From contig OZ024761.1 in the NCBI GenBank assembly GCA_964016885.1, positions 13,888,001-13,952,000 on the forward strand: 64,000 nucleotides of DNA. The letters are read 5' to 3'. The first letter of the stretch is position 1. Each line of letters starts with the position of its first letter. Under the pieces are notes generated by a model. It saw nothing but the letters and a program-made list of their open reading frames with translations. It ran no database searches and was not told where the DNA came from. The stretch is from Eledone cirrhosa (taxonomy: Eukaryota). This document shows positions 1 through 64,000 of the stretch, in pieces. A program made the translations under genes and the position numbers.

Positions 1-294
1 CACTCGTATAGGACTATCTGGCAGGTTTTCTACGGCTGGATGCCCTTACTAACACCAACTACATTTACAATCATTTTACTGTGGCCATGTTGGGAGGCCT
101 CCATGATTTAGCCGATCATATTGACCCTACCACTTATTTGTTCCAGCCTAGTAACATATTTCATTGATCTGTAGATAAATCATACCTCCATTGTACATAG
201 AATATTTACAATGTACCATATATTTTGAATTGAGGGTTTGCAGCTTCAGTAGATAAGTTGCTCTGTGTGACTTATACATAAGTATATACAGTGT

Positions 295-340
<46 letters not shown>

Positions 341-407
341 ATAATAGAACACTGGTGGGTTATATCCATAGTTGTAGAGCACTCAGTCCATGGGATGAGT
401 TTGGGAG

Positions 408-572
408 AAGTAGTTCCATAACAGTTAGTTCACCATACCGAGAACAAATGTTTCACCTTATTCAGATCCTCAGCTCAGTAAAAAAAAAAAATTATTTTAG
501 ACTGAGCTGAGGATCCGAAAAAGGTGAAACATTTGTTCTCGGTATGGTGAACTAACTGTTGTGTTACTACTT
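408..572. repeat. Palindrome with ~70-bp arms; duplicated at about 959-1122
   Basis: aagtagt...ctcagctcagt, an A/T spacer, then actgagctgag...actactt. Segment 337-572 recurs at 904-1122. Confidence 0.9.
501..543 (+). ncRNA. Hammerhead-like motif; mirror copy on - strand at about 437-479, related copies at about 988-1030, 1052-1094 and 1998-2038
   Basis: ACUGAG CUGAGGA UCC-GAAAAA-GGU GAAA CAUUUG UU CUCGGU. Stem II is weak; the copy near 2025 has the palindromic CAAUUG in stem III. Confidence 0.6.
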
Positions 573-1121
573 ATATATATATGTGATAACAAGTTATCGT
601 TTTAGGTAATCTGCTCTATGAGTACTCTGTACTATGGATAGTTTTAACGTACAGCGTTGTTTGACTCAACAAGAGGTTTCCTTAGTTAGGTAGCGAGTTT
701 GCGAGAATTCACATGCAGGTTTTCCCATGATTTGATCAGAGACACACACTGTATTTAAGGTTGAGTGACGCAATTTTGAGTGATTAGCGGCCTTTAAACT
801 CACCTGATCAATAAAACAGTTGTTAATACTGTAAATAAAACCCTTTTTGTACAGCCGACCATGTTATTCTTCACTCTTTCACTACTATATATATATATAT
901 ATATAATAGTAGAACACTGTGGTAGTAGAGCACTCAGTCCATGGGATGAGTTTGGGAGAAGTAGTTCCATAACAGTTAGTTCACCATACTGAGAACAAAT
1001 GTTTCACCTTATTCAGATCCTCAGCTCAGTAAAAAAAAAAAATTATTTTAGACTGAGCTGAGGTTCTGAAAAAGGTGAAACATTTGTTCTCGGTATGGTG
1101 AACTAACTGTTGTGTTACTAC

Positions 1122-1152
<31 letters not shown>

Positions 1153-1159
<7 letters not shown>

Positions 1160-1573
1160 AAATAAATAAGTCAAATATTTAAAATTTGGCTTCGTTTATT
1201 ACTGCTATATATATTTCGGTGACAGCCATCTTTGGCTGTGACCTCTCCAGGCAGTCCGAATTGGTGTGGTAGAGATGGGTACACATGTTGTTGAGGTGTT
1301 TAACTCAGTCAATACTCCAATATTCCCAGTTCCTGGCTGGGTTGTTATTTCTCTGAGGAACTGGAATCCTCAGAGAAATAACAACCCAGCCAGGAACTGG
1401 GCATATCGGAGTATTGACGGAGTTAAACACCTCAACAACATGTGTACCCATCTCTACCACACCAATTCGGACTGCCTGGAGAGGTCACAGCCAAAGATGG
1501 CTGTCACCGAAATATATATAGCAGTAATAAATGAAGCCAAATTTTAAATATTTGACTTATTTATTTTATTTTA
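1153..1573. repeat. Long near-perfect palindrome (~205-bp arms), Penelope-like inverted terminal structure
   Basis: The arms are reverse complements around ...tctctgagga actggaa tcctcagaga...; each arm carries a hammerhead-like motif; flanked by (TA)n. Confidence 0.9.
1471..1525 (+). ncRNA. Hammerhead-like motif with variant core CUGGAGA; mirror copy on - strand at 1201-1255
   Basis: ACUGC CUGGAGA GGUCACAGCC-AAAGAU-GGCUGUCACC GAAA UAUAUA UA GCAGU. All stems are present; one core base deviates from CUGANGA. Confidence 0.7.
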
Positions 1574-2063
1574 CATTACTCTGGAGTAACCAAACCAACC
1601 TGCGCACTTCATCGTGTGCTCCAATCTTCGTACTGAGGTGTCGGTAAACAACCAACATATACTCAAAATTTATATATATATATATATATATAACGAATAA
1701 CTATCCTAAAGAGATTACGCAATAGTGATTGCCTAAACACGAGAAGTGAATTTTTCACACGTTGTCCACACGTCACCAAACATCTATTGCATAACTACAT
1801 GGCTCCGGACTGATTCTTTGTAATTTTATTTTTAATTCTTTTTATTTTATTTTCAACCTAAAAACTTTCCGGACTTTTGAAGTTATTTCCCTTACACCTC
1901 CCGCACGCAGTCTAGTATTGCCTGTGTGAAGTGACCGAGTTTCTGCGCCTGCGCGTTCATACGGTTGTCCTTCCTGTTCCTTATTACCATACACATCCCG
2001 AAATGAAGATCCGCGAAGGTGAAACAATTGTTCTCGGTATGGTGAACTAACTGTTGTGTAACC

Positions 2064-2100
<37 letters not shown>

Positions 2101-2232
2101 TCCCTCTCTCTCTCTCTATATATGAATGTATGTATAGTATATTTGGCAATATGGTGTATGCTTAATTAAAAACATTTATCAGTTTTAAAGTGATTATGTC
2201 ACTTACTTATTTTCGGCAAAGGCTGGGAGAGA

Positions 2233-2273
2233 GGCTGACAGCTGTTTCACGCTGTTTGGTGTTTATCAAAGCC
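2233..2273 (-). ncRNA. Degenerate hammerhead relic
   Basis: GGCU UUGAUAA ACAC..GCGU GAAA CAGCUG UC AGCC. It has two core substitutions, a palindromic stem III and a GUC triplet. Confidence 0.45.
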
Positions 2274-2936
2274 ACGCACTCGCATGCCTTTGCTGAAAAT
2301 TATAGAAGCTGGATTCTTATAGAATTCCAGTAATAATCAGGAGCTGATTACATATATATATATTTTCATTTCATTTCATTTCATTTTACGTCGGCTTTTT
2401 CCCTGCTTGCAAGGGTGGGACGGGAACTGATTCTGGCTTGATTTCTACAGCTGGATGCCCTTCCTAACACCAACCTCATTTACAGTGAGTGCTGGGTGCT
2501 TTTTTACTGTGGCACCTCCACGACCACTTTACAGTGCAATGATAGGAACCCCCGTCCTTATCATCTCATTTCTACAGCTGAGTAAACTGGAGCAATGTGA
2601 AATAAAGTGTCTTGCTCAAGGAAACGACACATCATATATATTGTTTAGTAAAATTAAGTCTTTAATGCGTTGAAACATCAGCGACCCACAGCAGACAGCC
2701 GAAGAGCGGTAATTGTCCTTATGTTTGTGTTTCTCTTACATTTTCTAAACAATATTTATTAGTAACCAGACAGCGCCTTTGTCACTTGTAATATTTATAT
2801 AGGATATGTAGGATTTCATATCTTATATCCAAATAAAGATTCCTTCTGATGAACGAATTTAGACACATCTGTTAGAATAGTCTAACTTGGTTAAACCTTG
2901 GGTAATGGAATAATTATATATATATATATATATATA

Positions 2937-3530
2937 TAAGAGGGAGACTAAGCATAAGAGGTATCAAATGTTGTGTTCTGGAGAGGAGATTGCATTGGTA
3001 TGGACATGTGATGCATATGAAGGACGACAGCTGTATAAAAAAGTGCACGGCAATGAAAATTGATGGAAGCTTCAGAGTGGGTAGACCAAGAAAAACCTGG
3101 GACGAGGTGATCAAAACTGACTTTGCCCACCTACACCTCTCTAAGACAGTGACACTGGATCGAGACCTTTGGCGCCATGCAGTTGTACAGAAGACCCGAC
3201 TACCATTGTATACAAACCTACAGTCAGTAGGCACCTCTTAACTCAATGTACACCCCACTGCCACACCCTACCCCATTCTCCCTCTCCTGTTCTGTCCACT
3301 GTGTCGATGACACAACAGTCCACACTGTAAGGTGGGCGTGTAGGAGACACGGTGAAAAGGCTCCCAGTCCACACTGTAAATGTGGTTGGTGTTAGGAAGG
3401 GCATCCATCTGTAAAAAAAAAAAAACCTGCCAGAGATGCTTCCGTGCGAGTGACACATGGTCAAATGGAACAAAACCGTCTAACCCATGCTAGCGTGGAA
3501 GATGGACGTTAAACGATGATGATAATGATG
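2937..3530 (+). mobile_element. RTE LINE 3' fragment
   Basis: WYGHVM and GRPRKTWDEV motifs, RTE 3' UTR and (GAT)n tail. Confidence 0.88.
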
Positions 3531-3728
3531 ATATATATATATGTTACTTGAAAATGTATTATATCGAAATAAACAAATAAATGATGTACATGAAATTCCA
3601 TTATAGTAAAGTTCACATTTTTCCTCAAACAAATATGCTGACAGTAAAGATAGCATGGATTAACAGACACAAATGCCATAGCTGTCAAAAATTCAACACA
3701 TATACACACATATATCTTTATTACTTAA

Positions 3729-4163
3729 CCCTTTAGCATTTACAATACTCTATATATGCTATTATATTTACTATTATATTTTCACAGTAAAGGCTTTATT
3801 TCACATAATTATGTCACATTATTTCAAATCTAGGCAGTGGATTGGCAGTATCGGTAGAGGGTTGGACGCCATGCTTTGGAGCATAGAGTTACGGCCCTTT
3901 ATGATCTGAGTTCAAATCCCGCCGAGGTTAACTTTGCCTTTCATCCTTACGGGGTCGATAAAATAAAGTACCAGTAATGCACTGGGATAATTGCTGGCCT
4001 TGTGCCTAAAGTAGAAACAATTATTTCAAATCTATGAGATTTTGATATTATTTATTTTGAGAACAATACCTTAACATCAGCATGAGAAGCCAGTTACAGC
4101 TGGTTTGAATAGAAAGAGGTGAAAGAATTGTGGCCGGATATGGCCGGTTTAAATGCTGAAGGG
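3729..4163. mobile_element. piggyBac-type MITE with nested SINE; related copies at about 21768-21923, 42528-42710, 47632-47736 and 49069-49480
   Basis: TTAA|CCCTTTAGCATTTA ... TAAATGCTGAAGGG|TTAA. Confidence 0.8.
3833..4022 (+). mobile_element. tRNA-derived SINE, family A; other copies at about 6757-6878, 7591-7770, 22620-22795, 29292-29542, 29562-29750, 42715-42800 and 50182-50366
   Basis: A-box-like tggcagtatcgg, B box gagttcaaatcc, conserved core gcctttcatccttacggggtcgataaaataaagtacc, and a 15-bp target-site duplication attatttcaaatcta. Confidence 0.88.
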
Positions 4164-4335
4164 TTAATTACATAAATATTTCACATGAAAATATAGCATC
4201 AAAACAGAAGAAAATATTTAGTTAAGACTGTGTCAATAGGTTACATAGAATAAAGTGTGCGGGAAGGTGATTTTGATAGGTTTTGAAGCAAGCCAACACA
4301 CTGGCAGTATTAACGCATGTGATAGGGAGGCCAAC

Positions 4336-4832
4336 GTGCTGGACCAAGGTGCTGGACCAAGGTGCTGGACCTAGGTGCTGGACCTAGGTGCTGGACCAAG
4401 GTGCTGGACCTAGGTGCTGGACCTAGGTGCTGGACCAAGGTGCTGGACCAAGGTGCTGGACCAAGGTGCTGGACCAAGGTGCTGGACCTAGGTGCTGGAC
4501 CTAGGTGCTGGACCTAGGTTCTGGACCTAGGTGCTGGACCTAGGTGCTGGACCTAGGTGCTGGACCAAGGTGCTGGACCTAGGTGCTGGACCAAGGTGCT
4601 GGACCTAGGTGCTGGACCTAGGTGCTGGACCTAGGTGCTGGACCTAGGTGCTGGACCTAGGTGCTGGACCAAGGTGCTGGACCTAGGTGCTGGACCTAGG
4701 TGCTGGACCAAGGTGCTGGACCTAGGTGCTGGACCAAGGTGCTGGACCAAGGTGCTGGACCTAGGTGCTGGACCTAGGTGCTGGACCTAGGTGCTGGACC
4801 TAGGTGCTGGACCAAGGTGCTGGACCAAGGTG
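4336..4832. repeat. 12-bp minisatellite (GGTGCTGGACC[A/T]A)n
   Basis: About 41 direct copies with an A/T variant position. Confidence 0.97.
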
Positions 4833-4882
4833 TGGGCATCACCTGATACCTTAGTAAACTTTTGACCAAATTGAACCCTCTC

Positions 4883-5603
4883 CATACACACACATGAACA
4901 TACACACAACACACACACAACACACACATGAACATACACACAACACACACAACACACACATAACACACATACGAACACACACACATGAACAATCACACAG
5001 CACACATACGAACACACACATACGAACACACACACATGAACATACACACAAACACACATACTCACACAAACACACACACAACACACACATGGACACACAC
5101 ACATGGACACACACACAACACACACATGAACACGACACACACACAAGACACAACACACACATGAACACACACACAACATTCACACACACACACACACACA
5201 GACACACAACACACACACACACACACAGACACACACACACACACACATGAACACATTCACCCACTCACACAGACACACACATTCACAGACACACATTCAC
5301 ACGCACATTCACACGCACATTCACACACACACACATTCACACACACAACACACACATGAACACACATTCACCCACTTACAGACACACATTCACAGACACA
5401 CACAGAAACACACAAAACACACATGAACACACACACACATGAACACACATGAACACATGCACACAGACACACACATTCAAACACACACACATTCACACAC
5501 AGACACACACAACACACACATGAACACACATTCACCCACACACATTCACATACAGACACACACAACACACACATTCACCCACACACACACACACATACAC
5601 ACA

Positions 5604-5644
<41 letters not shown>

Positions 5645-5875
5645 ACATTCACACATTCACACACAGACACACATTCACACACAGACACACATTCACACAC
5701 ATAACACACATTCACAGACACACAACACACATGAACACACATTCACCCACACACAACACAAACACACACAAACACACATATGAACACACATTCACCCACA
5801 CACAACACAAACACACACAAACACACACAGACACACACAGACACACACAGACACACACACAACACACATACACAA
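4883..5875. repeat. Degenerate (CA)n low-complexity tract
   Basis: Directly visible. Confidence 0.95.
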
Positions 5876-5985
5876 ATAGACACAAACATGAAAATACCAT
5901 CTGGATCTTTTTGTATAGAAAATATAATTTTCTGTTTGAATCAATAGAATTTTCTATAAAATCAATTGAAACCTGACCTGTTGAC

Positions 5986-6701
5986 TGCTCCACTCTCACC
6001 ACTCCACTCTCACCACTCCACTCTCACCGCTCCACTCTCACCGCTCCACTCTCACCGCTCCACTCTCACCGCTCCACTCTCACCGCACCACTCTCACCGC
6101 ACCACTCTCACCACTCTACTCTCACCACACCACTCTCACCGCTCCACTCTCACCATTTCACTCCACTCTCACCGCTCCACTCTCACCGCTCCACTCTCAC
6201 CGCTCCACTCTCACCGCTCCACTCTCACCGCTCCACTCTCACCGCTCCACCCTCACCGCTCCACCCTCACCGCTCCACTCTCACCACTCCACTCTCACCG
6301 CTCCACTCTCACCGCTCCACTCTCACCGCTCCACTCTCACCGCTCCACTCTCACCGCTCCACTCTCACCGCTCCACCCTCATCACTCCACCCTCATCACT
6401 CCACCCTCACCGCTCCACCCTCACCGCTCCACTCTCACCGCTCCACTCTCACCGCTCCACTCTCACCACTCCACTCTCACCACTCCACTCTCACCGCTCC
6501 ACTCTCACCGCTCCACTCTCACCGCTCCACTCTCACCACTCCACTCTCACCACTCCACTCTCACCACTCCACTCTCACCACTCCACTCTCACCGCTCCAC
6601 CCTCACCACTCCACTCTCACCGCTCCACTCTCACCACTCCACTCTCACCACACCACTCTCACCACACCACTCTCACCGCTCCACTCTCACCGCTCCACTC
6701 T
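5986..6701. repeat. 14-bp minisatellite (CTCCACTCTCACCG)n
   Basis: Directly visible tandem copies. Confidence 0.96.
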
Positions 6702-8177
6702 GATAGACAATATCCGTATATTTAACAGCTTGCAAAATAGAACAGAATTATTTGCCATTCTGAGTTCAAATCCTGCCGAGGTTGACTTTGCCTTTCATCC
6801 TTACGGGGTCGATAAAATAAAGTACCAGTAATGCACTGGGGTAATTGCTGGCCTTGTGCCTAAAGTAGAAACAATTATTTGATAAGACTGACGTAAATCA
6901 GAGGTTCTTAAACTTTTTGGGCCCTCTCATGGCCACATAATACCCTCGGCACCCCTGAATCCTATTTCCAGAGAGATTGTTGCCTCTCCATCCCACTTCT
7001 TCCTTTCCTTTCGTTGTTTAATTTCTTTCATTTTCCTTTTTTTTTTTTCCTTCTATTCATTCGGAAACTATTTTCGAATAAAAATAAAAATAAATTGGAA
7101 AAAAAGTTGTTGTGAGGGATCTCATTCTGACACTTTGCCTATAAATGTGCCTATAAATGTGCCTATGTATCTAGGATCCCGTAACCCTTGATAGAGTCAT
7201 AGGAGCACTGTATTGACATACAGCGTCTCTTGGGCAGTTTAAGCGTGGTGGAGCCCATCCCTCTCCAGGCCTGAGTACAGCAGATTTCTTCCAGATAAAG
7301 ATAGAAAGTTGGAGAGAGGAAATGAGAAAGGTATAGAAGAAGAATTGACCCCAGTATTAGACTGGTACTTTTTTTTTTATTGACCTGGAAAAGATGAAAG
7401 GCAAAGTTGACCTCGGCGGAATTTGAACTCTGAGTGCAGAGAGCTGGAACAAATCCCAGTAAGCATTCTATCCGATGTTTTAACAAATAAATATGCCTAT
7501 AAATGTGCGCAAATAATTATCAAAGTTTGCTAACTTGTTCATAACTGAATTCAAATCCCATTGGGGTTCCATCCACACTAAACAAATAACTGTTTCTACT
7601 TTAGGCACAAGGCCAGCAATTACTCAGTGCATTACTGGTACTTTATTTTATCGACCCCCGTAAGGATGAAAGGCAAAGTCAACCTTGACGGGATTTGAAC
7701 TCGGATCGTAAAGGGACGTAACTATGCTGGAAAGCATGGTGTCTGACCCTCTACTGATACTGCCAATCCACCACACTAAACAAATAACATTTATTGAAAA
7801 GGGGCTTTCATGATGAGAGAAAAATTAACATTCTTCCTCAGTCTGAAAAAAAAAAAAAAAATTATATTCATTTGATTTAACAAATATAGTAATATTTGTT
7901 TTGTTGGATTAAAGGAAAGAGATTATTTTAATATACTCTGTAGTTTTCCACTTTTACCTTTTACCTGTAATCTTCAGTTTGTAATGGAACTTTACCTTGA
8001 TTTATAACTGTGTGTGTCTGTGTGGGGGCATGGTATCTGAGTACATGGTTAGCTTACTGGGATTGAGAGGTCCCTTGTTCTTGTTATAACATCAGTCTAA
8101 GAGAAGGAAAACTCTCATGTAAAACCTGAAACTAGATAGCAGAATTTTCATTACCATTATATATATACATATATATC

Positions 8178-8518
8178 ATTTCATTCATTCATTTCATTTT
8201 ACGTCCACTTTTTCCCTGCTTGCAAGGGTGGGACGGGAACTGATTCTGATTTGATTTCTACAGCTGGATGCCCTTCCTAACACCAACCTCATTTACAGTG
8301 AGTGCTGGGTGCTTTTTTGCCGTGGCACCTCCATGACCACTTTGCAGTGGAATGATAGGGACCCCAGTCCCTATCATCTCATTTCTACAGCTGAGTAAAC
8401 TGGAGCAATGTGAAATAAAGTGTCTTGTTCAAGGAAACAACACATCACCCGGTCTGAGAATTGAACTCACAACCTTTCGATTGCAAGGCCAATGCTCTAA
8501 CCACTAAGCCATGTGCCT

Positions 8519-8521
<3 letters not shown>
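8178..8521 (-). mobile_element. tRNA-derived SINE, family B (CORE-like) with RTE-derived 3' tail; copies at 2365-2632 and 27596-27919, related heads at 14141-14270 and 20025-20228
   Basis: Head tggcttagtggttagag...gagttcaattc, core ccttgagcaagacacttt, and a tail shared with the RTE 3' UTR (ggaagggcatccagctgtagaaa...ggacgtaaaatg). Confidence 0.87.
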
Positions 8522-8570
<49 letters not shown>

Positions 8571-8579
8571 GTGTGTGTA

Positions 8580-8866
8580 TAAGAGGGATAAATTGTTGCG
8601 TGCGAGAGAGACTGTGATGGTATGGACATGTGATGCGCATGGAGGATGACTGCTGGGTAAAGAAGTGCCAAGAAATCCCAGTAGAAGGAAGACGCAGTAG
8701 AGGAAGACCACGAAAAGCATGGGCGGAGGTGGTGAGAGCAGACCTCAGATTGCTGAAGCTCATGGTGGAGATGACGAAGGACCGTGACAAGTGGAGAGAT
8801 GCTGTGCTAAATAGGAGCCACCCCACCCATGCAAGCAGGGAAAAGCGGATGTAAGATGATGATGAT
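8580..8866 (+). mobile_element. RTE LINE 3' fragment
   Basis: RGRPRKAW motif; similar to 17190-17480. Confidence 0.88.
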
Positions 8867-9171
8867 GTATGTGTGTGTGTGCCTTAATCTGCCTGTGTTT
8901 TCTCATTGACAACATCTAAAAATATGTGGTGGCATTTGTTTATGTCCTACATTAAAATGTGTCTCCCTGCAGTCAAGCAGTTTCATGTTTGAAGATCAGT
9001 GGAATAAGTATACTATATCATCATCACCACCATCACCATCATCATTATCACCATTGTTCTTTTACATTGGTTTTTCCATGTTTACATGGGTTGGACATGT
9101 CTTTTCCAACACAGCACCCCTCAACTCATTGCAATCCTTCATCATCTTAAATTGTGTATACATTTATTTGG

Positions 9172-9970
9172 GGCACCCAGCCCACACTGTAAAGTGGTCA
9201 TGTAGGAGTCACAGCAAAAAGCACCCAGTCTACACTATAAATGTGGTCATGTAGGTGTCATGACGAAAAGGACCCAATTGACACTGTAAAGTGGTTGTGT
9301 AGGAGTCACAGCAAAAAGCACCCAGTCTACACTATAAATGTGGTCATGTAGGTGTCATGACGAAAAGGACCCAATTGACACTGTAAAGTGGTTGTGTAGG
9401 AGTCACAGCAAAAAGCACCCAGTCTACACTATAAATGTGGTCATGTAGGTGTCATGACGAAAAGGACCCAATTGACACTGTAAAGTGGTCGTGTAGGTGT
9501 CATGACGAAAAGGACCCAATTGACACTGTAAAGTGGTTGTGTAGGAGTCACAGCAAAAAGCACCCAGTCTACACTATAAATGTGGTCATGTAGGTGTCAT
9601 GACGAAAAGGACCCAATTGACACTGTAAAGTGGTTGTGTAGGAGTCACAGCAAAAAGCACCCAGTCTACACTATAAATGTGGTCATGTAGGTGTCATGAC
9701 GAAAAGGACCCAATTGACACTGTAAAGTGGTCGTGTAGGTGTCATGACGAAAAGGACCCAATTGACACTCTAAAGTGGTCGTGTAGGAGTCACAGCAAAA
9801 AGCACCCAGTACTCACTATAAATGTGTTGGCGTTAGGAAGGGCATCCAGCTGTAGAAACCAAGCCAAAATCGGTTCTGTATGAGCAAGACACAGTCATCT
9901 GACCCGACATTGATCACAACAAATGACTCGTCTAATGGCCGTTAAACAGTGATAATGATGATGATGATGA
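9172..9970 (+). repeat. 48/49-bp tandem expansion within an RTE 3' UTR
   Basis: Alternating units acactgtaaagtgg..gcaaaaagcacccagtct and acactataaatgtgg..gacgaaaaggacccaattg, followed by the RTE tail. Confidence 0.9.
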
Positions 9971-10094
9971 CTCAGTCGATCAGTGCATCAGTATTTATTA
10001 TCTTGAAAGTGTCATTTGTCTTGTTCTTTTTTTAATCATTTGATAACATGTATCTTTTTGTTAGTTAGCAACCCACTATTAAACTTTATATATT

Positions 10095-10134
<40 letters not shown>

Positions 10135-10163
10135 CATTTATATATATATATATATATATATAC

Positions 10164-13100
10164 ATAAAAACAAATAACGAAACGAAATTAAATTTCGTTT
10201 CGTTTGTAACTCACTTTTGTATGACTGACGCTTAAACAATTAAGTTAAAGATGTACATCCATATATGTATACTGAAATACTAGTATGTATATGAATACAC
10301 ACACGTATACATATGTAGATGTACCAAGTTTTTTCACTGGTCACTTTACTGTGAGTGGCCAGCTATTCTGTATGTAAACACACAGACAAACCGGTTTTTA
10401 GAGTCATACTGGTTTTTGAGGAAACACCTTTCCTCTATTCTCCAGAAAGCCAGACAAGGAATATTGAACTAGTTTCGTTGTTGTTACAACTCATCAGCAA
10501 TATTTACCCATCTTCCGGCCTCTCTAGAGAATCGTAAAAGCACATATCGTTATATGCTTTTTCTATGAAAATTAGTAGTGGGCAGACTAATTTGCATAGA
10601 GTGTGAGTAAGTACCGGTTCAACGGAGACGATAAAAACAAATAACGAAACGAAATTAAATTTCGTTTCGTTTGTAACTCACTTTTGTATGACTGACGCTT
10701 AAACAATTAAGTTAAAGATGTACATCCATATATGTATACTGAAATACTAGTATGTATATGAATACACACACGTATACATATGTAGATGTACCAAGTTTTT
10801 TCACTGGTCACTTTACTGTGAGTGGCCAGCTATTCTGTATGTAAACACACAGACAAACCGGTTTTTAGAGTCATACTGGTTTTTGAGGAAACACCTTTCC
10901 TCTATTCTCCAGAAAGCCAGACAAGGAATATTGAACTAGTTTCGTTGTTGTTACAACTCATCAGCAATATTTACCCATCTTCCGGCCTCTCTAGAGAATC
11001 GTAAAAGCACATATCGTTATATGCTTTTTCTATGAAAATTAGTAGTGGGCAGACTAATTTGCATAGAGTGTGAGTAAGTACCGGTTCAACGGAGACGATA
11101 AAAACAAATAACGAAACGAAATTAAATTTCGTTTCGTTTGTAACTCACTTTTGTATGACTGACGCTTAAACAATTAAGTTAAAGATGTACATCCATATAT
11201 GTATACTGAAATACTAGTATGTATATGAATACACACACGTATACATATGTAGATGTACCAAGTTTTTTCACTGGTCACTTTACTGTGAGTGGCCAGCTAT
11301 TCTGTATGTAAACACACAGACAAACCGGTTTTTAGAGTCATACTGGTTTTTGAGGAAACACCTTTCCTCTATTCTCCAGAAAGCCAGACAAGGAATATTG
11401 AACTAGTTTCGTTGTTGTTACAACTCATCAGCAATATTTACCCATCTTCCGGCCTCTCTAGAGAATCGTAAAAGCACATATCGTTATATGCTTTTTCTAT
11501 GAAAATTAGTAGTGGGCAGACTAATTTGCATAGAGTGTGAGTAAGTACCGGTTCAACGGAGACGATAAAAACAAATAACGAAACGAAATTAAATTTCGTT
11601 TCGTTTGTAACTCACTTTTGTATGACTGACGCTTAAACAATTAAGTTAAAGATGTACATCCATATATGTATACTGAAATACTAGTATGTATATGAATACA
11701 CACACGTATACATATGTAGATGTACCAAGTTTTTTCACTGGTCACTTTACTGTGAGTGGCCAGCTATTCTGTATGTAAACACACAGACAAACCGGTTTTT
11801 AGAGTCATACTGGTTTTTGAGGAAACACCTTTCCTCTATTCTCCAGAAAGCCAGACAAGGAATATTGAACTAGTTTCGTTGTTGTTACAACTCATCAGCA
11901 ATATTTACCCATCTTCCGGCCTCTCTAGAGAATCGTAAAAGCACATATCGTTATATGCTTTTTCTATGAAAATTAGTAGTGGGCAGACTAATTTGCATAG
12001 AGTGTGAGTAAGTACCGGTTCAACGGAGACGATAAAAACAAATAACGAAACGAAATTAAATTTCGTTTCGTTTGTAACTCACTTTTGTATGACTGACGCT
12101 TAAACAATTAAGTTAAAGATGTACATCCATATATGTATACTGAAATACTAGTATGTATATGAATACACACACGTATACATATGTAGATGTACCAAGTTTT
12201 TTCACTGGTCACTTTACTGTGAGTGGCCAGCTATTCTGTATGTAAACACACAGACAAACCGGTTTTTAGAGTCATACTGGTTTTTGAGGAAACACCTTTC
12301 CTCTATTCTCCAGAAAGCCAGACAAGGAATATTGAACTAGTTTCGTTGTTGTTACAACTCATCAGCAATATTTACCCATCTTCCGGCCTCTCTAGAGAAT
12401 CGTAAAAGCACATATCGTTATATGCTTTTTCTATGAAAATTAGTAGTGGGCAGACTAATTTGCATAGAGTGTGAGTAAGTACCGGTTCAACGGAGACGAT
12501 AAAAACAAATAACGAAACGAAATTAAATTTCGTTTCGTTTGTAACTCACTTTTGTATGACTGACGCTTAAACAATTAAGTTAAAGATGTACATCCATATA
12601 TGTATACTGAAATACTAGTATGTATATGAATACACACACGTATACATATGTAGATGTACCAAGTTTTTTCACTGGTCACTTTACTGTGAGTGGCCAGCTA
12701 TTCTGTATGTAAACACACAGACAAACCGGTTTTTAGAGTCATACTGGTTTTTGAGGAAACACCTTTCCTCTATTCTCCAGAAAGCCAGACAAGGAATATT
12801 GAACTAGTTTCGTTGTTGTTACAACTCATCAGCAATATTTACCCATCTTCCGGCCTCTCTAGAGAATCGTAAAAGCACATATCGTTATATGCTTTTTCTA
12901 TGAAAATTAGTAGTGGGCAGACTAATTTGCATAGAGTGTGAGTAAGTACCGGTTCAACGGAGACGATAAAAACAAATAACGAAACGAAATTAAATTTCGT
13001 TTCGTTTGTAACTCACTTTTGTATGACTGACGCTTAAACAATTAAGTTAAAGATGTACATCCATATATGTATACTGAAATACTAGTATGTATATGAATAC

Positions 13101-13792
13101 ACACACGTATACATATGTAGATGTACCAAGTTTTTTCACTGGTCACTTTACTGTGAGTGGCCAGCTATTCTGTATGTAAACACACAGACAAACCGGTTTT
13201 TAGAGTCATACTGGTTTTTGAGGAAACACCTTTCCTCTATTCTCCAGAAAGCCAGACAAGGAATATTGAACTAGTTTCGTTGTTGTTACAACTCATCAGC
13301 AATATTTACCCATCTTCCGGCCTCTCTAGAGAATCGTAAAAGCACATATCGTTATATGCTTTTTCTATGAAAATTAGTAGTGGGCAGACTAATTTGCATA
13401 GAGTGTGAGTAAGTACCGGTTCAACGGAGACGATAAAAACAAATAACGAAACGAAATTAAATTTCGTTTCGTTTGTAACTCACTTTTGTATGACTGACGC
13501 TTAAACAATTAAGTTAAAGATGTACATCCATATATGTATACTGAAATACTAGTATGTATATGAATACACACACGTATACATATGTAGATGTACCAAGTTT
13601 TTTCACTGGTCACTTTACTGTGAGTGGCCAGCTATTCTGTATGTAAACACACAGACAAACCGGTTTTTAGAGTCATACTGGTTTTTGAGGAAACACCTTT
13701 CCTCTATTCTCCAGAAAGCCAGACAAGGAATATTGAACTAGTTTCGTTGTTGTTACAACTCATCAGCAATATTTACCCATCTTCCGGCCTCT
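10164..13792 (-). mobile_element. Tandem array of a 467-bp hammerhead-containing monomer (candidate non-LTR retrozyme), about 7.8 copies
   Basis: Units start at 10164, 10631, 11098, 11565, 12032, 12499, 12966 and 13433 and look identical. Each has a type I hammerhead and several hairpins. The array is flanked by (TA)n on both sides. Confidence 0.85.
10460..10504 (-). ncRNA. Type I hammerhead ribozyme, copy 1 of 8 (others at 10927-10971, 11394-11438, 11861-11905, 12328-12372, 12795-12839, 13262-13306, 13729-13773)
   Basis: Minus strand reads AAUAUUG CUGAUGA GUUGU-AACA-ACAAC GAAA CUAG UU CAAUAUU: 7-bp stem I, intact core, 5-bp stem II, palindromic stem III (ACUAGU), GUU cleavage triplet. Confidence 0.92.
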
Positions 13793-13827
13793 TTAACTTA
13801 ATTGTTTATATATACATACATTTATAT

Positions 13828-13860
<33 letters not shown>

Positions 13861-13871
13861 CATATATATAT

Positions 13872-13930
<59 letters not shown>

Positions 13931-14312
13931 CATGGTTGTTTAATAACAATGGCAGCTGTCGTATGGGGTGGAGACAGCGGTGGTTGTGGTGGTGGAGATG
14001 GTAAGGAGGAGTGGAGGAATATATCTATTTTTTTCTTAAGTCCAAAACACCAACCAATCAAATGTCTCTCGTTGAATCATCATCATCATCATCACCATCA
14101 CCATCATCATCATTATTTAATGTCTGAATATATATATTATGTCCTTGAGCAAGACACTTTATTTCACGTTGCTCCTTCTACCTGGAGTTGCGACCGATAG
14201 ATAGTATTAGCAATTGGAAAGACCAATGGAAACATTGTTTCCTCGGTCCGATTTGACTGTCGTCGATATATATAAAACGAGTATATATAATATATATTAT
14301 ATATAATATATA

Positions 14313-14351
<39 letters not shown>

Positions 14352-14382
14352 TATATATATATATATATATATATATTAATTA

Positions 14383-15380
14383 AGAATGTAGGATTCACAT
14401 GCAGCAGCTGTGCTGAAACAGCAAGCAAACAGCCACAGGAAACAAGTACCACCAATCTCTGGGAGGGCCCTGTAGAAACAGTAGACAGCTTCTGCTACCT
14501 AGGTGACCGAATTAGCAACGGAGGTGGGTGCTCAGAAAGTACAATAACTAGGGTAAGAACGGGATGGAAGAAGTTTAGGGAACTACTACCACTGCTAGCT
14601 GCAAAAGGCTTCTCCCTCAGAATGAAAGGCAGACTGTATGATGCGTGTATCCGAACAGCGATGTTGCATGGTAGTGAGACCTGGGCGCTGAAGGTGGAAG
14701 ACTTACGTAGATTAGAGAGAAACGAAGCCTGCATGCTCCGATGGATGTGTAACAGTAATATACGTGAACGACAAAGCATAAATGAATTGAGAGAGAGACT
14801 GAGCATAAGAGGAATCAAATGCTGCGTGCAGGAGAGGCGGTTACGCTGGTATGGACATGTGATGCGTATGAAGGATGACAGCTGCATAAAAAGGTGCAGA
14901 GCACTAGAAGTTGATGGAAACCGCGGAGTGGGGAGACCCAAGATGACTTGGGATGAGGTGATAAAAGCCGACCTTACCCAACTACACCTCTCAAAGTCAA
15001 TGACACACGACCGTGACCTCTGGCGTCACGCAGTAATACAGGGTACCCGACCTCCCATGGGTACATGCTGAAGCATATAAACAATATGCCCCCCCCCCCC
15101 CCCCCCCACCGCAAGGTGGTCGTGGAGGTGCCACGGCAAAAAGCACCCAGCCCACACTGTAAAGTGGACGTGTAGGCGCCACGAAAAAGCACCCAGCACT
15201 CACTGTAAATGAGGTTGGTGTTAGGAAGGGCATCCAGCTGTAGAAATCAAGCCAGATCAGTTCCTGTATGAGCAAGGCATGGTCAGCCGACCAGACACTG
15301 CCCACAACAGGACAACCCGTCTAACCCATGCTAGCGTGGAAGAACGGACGTAAAACGGTGATGATGATGATGATGATGAT
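14383..15380 (+). mobile_element. 5'-truncated RTE LINE, second family with long 3' UTR
   Basis: FCYLGD, MLHGSETW, RRLRWYGHVMRM and GRPKMTW motifs; 3' UTR ends ggacgtaaaacgg(tga)n. Confidence 0.93.
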
Positions 15381-15436
15381 ATATATATCATCATCATTGT
15401 TTAACGTCCATTTTCCATGCTAGCATGGGTCTTATA

Positions 15437-15486
<50 letters not shown>

Positions 15487-15501
15487 AAATGAGTATATAT
15501 A

Positions 15502-15532
<31 letters not shown>

Positions 15533-17481
15533 GGAGGTTTGCTAATGTTCTGCGACGGGAAGATCAGAGGCGTGCGGTGTTCCACATTGCAAGGCAGTGT
15601 GTCAATGCAAATCAGGATGTTGTTGGTGATAAATGTGTCCGGGATGATGCCGGTGTACTTAGTGTCCCGAATGACCAGAAAAAGGAGGCCTGGAAATGTC
15701 ATTATGAGACACTGATGAATGTGGAGAACGAATGGGAGAGAGAGAAATTACCCTTGGTAGATCCGACAGAGGGACCAGCTATTGAGATTGACGAATATAG
15801 GGTCCAAGAGGCGATTAGGGAAATGAAAAATGGTAAGGCGGCCGGACCATCGGGAATAGTTGCTGAGATGCTGAAGGCATCAGGGGACGTAGGCACTAAA
15901 CTGGTTGCACGCATCATCAATCAGGCTATATATGGTGGTGTCATACCCAAAGACTGGTGCAGCAGTATTCTCATAAATTGCTACAAAGGTAAAGGGGATG
16001 CTTTGGAGAGGAGCAATTATAGGGGTATAAAACTGATAGATCAGGTTATGAAAGTGGCAGAAAGGATTTTAGCACAACTAATTAGAGAAAGGGTCAAACT
16101 AGATGAGATGCAGTTTGGTTTTGTGCCTGGGAAGAGTACAACAGATGCCCTCTTCTTGGTGAGACAAATGCAAGAGAGGTTCTTAGAGAAGAATAAGCCA
16201 CTATACTTAGCCTTTGTTCGCCTAGAGAAGGCCTTTGATAGGGTACCCCGATCTGTCATCTGGTGGTCCCTAAGGAAGCTGGGTGTTGTGGAATGGCTTG
16301 TGAGGACAGTGCAAACTTTGTACAGAGGTACTGTCAGTAAAGTCAGGGTAGGAATGGAGTTTAGTGAGGAATTCCAGATACAAGTAGGAGTACATCAGGG
16401 TTCGGTCCTCAGCCCGCTCTTGTTAATTATAGTCCTCCAAGCCATAACAGAGGAGTTTAAGACTGGCTGTCCATGGGAACTTCTCTATGCTGACGATCTG
16501 GCTCTTATGGCAGAATCAGTAGAGGAGCTAGAGAATAAATTCCGGCTATGGAAACAGCAGTTGGAAGCAAGAGGACTGAGAGTAAATCTAGCTAAGACAA
16601 AAGTGTTGATGAGTAGAAAAGAGGACAAAACCCTGATTCCGTCAGGGAAATGGCCATGTTCGATATGCAGAAAAGGAACTGGCATAAATTCTATAAAATG
16701 CACACAATGCAGGTCCTGGGTACACAAGAGATGTAGCGGGATAGCAGGCAAACTAACAGGTAGGGAGAAATATGTATGCAGTAGATGTACAGGGAAATTA
16801 GACAGTAGAAGTCACACTGATAGACACATTTTTCAAATGCGAGAGGGCGCTATAGAAGTGGTGGATAGCTTCCGGTACCTAGGAGATCAGATTAGCATGG
16901 GAGAAGGGTGTTCCGAGGCCATAGTATCTAGAATAAGGACGGGTTGGAAGAAGTTTAGGGAGCTGCTTCCTCTGTTGACGAAGAAGGGTTTCTCCCTGCA
17001 TACGAAAGGCCGGTTGTATGATGCCTGTGTGAAGAGCGCGATGCTGCATGGTAGTGAGACATGGGCAGCAACCGCAGAAGATATGTGACGGCTGGAGAGA
17101 AATGAGGCAAGCATGCTCCGTTGGATGTGCAGTGTAAATGTGCGTGAACGACCCAGCATAAATGTGTTGAGAGAGAAACTGTGTCTGAGAGGGATAGAAT
17201 GTAGTGTACGGGAGAGGAGACTGAGGTGGTATGGACATGTGATGCGCATGGAGAATGACCGATGGGTGAAGAAGTGCCAGGAAATGCCAGTTGAAGGAAG
17301 ACGTGGTAGAGGTAGACCACGAAAAACATGGGCGGAGGTGGTGAGAACAGACCTCAGATCATTGAAGCTCACGGTGGAGATGACGAGGGACCGTGACGAG
17401 TGGAGAGATGCTGTGCTGAATAAGATCCGTCCCACCCTTGCAAGCAGGGAAAAGCGGACGTAAAATGATGATGATGATGAT
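15533..17481 (+). mobile_element. 5'-truncated RTE-clade LINE with reverse transcriptase ORF, broken by one stop codon
   Basis: RT motifs KAAGPSGI, NYRGIKL, QFGFVPGKST, KAFDRVP, GVHQGSVLSP, LLYADDL; C-terminal RRLRWYGHV and RGRPRKTW; (GAT)n tail. TGA at 17086-17088 is CGA in the sister copy near 40188. Confidence 0.95.
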
Positions 17482-18708
<1,227 letters not shown>

Positions 18709-19687
18709 GAATGTAGGATTCACATGCAGCAGCTGTGCTGAAACAGCAAGCAAACAGCCACAGGAAACAAGTACCACCAATCTCTGGGAGGGCCCTGTAG
18801 AAACAGTAGACAGCTTCTGCTACCTGGGTGACCGAATTAGCAACGGAGGTGGGTGCTCAGAAAGTACAATAACTAGGGTAAGAACGGGATGGAAGAAGTT
18901 TAGGGAACTACTACCACTGCTAGCTGCAAAAGGCTTCTCCCTCAGAATGAAAGGCAGACTGTATGATGCGTGTATCCGAACAGCGATGTTGCATGGTAGT
19001 GAGACCTGGGCGCTGAAGGTGGAAGACTTACGTAGATTAGAGAGAAACGAAGCCTGCATGCTCCGATGGATGTGTAACAGTAATATACGTGAACGACAAA
19101 GCATAAATGAATTGAGAGAGAGACTGAGCATAAGAGGAATCAAATGCTGCGTGCAGGAGAGGCGGTTACGCTGGTATGGACATGTGATGCGTATGAAGGA
19201 TGACAGCTGCATAAAAAGGTGCAGAGCACTAGAAGTTGATGGAAACCGCGGAGTGGGGAGACCCAAGATGACTTGGGATGAGGTGATAAAAGCCGACCTT
19301 ACCCAACTACACCTCTCAAAGTCAATGACACACGACCGTGACTTCTGGCGTCACGCAGTAATACAGGGTACCCGACCTCCCATGGGTACATGCTGAAGCA
19401 TATAAACAATATGCCCCCCCCCCCACCGCAAGGTGGCCGTGGAGGTGCCACGGCAAAAAAGCACCCAGCCCACACTGTAAAGTGGACGTGTAGGCGCCAC
19501 GAAAAAGCACCCAGCACTCACTGTAAATGAGGTTGGTGTTAGGAAGGGCATCCAGCTGTAGAAATCAAGCCAGATCAGTTCCTGTATGAGCAAGGCATGG
19601 TCAGCCGACCAGACACTGCCCACAACAGGACAACCCGTCTAACCCATGCTAGCGTGGAAGAACGGACGTAAAACGGTGATGATGATA
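18709..19687 (+). mobile_element. Near-identical duplicate of the RTE copy at 14383-15380
   Basis: Same 5' start (gaatgtaggattcac) and only a few substitutions. Confidence 0.93.
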
Positions 19688-19970
19688 TATATATATATAT
19701 ATATATATAAAATGAATATATATATAAAATGTATATATATATATATATATATGTAAAAGGTAAACAGAAATAACACAATCGGTACAGTATATGGAAGGTA
19801 TATATTAGGTTAACGCTTGATATAACAGGAAGAGGGTTTTAACATTTCGGATGCTAGTCCTTCATCAGAAGAAAGAATGAGAAATAAAATAGATTAAGGG
19901 GACGGGCGGGATGGAATTGGTAAAAATGTCTCTAGATAAAAATAATAGGTCCATTCATGTTGACATCTCT

Positions 19971-20014
<44 letters not shown>

Positions 20015-20308
20015 ATGAATATATCGTCAGTCGATTGACTTTCGTCAAATTGGACCTAGGAAAAAATGTTTCCATTAATTTTTCCAGTTGCTAATACTAT
20101 CTATCGGTCGCAACTCCAGGTAGAAGGAGCAACGTGAAAGAAAGTGTCTTGCTCAAGGACACAACACATCGCCTGGTCCTGGAATCGAAATCACAACCTC
20201 ATGATTGCAAATCCAATTCTCTTACCACTCATATATATATATATAATTATATAATACATATAGATATATATAAAATAAATATATATATGTATATAATAAC
20301 TGGACATG

Positions 20309-20731
20309 AAAAATGCGCAAGCTCAAAAGAGCCACAGAATGTTATAATAAACCTTCAAAAATGGGGGACTAGAGTTGCTGAAAAATATTGTAATGATTAT
20401 CTATCGTGCGCTCTGTGGCATCCTTTTATAAAAAAGAGACTCATAACAAACTCAAGACGACACAATAATTATTTAAGCTAATGTTCAATATCTCATATTA
20501 GATGTTTAGTAATGATTAATACAAAATGCATTTAAACTGAATTCTATATTATAAATTCACTTAAATAATTATCGTGTCGTCTTGAGTTCATTATGAGTCT
20601 CTTTTTATAAAAGGATCCCACAGAGTGTACGATAGATAATGATTACAATATTTTTGAGCAACAACTCTAGTCCCACACTTTTGAAGGTTTATTATAACAT
20701 TCTGTGGCTCTTTTGAGCTTGCACATTTTTC
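20309..20731. repeat. Diverged inverted repeat (~170-bp arms)
   Basis: caagctcaaaagagccacagaatgttataataaaccttcaaaa is mirrored at about 20679-20721; aactcaagacgacac is mirrored at about 20575-20589. Confidence 0.85.
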
Positions 20732-21671
20732 AGGTTTAGTTTAATATTTTTTAAAGGCAACACTTGTACTAACTCTAGTTAAACATGATATATATTAATA
20801 ATAAATTATCGTTGTAATGTAATTAGATTATATAATTGTTATTTTATAAATGATCTTATAAATATTATTGTAAGATGTATAAAAATATTTTCAGACTTTT
20901 AATATAAACAACTACAAAAAACAATCATTATTAAATAAATATATTTTACATAAAAATTGTTATAGTTGAATTAATAAAAATTAAATCTTACATACAAATA
21001 GTCTAGCATAATAATACAAAAATAATCTAACATAATAATAATAAAATAATCTAACATAAAACGAACAATAATATGGACAAATATACAAGTAAATATGATA
21101 CAACCAATATTATAAGCATGTTATAACGAACTGAAAAAAATAGTTAATATAAATTTAATAAATCATATATAAATTAACAATATAACTTACCAAAACGAGA
21201 AAAATATTTTGATGATAAACGATGAAATACAGGAGGAAGATTCGAAAGCGAAACGATAAATAAACGTGCAAACAAAGTGGCGGATGCTTTTGAGCAACAA
21301 TTACTCTCATTGGTTGATTAGCCAATAAGACGATGAAATTAGCCAATAAGACGATGAAATTAGCCAATAAGATGATGAAATTAGCCAATACGACGACACA
21401 TTATAAAACATGTTTGGGAGGGATGACCACGGCCAACGAAACTACTTGAATATTTTATTCACAAGCTATGCATATATGTCAGAACACGCAGACTTAAAAC
21501 ATTCTGTTGTTAGTCGCTGCGTGTCTAACAGATAATAAAATGCGCAGTAGTTTCAGATGCTAAAGTCCTTTATTGATAAGGGAATGGGTGAAGGCTTCAA
21601 GAATACCGTCTTTGACCATTCCCATATCGTTTTAATTTGGATTGCCTCGTGAATGTAACCTTATGTTAGAA

Positions 21672-21746
21672 GCTGTCTGATGAGATCATGGCACTGGTTA
21701 TGCGGAATCATGTGGCCACTATCGTTATCGAAATATGTATCACAGC
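21672..21746 (+). ncRNA. Type I hammerhead ribozyme with long stem II
   Basis: GCUGU CUGAUGA GAU...AUC GAAA UAUGUA UC ACAGC: perfect stem I, intact core, AUC triplet, near-palindromic stem III. Confidence 0.8.
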
Positions 21747-22248
21747 CTTATCAATAGAGGACTTTTACCCTTTAGCATTCTAATCTATATATACTATTAT
21801 ATTTTAATGGTAAAGGCTTTATCTCACATAATTATCTCACATAATATCGAATCTATGAGATTTTGAAAGTATTTATTTTGAAAACAATACCTTAATATCA
21901 GTTTGAGCGACCAGTTACAGCCAGTTTCAACAGAAAGAGGTAGAGAATTCTGGCCAGTTTTGGCCGGTTTGAACACTAAAGGCTTAACATTTGAAACTAC
22001 TTACCATTTTCTTATATAAATATACTCCGTCATGCCTATGTGGAAAAAGCACTTGAAGTTAATTTCTTCAATATTTACTGTAAGTTATCTAGATATATTT
22101 ATTTACTTGGACCCGTTTTCTGTTTCTCCTTTGTGATCCTGTCTCGTGAAGAAGGGCTTAAGCCTGACACGTCAAACTTTCATTCCTCTATCCAATATAA
22201 AGCATGAAACTAATAAGACTTTTTGTACATATGTTTGTTGTTTCCTTG

Positions 22249-22316
<68 letters not shown>

Positions 22317-22365
22317 TCATCATCATTTCATTTTACGTCCACTTTTCCCTGCTTGCAAGGGTGGG

Positions 22366-22406
<41 letters not shown>

Positions 22407-22810
22407 GTTCAGCATGGAAGAACGGACATAAAACGGTGATGATGATGATATAATTATAAGTTTGAAGAATAGTCAGACAAAATTTATCCAATTCTTTTCC
22501 TCCTTAGAAATCAACCAGATAAATAATCTGCAATTATCCAGTGTATTACTGGTACTTTATTTTATTGACCCCGTAAGGATGAAAGGCAAAGTTATCCCAT
22601 ATATATATATATCTATATATTGTTTCTACTTTTGGCACAAGGCCAGCAATTACCCAGTGCATTACTGGTACTTTATTTTATCGACCCCGTAAGGATGAAA
22701 GGCAAAGTTAACCTTGACGGGATTTAAACTCAAACCGTAAAGGGACGTAACTATGCTGGAAAGCATGGTGTCTGACCCTCTACCGTTACTGCCAATATAT
22801 ATATATATAT

Positions 22811-23116
22811 ATCATCATCATCATCATGGTTTAGCGTCCGTGTTCCACACTTGCATGGGTTTGGACGGGGGTTTTCCCACTTGAGGCAAGAGTGGTTGTC
22901 TTGCTCGCATAGGACTGTCTGGCGGGTTTTCTACAGCTGGATGCCCTTCCTAACACCAACCACGTTTACAGTGTGGGGCTGGGAGGTTTTTACCGTGTTG
23001 CCTACACGGCCACATTACAGCGTGGACTGTCTGGCGGGTTTTCTACAGCTGGATGCCCTTCCTAACACCAACCACATTTACAGTGTGGGACTGGGAGGTT
23101 TTTACCGTGTTGCCTA
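22811..23116 (-). mobile_element. RTE 3' UTR fragment with internal ~92-bp duplication
   Basis: Reverse complement of the RTE tail; ggactgtctggcgggttttctacagctggatgccc occurs twice. Similar - strand tail fragments lie at 1-70 and 32724-32932. Confidence 0.8.
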
Positions 23117-23204
23117 TATATATATATATATATATCTATATATATATATATAGATAGATATAACAATAGTAATAAATGGAAAATATAACTAGAGCATCAT
23201 ATTT

Positions 23205-23260
23205 ATTTATTAGACATATTTCAAGGATACTAAGTCATAGTACGCTTTCATCAGATAAAA
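23205..23260 (-). ncRNA. Hammerhead-like motif
   Basis: CUGAUGA AAGCGUACUA-UGACU-UAGUAUCCUU GAAA UAUGUC. Stem I is imperfect. Confidence 0.5.
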
Positions 23261-23498
23261 TACAATATTTGATGTATAAGATAGTGACATATCCAAAATA
23301 TAGACCTCCACGGTCAACTTACAATGGATATGTGAAAAAAAAATCTCAAAATTTCGTAGCATATAACTTAATAGGGATATATTAAACAGATAAGACTGTT
23401 GTTATAGACACTTGAAAATTTTACTTGTAGACTGCTTCATATCTGTTATGTTTATAACTCTGTTGAATATTTATCAACAAAGCATATAACTCATTGTT

Positions 23499-23525
<27 letters not shown>

Positions 23526-23530
<5 letters not shown>

Positions 23531-23665
23531 TTTAATATAGAAAAGGCTTCTACAGGACTAGAACTGTTTCATTCGGGAGAAATCATAGGAAGCCTTTGGC
23601 TTCCTGATGATTTCTCCCGAATAAAATAGTTCTAGTCCTGTAGAAGCCTTTTCTATATTAAATAT
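23526..23665. repeat. Palindrome with ~68-bp arms
   Basis: tatttaatatagaaaaggcttctacaggactagaact...agttctagtcctgtagaagccttttctatattaaata. It contains CTGATGA and TGAAAC remnants. Confidence 0.88.
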
Positions 23666-24445
23666 TTATACTCTGCTTTGTATTGAGTACGTTACATACT
23701 GTGGTTACCCCCAATAGAACCCGGGATAAACTTGTGTGTGTACATATCATCTTTTAATGTCCATTTTCTACTTTTGCATGGGTTATATATGTATATATGT
23801 ATATGTGTGTGTGTGTGTGTGTGTAACCCCCCCCCCCCCCGCATTCGAAACTAATCTCTCCAAAAAAAAAAAAAAAAGATTTATTTCGTTAGACAACAGA
23901 AAAAGTCTTAATCTTTGATTTATTGTACTGTTATTAAATAATTAAATATATGATCGTTGCTGTAATTGTTGTTGTTATTATTATTATTATTATTATCTGC
24001 TTCTAGAGAGAAAGAGAGAGGGGGGAGATGAATGGAGATTATTTAAAGGCTACTTAATCAATGATATTAAAAACATGCTGCTCTTAATGAGCGGTTTTAT
24101 TCCAGATGTTATTTTAATGAAATTAATGAAAATAGCTGAGGGTTAAGTGGCAGATTAGAAAAGACGAAAAAAGTTTAAATTTTTTTGTTTTGTGTCTGCT
24201 AGATAATCTGGGATTGAATATATAAAAAACAAAAGCCAAAGCGTACAGAGTGTACACAGTGTACATAGCATACCATGAATACTGTGTACACAGTGTATAT
24301 ATACGTATTTACTCGTTCAGATTAACTGGATTATTTCCGCTTTCCTCACCTGGGCTTCTCTAAAGAAAAAATAATAAAATTGAATAGATCCTGTCTGTGG
24401 TGAGAGGTGACTTAATAGGTTGGTGGTGTCAGGAAAGGAGCATTC

Positions 24446-25150
24446 ATCTGTCTTAAACCAGAAGGCTCATTTGACCAGTGTTTATCCCGGTTTCATGGTG
24501 TGAATTGACAGAGTACAAGACTCCCTCCACTGGATAGGACGCCAGTCCATCACAGGGTCAAAATCTGTCTTAAACCAGAAGGCTCATTTGACCAGTGCTT
24601 ATCCCGGTTTCATGGTGTGAAGTGACTGAGACTACACAACTCACCTCCCCACTGGATAGGATGCCAGTCCATCACAGGGTCAACATCTATCTTAAGCCAG
24701 AAGCCTCATTGACCAGTGCTTATCCCAGTTTCATGGTGTGAAGTGACTGAGACTACACAACTCCCCTCCCCACTAGATAGGACGTCAGTCCATCACAGGG
24801 TCAAAATCTATCTTAAGCCAGAAGGCTCATTTGACCAGTGCTTATCCTGGTTTCATGGTGTGAAGTGACTGAGACTACACAACTCCCCTCCCCACTAGAT
24901 AGGACGCCAGTCCATCACAGGGTCAAAATCTATCTTAAGCCAGAAGCCTCATTGACCAGTGCTTATCCCAGTTTCATGGTGTGAAGTGACTGAGACTACA
25001 CAACTCCCCTCCCCACTAGATAGGACGCCAGTCCATCACAGGGTCAAAATCTATCTTAAGCCAGAAGGCTCATTTGACCAGTGCTTATTCTGGTTTCATG
25101 GTGTGAAGTGACTGAGACTACAAGACTCCCCTCCCTGGGCAGGACGCCAT
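24446..25150 (-). repeat. About 6 tandem copies of a ~115-122-bp unit, probably a SINE 3' part
   Basis: The unit's reverse complement contains accctgtgatggactggcgtcc...gaaaccgggataagc, typical of SINE bodies. Confidence 0.85.
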
Positions 25151-25282
25151 CAACTCTATTACTGGCAGTGATTCTTTAAGATCACCAAACACTTACATGT
25201 CTTTTGGTAGCTATTTCTATCAAAACTACATAGAAATATACCAATATGACAGGTTCATTTCCAGGATAGCTTTGATGTAATA

Positions 25283-26237
25283 TCACCACCAACACATCCA
25301 CCACCTCTAATACCACCAACACCACCAACCTCACCAACAAACCACCAATACCCACCATCACCACCACCACCTCCAATACCACCAACACCACCACCAGTCC
25401 CACCTCCACCTCTACTACCACCATCAACGCTACCAACAAATCACCACCACCACTACCTACAAACCACCACCACCAACCCTACCAACAAACTGCCACCACC
25501 ACTACCACTACCACCACCACCACCAACCCTACCAACAAACTGCCACCACCACTACCACCACCACCACCAACACCAACCCTACCAACAAACTGCCACCACC
25601 ACTACCACCACCAACCCTACCAACAAACTGCCACCATCACTACTACCACCACTACCACTACCACCACCACCACCACCAACACCAACCCTACCAACAAACT
25701 GCCACCACCACTACCACTACCACCACCAACCCTACCAACAAACTGCCACCACCACCACTACCACTACCACCACCACCAACACCAACCCTACCAACAAACT
25801 GCAACCACCACTACCACCACCAACACCAACCCTACCAACAAACTGCAACCACCACTACCACCACCACCACCAACACCAACCCTACCAACAAACTGCAACC
25901 ACCACTACCACCACCACCACCACCAACACCAACCCTACCAACAAACTGCAACCACCACTACCACCACCACCACCACCACCAACACCAACCCTACCAACAA
26001 ACTGCAACCACCACTACCACCACCACCACCACCACCAACACCAACCCTACCAACAAACTGCAACCACCACTACCACCACCACCACCACCACCAACACCAA
26101 CCCTACCAACAAACTGCAACCACCACTACCACCACCAACACCACCAACCCTACCAACAAACTGCCACCATCACTACTACCACCACCGCCACTACCACCAC
26201 CACCACCACCAACCCTACCAACAAACCGCCACCACCC
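25283..26237. repeat. Compound minisatellite (ACC)n-AACCCTACCAACAAACTG
   Basis: Directly visible. Confidence 0.93.
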
Positions 26238-26357
26238 TATTTCCCCTTTACCGTTTCCGCCATTGTTGTTGTCCCGCCAATCATATTGAATTTGGCAAGT
26301 TGCTCCTTACAAGTTCTTGTATTAATCAACTTACAACGTAGCTGCTCTATTTACTTA

Positions 26358-26412
<55 letters not shown>

Positions 26413-27517
26413 GCACACGCACACGCACGCGCGCGCGTGTATATACTTACATATATACATGCACACACACATATATATATATATGTGTGTGTGTATACTT
26501 ATGTACATATATACATACACATATACACTTAAATATATATTTATATATACTTATATGAATATGTACATACTTATCTACATAGATGCATATACACATATAT
26601 ATATATATATATATATATACACACGCACACTTAACATGCATATGTATTTACATATGCAAACAGATATATATATATATGTATGTATGTAAGTAATGTACAA
26701 TATATACATATATACATACACACACATATTTATATATATATATATATATATATATAACCCATGCTAGCGTGGAAAATGGACGTTAAACGAAGATGATGGT
26801 GATGATGATATGTATATATATATATATACACATATATATACATACATACACACATACATGTATTTACTTATAACAAATGTCTCTGCCATGTTTGTGTGAT
26901 GTAGCAGCTGAGACATGAAAATAAAACCAACATGGATGGGGGTGGGGACGGCAGTGGTGGTGTTTTGGATGTTGTTATTGTTGTTGTTGTTGGTGAAGAA
27001 GATGATTGTGTTGGTGTTGGCACTGGTGTTTGTGTTGGCGGTAAATGGTGTTGCTGTTGGTGGTGGGGGTCGGGTTTGGTGTTGAGGGTGCTGATGGTGT
27101 TGAGGATGGTAGTGGTGGTGTTGGTGGTGGTGGGGGTGGTGACAATGGTGGTAGCAATGTTGATGTTAGTGGTGGTGGTAGTGTTGTTGTTGTTGTTGGT
27201 GGTGGTGGCGATGATTTTGGCTCAGCTGTATATTTTTGGAAAACTCTTCTCTCTTCACACAGATTACACAACATCTTAGCTTGACTGATCCCTACCCCCT
27301 GCTCCACTACACCACACACTTCTTAGCTTGACTGACCACTTCACTGCCAGTCCTCCATGCCGAACAACACCCATCCATCGGCCACCCATCGGTTACCCAT
27401 TGGTCACTCATTGGTCACCCACTTGTCTACCAAAAGCTTTTGTTTACAAATTATGATATATGTATAACGAGAAAAAAAATATAAAAAAATACATAACTAT
27501 TAGATATGACTTGTAAC

Positions 27518-28083
27518 CAGGGGCCGTGTTTGCCTTAAAAATATGAGGGGGGACAAACCAACATTTGTTGAGTCATAAAGGAGCATAAATTGCTTCATCA
27601 TCATCATTTTACGTCCACTTTTCCCTACTTGCAAGGGTGGGACAGGAACTGATTCTGGCTTGATTTTTACAGCTGGATGCCCTTCCTAACACCAACCTCA
27701 TTTACAGTGAGGGCTGGGTGCTTGTTTGGCCGTGGCACCTCCACAACCACTTTGCAGTGGAATGATAGGGACCCCAGTCCCTATCATCTCATTTCTACAG
27801 CTGAGTAAACTGGAGCAATGTGAAATAAAGTGTCTTGCTCAAGGAAACAACACATCACCCGGTCTGAGAATTGAACTCACAACCTTTCAATTGCTCTAAC
27901 CACTAAGCCATGTGCCTCCGTCATTACGCTAATTAAATTTTATATTTTCAAATGAAGTTCAGATATAAAAAAATAAGCTTAAAAAGAATTTATATCAAAT
28001 AAACAAAAAATAAAAATAAAATATAGACGTTTGAAAAATTGGGGGGATTTGTCCCCTGGTACCCCCCTGAAACAAGGCCCTTG
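27518..28083. mobile_element. hAT-like MITE with nested SINE
   Basis: TIRs CAGGGGCCGTGTTT / AAACAAGGCCCTTG; 8-bp flanks cttgtaac / gttgtaac; subterminal ggggacaaa / tttgtcccc. Confidence 0.55.
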
Positions 28084-28454
28084 GTTGTAACCATAGTTTG
28101 AGTGGAATGGAGTTTGATTCTTCATAATGGCTGCAGGCAGAAGCATAACTAGAGTATGACAAGCATGGCACGTGCCATGGGTGTCACATGAAAGGGACCC
28201 CACTTGGACTAGGAGCATGTTCTATTAAAGCCAAATAAGCCTCGTTGGAGAGTGAAAAGAGAAACTCCTTCACATGTATGATCTGTCTCTGATTATCCTG
28301 GGTGAGAAACACTACGGTGGCTGGATCATTAAACCATTTATATAAATTATTAGGCTTCCATAGATAAAAATACAGTGCTGGGCAGGGGAGCAATTCTCCT
28401 GTTTACCATAGGCGCTATTTTCTCTAGTTATGCCTTGGCGCCACACAGTAATAC

Positions 28455-28898
28455 AGTAATACAGGCCTTGCTGATGTACAAAGCGAAACCTACAGTCAGT
28501 AGGCACCTCTTAACCAAATATACACCCCAATCCACTACCCTTACTCCATCCGCCCACTCCCACCAACACCACCAACTCTCTCTGTAAAGTTGGTACCACA
28601 ACATCCAGTCCTAAATAAATGAGATAATGAGATCGAGATTGTGTAGGTGTCACGACAAAAACACACAGTCCACGCTGTAATGTGGCCGTGTAGGTAACAT
28701 GGTAAAAAGTTCCCAGTTCCACACTGTAAATGTGGTTGGTGTTGGGAAGGGCATCCAGCCGCAGAAAACCTGCCAGATAGTCCTATATGAGCGAGACACG
28801 GTCACCCGACCAATCTTGCCTCAAATTGGGACAACTCCCATCTAACCCATGCTAGCATGGAAGATGGACATTAAACGATGATGATGATGATTATGATG
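28455..28898 (+). mobile_element. RTE LINE 3' UTR fragment
   Basis: Matches 35727-36160 and 3180-3530. Confidence 0.8.
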
Positions 28899-29015
28899 CC
28901 TCTGGCTGCTGGCCACTTTTTTCCGGCTATGGCGGTTTTTCCCCCTGTTTTGTTTAAGATGTTATTTATAGTGAAATACTGAGGTTACAGTTATTTCCTG
29001 CCTTTGGGAGTTCTA

Positions 29016-29815
29016 CAGGGTGGTCCGAAAGTCTTGTCACGCACTACCAAAAAGTAATGAGAAACATTTTATGTTCCCATAGCAGTATCGTCCTCTTTGG
29101 AGGAGCTGGTTTGCCGAATCTTGCAGTGAAGTCATGTCGCACATCCTCCATGCTTTTGCCAGAATGCACACGATCATGTGTCCATACACTTGCAAGCAGC
29201 CTCTCTCCCAAACTGTAGGAGCTATGAAATAGCAAATTATATTATTGTTATTATATATTATATCATTAAAACAAAAAATAATGGTGTCTTATATAGGCAC
29301 AAGGCCAGCAAGTTTGGGGAGGGGAAAGTCGATTAAATTGACCCCAGTGAGTGACTGGTACTTTATTTTATCTACCCCATAAGGATGAAAGGCAAAGTTA
29401 ACCTTGACGGGATTTTGAGCTCAGATCATAAAGGGCCGTAATTCTATGCTGCAAAGCATGGTGCCCGACCCTCTACAGATACTGCCAATCCACCACCCTA
29501 GCATGGTGCCCGACCCTCTACCGATACTGCCAATCCACCGCCCATTAAAACAAAAAAATAATTGTTTCTACTTTTGGCACAAGGCCAGCAATTATCCCAG
29601 TACATTACTGGTACTTTATTTTATCGACCCCCGTAAGGATGAAAGGCAAAGTTAACCTTGGCGGGATTTGAACTCAGATCATAAAGGGATGTAACTCTAT
29701 GCTTCAAAGCATGGCATCTGACTCTCTACCGATACTGCCAATCCACCCCCGTAAAAAAATAATGAAAATTAAAACAATATGTGACAAGAGATGACAAGAC
29801 TTTCAGACCACCCTG
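29016..29815 (-). mobile_element. Internally deleted Tc1/mariner-superfamily DNA transposon with two nested SINEs
   Basis: TA|CAGGGTGGTCCGAAAGTCTTGTCA...TGACAAGACTTTCAGACCACCCTG|TA. A minus-strand remnant VRHDFTARFGKPAPPKRTILLWEHK resembles a transposase N-terminal HTH. Confidence 0.85.
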
Positions 29816-30532
29816 TACATTTTCTAAGAATATCAATCTACTCAACACTCTGATAGCCTATTTTTGAAACTATTAGATAGAAATGAAGGACAACTTAGTC
29901 GCTTCGGCCACAAACCTTGGTACCATGGCTTGATATGCAGAGGAAAGGAAGACAAACAATTACCGGGGATTGTCCAGTTGCTTCCTCTTCAGACTGGCCA
30001 CCATCTAGATTCAGGCATACTTGGACCCCGTACTGCCGAGCTCCTCCGCAAGATCAGAACATCGGTGGCCTGTCTGAGGAAGGAGCTCGGCGAGGTGGGG
30101 CGGCCATTTTATTTTTATATTTTCTTATTTTACATTCCAGTCTTTCTTCTCAATCTAATTTTTTTAATCTCTTTTTCTATTAAATTATATTTACCTGATA
30201 TAATTTTACATATAATAAATACATAGAGGTGGTTGAATTGGTGACATGACAAACCCCAGTCCACCCTGTAAGGTGATCATGCTGGCGACACAAAAAGAAA
30301 CTCAGTTCACCTTGTGTGGGCTGGATGCTTTTTGTTGTGTCACCATCATGACCACTTCGTCAGCAGGATGTTGACATGTCTCTTGAAGGCATCTACATAC
30401 ACACCATGTAGATCTCTCAAAGTTTTTGGCAACTTATTTAAAAGTTGGGGTCCCTTGAACCCCAGGCTATCGTAGTATGAGGTTCTTATTCTTATTGCAA
30501 CAGATGGGACCTTTGGCACTACACAGTAGCGT

Positions 30533-32278
30533 CTTAATGAAAAACACTATGTCATTAACCCTTTCATTACCATATTTCTAATGAAAGACACTACCTATGT
30601 CCTTCACCCTTTCATTACCATATTTCTAATAAAAGACACTGTCTATGTCATTAACCCTTTCATTACCATATTTCTAATAAAAGACACTGTCTATGTCATT
30701 AACCCTTTCATTACCATATTTCTAATGAAAGACACAGTCTATGTCATTAACCCTTTCATTACCATATTTCTAATGAAAGACACTGTCTATGTCATTCACC
30801 CTTTCATTACCATATTTCTAATAAAAGACACTGTCTATGTCATTAACCCTTTCATTACCATATTTCTAATAAAAGACACTGTCTATGTCATTAACCCTTT
30901 CATTACCATATTTCTAATGAAAGACACTACCTATGTCATTAACCCTTTCATTACCATATTTCTAATGAAAGACACTGTCTATGTCATTAACCCTTTCATT
31001 ACCATATTTCTAATGAAAGACACTACCTATGTCATTAACCTTTTCATTTATATATTTCTAATGAAAGACACTGTCTATGTCATTAACCCTTTCATTACCA
31101 TATTACTAATGAAAGACACTGTCTATGTCATTAACCCTTTCATTACCATATTTCTAATGAAAGACACTGTCTATGTCATTAACCCTTTCATTACCATATT
31201 TCTAATAAAAGACACTGTCTATGTCATTAACCCTTTCATTACCATATTTCTAATGAAAGACACTACCTATGTCATTAACCCTTTCATTACCATATTTCTA
31301 ATGAAAGACACTGTCTATGTCATTAACCCTTTCATTACCATATTTCTAATGAAAGACACTACCTATGTCATTAACCTTTTCATTTATATATTTCTAATGA
31401 AAGACACTGTCTATGTCATTAACCCTTTCATTACCATATTACTAATGAAAGACACTGTCTATGTCATTAACCCTTTCATTACCATATTTCTAATGAAAGA
31501 CACTGTCTATGTCATTAACCCTTTCATTACCATATTTCTAATGAAAGACACTGCCTATGTCATTAACCCTTTCATTACCATATTTCTAATGAAAGACACT
31601 GTCTATGTCATTAACCCTTTCATTACCATATTTCTAATGAAAGACACTACCTATGTGATTAACACTTTCATTACCATATTTCTAATGAAAGACACTGCCT
31701 ATGTCATTAACCCTTTCATTACCACATTTCTAATGAAAGACACTGTCTATGTCATTAACACTTTCATTACCATATTTCTAATGAAAGACACTACCTATGT
31801 CATTAACCCTTTCATTACCATATTACTAATGAAAGACACTACCTATGTCATTAACCCTTTCATTACCATATTTCTAATGAAAGACACTGTCTATGTCATT
31901 AACCCTTTCATTACCATATTTCTAATGAAAGACAATGCCTATGTCATTAGCCCTTTCATTACCATATTTCTCATGAAAGACACTGCCTATGTCATTAACC
32001 CTTTCATTACCATATTTCTAATGAAAGACACTGTCTATGTCATTAACACTTTCATTACCATATTTCTAATGAAAGACACTACCTATGTCATTAACCCTTT
32101 CATTACCATATTTCTAATGAAAGACACTGTCTATGTCATTAATCCTTTCATTACCATATTTCTAATGAAAGACACTGCCTATGTCATTAACCCTTTCATT
32201 ACCATATTTCTAATGAAAGACACTGTCTATGTCATTAACACTTTCATTACCATATTTCTAATGAAAGACACTACCTAT
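30533..32278. repeat. 48-bp minisatellite (~36 copies) derived from a MITE terminus
   Basis: Unit ttaaccctttcattaccatatttctaatgaaagacactgtctatgtca. Confidence 0.96.
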
Positions 32279-32930
32279 CATTTTCAAATAGTTTTGAATC
32301 AAGAATTTGAAGGGATTTGGTGAAATAACTAACTTTCTTGCTTTTAAGTTGTTTGGAGCATAACTTAAAGTGTTTATATAAAATTATGATGTAATGTTTT
32401 TAGATAAATCTAAACACTTTAAAACAAACAGTTTTGTATTCTAGAAGCAGGGGCAGTTTCGGATTGTTTCAGGCAGTTTCGAGTAGTTTGCTACAAAGAG
32501 GGTTAACTATGCCATTAAAAGTGGCATGTTGTGTAGCTACAGTGCTGCATAACAGCCAGTGGAGTCCATGTTGTGTGTGTGTGGACGTAAATGTGTTTAC
32601 ATATGTATGTGTACACATGTGTGTAGCATGTGTGTACACGTACCATATTGTTACCATATTTTTACATATACAGTGTACACTCGACATTTTTGGTCCTGGT
32701 TATTCGTGGAATTTACATCAGAACATCATCATCATCATGACCGTTTTACGTCCGTTCTGCCACGCTAGCATGGGTTAGACGGGTTGTCCTCTTGTGGGCA
32801 GTGTCCGGCCGGCTGACCTTGTCTTGCTCATACGGGAACTGATTCTGGCTTGATTTCTACAGCTGGATACCCTTCCTAACACCAACCTCATTTACAGTGA
32901 ATGCTGGGTGCTTTTTTTTTCCGTGGCGCC

Positions 32931-34127
32931 TATTCTAACATATACCATATTCTTACCATATTCTAACATATACCATTTTCTTACCATATTTTAACATATA
33001 CCATATTCTTACCATATTCTAACATATACCATATTCTTACCATATTCTAACATATACCATTTTCTTACCATATTTTAACATATACCATATTGTTACCATA
33101 TTCTAACATATACCATATTCTTACAATATTTTAACATATACCATATTCTTACAATATTTTAACATATACCATATTCTTACCATATTCTAACATATACCAT
33201 ATTCTTACCATATTCTAACATATACCATATTCTTACCATATTCTAACATATACCATATTCTTACCATATTCTAACATATACCATATTCTTACCATATTCT
33301 AACATATACCATATTCTACCATATTCTAACATATACCATATTCTTACAATATTTTAACATATACCATATTCTTACAATATTTTAACATATACCATATTCT
33401 TACCATATTCTAACATATACCATATTCTTACCATATTCTAACATATACCATATTCTTACCATATTCTAACATATACCATATTCTTACCATATTCTAACAT
33501 ATACCATATTGTTACCATATTTTAACATATACCATATTCTTACCATATTTTAACATATACCATATTCTTACAATATTCTAACATATACCATATTGTTACC
33601 ATATTCTAACATATACCATATTCTTACAATATTCTAACATATACCATATTCTTACAATATTTTAACATATGCCATATTCTTACCATATTCTAACATATAC
33701 CATATTGTTACCATATTCTAACATATACCATATTCTTACAATATTTTAACATATGCCATATTCTTACCATATTCTAACATATACCATATTGTTACCATAT
33801 TCTAACATATACCATATTCTTACAATATTTTAACATATGCCATATTCTTACCATATTCTAACATATACCATATTGTTACCATATTCTAACATATACCATA
33901 TTCTTACCATATTTTAACATATACCATATTGTTACCATATTCTAACATATACCATATTCTTACAATATTCTAACATATACCATATTCTTACCATATTCTA
34001 ACATATACCATATTCTTACCATATTTTAACATATACCATATTCTTACCATATATCATATTTTAACATTCACCATATTCTCACATATACCACATTCTTACC
34101 ATATTCTCACATATACTTACCATATTG
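32931..34127. repeat. 28-bp minisatellite
   Basis: Unit accatattctaacatataccatattctt. Confidence 0.96.
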
Positions 34128-34178
34128 TCAAGTCAATACAGTGTAGCTAATGGAGTGTTGTTTTTCCCAACTTTACAG

Positions 34179-34262
34179 GCAGTCAGTGACGATGATGAGG
34201 CCGAAGAAGTGGCTGTCCAGGTTGAGACCGGAGGGGGATTTATGGAGGAATTTTTCGAACAG
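34179..34262 (+). CDS. STX1A: Syntaxin-1 internal coding exon (equivalent to coding exon 2)
   Basis: Polypyrimidine tract and acceptor (tttttcccaactttacag), 84 nt in phase 0/0, donor gttagt. It translates to AVSDDDEAEEVAVQVETGGGFMEEFFEQ, matching the syntaxin-1 N-terminus (FMD/EEFFEQ start of the Ha helix) and the conserved exon boundary after FFEQ. The ORF track lists only a different frame here. No other exon was recognised. Confidence 0.93.
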
Positions 34263-34307
34263 GTTAGTTTCATTTCATCTTAAAACTGTTTCTTTTTATT
34301 CACTTTT

Positions 34308-34309
34308 TC

Positions 34310-34380
<71 letters not shown>

Positions 34381-34790
34381 GTCTCTCTCTGTCTCTCTGT
34401 CTGTCTGTCTCTCTGTCTGTCTCTCTGTCTCTCTGTCTGTCTGTCACTGCCTGTCTCTCTCTGTCTGTCTCTCTCTGTCTGTCTGTCTCTCTGTCTGTCT
34501 CTCTGTCTCTCTGTCTGTCTGTCACTGCCTGTCTCTCTCTGTCTGTCTCTCTCTGTCTGTCTCTCTGTCTCTCTCTGTCTGTCTCTCTCTGTCTGTCTCT
34601 CTGTCTCTCTGCCTGTCTCAGTCTGTCTGTCTCTCTCTCTGTCTCTCTCTCTCTCTCTCTGTCTGTCTCTCACTCTCTCTGTCTCTCTCTCTGTCTCTCT
34701 CTCTGTCTCTGTCTCTCTCTCTCTGTCTCTCTCTCTGTCTCTCTCTCTGTCTCTGTCTCTCTCTCTCTGTCTGTCTCTCTCTCTCTCTCT
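34308..34790. repeat. (CTGT)n/(CT)n microsatellite
   Basis: Directly visible. Confidence 0.95.
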
Positions 34791-35365
34791 ATTGTAAAAA
34801 AAAAAAGCTAAATTTTTAAATGGCAAAACAAACTATTGGCCACTATGCATATGTATATATGTATGTGTGTGTATATATATATATGTGTATATAAATATAT
34901 ATGTGTGTGTGTGTGTGTGTACATGTATGTGTGTATGTATGCATGTGTATGTCTTTGTGTGTATATGTATATATATGTATGTATGTATATGTGTGTACAT
35001 GTATATATGTATGTGAATGTGTATATGTGTGTATGTATATATATATTCCAAACCCATGCAAGCGTGGAACATGGACGTTAAACGATGATGATGATGATGA
35101 TGATATATGTGTGTACATGTATGTGTGTGTGTATGTATGTATATGTGTGCATGTGTATGTATATGTATCTATATGTGTTTATATGTATATGTATGTGTGT
35201 GTGTATGTGTATCTGTATCTGTATGAATATGTGTGCATGTGTATGTGTGTATATGTGTGTGTATGTATGTGTACATGTATATTTATGTGTATGTATATAT
35301 ATATATATGTGTGTGGGTGTATGTGTATATATGTGTATATATATTTGTCTATATGTATATTTATG

Positions 35366-35398
<33 letters not shown>

Positions 35399-35435
35399 AT
35401 GTGTATATATATGTGTGTATATGTATATTTGTGTG

Positions 35436-35478
<43 letters not shown>

Positions 35479-35519
35479 ATGTGTATATATATGTGTGTAT
35501 ATGTATATTTGTGTGTATG

Positions 35520-35554
<35 letters not shown>

Positions 35555-35601
35555 ATGTGTATATATGTGTGTATATGTATATTTATGTGTGTATGTATAT
35601 A

Positions 35602-36162
35602 TAAAGTGCAGGGCAATCAAAATAGACAGAAGTTATGGAGTAGGCAGACCCAGAAAAACCTGGGACGACTTGATAAATTCCGACCTCTCCAAGACAATGT
35701 CACTGGACCGAGATCTTTGGCGCTACGCAGTAATACAGAAGACCCGCCTTGCCTAAGTACAAAGCGAAACCTACAGTCAGTAGGCACCTCTTAACCAAAT
35801 ATATACCCCATCCCACTACCCCTACCCCCACCCCCATCTGCACCACCCCTTTCAATGTAAAGTTATGTTGGTACCACAACATCCAGTCCTAAATAAATGA
35901 GGTTGTGTAGGTGTCACAACAAAAAAAAACACACGCAGTCCACGCTGTAATGTGGCCGTGTAGGTAACACGGTAAAAACCTCCCAGTCCACACTGTAAAC
36001 GTGGTTGGTGTTAGGAAGGGCATCCAGCCGTAGAAAACCCGCCAGACAGTCCTATACGAGCGAGAAGACCAATCTTGCCTCAAGTGGGACAATTCCCGTC
36101 TAAACCCATGCTCGTGTGGCAGATAGACGTTAAACGATGATGATGATAATGATGATGATGAT
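35602..36162 (+). mobile_element. RTE LINE 3' fragment
   Basis: GVGRPRKTW and DRDLWR motifs, 3' UTR and (GAT)n tail. Confidence 0.85.
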
Positions 36163-36409
36163 AGTGTGTGTGTATATATATATGTATGTGTGAATATACA
36201 TAACAGTACATAATAAGCAAGACGAGGTCCTTTCCAACCTGTCTTGGCTTGAACTAGGGCAACACATCCAACCCATGCCAGTATGGTAAGCCACTGGATG
36301 ATGATGATGATGATGATGTCATTGGTAGTACCGATATGTACTTAATAGTTTATATGGTGAATGTCATGGCAAATGTCCTCAAAATAGTTTAGTGGACTTT
36401 GACTATTCT

Positions 36410-38407
36410 TGTAGGTGGTGGTGGTGGTGGTGGGGAGAGTAGGTATTGGTGTGGTAGGGGGAGTGTTGGTGTGGTGGTGGAGGGGTGTGGTGGTGGTGGC
36501 AGGGGTGTTGGTGGAGGGTGTGTAGTGGTGGTTGAGGGGTGTGGTGGTGGTGGTGGAGGGGTGTGGTGGTGGTGGTGGCAGGAGTGTTGGTGGAGGGTGT
36601 GTAGTGGAGTGGTGTGGTGGTGGTGGTGGAGGGGTGTGGTGGCAGGAGTGTTGGTGGAGGGTGTGTGGTGGTGTGGTGGTGGTGGTGGAGTGTAGGTGTG
36701 GTGGTGGTGGTGAAGTGTAGGTGTGGTGGTGGTGGGGAGTGTAGGTGTGGTGGTGAAGTGTGGTGGTGGTGGTGAAGTGTAGGCGTGGTGGTGGTGGGGA
36801 GTGTAGGTGTGGTGGTGGTGGAGGGGATGTTGGAGATGTAGTGGAGATGTAGTGGAGGTGGTGGAGGGGATGTTGGTGATGTAGTGGTGGTGGTGTAGTG
36901 GTGGTGGAGGAAGTGTCAGTATGGTGGAAGTGGAGGGGTGTGGTGGTCATAAAATCTGTATCTCAAGCTATCAGTTGTACATTGACCAATAGGTGGTAGG
37001 TGACCTGCTAGAAATAATAGCTAAATCAATCTTATTCAATAATGTTGTCTGCAATATTCTGTCTGTGGAGAAAATAATGCAATTACACACACATATGTAC
37101 ATATATATATACATACACATACATATATATATATATACACATACACACATACACACACATATGTACACACATACACAAACATATGTACATATATATATAC
37201 ACACACATACACACACACACATATGTACATATATATACATACACATACATGTACATATATATATATATATACACACATACGCAAACATGTACATATATAT
37301 ATATATACACACATACGCAAACATTTGTACATATATATATACGCACATACACACGTATGTACATATATATACACATACACACACGTATGTACATATATAT
37401 ACACACATACACATACATGTACACATATATATATACACACATACGCAAACATATGTACATATATATACACACATACACAAACATATGTACATATATATAT
37501 ATACACACACATACACACACACACATATGTACATATATTTTATACACACATACGCAAACATATGTACATATATATACACACATACACAAACATATGTACA
37601 TACATATATACATACACACATACATATATACACATCAACACACACATACATATATACACAACACACATATATGTATACACCACAACACACACATACATAT
37701 ATACACCACAACACACACATACATATATACACCACAACACACACATACATATATACACATCAACACACATATATGTATACATACACACACATATATACAC
37801 ATCAACACACACATATATGTATACACATCAACACACACACACATATATACACATACATACACATATGTATACACATCAACACACACACACACATATATAC
37901 ACATCAACACACACATACATATATACACATCAACACACACATACATATATACACATCAACACACACATACATATATACACATCAACACACACATACATAT
38001 ATACATACACACATACATATATATACACATCAATGCACACATATATGTATACACATAAACACACATACATATATACAGACACACATACGTATATACACAT
38101 CAACACACATATATGTATACACATCAACACACATACATATATACACATCAACACACACATACATATATACACATCAACACACATACATATATACACATCA
38201 ACACACACATACATATATACACATCAACACACACATACATGTATACACATACATATATACACATACACACACAATACATTGTAAATCTGTTTTAATCCAG
38301 GAATTGAACAGAAATATTCAACTTGTTGATTATCTCTGGATTATCTTGATATTTAAGACTACTACTACTACTACTACTACTACTTTTACTACTACTACTA
38401 CTTTTAC

Positions 38408-38438
<31 letters not shown>

Positions 38439-38440
38439 TT
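36410..38440. repeat. (GGT)n-rich tract (36410-36950), (CA/TA)-rich tract (37085-38275) and (ACT)n
   Basis: Directly visible low-complexity sequence. Confidence 0.9.
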
Positions 38441-38584
38441 TTAAATATCTTTTCCTCAGTCTTCTTCTTTCTCCTCCCCCTCATTCTCCTCCTTCCCCCT
38501 TCTCTTCCTTCTCTCCCCCATTCTCCTCTTCCCCCCATTCGCCCCCTTCTCCTCTTCTCCTCCTCTCCCCCCTCTTTACCCACT

Positions 38585-38697
38585 TATTCCTGGTACTCTT
38601 TCCAGCCACTTTCATATTTCCTCAACACATGACCCAACCATCTCATTACAGTTCTCTTCACATCATTCGTCACTGGCTCTATTCCTCTCACCCTCTT
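38585..38697 (-). mobile_element. Short LINE (RTE-like) C-terminal fragment
   Basis: Translates as VKRTVMRWLGHVLRK. Confidence 0.55.
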
Positions 38698-39225
38698 TAT
38701 ATAATGTATATTGCAAGCAGGGAAAAGCGGACGTAAAATGATGATGATGACGATATATATATAATGTACATATGTTATGTATATATATATATATATATAT
38801 GTAGATAAATCTACCAAAAGTTTACGGTAGTGTCCAATCCGTATGAAGAACTCAATGTAATCCGGATATCATGAAAAGAGAAGATGCATTCAAAAACTAC
38901 TTTCGGTGAAAAATAAACGGAAAACAGAGTCAAGATAAATTAATAAAATAATGAATAAACAAAGAAACAGTTCCTTATATTAAAAAAATTCATCATTTTA
39001 CAATCGTTTCTAGGATATATATGTGTTAGAGTTGGTATGCATATTCTATAGATCTATGTACAATATTTATACAAACTATCAGAGGGAATATACATACCTA
39101 CACATATATATGCTGTCTTCAGAAATAATGATATTTATATATATATATATAAATATATATGATATTTATATATATATATAAATTTTGGACCCATGGATTT
39201 TATATATCCCTTTGTTACATTTCGA

Positions 39226-39283
39226 ATACCTGATGATATTACCGGATTCATACGGAACCCAGTCATTGAAATGATCATAGTAT
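39226..39283 (+). ncRNA. Hammerhead-like motif
   Basis: AUAC CUGAUGA...GAAA UGAUCA UA GUAU. Stem III is palindromic and stem I intact, but stem II pairs poorly. Confidence 0.55.
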
Positions 39284-39535
39284 ATTAAACTTTTCAAGGA
39301 TTTACACCAGTCCAGCCTCCTGTTATTTTATTATAATAATTAACTCCGTACTCGCACCACCAACTACACAAACGAAGACGGGTGAACTGCTTTACGTTGA
39401 GTACTCTCCATAATATTACATCGAGATTGACCATATGGAATGACCAATTCTATCCAGTGGTGGACCAACAAACCTAAATATATATATATATATACGATAT
39501 TAATAAATGGAAACTATATTTATAAAACCATATTT

Positions 39536-39597
39536 ATTTCATTATACATATTTCAGGGATACCAAATTAAATTATGGTATGCCTTCATCAGACAAAA
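39536..39597 (-). ncRNA. Hammerhead-like motif, same family as 23205-23260
   Basis: CUGAUGA AGGCAUACCA...UGGUAUCCCU GAAA UAUGUA. Stem II is strong and stem I poor. Confidence 0.5.
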
Positions 39598-40103
39598 TAC
39601 AATATATAACAGTTTTGTCGAGTGCTTTATATCAGTTATAAAAATATTTACTTGTTGTATCCCAACAATTTTAAATAGAACTTTTGCATATATATATATA
39701 TATTTAAGTCGTTTGGAAGCCTCGACAATGCAAATGGGTAAATCTCCGGGTAACAAGGTCCGGTGGGGGAGAGAGATGTAAGTGGGTGTACATTGAGATG
39801 CGTGGTGTGTATAAGATGTGTGAGATGTGTAGAATGAAGGGAAGAGTATAAAGGATAAAAATAAAAATAACAACACAAGAGAGAGTTACCTTGGGAGAGA
39901 TTTAATAGTCCCTATATATTTCGGATTCACATCCATCAACTGGGGTTTTTTTCCGGGGTGGGGGAAAAGGTTGTCTGTCGGACAAGTCCGGAACGCGTCT
40001 TTCGCAATATATATATATATATTTATTCAGGTTTGAGGTTCACCACTGGATAGAGCTGGTCAATTCCGTATGGTCAATCGCAATGTAATAATATATATAT
40101 ATA

Positions 40104-40581
40104 ATGAAAGGCCGGTTATATGATGCCTGTGTGAGGAGCGTGATGCTGCATGGAAGTGAGACATGGGCAGCAACTGCAGAGGATATGCGACGGCTGGAGA
40201 GAAATGAGGCAAGCATGCTCCGTTGGATGTGCAGTGTAAATGTGCGTGAACGACCCACCATGGATGTGTTGAGAAAGAAACTGTGTCTGAGAGGGATAGA
40301 ATGTAGTGTGCGGGAGAGGAGACTGAGGTGGTATGGACATGTGATGCGCATGGACCGATGGGTGAAGAAGTGCCAGGAAATGCCAGTTGAAGGAAGATGT
40401 GGTAGAGGTAGACCACGGAAAACATGGGCGGAGGTGGTGAGAACAGACCTCAGATCACTGAAGCTCACGGTGGAGATGACGAGGGACCGTGACGAGTGGA
40501 GAGATGTTGTGCTGAATAAGACCCGTCCCACCCTTGCAAGCAAGGAAAAGCGGATGTAAAATAATGATAATGATGATGATG
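40104..40581 (+). mobile_element. RTE LINE 3' fragment
   Basis: 151-aa ORF nearly identical to the C-terminus of the 15533-17481 element. Confidence 0.9.
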
Positions 40582-40615
40582 TACATATGTTATGTATGTA
40601 TATATATATATATAT

Positions 40616-40752
40616 CAACGTTTAACGTCCGTGTTCCACGCTTGCATGGGTTTGGACGGGGGTAGTCCCACTTGAGGCAATCACTCTTGCCTCAAGTGGG
40701 ACTACCCCCGTCCAAACCCATGCAAGCGTGGAACACCGACGTTAAACGTTGA
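40616..40752. repeat. Fold-back of an RTE LINE 3' tail (~65-bp arms, 6-nt loop)
   Basis: ...gtcccacttgaggcaa tcactc ttgcctcaagtgggac...; the arms match the RTE tail seen at 36070-36140. Confidence 0.9.
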
Positions 40753-40991
40753 TGATGATATATATATATATAATGTATATATTGTATATATGTAATGTAT
40801 GTATAAATATATATATATATATAATGTATATAATGTACATATGTAATATATATATATAATTGTTTCTACTTTTGGCACAAGGCCAGATATATATATATAA
40901 TGTAGTAAAAGGTAAACAGAAATAACAACTCAATCGGTACAGTATATGGTAGGTATATATTAGGTTAACGCTTGAAATAGCAGGAAGATGG

Positions 40992-41027
40992 TCTTAACGT
41001 TTCGGATGCTAGTCCTTCATCAGAAGA
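40992..41027 (-). ncRNA. Minimal Penelope-type hammerhead; degenerate sister copy at 19837-19872
   Basis: UCUU CUGAUGA A GGA-CUAGCA-UCC GAAA CG UU AAGA, with a palindromic AACGUU. It lies in a ~220-bp repeat shared by 19754-19975 and 40905-41130. Confidence 0.7.
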
Positions 41028-41987
41028 AAGAATGAGAAATAAGATAGATTGAGGGGACGGACGGGTTGGAATTGGAAAAAAATGTCTTTAGATAAAAATA
41101 ATAGGTCCATTCATGTTGACATCTCTTGCAAAACTGTTGGTGCTGGCGTTTTGTGTATGATATATGTATATATATATAATGTATATTTTGTATATGTGAT
41201 GTATATATATAATGTATACAATGTACATATGTAATTATGTAATGTATGTATACAACATCTGATTCCTCTTATTTCTAATTTTTCCCTTAGTTCGTTTATG
41301 CTTTGCCGTTCACTTATATACATATGTAATGTATGTATATAATATATATATATATGTAATGTATGTATATAATATATATATATATGTAATGTATGTATAT
41401 AATATATATATATATGTAATGTATGTATATAATATATATATGTAATATATGTATATATAATATATATAACATACATATGTGTGTAAATGGAGTAGAGAAG
41501 TGGGGGGCGGGTAGGAGGGCGTTACCTGTACTTTGGAAGGTTAAAGGTGAAATGATGTTAGTATAGATGTATGTTATACAGTACATTGCTATTAATGTCA
41601 CTTTCTTTTTTGTTTTTATCTTCCCCCACCCCTCTCTACTCCCTTCTTTCCTCTCCCGTAAAATTATCTTGGCTCTGTAACAACAACTACAACAACAACA
41701 ACATCCATTAGATAAGCTGATAAACTTATTATCTCATTAACTGAATTAATTTAATTGTGTGAAAACCTCCACCCCACTTCATCTCGCTGTCCATAAGATG
41801 ATGATGATGATGATGATGGTGGTTGATGTTGCTCTTTTTGTTGCTGTTGTTGTTGTGGTCGTTGTTGTTGTTGGTCATGCTCTATTTGCTGGGGTCTATT
41901 GTGTAAATACTTTATATCAGGTAAATTGTTTAGTCAAGAGGAAAAGGGGAGGCTACACCCATGACCTTTCATGGGAAGTCATTTTAG

Positions 41988-42350
41988 GACTGGTCAACTT
42001 TGAGACTGTTAACCGTCATCTCTTGACCTCTAGCCACTAGTCAACTTTGACAGTTAACCGTCATCTCTTGACCTCTAGCTATTAGTCTACTTTGACATTC
42101 TTAAGTCATCTCTGGACCTCTAGCTACAAGTCAATTTTGACAGTTAACCGTCATCCCTTGACTTCTAGCTACTAGTCAACTTTGACATTCTTAAGTCATC
42201 TCTTGCCCTCTAGCCACTCGTCAACTTTGACATTCTTAAGTCGTCTAGTGACCTCTAGTCAACTTTGACATACTTAAGTCATCTCTTGACCTCTAGCCAC
42301 TAGTCAACTTTGACACAATTGCTGACCCATCCCTGGTCAGTTTTGACATG
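41988..42350. repeat. Diverged ~42-bp tandem repeat
   Basis: tagtcaactttgaca...gtcatctcttgacctctagc is repeated about 8 times. Confidence 0.85.
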
Positions 42351-42984
42351 GCTGTGGCATTCCTCGTCTCTGGTCACTGGTCAGTTTAGACTTTTAAGTT
42401 ATTTCCGAAACACCAGCTTAATAATTAGTTATATTACTAAATCCCTCCAAATTCTTAATTATTTAAAAAATTATTTCAAAAACATAGGCAGTGGCTTTCA
42501 TTAGAAATATGGTAACAAAAGGTTTAACCTTTTAGCATTTAAACCAGCCATATCCAGCCAGAATTCTTTCATCTCTTTCTGTTCAAACCAGCTGTAACCG
42601 GCCACTCATACCAATGATAAGGTATTGTTCTCAAAATATTAACATCAAAATCTCGTACATTTGATATTATGTGAGATAAAGTGTCTACAGTGAAAACACA
42701 ATAAAGGGTTTACAATTGTTTCTACACAAGGCCAGCAATTACCCCAGTGCATTACTAGTACTTTATTTTATTGACCCCATAGGGATGAAAGGCAAAATTA
42801 ACCTTGGTGGGATTTGGGGTTAACTTTGCCTTTCATCCCTTTATAAAGAGAGAGATATTTATTATTAAATCTCTCCAATTTCTTGATTATTGTAAAAGTT
42901 ATTTGAAAAATATAAGCAGTATCTTTTATTAGAAATACAGCAAAGAAGGGTTAAGTTTTCAGACTAACAAGTTTGAATATTATA

Positions 42985-43260
42985 TCTATATATCTAAAAC
43001 AGAGAATGTCTGTCCGATCACTAAAACTCGAGAACCACCCAACCGATTGTTTTCAAACTTTACATATGTAATACTTATGGTCCTGTGAGTGTTTTGAGCA
43101 AAAGAATTTTCAAATTTTCAATGCATTAGGCGATTTAGCGATCTCTCTCTCTATAGCTCTTAGTCTTTCTCTTTTTAGATAGATACATAGATATAACATT
43201 GTGCCCTTATAATATCTGTCTGTATGTCTGGCTCTCTGCATTGCGACATTATGACGTAGC

Positions 43261-43296
<36 letters not shown>

Positions 43297-43417
43297 GTGT
43301 GTAACGTTTTTCGAAATATTTACTTCTGCATTCACAGATTGATTTTTTTATTTTAGTTTCAGAAGATCTCGTTAAGGGTGAAAGCAGTGATTCTTTGCTT
43401 AAACTTTAATCTGTTAT

Positions 43418-43464
<47 letters not shown>

Positions 43465-43614
43465 ATTATATATTCGTGTACAGATATTTTTGCATACACA
43501 ATAACAAAATATAAACAGAAGTATTTATTTCATGAGGCTCGATAAGGATAAATATATATCAAATATATAAGAACCCTTGAGCAAATCCCGAGCAACGCCG
43601 GGCCATTCTGCTAG
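42985..43614 (+). mobile_element. Non-autonomous Helitron
   Basis: A|TC 5' end (tctatatatctaaaac), 3' hairpin cccgagcaacgccggg, then CTAG|T; no target-site duplication. Confidence 0.82.
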
Positions 43615-43907
43615 TATATATTTAGATTCATAAACGTACACAAGAAGTATCTGTAAAGGTTCGGGCATGGCACTGTCTCTTCTTTTCCTTCTTAGACTAA
43701 ATAATTAACGAAATGGGAAAGAAAAGAAAAGGTGATGTAGTAGGACACCCTGTCATCCCCCTATCTCTAACTCCACCCACATGACCTGTCAATCATCCAA
43801 TATATCTTTGCTCACATCATCTCTGTAGTTGGATCAGGAAGACCGAGAAGTGCTTGTAAAACTTACTGTAAATGTGTGGGTGTATATACATATAGACACA
43901 TACAGGT

Positions 43908-43933
43908 ACACACACAAACACACACTGCCAATG

Positions 43934-43965
<32 letters not shown>

Positions 43966-44129
43966 CAATGCACACACACACACACACACACAAACACACA
44001 CTGCCAATGCACACACACACACAAACACACAAACACACACTGCCAATGCACACACACACACACACACAAACACACAAACACACACTGCCAATGCACACAC
44101 ACACACACACACAAACATACACTGCCAAT

Positions 44130-44169
<40 letters not shown>

Positions 44170-44436
44170 ACTGCCAATGCACACACACACACACACACAC
44201 AAACACACACTGCCAATGCACACACACACACACACACACACACTGCCAATGCACACACACACACACACACAAACACACACTGCCAATGCACACACACACA
44301 CACACACACACACACTGCCAATGCACACACACACACACACACAAACACACACTGCCAATGCACACACACACACAAACACACAAACACACACTGCCAATGC
44401 ACACACACACACACACACAAACACACACTGCCAATG

Positions 44437-44467
<31 letters not shown>

Positions 44468-44551
44468 ACTGCCAATGCACACACACACACACACACAAAC
44501 ACACACTGCCAATGCACACACACACACACACACAAACACACACTGCCAATG

Positions 44552-44582
<31 letters not shown>

Positions 44583-44592
44583 ACTGCCAATG

Positions 44593-44623
<31 letters not shown>

Positions 44624-44694
44624 ACTGCCAATGCACACACACACACACACACAAACACACACTGCCAATGCACACACACACACACACTGCCAAT

Positions 44695-44731
<37 letters not shown>

Positions 44732-44738
44732 GCCAATG

Positions 44739-44769
<31 letters not shown>

Positions 44770-44885
44770 ACTGCCAATGCACACACACACACACACACAC
44801 AAACACACACTGCCAATGCACACACACACACAAACACACACTGCCAATGCACACACACACACACACAAACACACACTGCCAATGC

Positions 44886-44918
<33 letters not shown>

Positions 44919-44924
44919 GCCAAT

Positions 44925-44960
<36 letters not shown>

Positions 44961-44970
44961 ACTGCCAATG

Positions 44971-45001
<31 letters not shown>

Positions 45002-45011
45002 ACTGCCAATG

Positions 45012-45042
<31 letters not shown>

Positions 45043-45078
45043 ACTGCCAATGCACACACACAAACACACACTGCCAAT

Positions 45079-45120
<42 letters not shown>

Positions 45121-45154
45121 ACTGCCAATGCACACACACAAACACACACTGCCA

Positions 45155-45191
<37 letters not shown>

Positions 45192-45195
45192 CAAT

Positions 45196-45235
<40 letters not shown>

Positions 45236-45310
45236 ACTGCCAATGCACACACACAAACACACACTGCCAATGCACACACACACACACACACACAAACACA
45301 CACTGCCAAT

Positions 45311-45370
<60 letters not shown>

Positions 45371-45404
45371 ACTGCCAATGCACACACACAAACACACACT
45401 GCCA

Positions 45405-45447
<43 letters not shown>

Positions 45448-45558
45448 CAATGCACACACACACACACACACACAAACACACACTGCCAATACACACACAC
45501 ACACACAAACACACACTGCCAATGCACACACACACACACAAACACACACTGCCAATGC

Positions 45559-45590
<32 letters not shown>

Positions 45591-45638
45591 ACTGCCAATG
45601 CACACACACACACACACACACAAACACACACTGCCAAT

Positions 45639-45674
<36 letters not shown>

Positions 45675-45763
45675 AAACACACACTGCCAATGCACACACA
45701 CACACACACACAAACACACACTGCCAATGCACACACACACACACACAAACACACACTGCCAAT

Positions 45764-45803
<40 letters not shown>

Positions 45804-45851
45804 ACTGCCAATGCACACACACACACACACACAAACACACACTGCCAATGC

Positions 45852-45883
<32 letters not shown>

Positions 45884-45930
45884 ACTGCCAATGCACACAC
45901 ACACACACACACAAACACACACTGCCAATG

Positions 45931-45961
<31 letters not shown>

Positions 45962-46099
45962 ACTGCCAATGCACACACACACACACACACAAACACACAC
46001 TGCCAATGCACACACACACACACACACAAACACACACTGCCAATGCACACACACACACACACACACAAACACACACTGCCAATGCACACACACACACAC
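43908..46099. repeat. Compound minisatellite CTGCCAATG(CA)nAA(CA)n
   Basis: A fixed 9-mer separated by variable (CA) runs. Confidence 0.96.
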
Positions 46100-47887
46100 A
46101 TATACACATACACATAAGATAGGCATACAGACACACACATATATAAAACACACACACATACATTGACACACACACAGGCACACATACATACAGACACATA
46201 CATACATATATACAGACACATACATTGACACACTCACATACCCTTACAGACACACACATATACATACAAGAACACACACAGACATACATACAGGCGCACA
46301 CACATACATACACACACACACATACATTCAGACACACACATATATACAGGCACATACATGCACATACATACAGACAGACAGACATACAGACATAAGACAT
46401 ACATACAGACATACATACATATGTACACACACATACATACAGACATACATACATATACGCACAAACATACACACATACATACATACATACATACATACAT
46501 ACATACATACATACATACATACATACATACATACATACATACATACATACATACATACATACATACACACATACATACATACACACATACATACACACAT
46601 ACATAGATACAGACATACATACATATACACACATACATACATACAGGCATACATACACACATACATACAGACATACATACATACATATATACACACATAC
46701 ATACATACATACATATATACACACATACATACATACATGCAGGCATACATACATACATACATACATGCAGGCATACATACATATATACACACATACACAC
46801 ATACATATATACACACAGACATACATACATACATACATACATACATACATACATACATACATACATACATACATACAGGCATACATACACACATACACAC
46901 ATACATATATACACACATACATACACACATACACACATACATATATACACACATACATACATACATACATATATCGACACATACATAGATACAGACATAC
47001 ATACATATACACACATACATACATACATACAGGCATACATACACACATACATACAGACATACATACATACATATATACACACATACATACATACATATAT
47101 ACACACATACATACATACATGCAGGCATACAGACATACATACATACATACAGGCATACATACATATATACACACATACACACATACATATATACACACAT
47201 ACATACATACATACATACATATATACACACATACATAGATACAGACATACATACATATACACACATACATACATACATACAGACATACATATATACAGAC
47301 ATACATACATACATATATACACACATACATAGATACAGACATACATATATATACACACATACATACATACATATATACACACATACATAGATACAGACAT
47401 ACATACATATACACACATACATACATACAGGCATACATACACACACGCATACATACATGCAGGCATACATACAGACATACATACATACATATATACACAC
47501 ATACACACATACATATATACACACATACATACATACAGGCATACATACATACATACATACATACATACAGGCATACATACATACATACATACATACATAC
47601 ATACATACATACATACATACATACATACACACATCTCACATATCGAATCTATGAGATTTTGATATTATTTATTTTGGGAACAATACCTTAACATCAGTAT
47701 GAGTGGCCAGTTATGGCCAGTTTAAATGCTAAAGGGTTAAGGGGACACTTGATTGGGGGAATATTTAGTTCCCTAAACACAAATTAATGAAGGAGATTTC
47801 ACATGTTCACAAAACTGAATGTTCATCATTAATGGAAGAACCATCTCATTAACATTCTCTCTCTCTCTCTCTCGCTCTCTCTTTCCT

Positions 47888-47924
<37 letters not shown>

Positions 47925-48572
47925 TTCCTTCTCTCTCTCTCTCTTTCCTTCTTTCTCTCTTTCTCTCTTTTTCTCTCTCCCCGCCTCCTCCTTTATCTCT
48001 CTTCTTCCCAACTCTCAACAGCACAAAACACTACACCACCACCACCAACCACGACAATAACAACCACCACCACCACCACATCAACCACCACCACAATAAC
48101 CACCGCCACCACCACCACCACATCAACCACCACAATAACCACCACCACCACCACATCAACAACCACAATAACCACCACCACCACCACCACCACATCAACC
48201 ACCACAATAACCACCACCACCACATCAACCACCACAACAATTACCACCAGCACCACCACAATAACAACCACCACCACAATAACCACCACCACCACCACCA
48301 CCACATCAACCACCACAACAATAACCACCACCACCACCACCATATCAACCACCACAACAATCACAACCACCACCACATCAGCCACCACCACAATAATCAC
48401 CGCCACCACCACCACCACATCAACCACCACAACAATCACAACCACCACCACCACAACAACCACCACCACAATAATCACCGCCACCACCACCACCACATCA
48501 ACCACCACCACAATAACAACCACCACCACCACCACCACAACCACCACAATAACAACCACAACAACAACAACC
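46100..48572. repeat. (CATA)n-rich tract to 47632, (CT)n at 47855-47980 and (CCA/CAA)n at 48035-48572
   Basis: Directly visible. Confidence 0.92.
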
Positions 48573-48819
48573 ATATGAAACCTCACAATGCCACAGATAA
48601 GGACAGATGTATGTCACATGACTTAATGATATTAACAAGAACTACATTAGAGGTGGGAGGTTAAGGCAGCTGTATGTATGTATGTGTGAGTATGTGTGTA
48701 CATGTGTGTGTACGTGTGTGGATATTTTCATGTAGGTGTATACATCTGAGTATATATATATATATATATAATATATATAAGTATGTATATTTGTGAGTGT
48801 GGATATTTTCATGTAGGTG

Positions 48820-48864
<45 letters not shown>

Positions 48865-49699
48865 CTGTGTGTGTGTATTTGAGCATGCTACGATGGCCAG
48901 GTGGTTAAAGAGTTTGCTTTGTGATCTTTAGTCTTCTGGTTCAATCCCAGGGCATGACATCTTTGGTTGCCTTGTGAGGGAAATTGAGGAGACAGGAGCT
49001 CCAAAACTCCCTAGGATCTGTCTGAGGACACCCCTAAAGATAGATAGAAAGAGAGAGACCAGATGTCAACCTTTTAACATTGAAACCGGCCATATCCAGT
49101 CAGAATTCTCTCACCTTTTTCTTTTCAAACCAGGCATAACCAGCCCTCGTATTGTTCTCAAAATAAATAATATCAAAATCCCATAGATTCGATATTATGT
49201 GAAATAATTGTATGAGATAACGTGTTTACCGTGAAAATACAATAGTATATATAGAGTAATGTAAATGCTAAAAGGTTAAACTGGTCATATCTAGCCAGAA
49301 TTCTCTCACCTCTTCCTGTTCAAAGCAGCTGTAACCAGTCACTCATACTGACGTTAAGGTATTGTTCTCAAAATATGTAATATCAAAATCTCAGATTCGA
49401 TATTATGTGAGATAGTTATGTGAGGTAAAGCTACAAAAATACAATCGTAAATATAGAGTAATGTAGATGCTAAAGGTTTAAAGAACTTGATTGATGAAAT
49501 AGAGAAAATACTTTATTTCAGAGATTGGTCCTCAGCTCAATATAGGAACCACAAAAATTTTTGTACCATCAGATTTTTACTGGGGTACATTCTGCCTATT
49601 TCGCCACTCTCATTACTATGCTTATAAGTACAAAGATGATTGGTACTTTGGAATGGTAACCGTGTTTCAATAAAAGAAGTACAAAGTTTGATAAGATAT

Positions 49700-50181
49700 G
49701 AACACCTTGTTTCCCTGAGCAGGGATTCATTGAAGCTCCAACGTCTGGCAATTGACTTGGTAGACACCCACAAAATTATTAACCATCTTGCCAACAACAA
49801 CCCTGAGCACCTTTTTGAATTCTATGTGTCTAACACACTTGGACATACCTACAAAGTTAGAAAACAGCACAGCTCCCATGACTTTCAGAAACATTTTTTC
49901 ACGCTCAGAGTTGCTGAAGCATGGAACAAACTCCCTGCATCAGTTGTTAGCTGTTGGGACACTGCATCCTTTAAAACCTCCATCCTTCCTGAAATTCACC
50001 AACACTACACCTGATATTCCCCCTCCACAACACGCACGCATGTGTGTGTGTCTGTGTGTCTATCATGACTTGTACACTGTTCATTTTCCTGACATTTGTA
50101 CAGTATTCTATATACTATACATGGACCTTTGATGAGTTGTAGTGCACCTGAGCACTGTACACAATAACTTTCATTATATAA
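49700..50181 (+). mobile_element. CR1-clade LINE 3' end; tail pieces repeated at about 51075-51145 and 51165-51280
   Basis: LQRLAIDL...KII...GHTYK...KHFFTLRVAEAWNKLP resembles the CR1 C-terminal signature (RL..DL..FK...GH..K...FF..RV...WN.LP). Confidence 0.8.
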
Positions 50182-50366
50182 TGGTATTGGCAGTATTGGT
50201 AGAGGGTCGGACGCCATGCTTTCCAGCATAGTTACGTCCCTTTACGGTCTGAGTTCAAATCCCGCCGAGGTTAACTTTGCCTTTCATCCTTTTGGGGGTC
50301 AATAAAATAAAGTACCAGTAATGTACTGGGTAATTGCTGGCTTTGTGCCAAAAGTAGAAACAATTA

Positions 50367-51069
50367 TCTATATATATAAAACTGAGGATGTCTGTCTGTG
50401 TATGTGCGTGTGTGTGTCTGTCTGTGTATGTGCGTGTGTGTGTCTGTCTGTCTGTGTATGTGCGTGTGTGTGTCTGTTTGTGTATGTGCGTGTCTGTATG
50501 TGCGTGTGTGTCTGTGAGTTTGAATCCTTAAAACTCGAAGTACCCAACCAATCTTTTTCAAACTTTACATGTGTATTACTTATGTCTCAGGGAGTGTTAT
50601 GCACAGAAACAAATTCAACTTTTTGACCCCCTAGTGCCCCCACATTAGGTGAAAAACTGCGTTTTTTCAGCTTTTTAGTTTTTTTTTAGGGGTTACGTCA
50701 GACCCACTTACTTGAAATTGTAACTATGTATTAGCCAGTCTCTTCTTCATACCGTGAGCAAAGAAAATCCAACTTTTTCGCATTAGGTGAAAAAAATTTC
50801 ATTACGTCTAGTTGATTTTCCCGAAATTTCAAGGCATATTATGCATATAAAAAAAATTCATTTTCTTGATCCCTTAGGGCCCGCATTAGGTGAAAACCCG
50901 CATGTTTCCTGCTTCATCGAGGAAAATCTTAAAGATTATCCAGCCATCAGAGTATTCGGTTTATTTTCTTTATATATTGTCCAGGCATGCAGTTTTTCCA
51001 CGATTAGGTCTGTTGGCGGCCCGTGTTCCAAAATACCTTATCCCGTGCAACGCCGGGTACCACTGTTAG
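50367..51069 (+). mobile_element. Non-autonomous Helitron related to 42985-43614
   Basis: A|TCtatatatataaaac start, shared aaaactcga...cccaacc...tcaaactttacat block, hairpin cccgtgcaacgccggg and TTAG|T end. Confidence 0.75.
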
Positions 51070-51493
51070 TTCTATATAATATACATGCACCTTTGATGAG
51101 TTGTAGTGCATCTGAGCACTGTACACAATAATTTTAATTATATAATGGTGTGTGGTGTGTGTCTATGTATTTCATGACTAATACATTGTTAACTTTCCTG
51201 ACATTTGTACATTATTCTATGTACTATACATACACCTTTGATGAGTTGTAGTGCACCTGAGCACTGTACACAATAACTTACCAATCTTTTACTGTGGACT
51301 TTAAAATGATATTTGAGCTTTGAGTTATACTTTGTCTCTAAATTGTTGTGTTATCAATTCATCTAAACTACCTTTTATGTGTGTGTGTGTGTGTGTGTCC
51401 ATCCTTAGATTTGTGCACAGCTCCTTAATCTGTGGAAGATAATCCATATTAAATCCCTCTACCTTCTTTACAAGACCAGGATAATACAGACTA

Positions 51494-52006
51494 GTGTTGG
51501 TGGTGATGTTGGCAGTAGTGGTTGTGATGGTGGTGGTGGTGTTGGCAGTAGTGGTTGTGATGGTGGTGGTGGTGTTGGCAGCAGTGGTTGTGATGGTGGT
51601 GGTGGTGTTGTGGTTGTGGTGTCGTTGTTGTTGTTGTGGTGGTGGTGGTGGTGGTGGTTTTGGCAGCAGTGGTTGCGATGGCGGTGGTGTTGGCAGTAGT
51701 GGTTGCGATGGCGGCAGTGTTGTTGTGGTTGTGGTGTCGTTGTTGTTGTTGTGGTGGTGGTGGTGGTGGTGGTGGTGGTTTTGGCAGTGTTGTTGTGATG
51801 GTGGTGTGGGTGTTGGTGGTTGTGGTGTTGGCAGCAGTTTTGTGATGGCAGCTGTGGTGTTGGTGGCAGTGGTTGTGGTGGTGGTGTTGGTGGCTGTGGT
51901 GGATGTGGTGTGTGTGTGTGTGTGTGTGTGTCTGTGTGTGTATGCAATTTGTATGTGCGTGTATATGTATACATGTATGTGTATGCATGTGTCTGTGTAT
52001 GTGTGT
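51494..52006. repeat. (GGT)n/(GT)n low-complexity tract
   Basis: Directly visible. Confidence 0.9.
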
Positions 52007-52330
52007 TTGACCGCCATTGGTTCTGTTTGGTCCAACTAACAGTCTGCTCATGAAATTAATGTGCAAGTGGCTGAGCATTCCACAGACATGTGTAGCACGT
52101 ACCATTAACAGTTTTGGAGAGGTTCTGTATAATACCATACCCATCTTGGATGGGTATAAAACCTTTAACAACAACAAACTATTGAGTAAATAGGGACTTG
52201 ACCCCCGTCAGAGGGTCATCAAACTCATATCATGACCCCCTAATTATATTTCACTTGGTTCCATTTATATTTCTTTCAGTGGATATTGGTCAATTTGTTT
52301 GTTGGGGGATGGAGCACATAGCTAGGATAC

Positions 52331-52580
52331 AGGGTCACAGGCTGACATATTTGGGTCACAGACTGACATCTGGGTCAGAGACTGACATATTTGGATCACA
52401 GGCTGACATATTTAGGTCGCAGGCTGACTTATTTGGGTCACAGGCTGACATTTTTGGGTCGCAGGCTGACATTTGGGTCACAGACTTATTTGGGTCGCAG
52501 GCTGACATATTTGGGTCACTGGCTAACATATTTGGGTCACATGCTGACCTATTTGGGTCACCGAATGATATGTTGGGGTT
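52331..52580. repeat. ~21-bp minisatellite (tttgggtcacaggctgacata)
   Basis: About 11 diverged copies. Confidence 0.88.
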
Positions 52581-52697
52581 ACAAGCAAATATTCTCTGGC
52601 TAATTGACATGCTCCAACTGTCTATCCGCACACACAAACAGGTGTGTATATAAATGTTTGTAAATATCTCTACACACATACATGTATATAGATATGT

Positions 52698-52753
<56 letters not shown>

Positions 52754-52976
52754 TCATCATCATCATTGTTTAATGTCCATCTGTCTAGAGCGGGTAAAAT
52801 TCCTGGTCTCTTCAATGGCTGATAATACCTTACTGGCGCCACTCGAGTAGGGTAATTATTTAACCCATAAACGGGGCCCTAACAGGTACAACTACTCCGG
52901 GCCAGAACAGACCTGGGAGTGATAACAACTAACAGTTAACTCCACATTTCCCCACAGCTCCTGAACTGGAACCTTG

Positions 52977-55900
52977 CTGTCTGGTGGGTTAGTTGGTCAG
53001 ACAGACAGACAGACACATTACTATAGTACTATGTCTAACACTATTGACTGTGTCTGGTGGGTTAGTTGGTCAGACAGACAGACAGACAGACAGACACATT
53101 ACTATAGTACTATGTCTAACACTATTGACTGTGTATGGTGGGTTAGTTGGTCAGACAGACAGACAGACACATTATTATAGTACTATGTCTAACACTATTG
53201 ACTGTGTCTGGTGGGTTAGTTGGTCAGACAGACAGACAGACACATTACTATAGTACTATGTCTAACACTATTGACTGTGTCTGGTGGGTTAGTTGGTCAG
53301 ACAGACAGACACATTACTATAGTACTATGTCTAACACTATTGACTGTGTATGGTGGGTTAGTTGGTCAGACAGACAGACAGATTGGTACATTACTATAGT
53401 ACTATGTCTAACACTATTGACTGTGTCTGGTGGGTTAGTTGGTCAGACAGACAGACAGACAGACACATTACTATAGTACTATGTCTAACACTATTGACTG
53501 TGTATGGTGGGTTAGTTGGTCAGACAGACAGACAGACAGACACATTACTATAGTACTATGTCTAACACTATTGACTGTGTCTGGTGGGTTAGTTGGTCAG
53601 ACAGACAGACAGACACATTACTATAGTACTATGTCTAACACTATTGACTGTGTCTGGTGGGTTAGTTGGTCAGACAGACAAACAGACAGACACATTACTA
53701 TAGTACTATGTCTAACACTATTGACTGTGTATGGTGGGTTAGTTGGTCAGACAGACAGACAGACAGATTGGTACATTACTATAGTACTATGTCTAACACT
53801 ATTGACTGTGTCTGGTGGGTTAGTTGGTCAGACAGACAGACATACAGACACATTACTATAGTACTATGTCTAACACTATTGACTGTGTATGGTGGGTTAG
53901 TTGGTCAAACAGACAGACAGATTGGTACATTACTATAGTACTATGTCTAACACTATTGACTGTGTCTGGTGGGTTAGTTGGTCAGACAGACAGACAGATT
54001 GGTACATTACTATAGTACTATGTCTAACACTATTGACTGTGTATGGTGGGTTAGTTGGTCAGACAGACAGACAGACAGACACATTACTATAGTACTATGT
54101 CTAACACTATTGACTGTGTCTGGTGGGTTAGTTGGTCAGACAGACAGACAGACAGATTGGTACATTACTATAGTACTATGTCTAACACTATTGACTGTGT
54201 CTGGTGGGTTAGTTGGTCAAACAGACAGACAGATTGGTACATTACTATAGTACTATGTCTAACACTATTGACTGTGTCTGGTGGGTTAGTTGGTCAAACA
54301 GACAGACAGATTGGTACATTACTATAGTACTATGTCTAATACTATTGACTGTGTCTGGTGGGTTAGTTGGTCAGACAGACAGACAGACAGATTGGTACAT
54401 TACTATAGTACTATGTGTAACACTATTGACTGTGTCTGGTGGGTTAGTTGGTCAGACAGACAGACAGACACATTACTATAGTACTATGTCTAACACTATT
54501 GCCTGTGTCTGGTGGGTTAGTTGGTCAGACAGACAGACAGACAGATTGGTACATTACTATAGTACTATGTCTAACACTATTGACTGTGTCTGGTAGGTTA
54601 GTTGGTCAAACAGACAGACAGATTGGTACATTACTATAGTACTATGTCTAACACTATTGACTGTGTCTGGTGGGTTAGTTGGTCAGACAGACAGACAGAT
54701 TGGTACATTACTATAGTACTATGTCTAACACTATTGACTGTGTCTGGTGGGTTAGTTGGTCAGACAGACAGACAGATTGGTACATTACTATAGTACTATG
54801 TCTAACACTATTGACTGTGTCTGGTGGGTTAGTTGGTCAGACAGACAGACAGACAGACACATTACTATAGTACTATGTCTAACACTATTGACTGTGTCTG
54901 GTGGGTTAGTTGGTCAGACAGACAGACAGACAGATTGGTACATTACTATAGTACTATGTCTAACACTATTGACTGTCTGGTGGGTTAGTTGGTCAGACAG
55001 ACAGACAGACAGATTGGTACATTACTATAGTACTATGTCTAACACTATTGACTGTGTCTGGTGGTTTAGTTGGTCAAACAGACAGACAGACAGATTGGTA
55101 CATTATTATAGTACTATGTCTAACACTATTGACTGTGTCTGGTGGGTTAGTTGGTCAGACAGACAGACAGATTGGTACATTACTATAGTACTATGTCTAA
55201 CACTATTGACTGTGTCTGGTGGTTTAGTTGGTCAAACAAACAGACAGACAGACAGATTGGTACATTACTATAGTACTATATCTAACACTATTGACTGTGT
55301 CTGGTAGGTTAGTTGGTCAAACAGACAGACAGATTGGTACATTACTATAGTACTATGTCTAACACTATTGACTGTGTCTGGTGGGTTAGTTGGTCAGACA
55401 GACAGACAGATTGGTACATTACTATAGTACTATGTCTAACACTATTGACTGTGTCTGGTAGGTTAGTTGGTCAAACAGACAGACAGATTGGTACATTACT
55501 ATAGTACTATGTCAAAAACTATTGACTGTGTCTGGTGGTTTAGTTGGTCAAACAGACAGACAGACAGATTGGTACATTATTATAGTACTATGTCTAACAC
55601 TATTGACTGTGTCTGGTGGGTTAGTTGGTCAAACAGACAGATTGGTACATTATTATAGTACTATGTCTAACACTATTGACTGTGTCTGGTAGGTTAGTTG
55701 GTCAAACAGACAGACAGATTGGTACATTACTATAGTACTATGTCTAACACTATTGACTGTGTCTGGTAGGTTAGTTGGTCAGACAGACAGACAGACAGAT
55801 TGGTACATTACTATAGTACTATGTCTAACACTATTGACTGTGTCTGGTGGGTTAGTTGGTCAGACAGACAGACAGACACATTACTATAGTACTATGTCTA

Positions 55901-58900
55901 ACACTATTGACTGTGTATGGTGGGTTAGTTGGTCAGACAGACAGACAGATTGGTACATTACTATAGTACTATGTCTAACACTATTGACTGTGTCTGGTGG
56001 GTTAGTTGGTCAGACAGACAGACAGACAGACACATTACTATAGTACTATGTCTAACACTATTGACTGTGTATGGTGGGTTAGTTGGTCAGACAGACAGAC
56101 AGACACATTACTATAGTACTATGTCTAACACTATTGACTGTGTCTGGTGGGTTAGTTGGTCAAACAGACAGACACATTACTATAGTACTATGTCTAACAC
56201 TATTGACTGTGTCTGGTGGGTTAGTTGGTCAGACAGACAGACAGACACATTACTATAGTACTATGTCTAACACTATTGACTGTGTCTGGTGGGTTAGTTG
56301 GTCAGACAGACAAACAGACAGACACATTACTATAGTACTATGTCTAACACTATTGACTGTGTATGGTGGGTTAGTTGGTCAGACAGACAGACAGATTGGT
56401 ACATTACTATAGTACTATGTCTAACACTATTGACTGTGTCTGGTGGGTTAGTTGGTCAGACAGACAGACAGACAGACACATTACTATAGTACTATGTCTA
56501 ACACTATTGACTGTGTATGGTGGGTTAGTTGGTCAAACAGACAGACAGATTGGTACATTACTATAGTACTATGTCTAACACTATTGACTGTGTCTGGTGG
56601 GTTAGTTGGTCAGACAAACAGACAGATTGGTACATTACTATAGTACTATGTCTAACACTATTGACTGTGTATGGTGGGTTAGTTGGTCAGACAGACAGAC
56701 AGACAGACACATTACTATAGTACTATGTCTAACACTATTGACTGTCTGGTGGGTTAGTTGGTCAGACAGACAGACAGATTGGTACATTACTATAGTACTA
56801 TGTCTAACACTATTGACTGTGTCTGGTGGGTTAGTTGGTCAAACAGACAGACAGATTGGTACATTACTATAGTACTATGTCTAACACTATTGACTGTGTC
56901 TGGTAGGTTAGTTGGTCAAACAGACAGACAGATTGGTACATTACTATAGTACTATGTCAAAAACTATTGACTGTGTCTGGTGGTTTAGTTGGTCAAACAG
57001 ACAGACAGACAGATTGGTACATTATTATAGTACTATGTCTAACACTATTGACTGTGTCTGGTGGGTTAGTTGGTCAAACAGACAGATTGGTACATTATTA
57101 TAGTACTATGTCTAACACTATTGACTGTGTCTGGTAGGTTAGTTGGTCAAACAGACAGACAGATTGGTACATTACTATAGTACTATGTCTAACACTATTG
57201 ACTGTGTCTGGTAGGTTAGTTGGTCAGACAGACAGACAGACAGATTGGTACATTACTATAGTACTATGTCTAACACTATTGACTGTGTCTGGTGGGTTAG
57301 TTGGTCAGACAGACAGACAGACACATTACTATAGTACTATGTCTAACACTATTGACTGTGTATGGTGGGTTAGTTGGTCAGACAGACAGACAGATTGGTA
57401 CATTACTATAGTACTATGTCTAACACTATTGACTGTGTCTGGTGGGTTAGTTGGTCAGACAGACAGACAGACAGACACATTACTATAGTACTATGTCTAA
57501 CACTATTGACTGTGTATGGTGGGTTAGTTGGTCAGACAGACAGACAGACACATTACTATAGTACTATGTCTAACACTATTGACTGTGTCTGGTGGGTTAG
57601 TTGGTCAAACAGACAGACACATTACTATAGTACTATGTCTAACACTATTGACTGTGTCTGGTGGGTTAGTTGGTCAGACAGACAGACAGACACATTACTA
57701 TAGTACTATGTCTAACACTATTGACTGTGTCTGGTGGGTTAGTTGGTCAGACAGACAAACAGACAGACACATTACTATAGTACTATGTCTAACACTATTG
57801 ACTGTGTATGGTGGGTTAGTTGGTCAGACAGACAGACAGATTGGTACATTACTATAGTACTATGTCTAACACTATTGACTGTGTCTGGTGGGTTAGTTGG
57901 TCAGACAGACAGACAGACAGACACATTACTATAGTACTATGTCTAACACTATTGACTGTGTATGGTGGGTTAGTTGGTCAAACAGACAGACAGATTGGTA
58001 CATTACTATAGTACTATGTCTAACACTATTGACTGTGTCTGGTGGGTTAGTTGGTCAGACAAACAGACAGATTGGTACATTACTATAGTACTATGTCTAA
58101 CACTATTGACTGTGTATGGTGGGTTAGTTGGTCAGACAGACAGACAGACAGACACATTACTATAGTACTATGTCTAACACTATTGACTGTCTGGTGGGTT
58201 AGTTGGTCAGACAGACAGACAGATTGGTACATTACTATAGTACTATGTCTAACACTATTGACTGTGTCTGGTGGGTTAGTTGGTCAAACAGACAGACAGA
58301 TTGGTACATTACTATAGTACTATGTCTAACACTATTGACTGTGTCTGGTGGGTTAGTTGGTCAAACAGACAGACAGATTGGTACATTACTATAGTACTAT
58401 GTCTAATACTATTGACTGTGTCTGGTGGGTTAGTTGGTCAGACAGACAGACAGAGAGATTGGTACATTACTATAGTACTATGTGTAACACTATTGACTGT
58501 GTCTGGTGGGTTAGTTGGTCAGACAGACAGACAGACACATTACTATAGTACTATGTCTAACACTATTGCCTGTGTCTGGTGGGTTAGTTGGTCAGACAGA
58601 CAGACAGACAGATTGGTACATTACTATAGTACTATGTCTAACACTATTGACTGTGTCTGGTAGGTTAGTTGGTCAAACAGACAGACAGATTGGTACATTA
58701 CTATAGTACTATGTCTAACACTATTGACTGTGTCTGGTGGGTTAGTTGGTCAGACAGACAGACAGATTGGTACATTACTATAGTACTATGTCTAACACTA
58801 TTGACTGTGTCTGGTGGGTTAGTTGGTCAGACAGACAGACAGATTGGTACATTACTATATTACTATGTCTAACACTATTGACTGTGTCTGGTGGGTTAGT

Positions 58901-61900
58901 TGGTCAGACAGACAGACAGACAGACAGACAGACACATTACTATAGTACTATGTCTAACACTATTGACTGTGTCTGGTGGGTTAGTTGGTCAGACAGACAG
59001 ACAGATTGGTACATTACTATAGTACTATGTCTAACACTATTGACTGTGTCTGGTGGGTTAGTTGGTCAGACAGACAGACAGACAGACACATTACTATAGT
59101 ACTATGTCTAACACTATTGACTGTGTCTGGTGGGTTAGTTGGTCAGACAGACAGACAGACAGATTGGTACATTACTATAGTACTATGTCTAACACTATTG
59201 ACTGTGTCTGGTGGTTTAGTTTGTCAAACAGACAGACAGACAGATTGGTACATTAATATAGTACTATATCTAACACTATTGACTGTGTCTGGTAGGTTAG
59301 TTGGTCAAACAGACAGACAGATTGGTACATTACTATAGTACTATGTCTAACACTATTGACTGTGTCTGGTGGGTTAGTTGGTCAGACAGACAGACAGACA
59401 GATTGGTACATTACTATAGTACTATGTCTAACACTATTGACTGTGTCTGGTAGGTTAGTTGGTCAAACAGACAGACAGATTGGTACATTACTATAGTACT
59501 ATGTCTAACACTATTGACTGTGTCTGGTAGGTTAGTTGGTCAAACAGACAGACAGATTGGTACATTACTATAGTACTATGTCAAACACTATTGACTGTGT
59601 CTGGTGGTTTAGTTGGTCAAACAGACAGACAGACAGATTGGTACATTATTATAGTACTATGTCTAACACTATTGACTGTGTCTGGTGGGTTAGTTGGTCA
59701 AACAGACAGATTGGTACATTATTATAGTACTATGTCTAACACTATTGACTGTGTCTGGTGGGTTAGTTGGTCAAACAGACAGATTGGTACATTACTATAG
59801 TACTATGTCTAACACTATTGACTGTGTCTGGTGGGTTAGTTGGTCAAACAGACAGACAGATTGGTACATTATTATAGTACTATGTCTAACACTATTGACT
59901 GTGTCTGGTAGGTTAGTTGGTCAAACAGACAGACAGATTGGTACATTACTATAGTACTATGTCTAACACTATTGACTGTGTCTGGTAGGTTAGTTGGTCA
60001 GACAGACAGACAGACAGATTGGTACATTACTATAGTACTATGTCTAACACTATTGACTGTGTCTGGTAGGTTAGTTGGTCAAACAGACAGACAGACAGAT
60101 TGGTACATTACTATAGTACTATGTCTAACACTATTGACTGTGTCTGGTAGGTTAGTTGGTCAAACAGACAGACAGATTGGTACATTATTATAGTACTATG
60201 TCTAACACTATTGACTGTGTCTGGTAGGTTAGTTGGTCAAACAGACAGACAGACAGATTGGTACATTACTATAGTACTATGTCTAACACTATTGACTGTG
60301 TCTGGTGGGTTAGTTGGTCAAACAGACAGACAGACAGATTGGTACATTACTATAGTACTATGTCTAACACTATTGACTGTGTCTGGTAGGTTAGTTGGTC
60401 AAACAGACAGACAGATTGGTACATTATTATAGTACTATGTCTAACACTATTGACTGTGTCTGGTAGGTTAGTTGGTCAAACAGACAGACAGATTGGTACA
60501 TTATTATAGTACTATGTCTAACACTATTGACTGTGTCTGGTGGGTTAGTTGGTCAAACAGACAGATTGGTACATTATTATAGTACTATGTCTAACACTAT
60601 TGACTGTGTCTGGTAGGTTAGTTGGTCAAACAGACAGACAGATTGGTACATTATTATAGTACTATGTCTAACACTATTGACTGTGTCTGGTAGGTTAGTT
60701 GGTCAAACAGACAGACAGATTGGTACATTACTATAGTACTATGTCTAACACTATTGACTGTGTCTGGTAGGTTAGTTGGTCAAACAGACAGACAGACAGA
60801 TTGGTACATTATTATAGTACTATGTCTAACACTATTGACTGTGTCTGGTAGGTTAGTTGGTCAAACAGACAGACAGATTGGTACATTACTATAGTACTAT
60901 GTCTAACACTATTGACTGTGTCTGGTAGGTTAGTTGGTCAAACAGACAGACAGACAGATTGGTACATTATTATAGTACTATGTCTAACACTATTGACTGT
61001 GTCTGGTAGGTTAGTTGGTCAAACAGACAGACAGATTGGTACATTACTATAGTACTATGTCTAACACTATTGACTGTGTCTGGTAGGTTAGTTGGTCAAA
61101 CAGACAGACAGACAGATTGGTACATTACTATAGTACTATGTCTAACACTATTGACTGTGTCTGGTAGGTTAGTTGGTCAAACAGACAGACAGACAGATTG
61201 GTACATTACTATAGTACTATGTCTAACACTATTGACTGTGTCTGGTGGGTTAGTTGGTCAAACAGACAGACAGATTGGTACATTACTATAGTACTATGTC
61301 TAACACTATTGACTGTGTCTGGTGGGTTAGTTGGTCAAACAGACAGACAGATTGGTACATTACTATAGTACTATGTCTAACACTATTGACTGTGTCTGGT
61401 AGGTTAGTTGGTCAAACAGACAGACAGACAGATTGGTACATTACTATAGTACTATGTCTAACACTATTGACTGTGTCTGGTGGGTTAGTTGGTCAAACAG
61501 ACAGACAGTTTGGTACATTACTATAGTACTATGTCTAACACTATTGACTGTGTCTGGTAGGTTAGTTGGTCAAACAGACAGACAGACAGATTGGTACATT
61601 ACTATAGTACTATGTCTAACACTATTGACTGTGTCTGGTGGGTTAGTTGGTCAAACAGACAGACAGATTGGTACATTACTATAGTACTATGTCTAACACT
61701 ATTGACTGTGTCTGGTAGGTTAGTTGGTCAAACAGACAGACAGACAGATTGGTACATTACTATAGTACTATGTCTAACACTATTGACTGTGTCTGGTAGG
61801 TTAGTTGGTCAAACAGACAGACAGACAGATTGGTACATTACTATAGTACTATGTCTAACACTATTGACTGTGTCTGGTGGGTTAGTTGGTCAAACAGGCA

Positions 61901-62665
61901 GACAGATTGGTACATTACTATAGTACTATGTCTAACACTATTGACTGTGTCTGGTAGGTTAGTTGGTCAAACAGACAGACAGACAGATTGGTACATTACT
62001 ATAGTACTATGTCTAACACTATTGACTGTGTCTGGTAGGTTAGTTGGTCAAACAGACAGACAGATTGGTACATTACTATAGTACTATGTCTAACACTATT
62101 GACTCTGTCTGGTAGGTTAGTTGGTCAAACAGACAGACAGACAGATTGGTACATTATTATAGTACTATGTCTAACACTATTGACTGTGTCTGGTAGGTTA
62201 GTTGGTCAAACAGACAGACAGACAGATTGGTACATTATTATAGTACTATGTCTAACACTATTGACTGTGTCTGGTAGGTTAGTTGGTCAAACAGACAGAC
62301 AGATTGGTACATTACTATAGTACTATGTCTAACACTATTGACTGTGTCTGGTGGGTTAGTTGGTCAAACAGACAGACAGACAGATTGGTACTTTATTATA
62401 GTACTATGTCTAACACTATTGACTGTGTCTGGTAGGTTAGTTGGTCAAACAGACAGACAGATTGGTACATTACTATAGTACTATGTCTAACACTATTGAC
62501 TGTGTCTGGTGGGTTAGTTGGTCAAACAGACAGACAGATTGGTACATTACTATAGTACTATGTCTAACACTATTGACTGTGTCTGGTAGGTTAGTTGGTC
62601 AAACAGACAGCAGACAGATTGGTACATTACTGTAGTACTATGTCTAACACTATTGACTGTGTCTG
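52977..62665. repeat. ~77-bp satellite array (~9.7 kb) with embedded (GACA)n
   Basis: Unit gtgtctggtgggttagttggtca(gaca)n gattggtacattactatagtactatgtctaacactattgact; length varies in 4-bp steps. Confidence 0.98.
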
Positions 62666-62691
62666 TGTGACCCTGCCTTTCTGTCTCTGTT

Positions 62692-63917
62692 ACCATCATC
62701 ATCATCACCATCCCATCACCACCACCACCACTGCCCCCCCCCCCCCCACCACATCTTCACCACTAGACCCACTACCACACCACCACTACTAACATCACAC
62801 CACCACTACTAACATCACACCACCACTATCACCAACACCACCATCACCACCACTACTACTACTATCACACCACCACCACCACCACCACCACCACCACCAC
62901 TACCACCACCACCAACACCACCACCACCATGACACCACCATTACTACCATCACACCACCATCACCACCACTACTACCATCACACCACCACCACCACCACC
63001 ACCACCACCACCACCACCACCACCACCACCAACACCACCACCACCACCATCACACCACCATTACTACCATCACACCACCATCACCACCACTACTACCATC
63101 ACACCACCACCACCACCACCACCACCACCACCACCACCACCACCACCAACACCACCACCATCACACCACCATTACTACCATCACACCACCAACACCACCA
63201 CTACTACCATCACACCACCACCACCACCACCAACACCACCACCATCTTACCACCACCACCACCACCAACACCACCACCCTCACACCACCACCAACACCAC
63301 CACCACCACTATCAGCTATCTGCATTTGGTCTTGTGATATTATAATGCATCTAGTGATGTCATGGCTGCACACTGCATACTGCATACTGCATCACTGCAT
63401 CACTGTGTGTGTGTGTGTATATCTCTCTCTTTCTCTGTGTGTGTGTGTGTATATCTCTCTTTCTCTGTGTGTGTGTGTCTAGATCTGTGCATATGTATAT
63501 GCATGTTTGTGTATATGCATGTAAGTCTGTGTGTATGTAAGTGCGTGGCTGTGTGTGTGTATATGCTTGTGTGTATTCTGTGTGTGTATGTGTGTATGTA
63601 TATTCTATATGTGTATATATGTGTGTATGTAAGTCTGTATGTATTTTTGTGTGTTTGTAAGTCTGCATGTATTTTTGTGTGTATATATATGTGTGTGTGT
63701 AAGTCTGTGTGTATTCTGTGTGTGTATATGTGTATGTAAGTCTGTGTGTGTTCTGTGTGTATGTGTGTATTCTGTGTGTATATGTGTATTCTGTGTGTGT
63801 ATATGTGTATGTAAGTCTGTGTATTCTGTGTGTATGTGTGTATTCTGTGTGTGTGTGTGTGTATTCTGTGTGTGTATATGTGTATGTAAGTCTGTGTATT
63901 CTGTGTGTATGTGTGTA

Positions 63918-63955
<38 letters not shown>

Positions 63956-64000
63956 TCTGTGTGTGTATATGTGTATGTAAGTCTGTGTATTCTGTGTGTG
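62692..64000. repeat. (ACC)n tract to 63310 and (GT)-rich tract from 63400
   Basis: Directly visible. Confidence 0.92.

What the first reader, a model, noticed from the sequence alone, without database searches (positions are those of the whole stretch)
10164..13792. Candidate cephalopod retrozyme: 467-bp tandem array with eight intact hammerhead ribozymes
Seen: about 7.8 apparently identical 467-bp units, each with a complete minus-strand type I hammerhead (AAUAUUG-CUGAUGA-GUUGUaacaACAAC-GAAA-CUAG-UU-CAAUAUU), no credible ORF, inserted in (TA)n. Established: metazoan non-LTR retrozymes (newt satellite 2, schistosome Sm-alpha, mussel and coral repeats) are tandem hammerhead repeats whose transcripts self-cleave into monomers and circular RNAs. 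Inference: this array yields a 467-nt monomer or circle cut between 10467 and 10466 (+467n). The identical head-to-tail copies with partial ends fit rolling-circle reverse transcription of a single circle. The monomer is at the long end for this class, and I do not know of a characterised cephalopod example.
Basis: partly seen in the sequence, partly recalled or inferred. Interest (0 to 1): 0.93.

Follow-up and report, generated by a model that had tools for sequence, protein, structure and literature searches.

The report
Octopod retrozyme inserted like Penelope elements
This array is a young copy of a protein-free jumping element that carries a self-cutting RNA; its thousands of genomic copies bear the insertion footprint of Penelope-type retrotransposons, which suggests how such elements are copied, probably round and round a circular RNA.

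Summary
Observation confirmed: 7.77 identical 467-bp units, each with a minus-strand type I hammerhead. It is one young insertion of a large family: 9,221 exact hammerhead matches and 2,364 exact (TA)n junctions, controls 0. Insertions are two head-to-head arms whose outer ends are fixed, not permuted: one at unit position 1, the other at 69-80 (72 of 92 fully seen loci). The window's second arm is 15 bp (13793-13807), with a 43-bp flank duplication. Two fixed ends, an inverted arm and (TA)n targeting are the published signature of Penelope-like elements (PLEs), and a PLE of this genome shows the same two ends. Arms read through the cut site without scars or pile-up, reach about 31 units, and carry locus-private variants in every unit, which favours a circular monomer template. 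Cleavage, transcription and circles were not shown; no PLE with a homologous end was found. Verdict: new member of the non-LTR retrozymes, with unusually direct genomic evidence on how they move.

The parts
10164..13792 (-). Arm 1: 7.77 identical 467-bp retrozyme units; RNA sense is the minus strand; outer end at start site 1 (unit position 1)
13793..13807 (+). Arm 2: 15-bp inverted piece (unit positions 85 to 71) whose outer end is start site 2; joined to arm 1 through a 3-6 nt microhomology
   Evidence: BLAST 13790-13808 = unit 88 to 70
10123..10165 (.). Left copy of a 43-bp duplication of interrupted (TA)n, read as target-site duplication
13807..13849 (.). Right copy of the 43-bp duplication
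10444..10515 (-). Extended type I hammerhead of unit 1 (repeats every 467 bp to 13773): 7-bp stem I continued past a bulge, 5-bp stem II, 2-bp stem III within the palindrome ACUAGU, GUU triplet, cut between 10467 and 10466
10164..10238 (-). 'Tail' between the two inferred reverse-transcription start sites (site 1 at 10164, site 2 at 10233-10238; +467n)
10176..10204 (-). Perfect 13-bp hairpin inside the tail, 12 nt upstream of site 1 in the RNA; candidate RT-binding structure (inference)
10590..10597 (-). Octamer-like motif ATGCAAAT, kept in the 61%-identical sister family; candidate internal promoter element (label recalled, function untested)

Best explanation
A non-autonomous non-LTR retrozyme mobilised in trans by a (TA)n-targeting Penelope-like element. 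Steps: (1) an array is transcribed on the hammerhead strand [inferred]; (2) hammerheads cut it into 467-nt monomers, which a host ligase closes into circles [inferred from PMC7229834]; (3) a PLE RT-endonuclease, probably a dimer, nicks both strands of (TA)n with a stagger and primes cDNA from each 3' end, one at site 1 and one at site 2, about 70 nt apart on the RNA [end positions shown; enzyme inferred from PMC11167929]; (4) each RT runs round the template, past the cut site, for a random length [read-through and length distribution shown; circle inferred]; (5) the two cDNA ends join head-to-head through microhomology or short inserts and the gaps are filled, giving two inverted arms and a flank duplication [junctions shown]. 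In the window arm 1 ran 7.77 rounds and arm 2 only 15 nt.
For: Fixed ends: 30 of 30 loci chosen by DNA similarity have an outer end at position 1 and 23 of 30 an inverted arm ending at 69-78. Of the first 100 site-1 junctions on C1, 64 have an inverted arm ending at 69-80 (35 at 70, 22 at 75), 6 a short site-2 remnant, 2 more by eye; 8 ran off the fetched DNA. Of 14 loci chosen by site 2, 9 end at site 1. 79 of 86 loci have (TA)n on both sides. An autonomous PLE (995-aa frame, RT plus C-terminal GIY-YIG-type end; 38,048 first-look candidates) has two 3' ends about 57 nt apart at (TA)n. PMC11167929 shows a PLE protein cutting and extending both strands and starting at two internal RNA sites that define the tail. 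Template: 46 of 62 first arms and 47 of 62 second arms pass the cut site; 7 of 124 inner ends lie near it, 5.6 expected; spacing at the cut is exact in 396 of 397; arm lengths fit an exponential, KS p 0.21 and 0.15; 31 same-strand hammerheads at unit spacing at one locus; unit divergence 0.74% within arms, 0.65% between arms, 4.7% between loci; 20 of 79 two-arm loci have rare variants fixed in all units of both arms. Ribozyme: core intact in 113 of 116 locus consensuses, stem II U-A/A-U swap, three swapped stem I pairs against the sister family, stems I and II formed in the predicted circle, most pairs at p>0.85.
Against: No RNA-level evidence of any kind. No PLE 3' end among 11 tested resembles the unit beyond AT-rich background or a neighbouring retrozyme copy, unlike 24 of 57 Xenopus families in the 2026 preprint, so the partner is unidentified. 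The tail is about 70 nt, the PLE's about 57 nt, published tails 30-40 nt. Site pairing is not absolute: L206 has two site-2 arms, and 16 of 92 loci have one arm only. Family-wide flank duplications are weak: 11 of 86 against a shuffled mean of 5.0, maximum 11. The mate arm is the strictly nearest arm in only 41 of 122 cases, tied in 28. 48 of 382 within-locus variants are shared between units, some with period 4, so local duplication also acts. In PMC11167929 the uncleaved RNA was the dominant substrate, and in the preprint only 1 of 9 retrozyme dimers cleaved in vitro. Stem III has pair probability 0 in the monomer fold.
Confidence: 0.62

Rival explanations
1. Same PLE-type double priming, but on uncleaved linear multimeric transcripts of existing arrays; the hammerhead serves another step and no circle is copied.
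For: PMC11167929: cleavage not needed and unprocessed RNA dominant for a PLE in vitro. Read-through without scars is expected here too. Young source arrays such as the window are homogeneous. Period-4 variant patterns in L030 and L185.
Against: A variant born in one unit would pass to one daughter unit, yet rare variants are fixed in all units of both arms at 20 of 79 loci, five private ones across 15-16 units at L047. Arms should shorten each generation and end at a transcript start; lengths are exponential and inner ends show no peak beyond chance (best 15-nt window 15 of 182, null 95th percentile 15). 334 of 382 within-locus variants are singletons.
Confidence: 0.22
2. Solo PLE terminal repeats or monomers insert, and arrays then grow locally by unequal crossover or slippage (the scenario discussed in bioRxiv 10.64898/2026.07.22.740005).
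For: Shared within-array variants at some long arms (48 of 382) show that local duplication happens. Median arm length is only about 1 unit.
Against: Both inverted arms are often multi-unit and equally alike (0.74% vs 0.65%). Arrays 99-100% identical to the window already hold 4-8 units at different chromosomes, so arrays are born long. No unit was found attached to a PLE reading frame in the loci examined.
Confidence: 0.08
3. The inverted arm is a fold-back copy of the first cDNA (self-priming), or the element is moved by a LINE through twin priming.
For: Some junctions are near-perfect fold-backs (L024 284/284, L128 95/95, L175 272/272). PMC3846280 argues for self-priming in PLEs. 29 of 68 junctions overlap by 2 nt or more.
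Against: A fold-back cannot exceed its template, yet arm 2 is often far longer (L177 0.54 vs 7.06 units) and arm lengths are uncorrelated (Spearman 0.10, p 0.46). No poly(A) or other 3' tail; the second site is fixed, whereas L1 twin priming is at variable internal sites (recalled).
Confidence: 0.06
4. Assembly artefact or ordinary satellite with a chance hammerhead.
For: 100% identity of eight units; Rfam score below the gathering threshold.
Against: 9,221 exact hammerheads and 2,364 junctions with control 0; covariation in the stems; chance rate 1 in 20,000; an independent run holds a 497-nt contig that closes the unit head to tail. The exact copy number at this locus was not checked on long reads.
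Confidence: 0.02

Closest known systems
Metazoan non-LTR retrozymes (coral, mussel, axolotl; PMC7229834)
   Same: Tandem repeats with a canonical type I hammerhead per unit, GC below 50% (35%), no coding frame, no LTR, long flank duplication, highly paired predicted RNA (z -9.4), thousands of copies, PLEs in the same genome.
   Different: Unit 467 nt against about 170-400 nt for the circles shown there; the main text has no 'inverted', 'octopus' or 'cephalopod' (supplement unreadable). Circles shown there, not here.
Vertebrate retrozymes as non-autonomous PLE derivatives (bioRxiv 10.64898/2026.07.22.740005)
   Same: PLE link, tandem hammerhead units, length within their 51-972 bp range.
   Different: Their evidence is co-occurrence and pLTR homology, without molluscs, tails, inverted arms or start sites. 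Here homology to a PLE was not found but the insertion footprint is PLE-type, and arrays look born long rather than grown locally.
EN+ Penelope-like elements (anole Poseidon, PMC11167929; structure in PMC8557442, PMC3846280)
   Same: Two internal start sites giving a tail on one end only, head-to-head inverted truncated arm, AT-rich or (TA)n target, hammerhead upstream of the start sites.
   Different: No reading frame; tail about 70 nt against 30-40 nt; canonical rather than minimal hammerhead; both arms can be many units long.
Non-autonomous Chlamys elements such as MRC1 (PMC8557442, passage)
   Same: Non-autonomous PLE partners with multicopy head-to-tail insertions.
   Different: They generally resemble their autonomous family at the 3' end, and their clade is reported to lack canonical hammerheads.
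Newt satellite 2
   Same: Hammerhead tandem repeat with weak stem III and palindromic sequence there; reported snRNA-type promoter (seen only as a passage and title in PMC2220036) may parallel the conserved octamer.
   Different: 2-bp rather than 1-bp stem III; promoter function untested here.

Membership tests
Metazoan non-LTR retrozyme | Short tandem repeat with a type I hammerhead in at least two consecutive units | tested here: met
   8 of 8 units; HH9 E 3.2e-07 but under the gathering score
Metazoan non-LTR retrozyme | Intact catalytic core and paired stems, kept across the family | tested here: met
   113 of 116 cores intact, compensatory pairs in stems I and II
Metazoan non-LTR retrozyme | No protein-coding frame, GC below 50% | tested here: met
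   GC 0.35
Metazoan non-LTR retrozyme | No LTR, primer-binding site or polypurine tract | tested here: inconclusive
   No LTR in the 130 loci mapped; PBS and PPT were not searched for
Metazoan non-LTR retrozyme | Dispersed copies, target duplications longer than 4 bp when present | tested here: met
   2,364 junctions; 43 bp in the window, 12 bp at non-repeat L039; weak family-wide
Metazoan non-LTR retrozyme | Highly self-paired RNA with the hammerhead free to form | tested here: met
   z -9.4 minus, -6.9 plus; stems I and II formed, stem III not
Metazoan non-LTR retrozyme | Self-cleavage of the transcript | not testable with these tools
   bench assay needed
Metazoan non-LTR retrozyme | Expression as linear and circular monomers | not testable with these tools
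   no run on record as RNA was offered
Mobilised by an EN+ Penelope-like element | Two fixed 3' ends (tail on one end only) | tested here: met
Mobilised by an EN+ Penelope-like element | Inverted, 5'-truncated second arm, head to head | tested here: met
   72 of 92 fully seen loci
Mobilised by an EN+ Penelope-like element | (TA)n target shared with a resident PLE | tested here: met
   79 of 86 loci; PLE ends
Derivative of a PLE pseudo-LTR | Sequence similarity to the terminal repeat of an autonomous PLE | tested here: not met
   11 PLE 3' ends from the loci in hand, none convincingly similar; other PLE families of the genome were not sampled, so it is not filed as a pLTR derivative
Autonomous PLE | RT and GIY-YIG reading frame | tested here: not met

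The most novel reading that the evidence does not exclude
A still-active octopod retrozyme whose thousands of insertions record rolling-circle, double-ended target-primed reverse transcription: a PLE enzyme dimer starts at two fixed sites on one circular ribozyme RNA and both subunits run round it. The same machinery serves a whole set of (TA)n-targeting non-coding parasites and can switch between them (chimera L213). This would be the first mechanistic footprint tying animal retrozyme circles to PLE enzymes, and gives exact start sites for an in vitro test.
Probability: 0.55. Interest if true: 0.75.

Novelty: new member of a known kind. Interest (0 to 1): 0.57.

Why it matters
Which enzyme moves animal retrozymes, and whether it copies their circles, has been proposed but not shown: the 2020 review says the repeats show no motif that points to the partner (PMC7761336, passage). 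This family supplies that pointer as an insertion footprint, predicts the two start nucleotides, and is young enough (identical copies on three chromosomes) to be active. It can be tested with the published in vitro PLE assay. It also argues that such arrays are born long by reverse transcription rather than grown by crossover, and it accounts for several megabases of hammerhead-bearing DNA in an octopod-like genome.

Tried and rejected
Rfam at gathering threshold: nothing; the sraA and microRNA matches are hairpin and AT-rich chance hits. Sequencing runs: no RNA holder listed. Laying four runs of unknown kind: the 497-nt closed contig in X4 equals 467+30 and fits a tandem array as well as a circle, and its depth relative to a neighbouring repeat is like that in the other runs, so it is not counted as evidence of RNA. 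Search for an autonomous partner by homology: none among 11 PLE ends (the one high score, L173, is a neighbouring retrozyme copy) or behind 13 single-arm and odd ends. Pile-up of arm ends at the cut site or at a transcript start: none. Ligation scars: none. Family-wide TSD test: weak. Nearest-neighbour test of mate arms: not decisive. Covariation outside the hammerhead: 25 one-sided, 4 two-sided, 20 breaking changes; variable sites 51 of 310 paired against 41 of 157 unpaired, p 0.019, modest. Pfam on the PLE protein: RVT_1 only, below cut-off; its GIY-YIG, CxxC and CCHH labels are read by eye against PMC8557442. A GC-rich junction insert at L192 matched no RNA family. Earlier findings of the scan: none. 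The newt promoter paper is not held. Rows dropped: L137 (duplicate of L136); one row already held as L040 was skipped; alignments under 80-88% identity or mostly (TA)n were filtered before mapping.

Full report
Observation. The array spans exactly 10164-13792, 7.77 units of 467 bp with no mismatch between full units. Each unit has a minus-strand type I hammerhead cutting between 10467 and 10466 (+467n); such a pattern arose in 1 of 20,000 simulated units. Rfam HH9 aligns over its whole model at E 3.2e-07 but under its gathering score; the alignment includes the bulged extension of stem I, so this is a canonical, not a minimal, hammerhead. Stem III is two pairs inside the palindrome ACUAGU, which can pair between two ribozymes, as described for dimeric hammerheads in PMC7229834. 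The monomer folds far better than shuffles (z -9.4) and leaves stems I and II formed. There is no reading frame.

Family. A DNA search scored 40 of 60 candidates and listed 150 of 171 matches; I fetched the 29 other loci I could read from that list. Exact patterns give the real size: 2,364 junctions of (TA)n with unit position 1, 543 with position 75 and 9,221 intact hammerheads, each with a reversed control of 0. Copies range from 100% to about 88% identity to the window. A sister family of about 433 nt is collinear at about 61% identity (E 2e-28) and has 3,929 first-look candidates.

Architecture. In 30 of 30 similarity-chosen loci one outer end is at unit position 1; 23 have an inverted arm ending at 69-78, 5 are single-armed and 2 end elsewhere (the query began at position 1, which favours short arms starting there). 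Among the first 100 position-1 junctions of contig C1, 64 have an inverted arm ending at 69-80, 6 a short remnant of it, 18 one arm, 4 another end and 8 ran off the fetched DNA; two of the 18 proved two-armed by eye, giving 72 of 92. Of 14 loci chosen by position 75, 9 end at position 1, 1 ran off, 2 join unrelated DNA and 2 join other elements; of two hand-picked facing pairs, L206 has two position-75 arms. Inner junctions are scattered: 29 of 68 overlap by 2 nt or more, 24 are near blunt, 15 have inserts. The window itself fits: 7.77 units from position 1, 15 bp from position 71, and 43 bp of interrupted (TA)n repeated on both sides. Family-wide the duplication signal is weak (11 of 86, shuffled mean 5.0, maximum 11). 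The sister family uses the homologous two ends, about 56 nt apart.

Why a Penelope-like element. PMC8557442 (passages and section 11) describes PLE insertions as partial tandems with an inverted 5'-truncated copy, a 30-40 bp tail at one end and a (TA)n bias. PMC11167929 (parts 1-2 of 4) shows that a purified PLE protein cuts and extends both strands at AT-rich DNA and starts at two internal RNA sites that bound the tail. [quoted passage not shown] Its best database hit is named Octopus vulgaris, the only tool support for a cephalopod host. None of 11 PLE ends in hand resembles the retrozyme, so the partner family is not identified.

Which template. Cleaved linear monomers are excluded as the usual template: 46 of 62 and 47 of 62 arms pass the cut site, ends near it are 7 of 124 against 5.6 expected, and spacing there is exact in 396 of 397. 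Circle versus uncleaved multimer is harder. For the circle: units differ by 0.74% within arms, 0.65% between arms and 4.7% between loci; 20 of 79 two-arm loci carry rare variants in every unit of both arms; 334 of 382 within-locus variants are singletons; arm lengths fit an exponential and one run has 31 hammerheads at unit spacing; inner ends have no peak beyond chance. Against: mate arms are strictly nearest in only 41 of 122 cases, period-4 patterns occur, a homogeneous source array would look similar, and the anole PLE used uncleaved RNA in vitro. Fold-back copying fails because arm 2 can be far longer than arm 1 and the lengths are uncorrelated.

Ribozyme under selection. The core is intact in 113 of 116 locus consensuses; subfamilies swap a stem II pair and use GUU or GUC; the sister family swaps three stem I pairs and uses GUA. 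This is selection on structure, not proof of cleavage; in the 2026 preprint only 1 of 9 retrozyme dimers cleaved.

Comparison with print. PMC7229834 (parts 2-4 of 6 and a term search; supplement unreadable) defines non-LTR retrozymes, shows circles and names PLEs as candidate partners. bioRxiv 10.64898/2026.07.22.740005 (parts 1-3 of 5 and a term search; supplements closed) supports the link by co-occurrence and homology in 35 genomes without molluscs, and discusses local growth of arrays. PMC7761336, PMC3846280 and PMC2220036 were seen as passages. Searches showed no cephalopod retrozyme and no report of fixed two-arm ends for retrozymes; the library lacks most subscription papers, and unseen supplements or repeat databases may hold the family.

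Verdict. The feature is real and is a new member of a known class. It works, most likely, as a PLE-mobilised circular ribozyme RNA (about 0.62 for the full chain; about 0.85 for PLE-type mobilisation alone). It is not filed as a derivative of a PLE terminal repeat, since that test was not met. Its value lies in the footprint, which turns a proposed mechanism into an exact experiment. Interest 0.57.

Noticed in passing
window 39535-39599, minus strand: A different type I hammerhead with long stem II, in a fragment ending at (TA)n; relatives in L070, L071, L143; probably the end of another PLE-type element.
   Followed up: partly
L050:2795-3227; L074-L098: Sister retrozyme family of about 433 nt, 61% identical, GUA triplet, same two start sites about 56 nt apart, older and shorter arrays.
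   Followed up: yes
L213 (oriented 1477-1990): Chimeric insertion: a family-1 arm from site 2, 28 nt of inverted family 1, then more than one unit of the sister family ending at its site 1; suggests one RT switching between the two RNAs. Single case.
   Followed up: partly
L163, L218, L035, L155, L217 and about 40 more loci: A further abundant small fold-back element in (TA)n with two unequal arms and a one-sided extension of about 90 nt; no hammerhead looked for; abuts retrozyme arms directly at L218, L093 and L029.
   Followed up: partly
loci L021-L205: At least six more hammerhead families and five PLE families in about 0.9 Mb, nearly all clustered in (TA)n tracts.
   Followed up: no
L065:2537-5521, L066:3064-5667: Uninterrupted 995- and 868-aa PLE frames with an asparagine/threonine-rich N-terminal part; hammerhead-like core in the 3' UTR seen by eye.
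   Followed up: partly
L030, L185: Unit variants recur with period 4: block duplication after insertion, a tetrameric template, or assembly.
   Followed up: no
L192 about 590-645: GC-rich insert of about 55 nt at the inner junction, source unknown, no Rfam match.
   Followed up: partly
window 52978-62665, 30547-32272, 32931-34052, 9173-9826: Other minisatellites (77, 48, 28 and 97/145/242 bp periods); no hammerhead pattern found in them.
   Followed up: no
L136 and L137: Identical insertions 17.7 kb apart, a segmental duplication or assembly duplicate.
   Followed up: no
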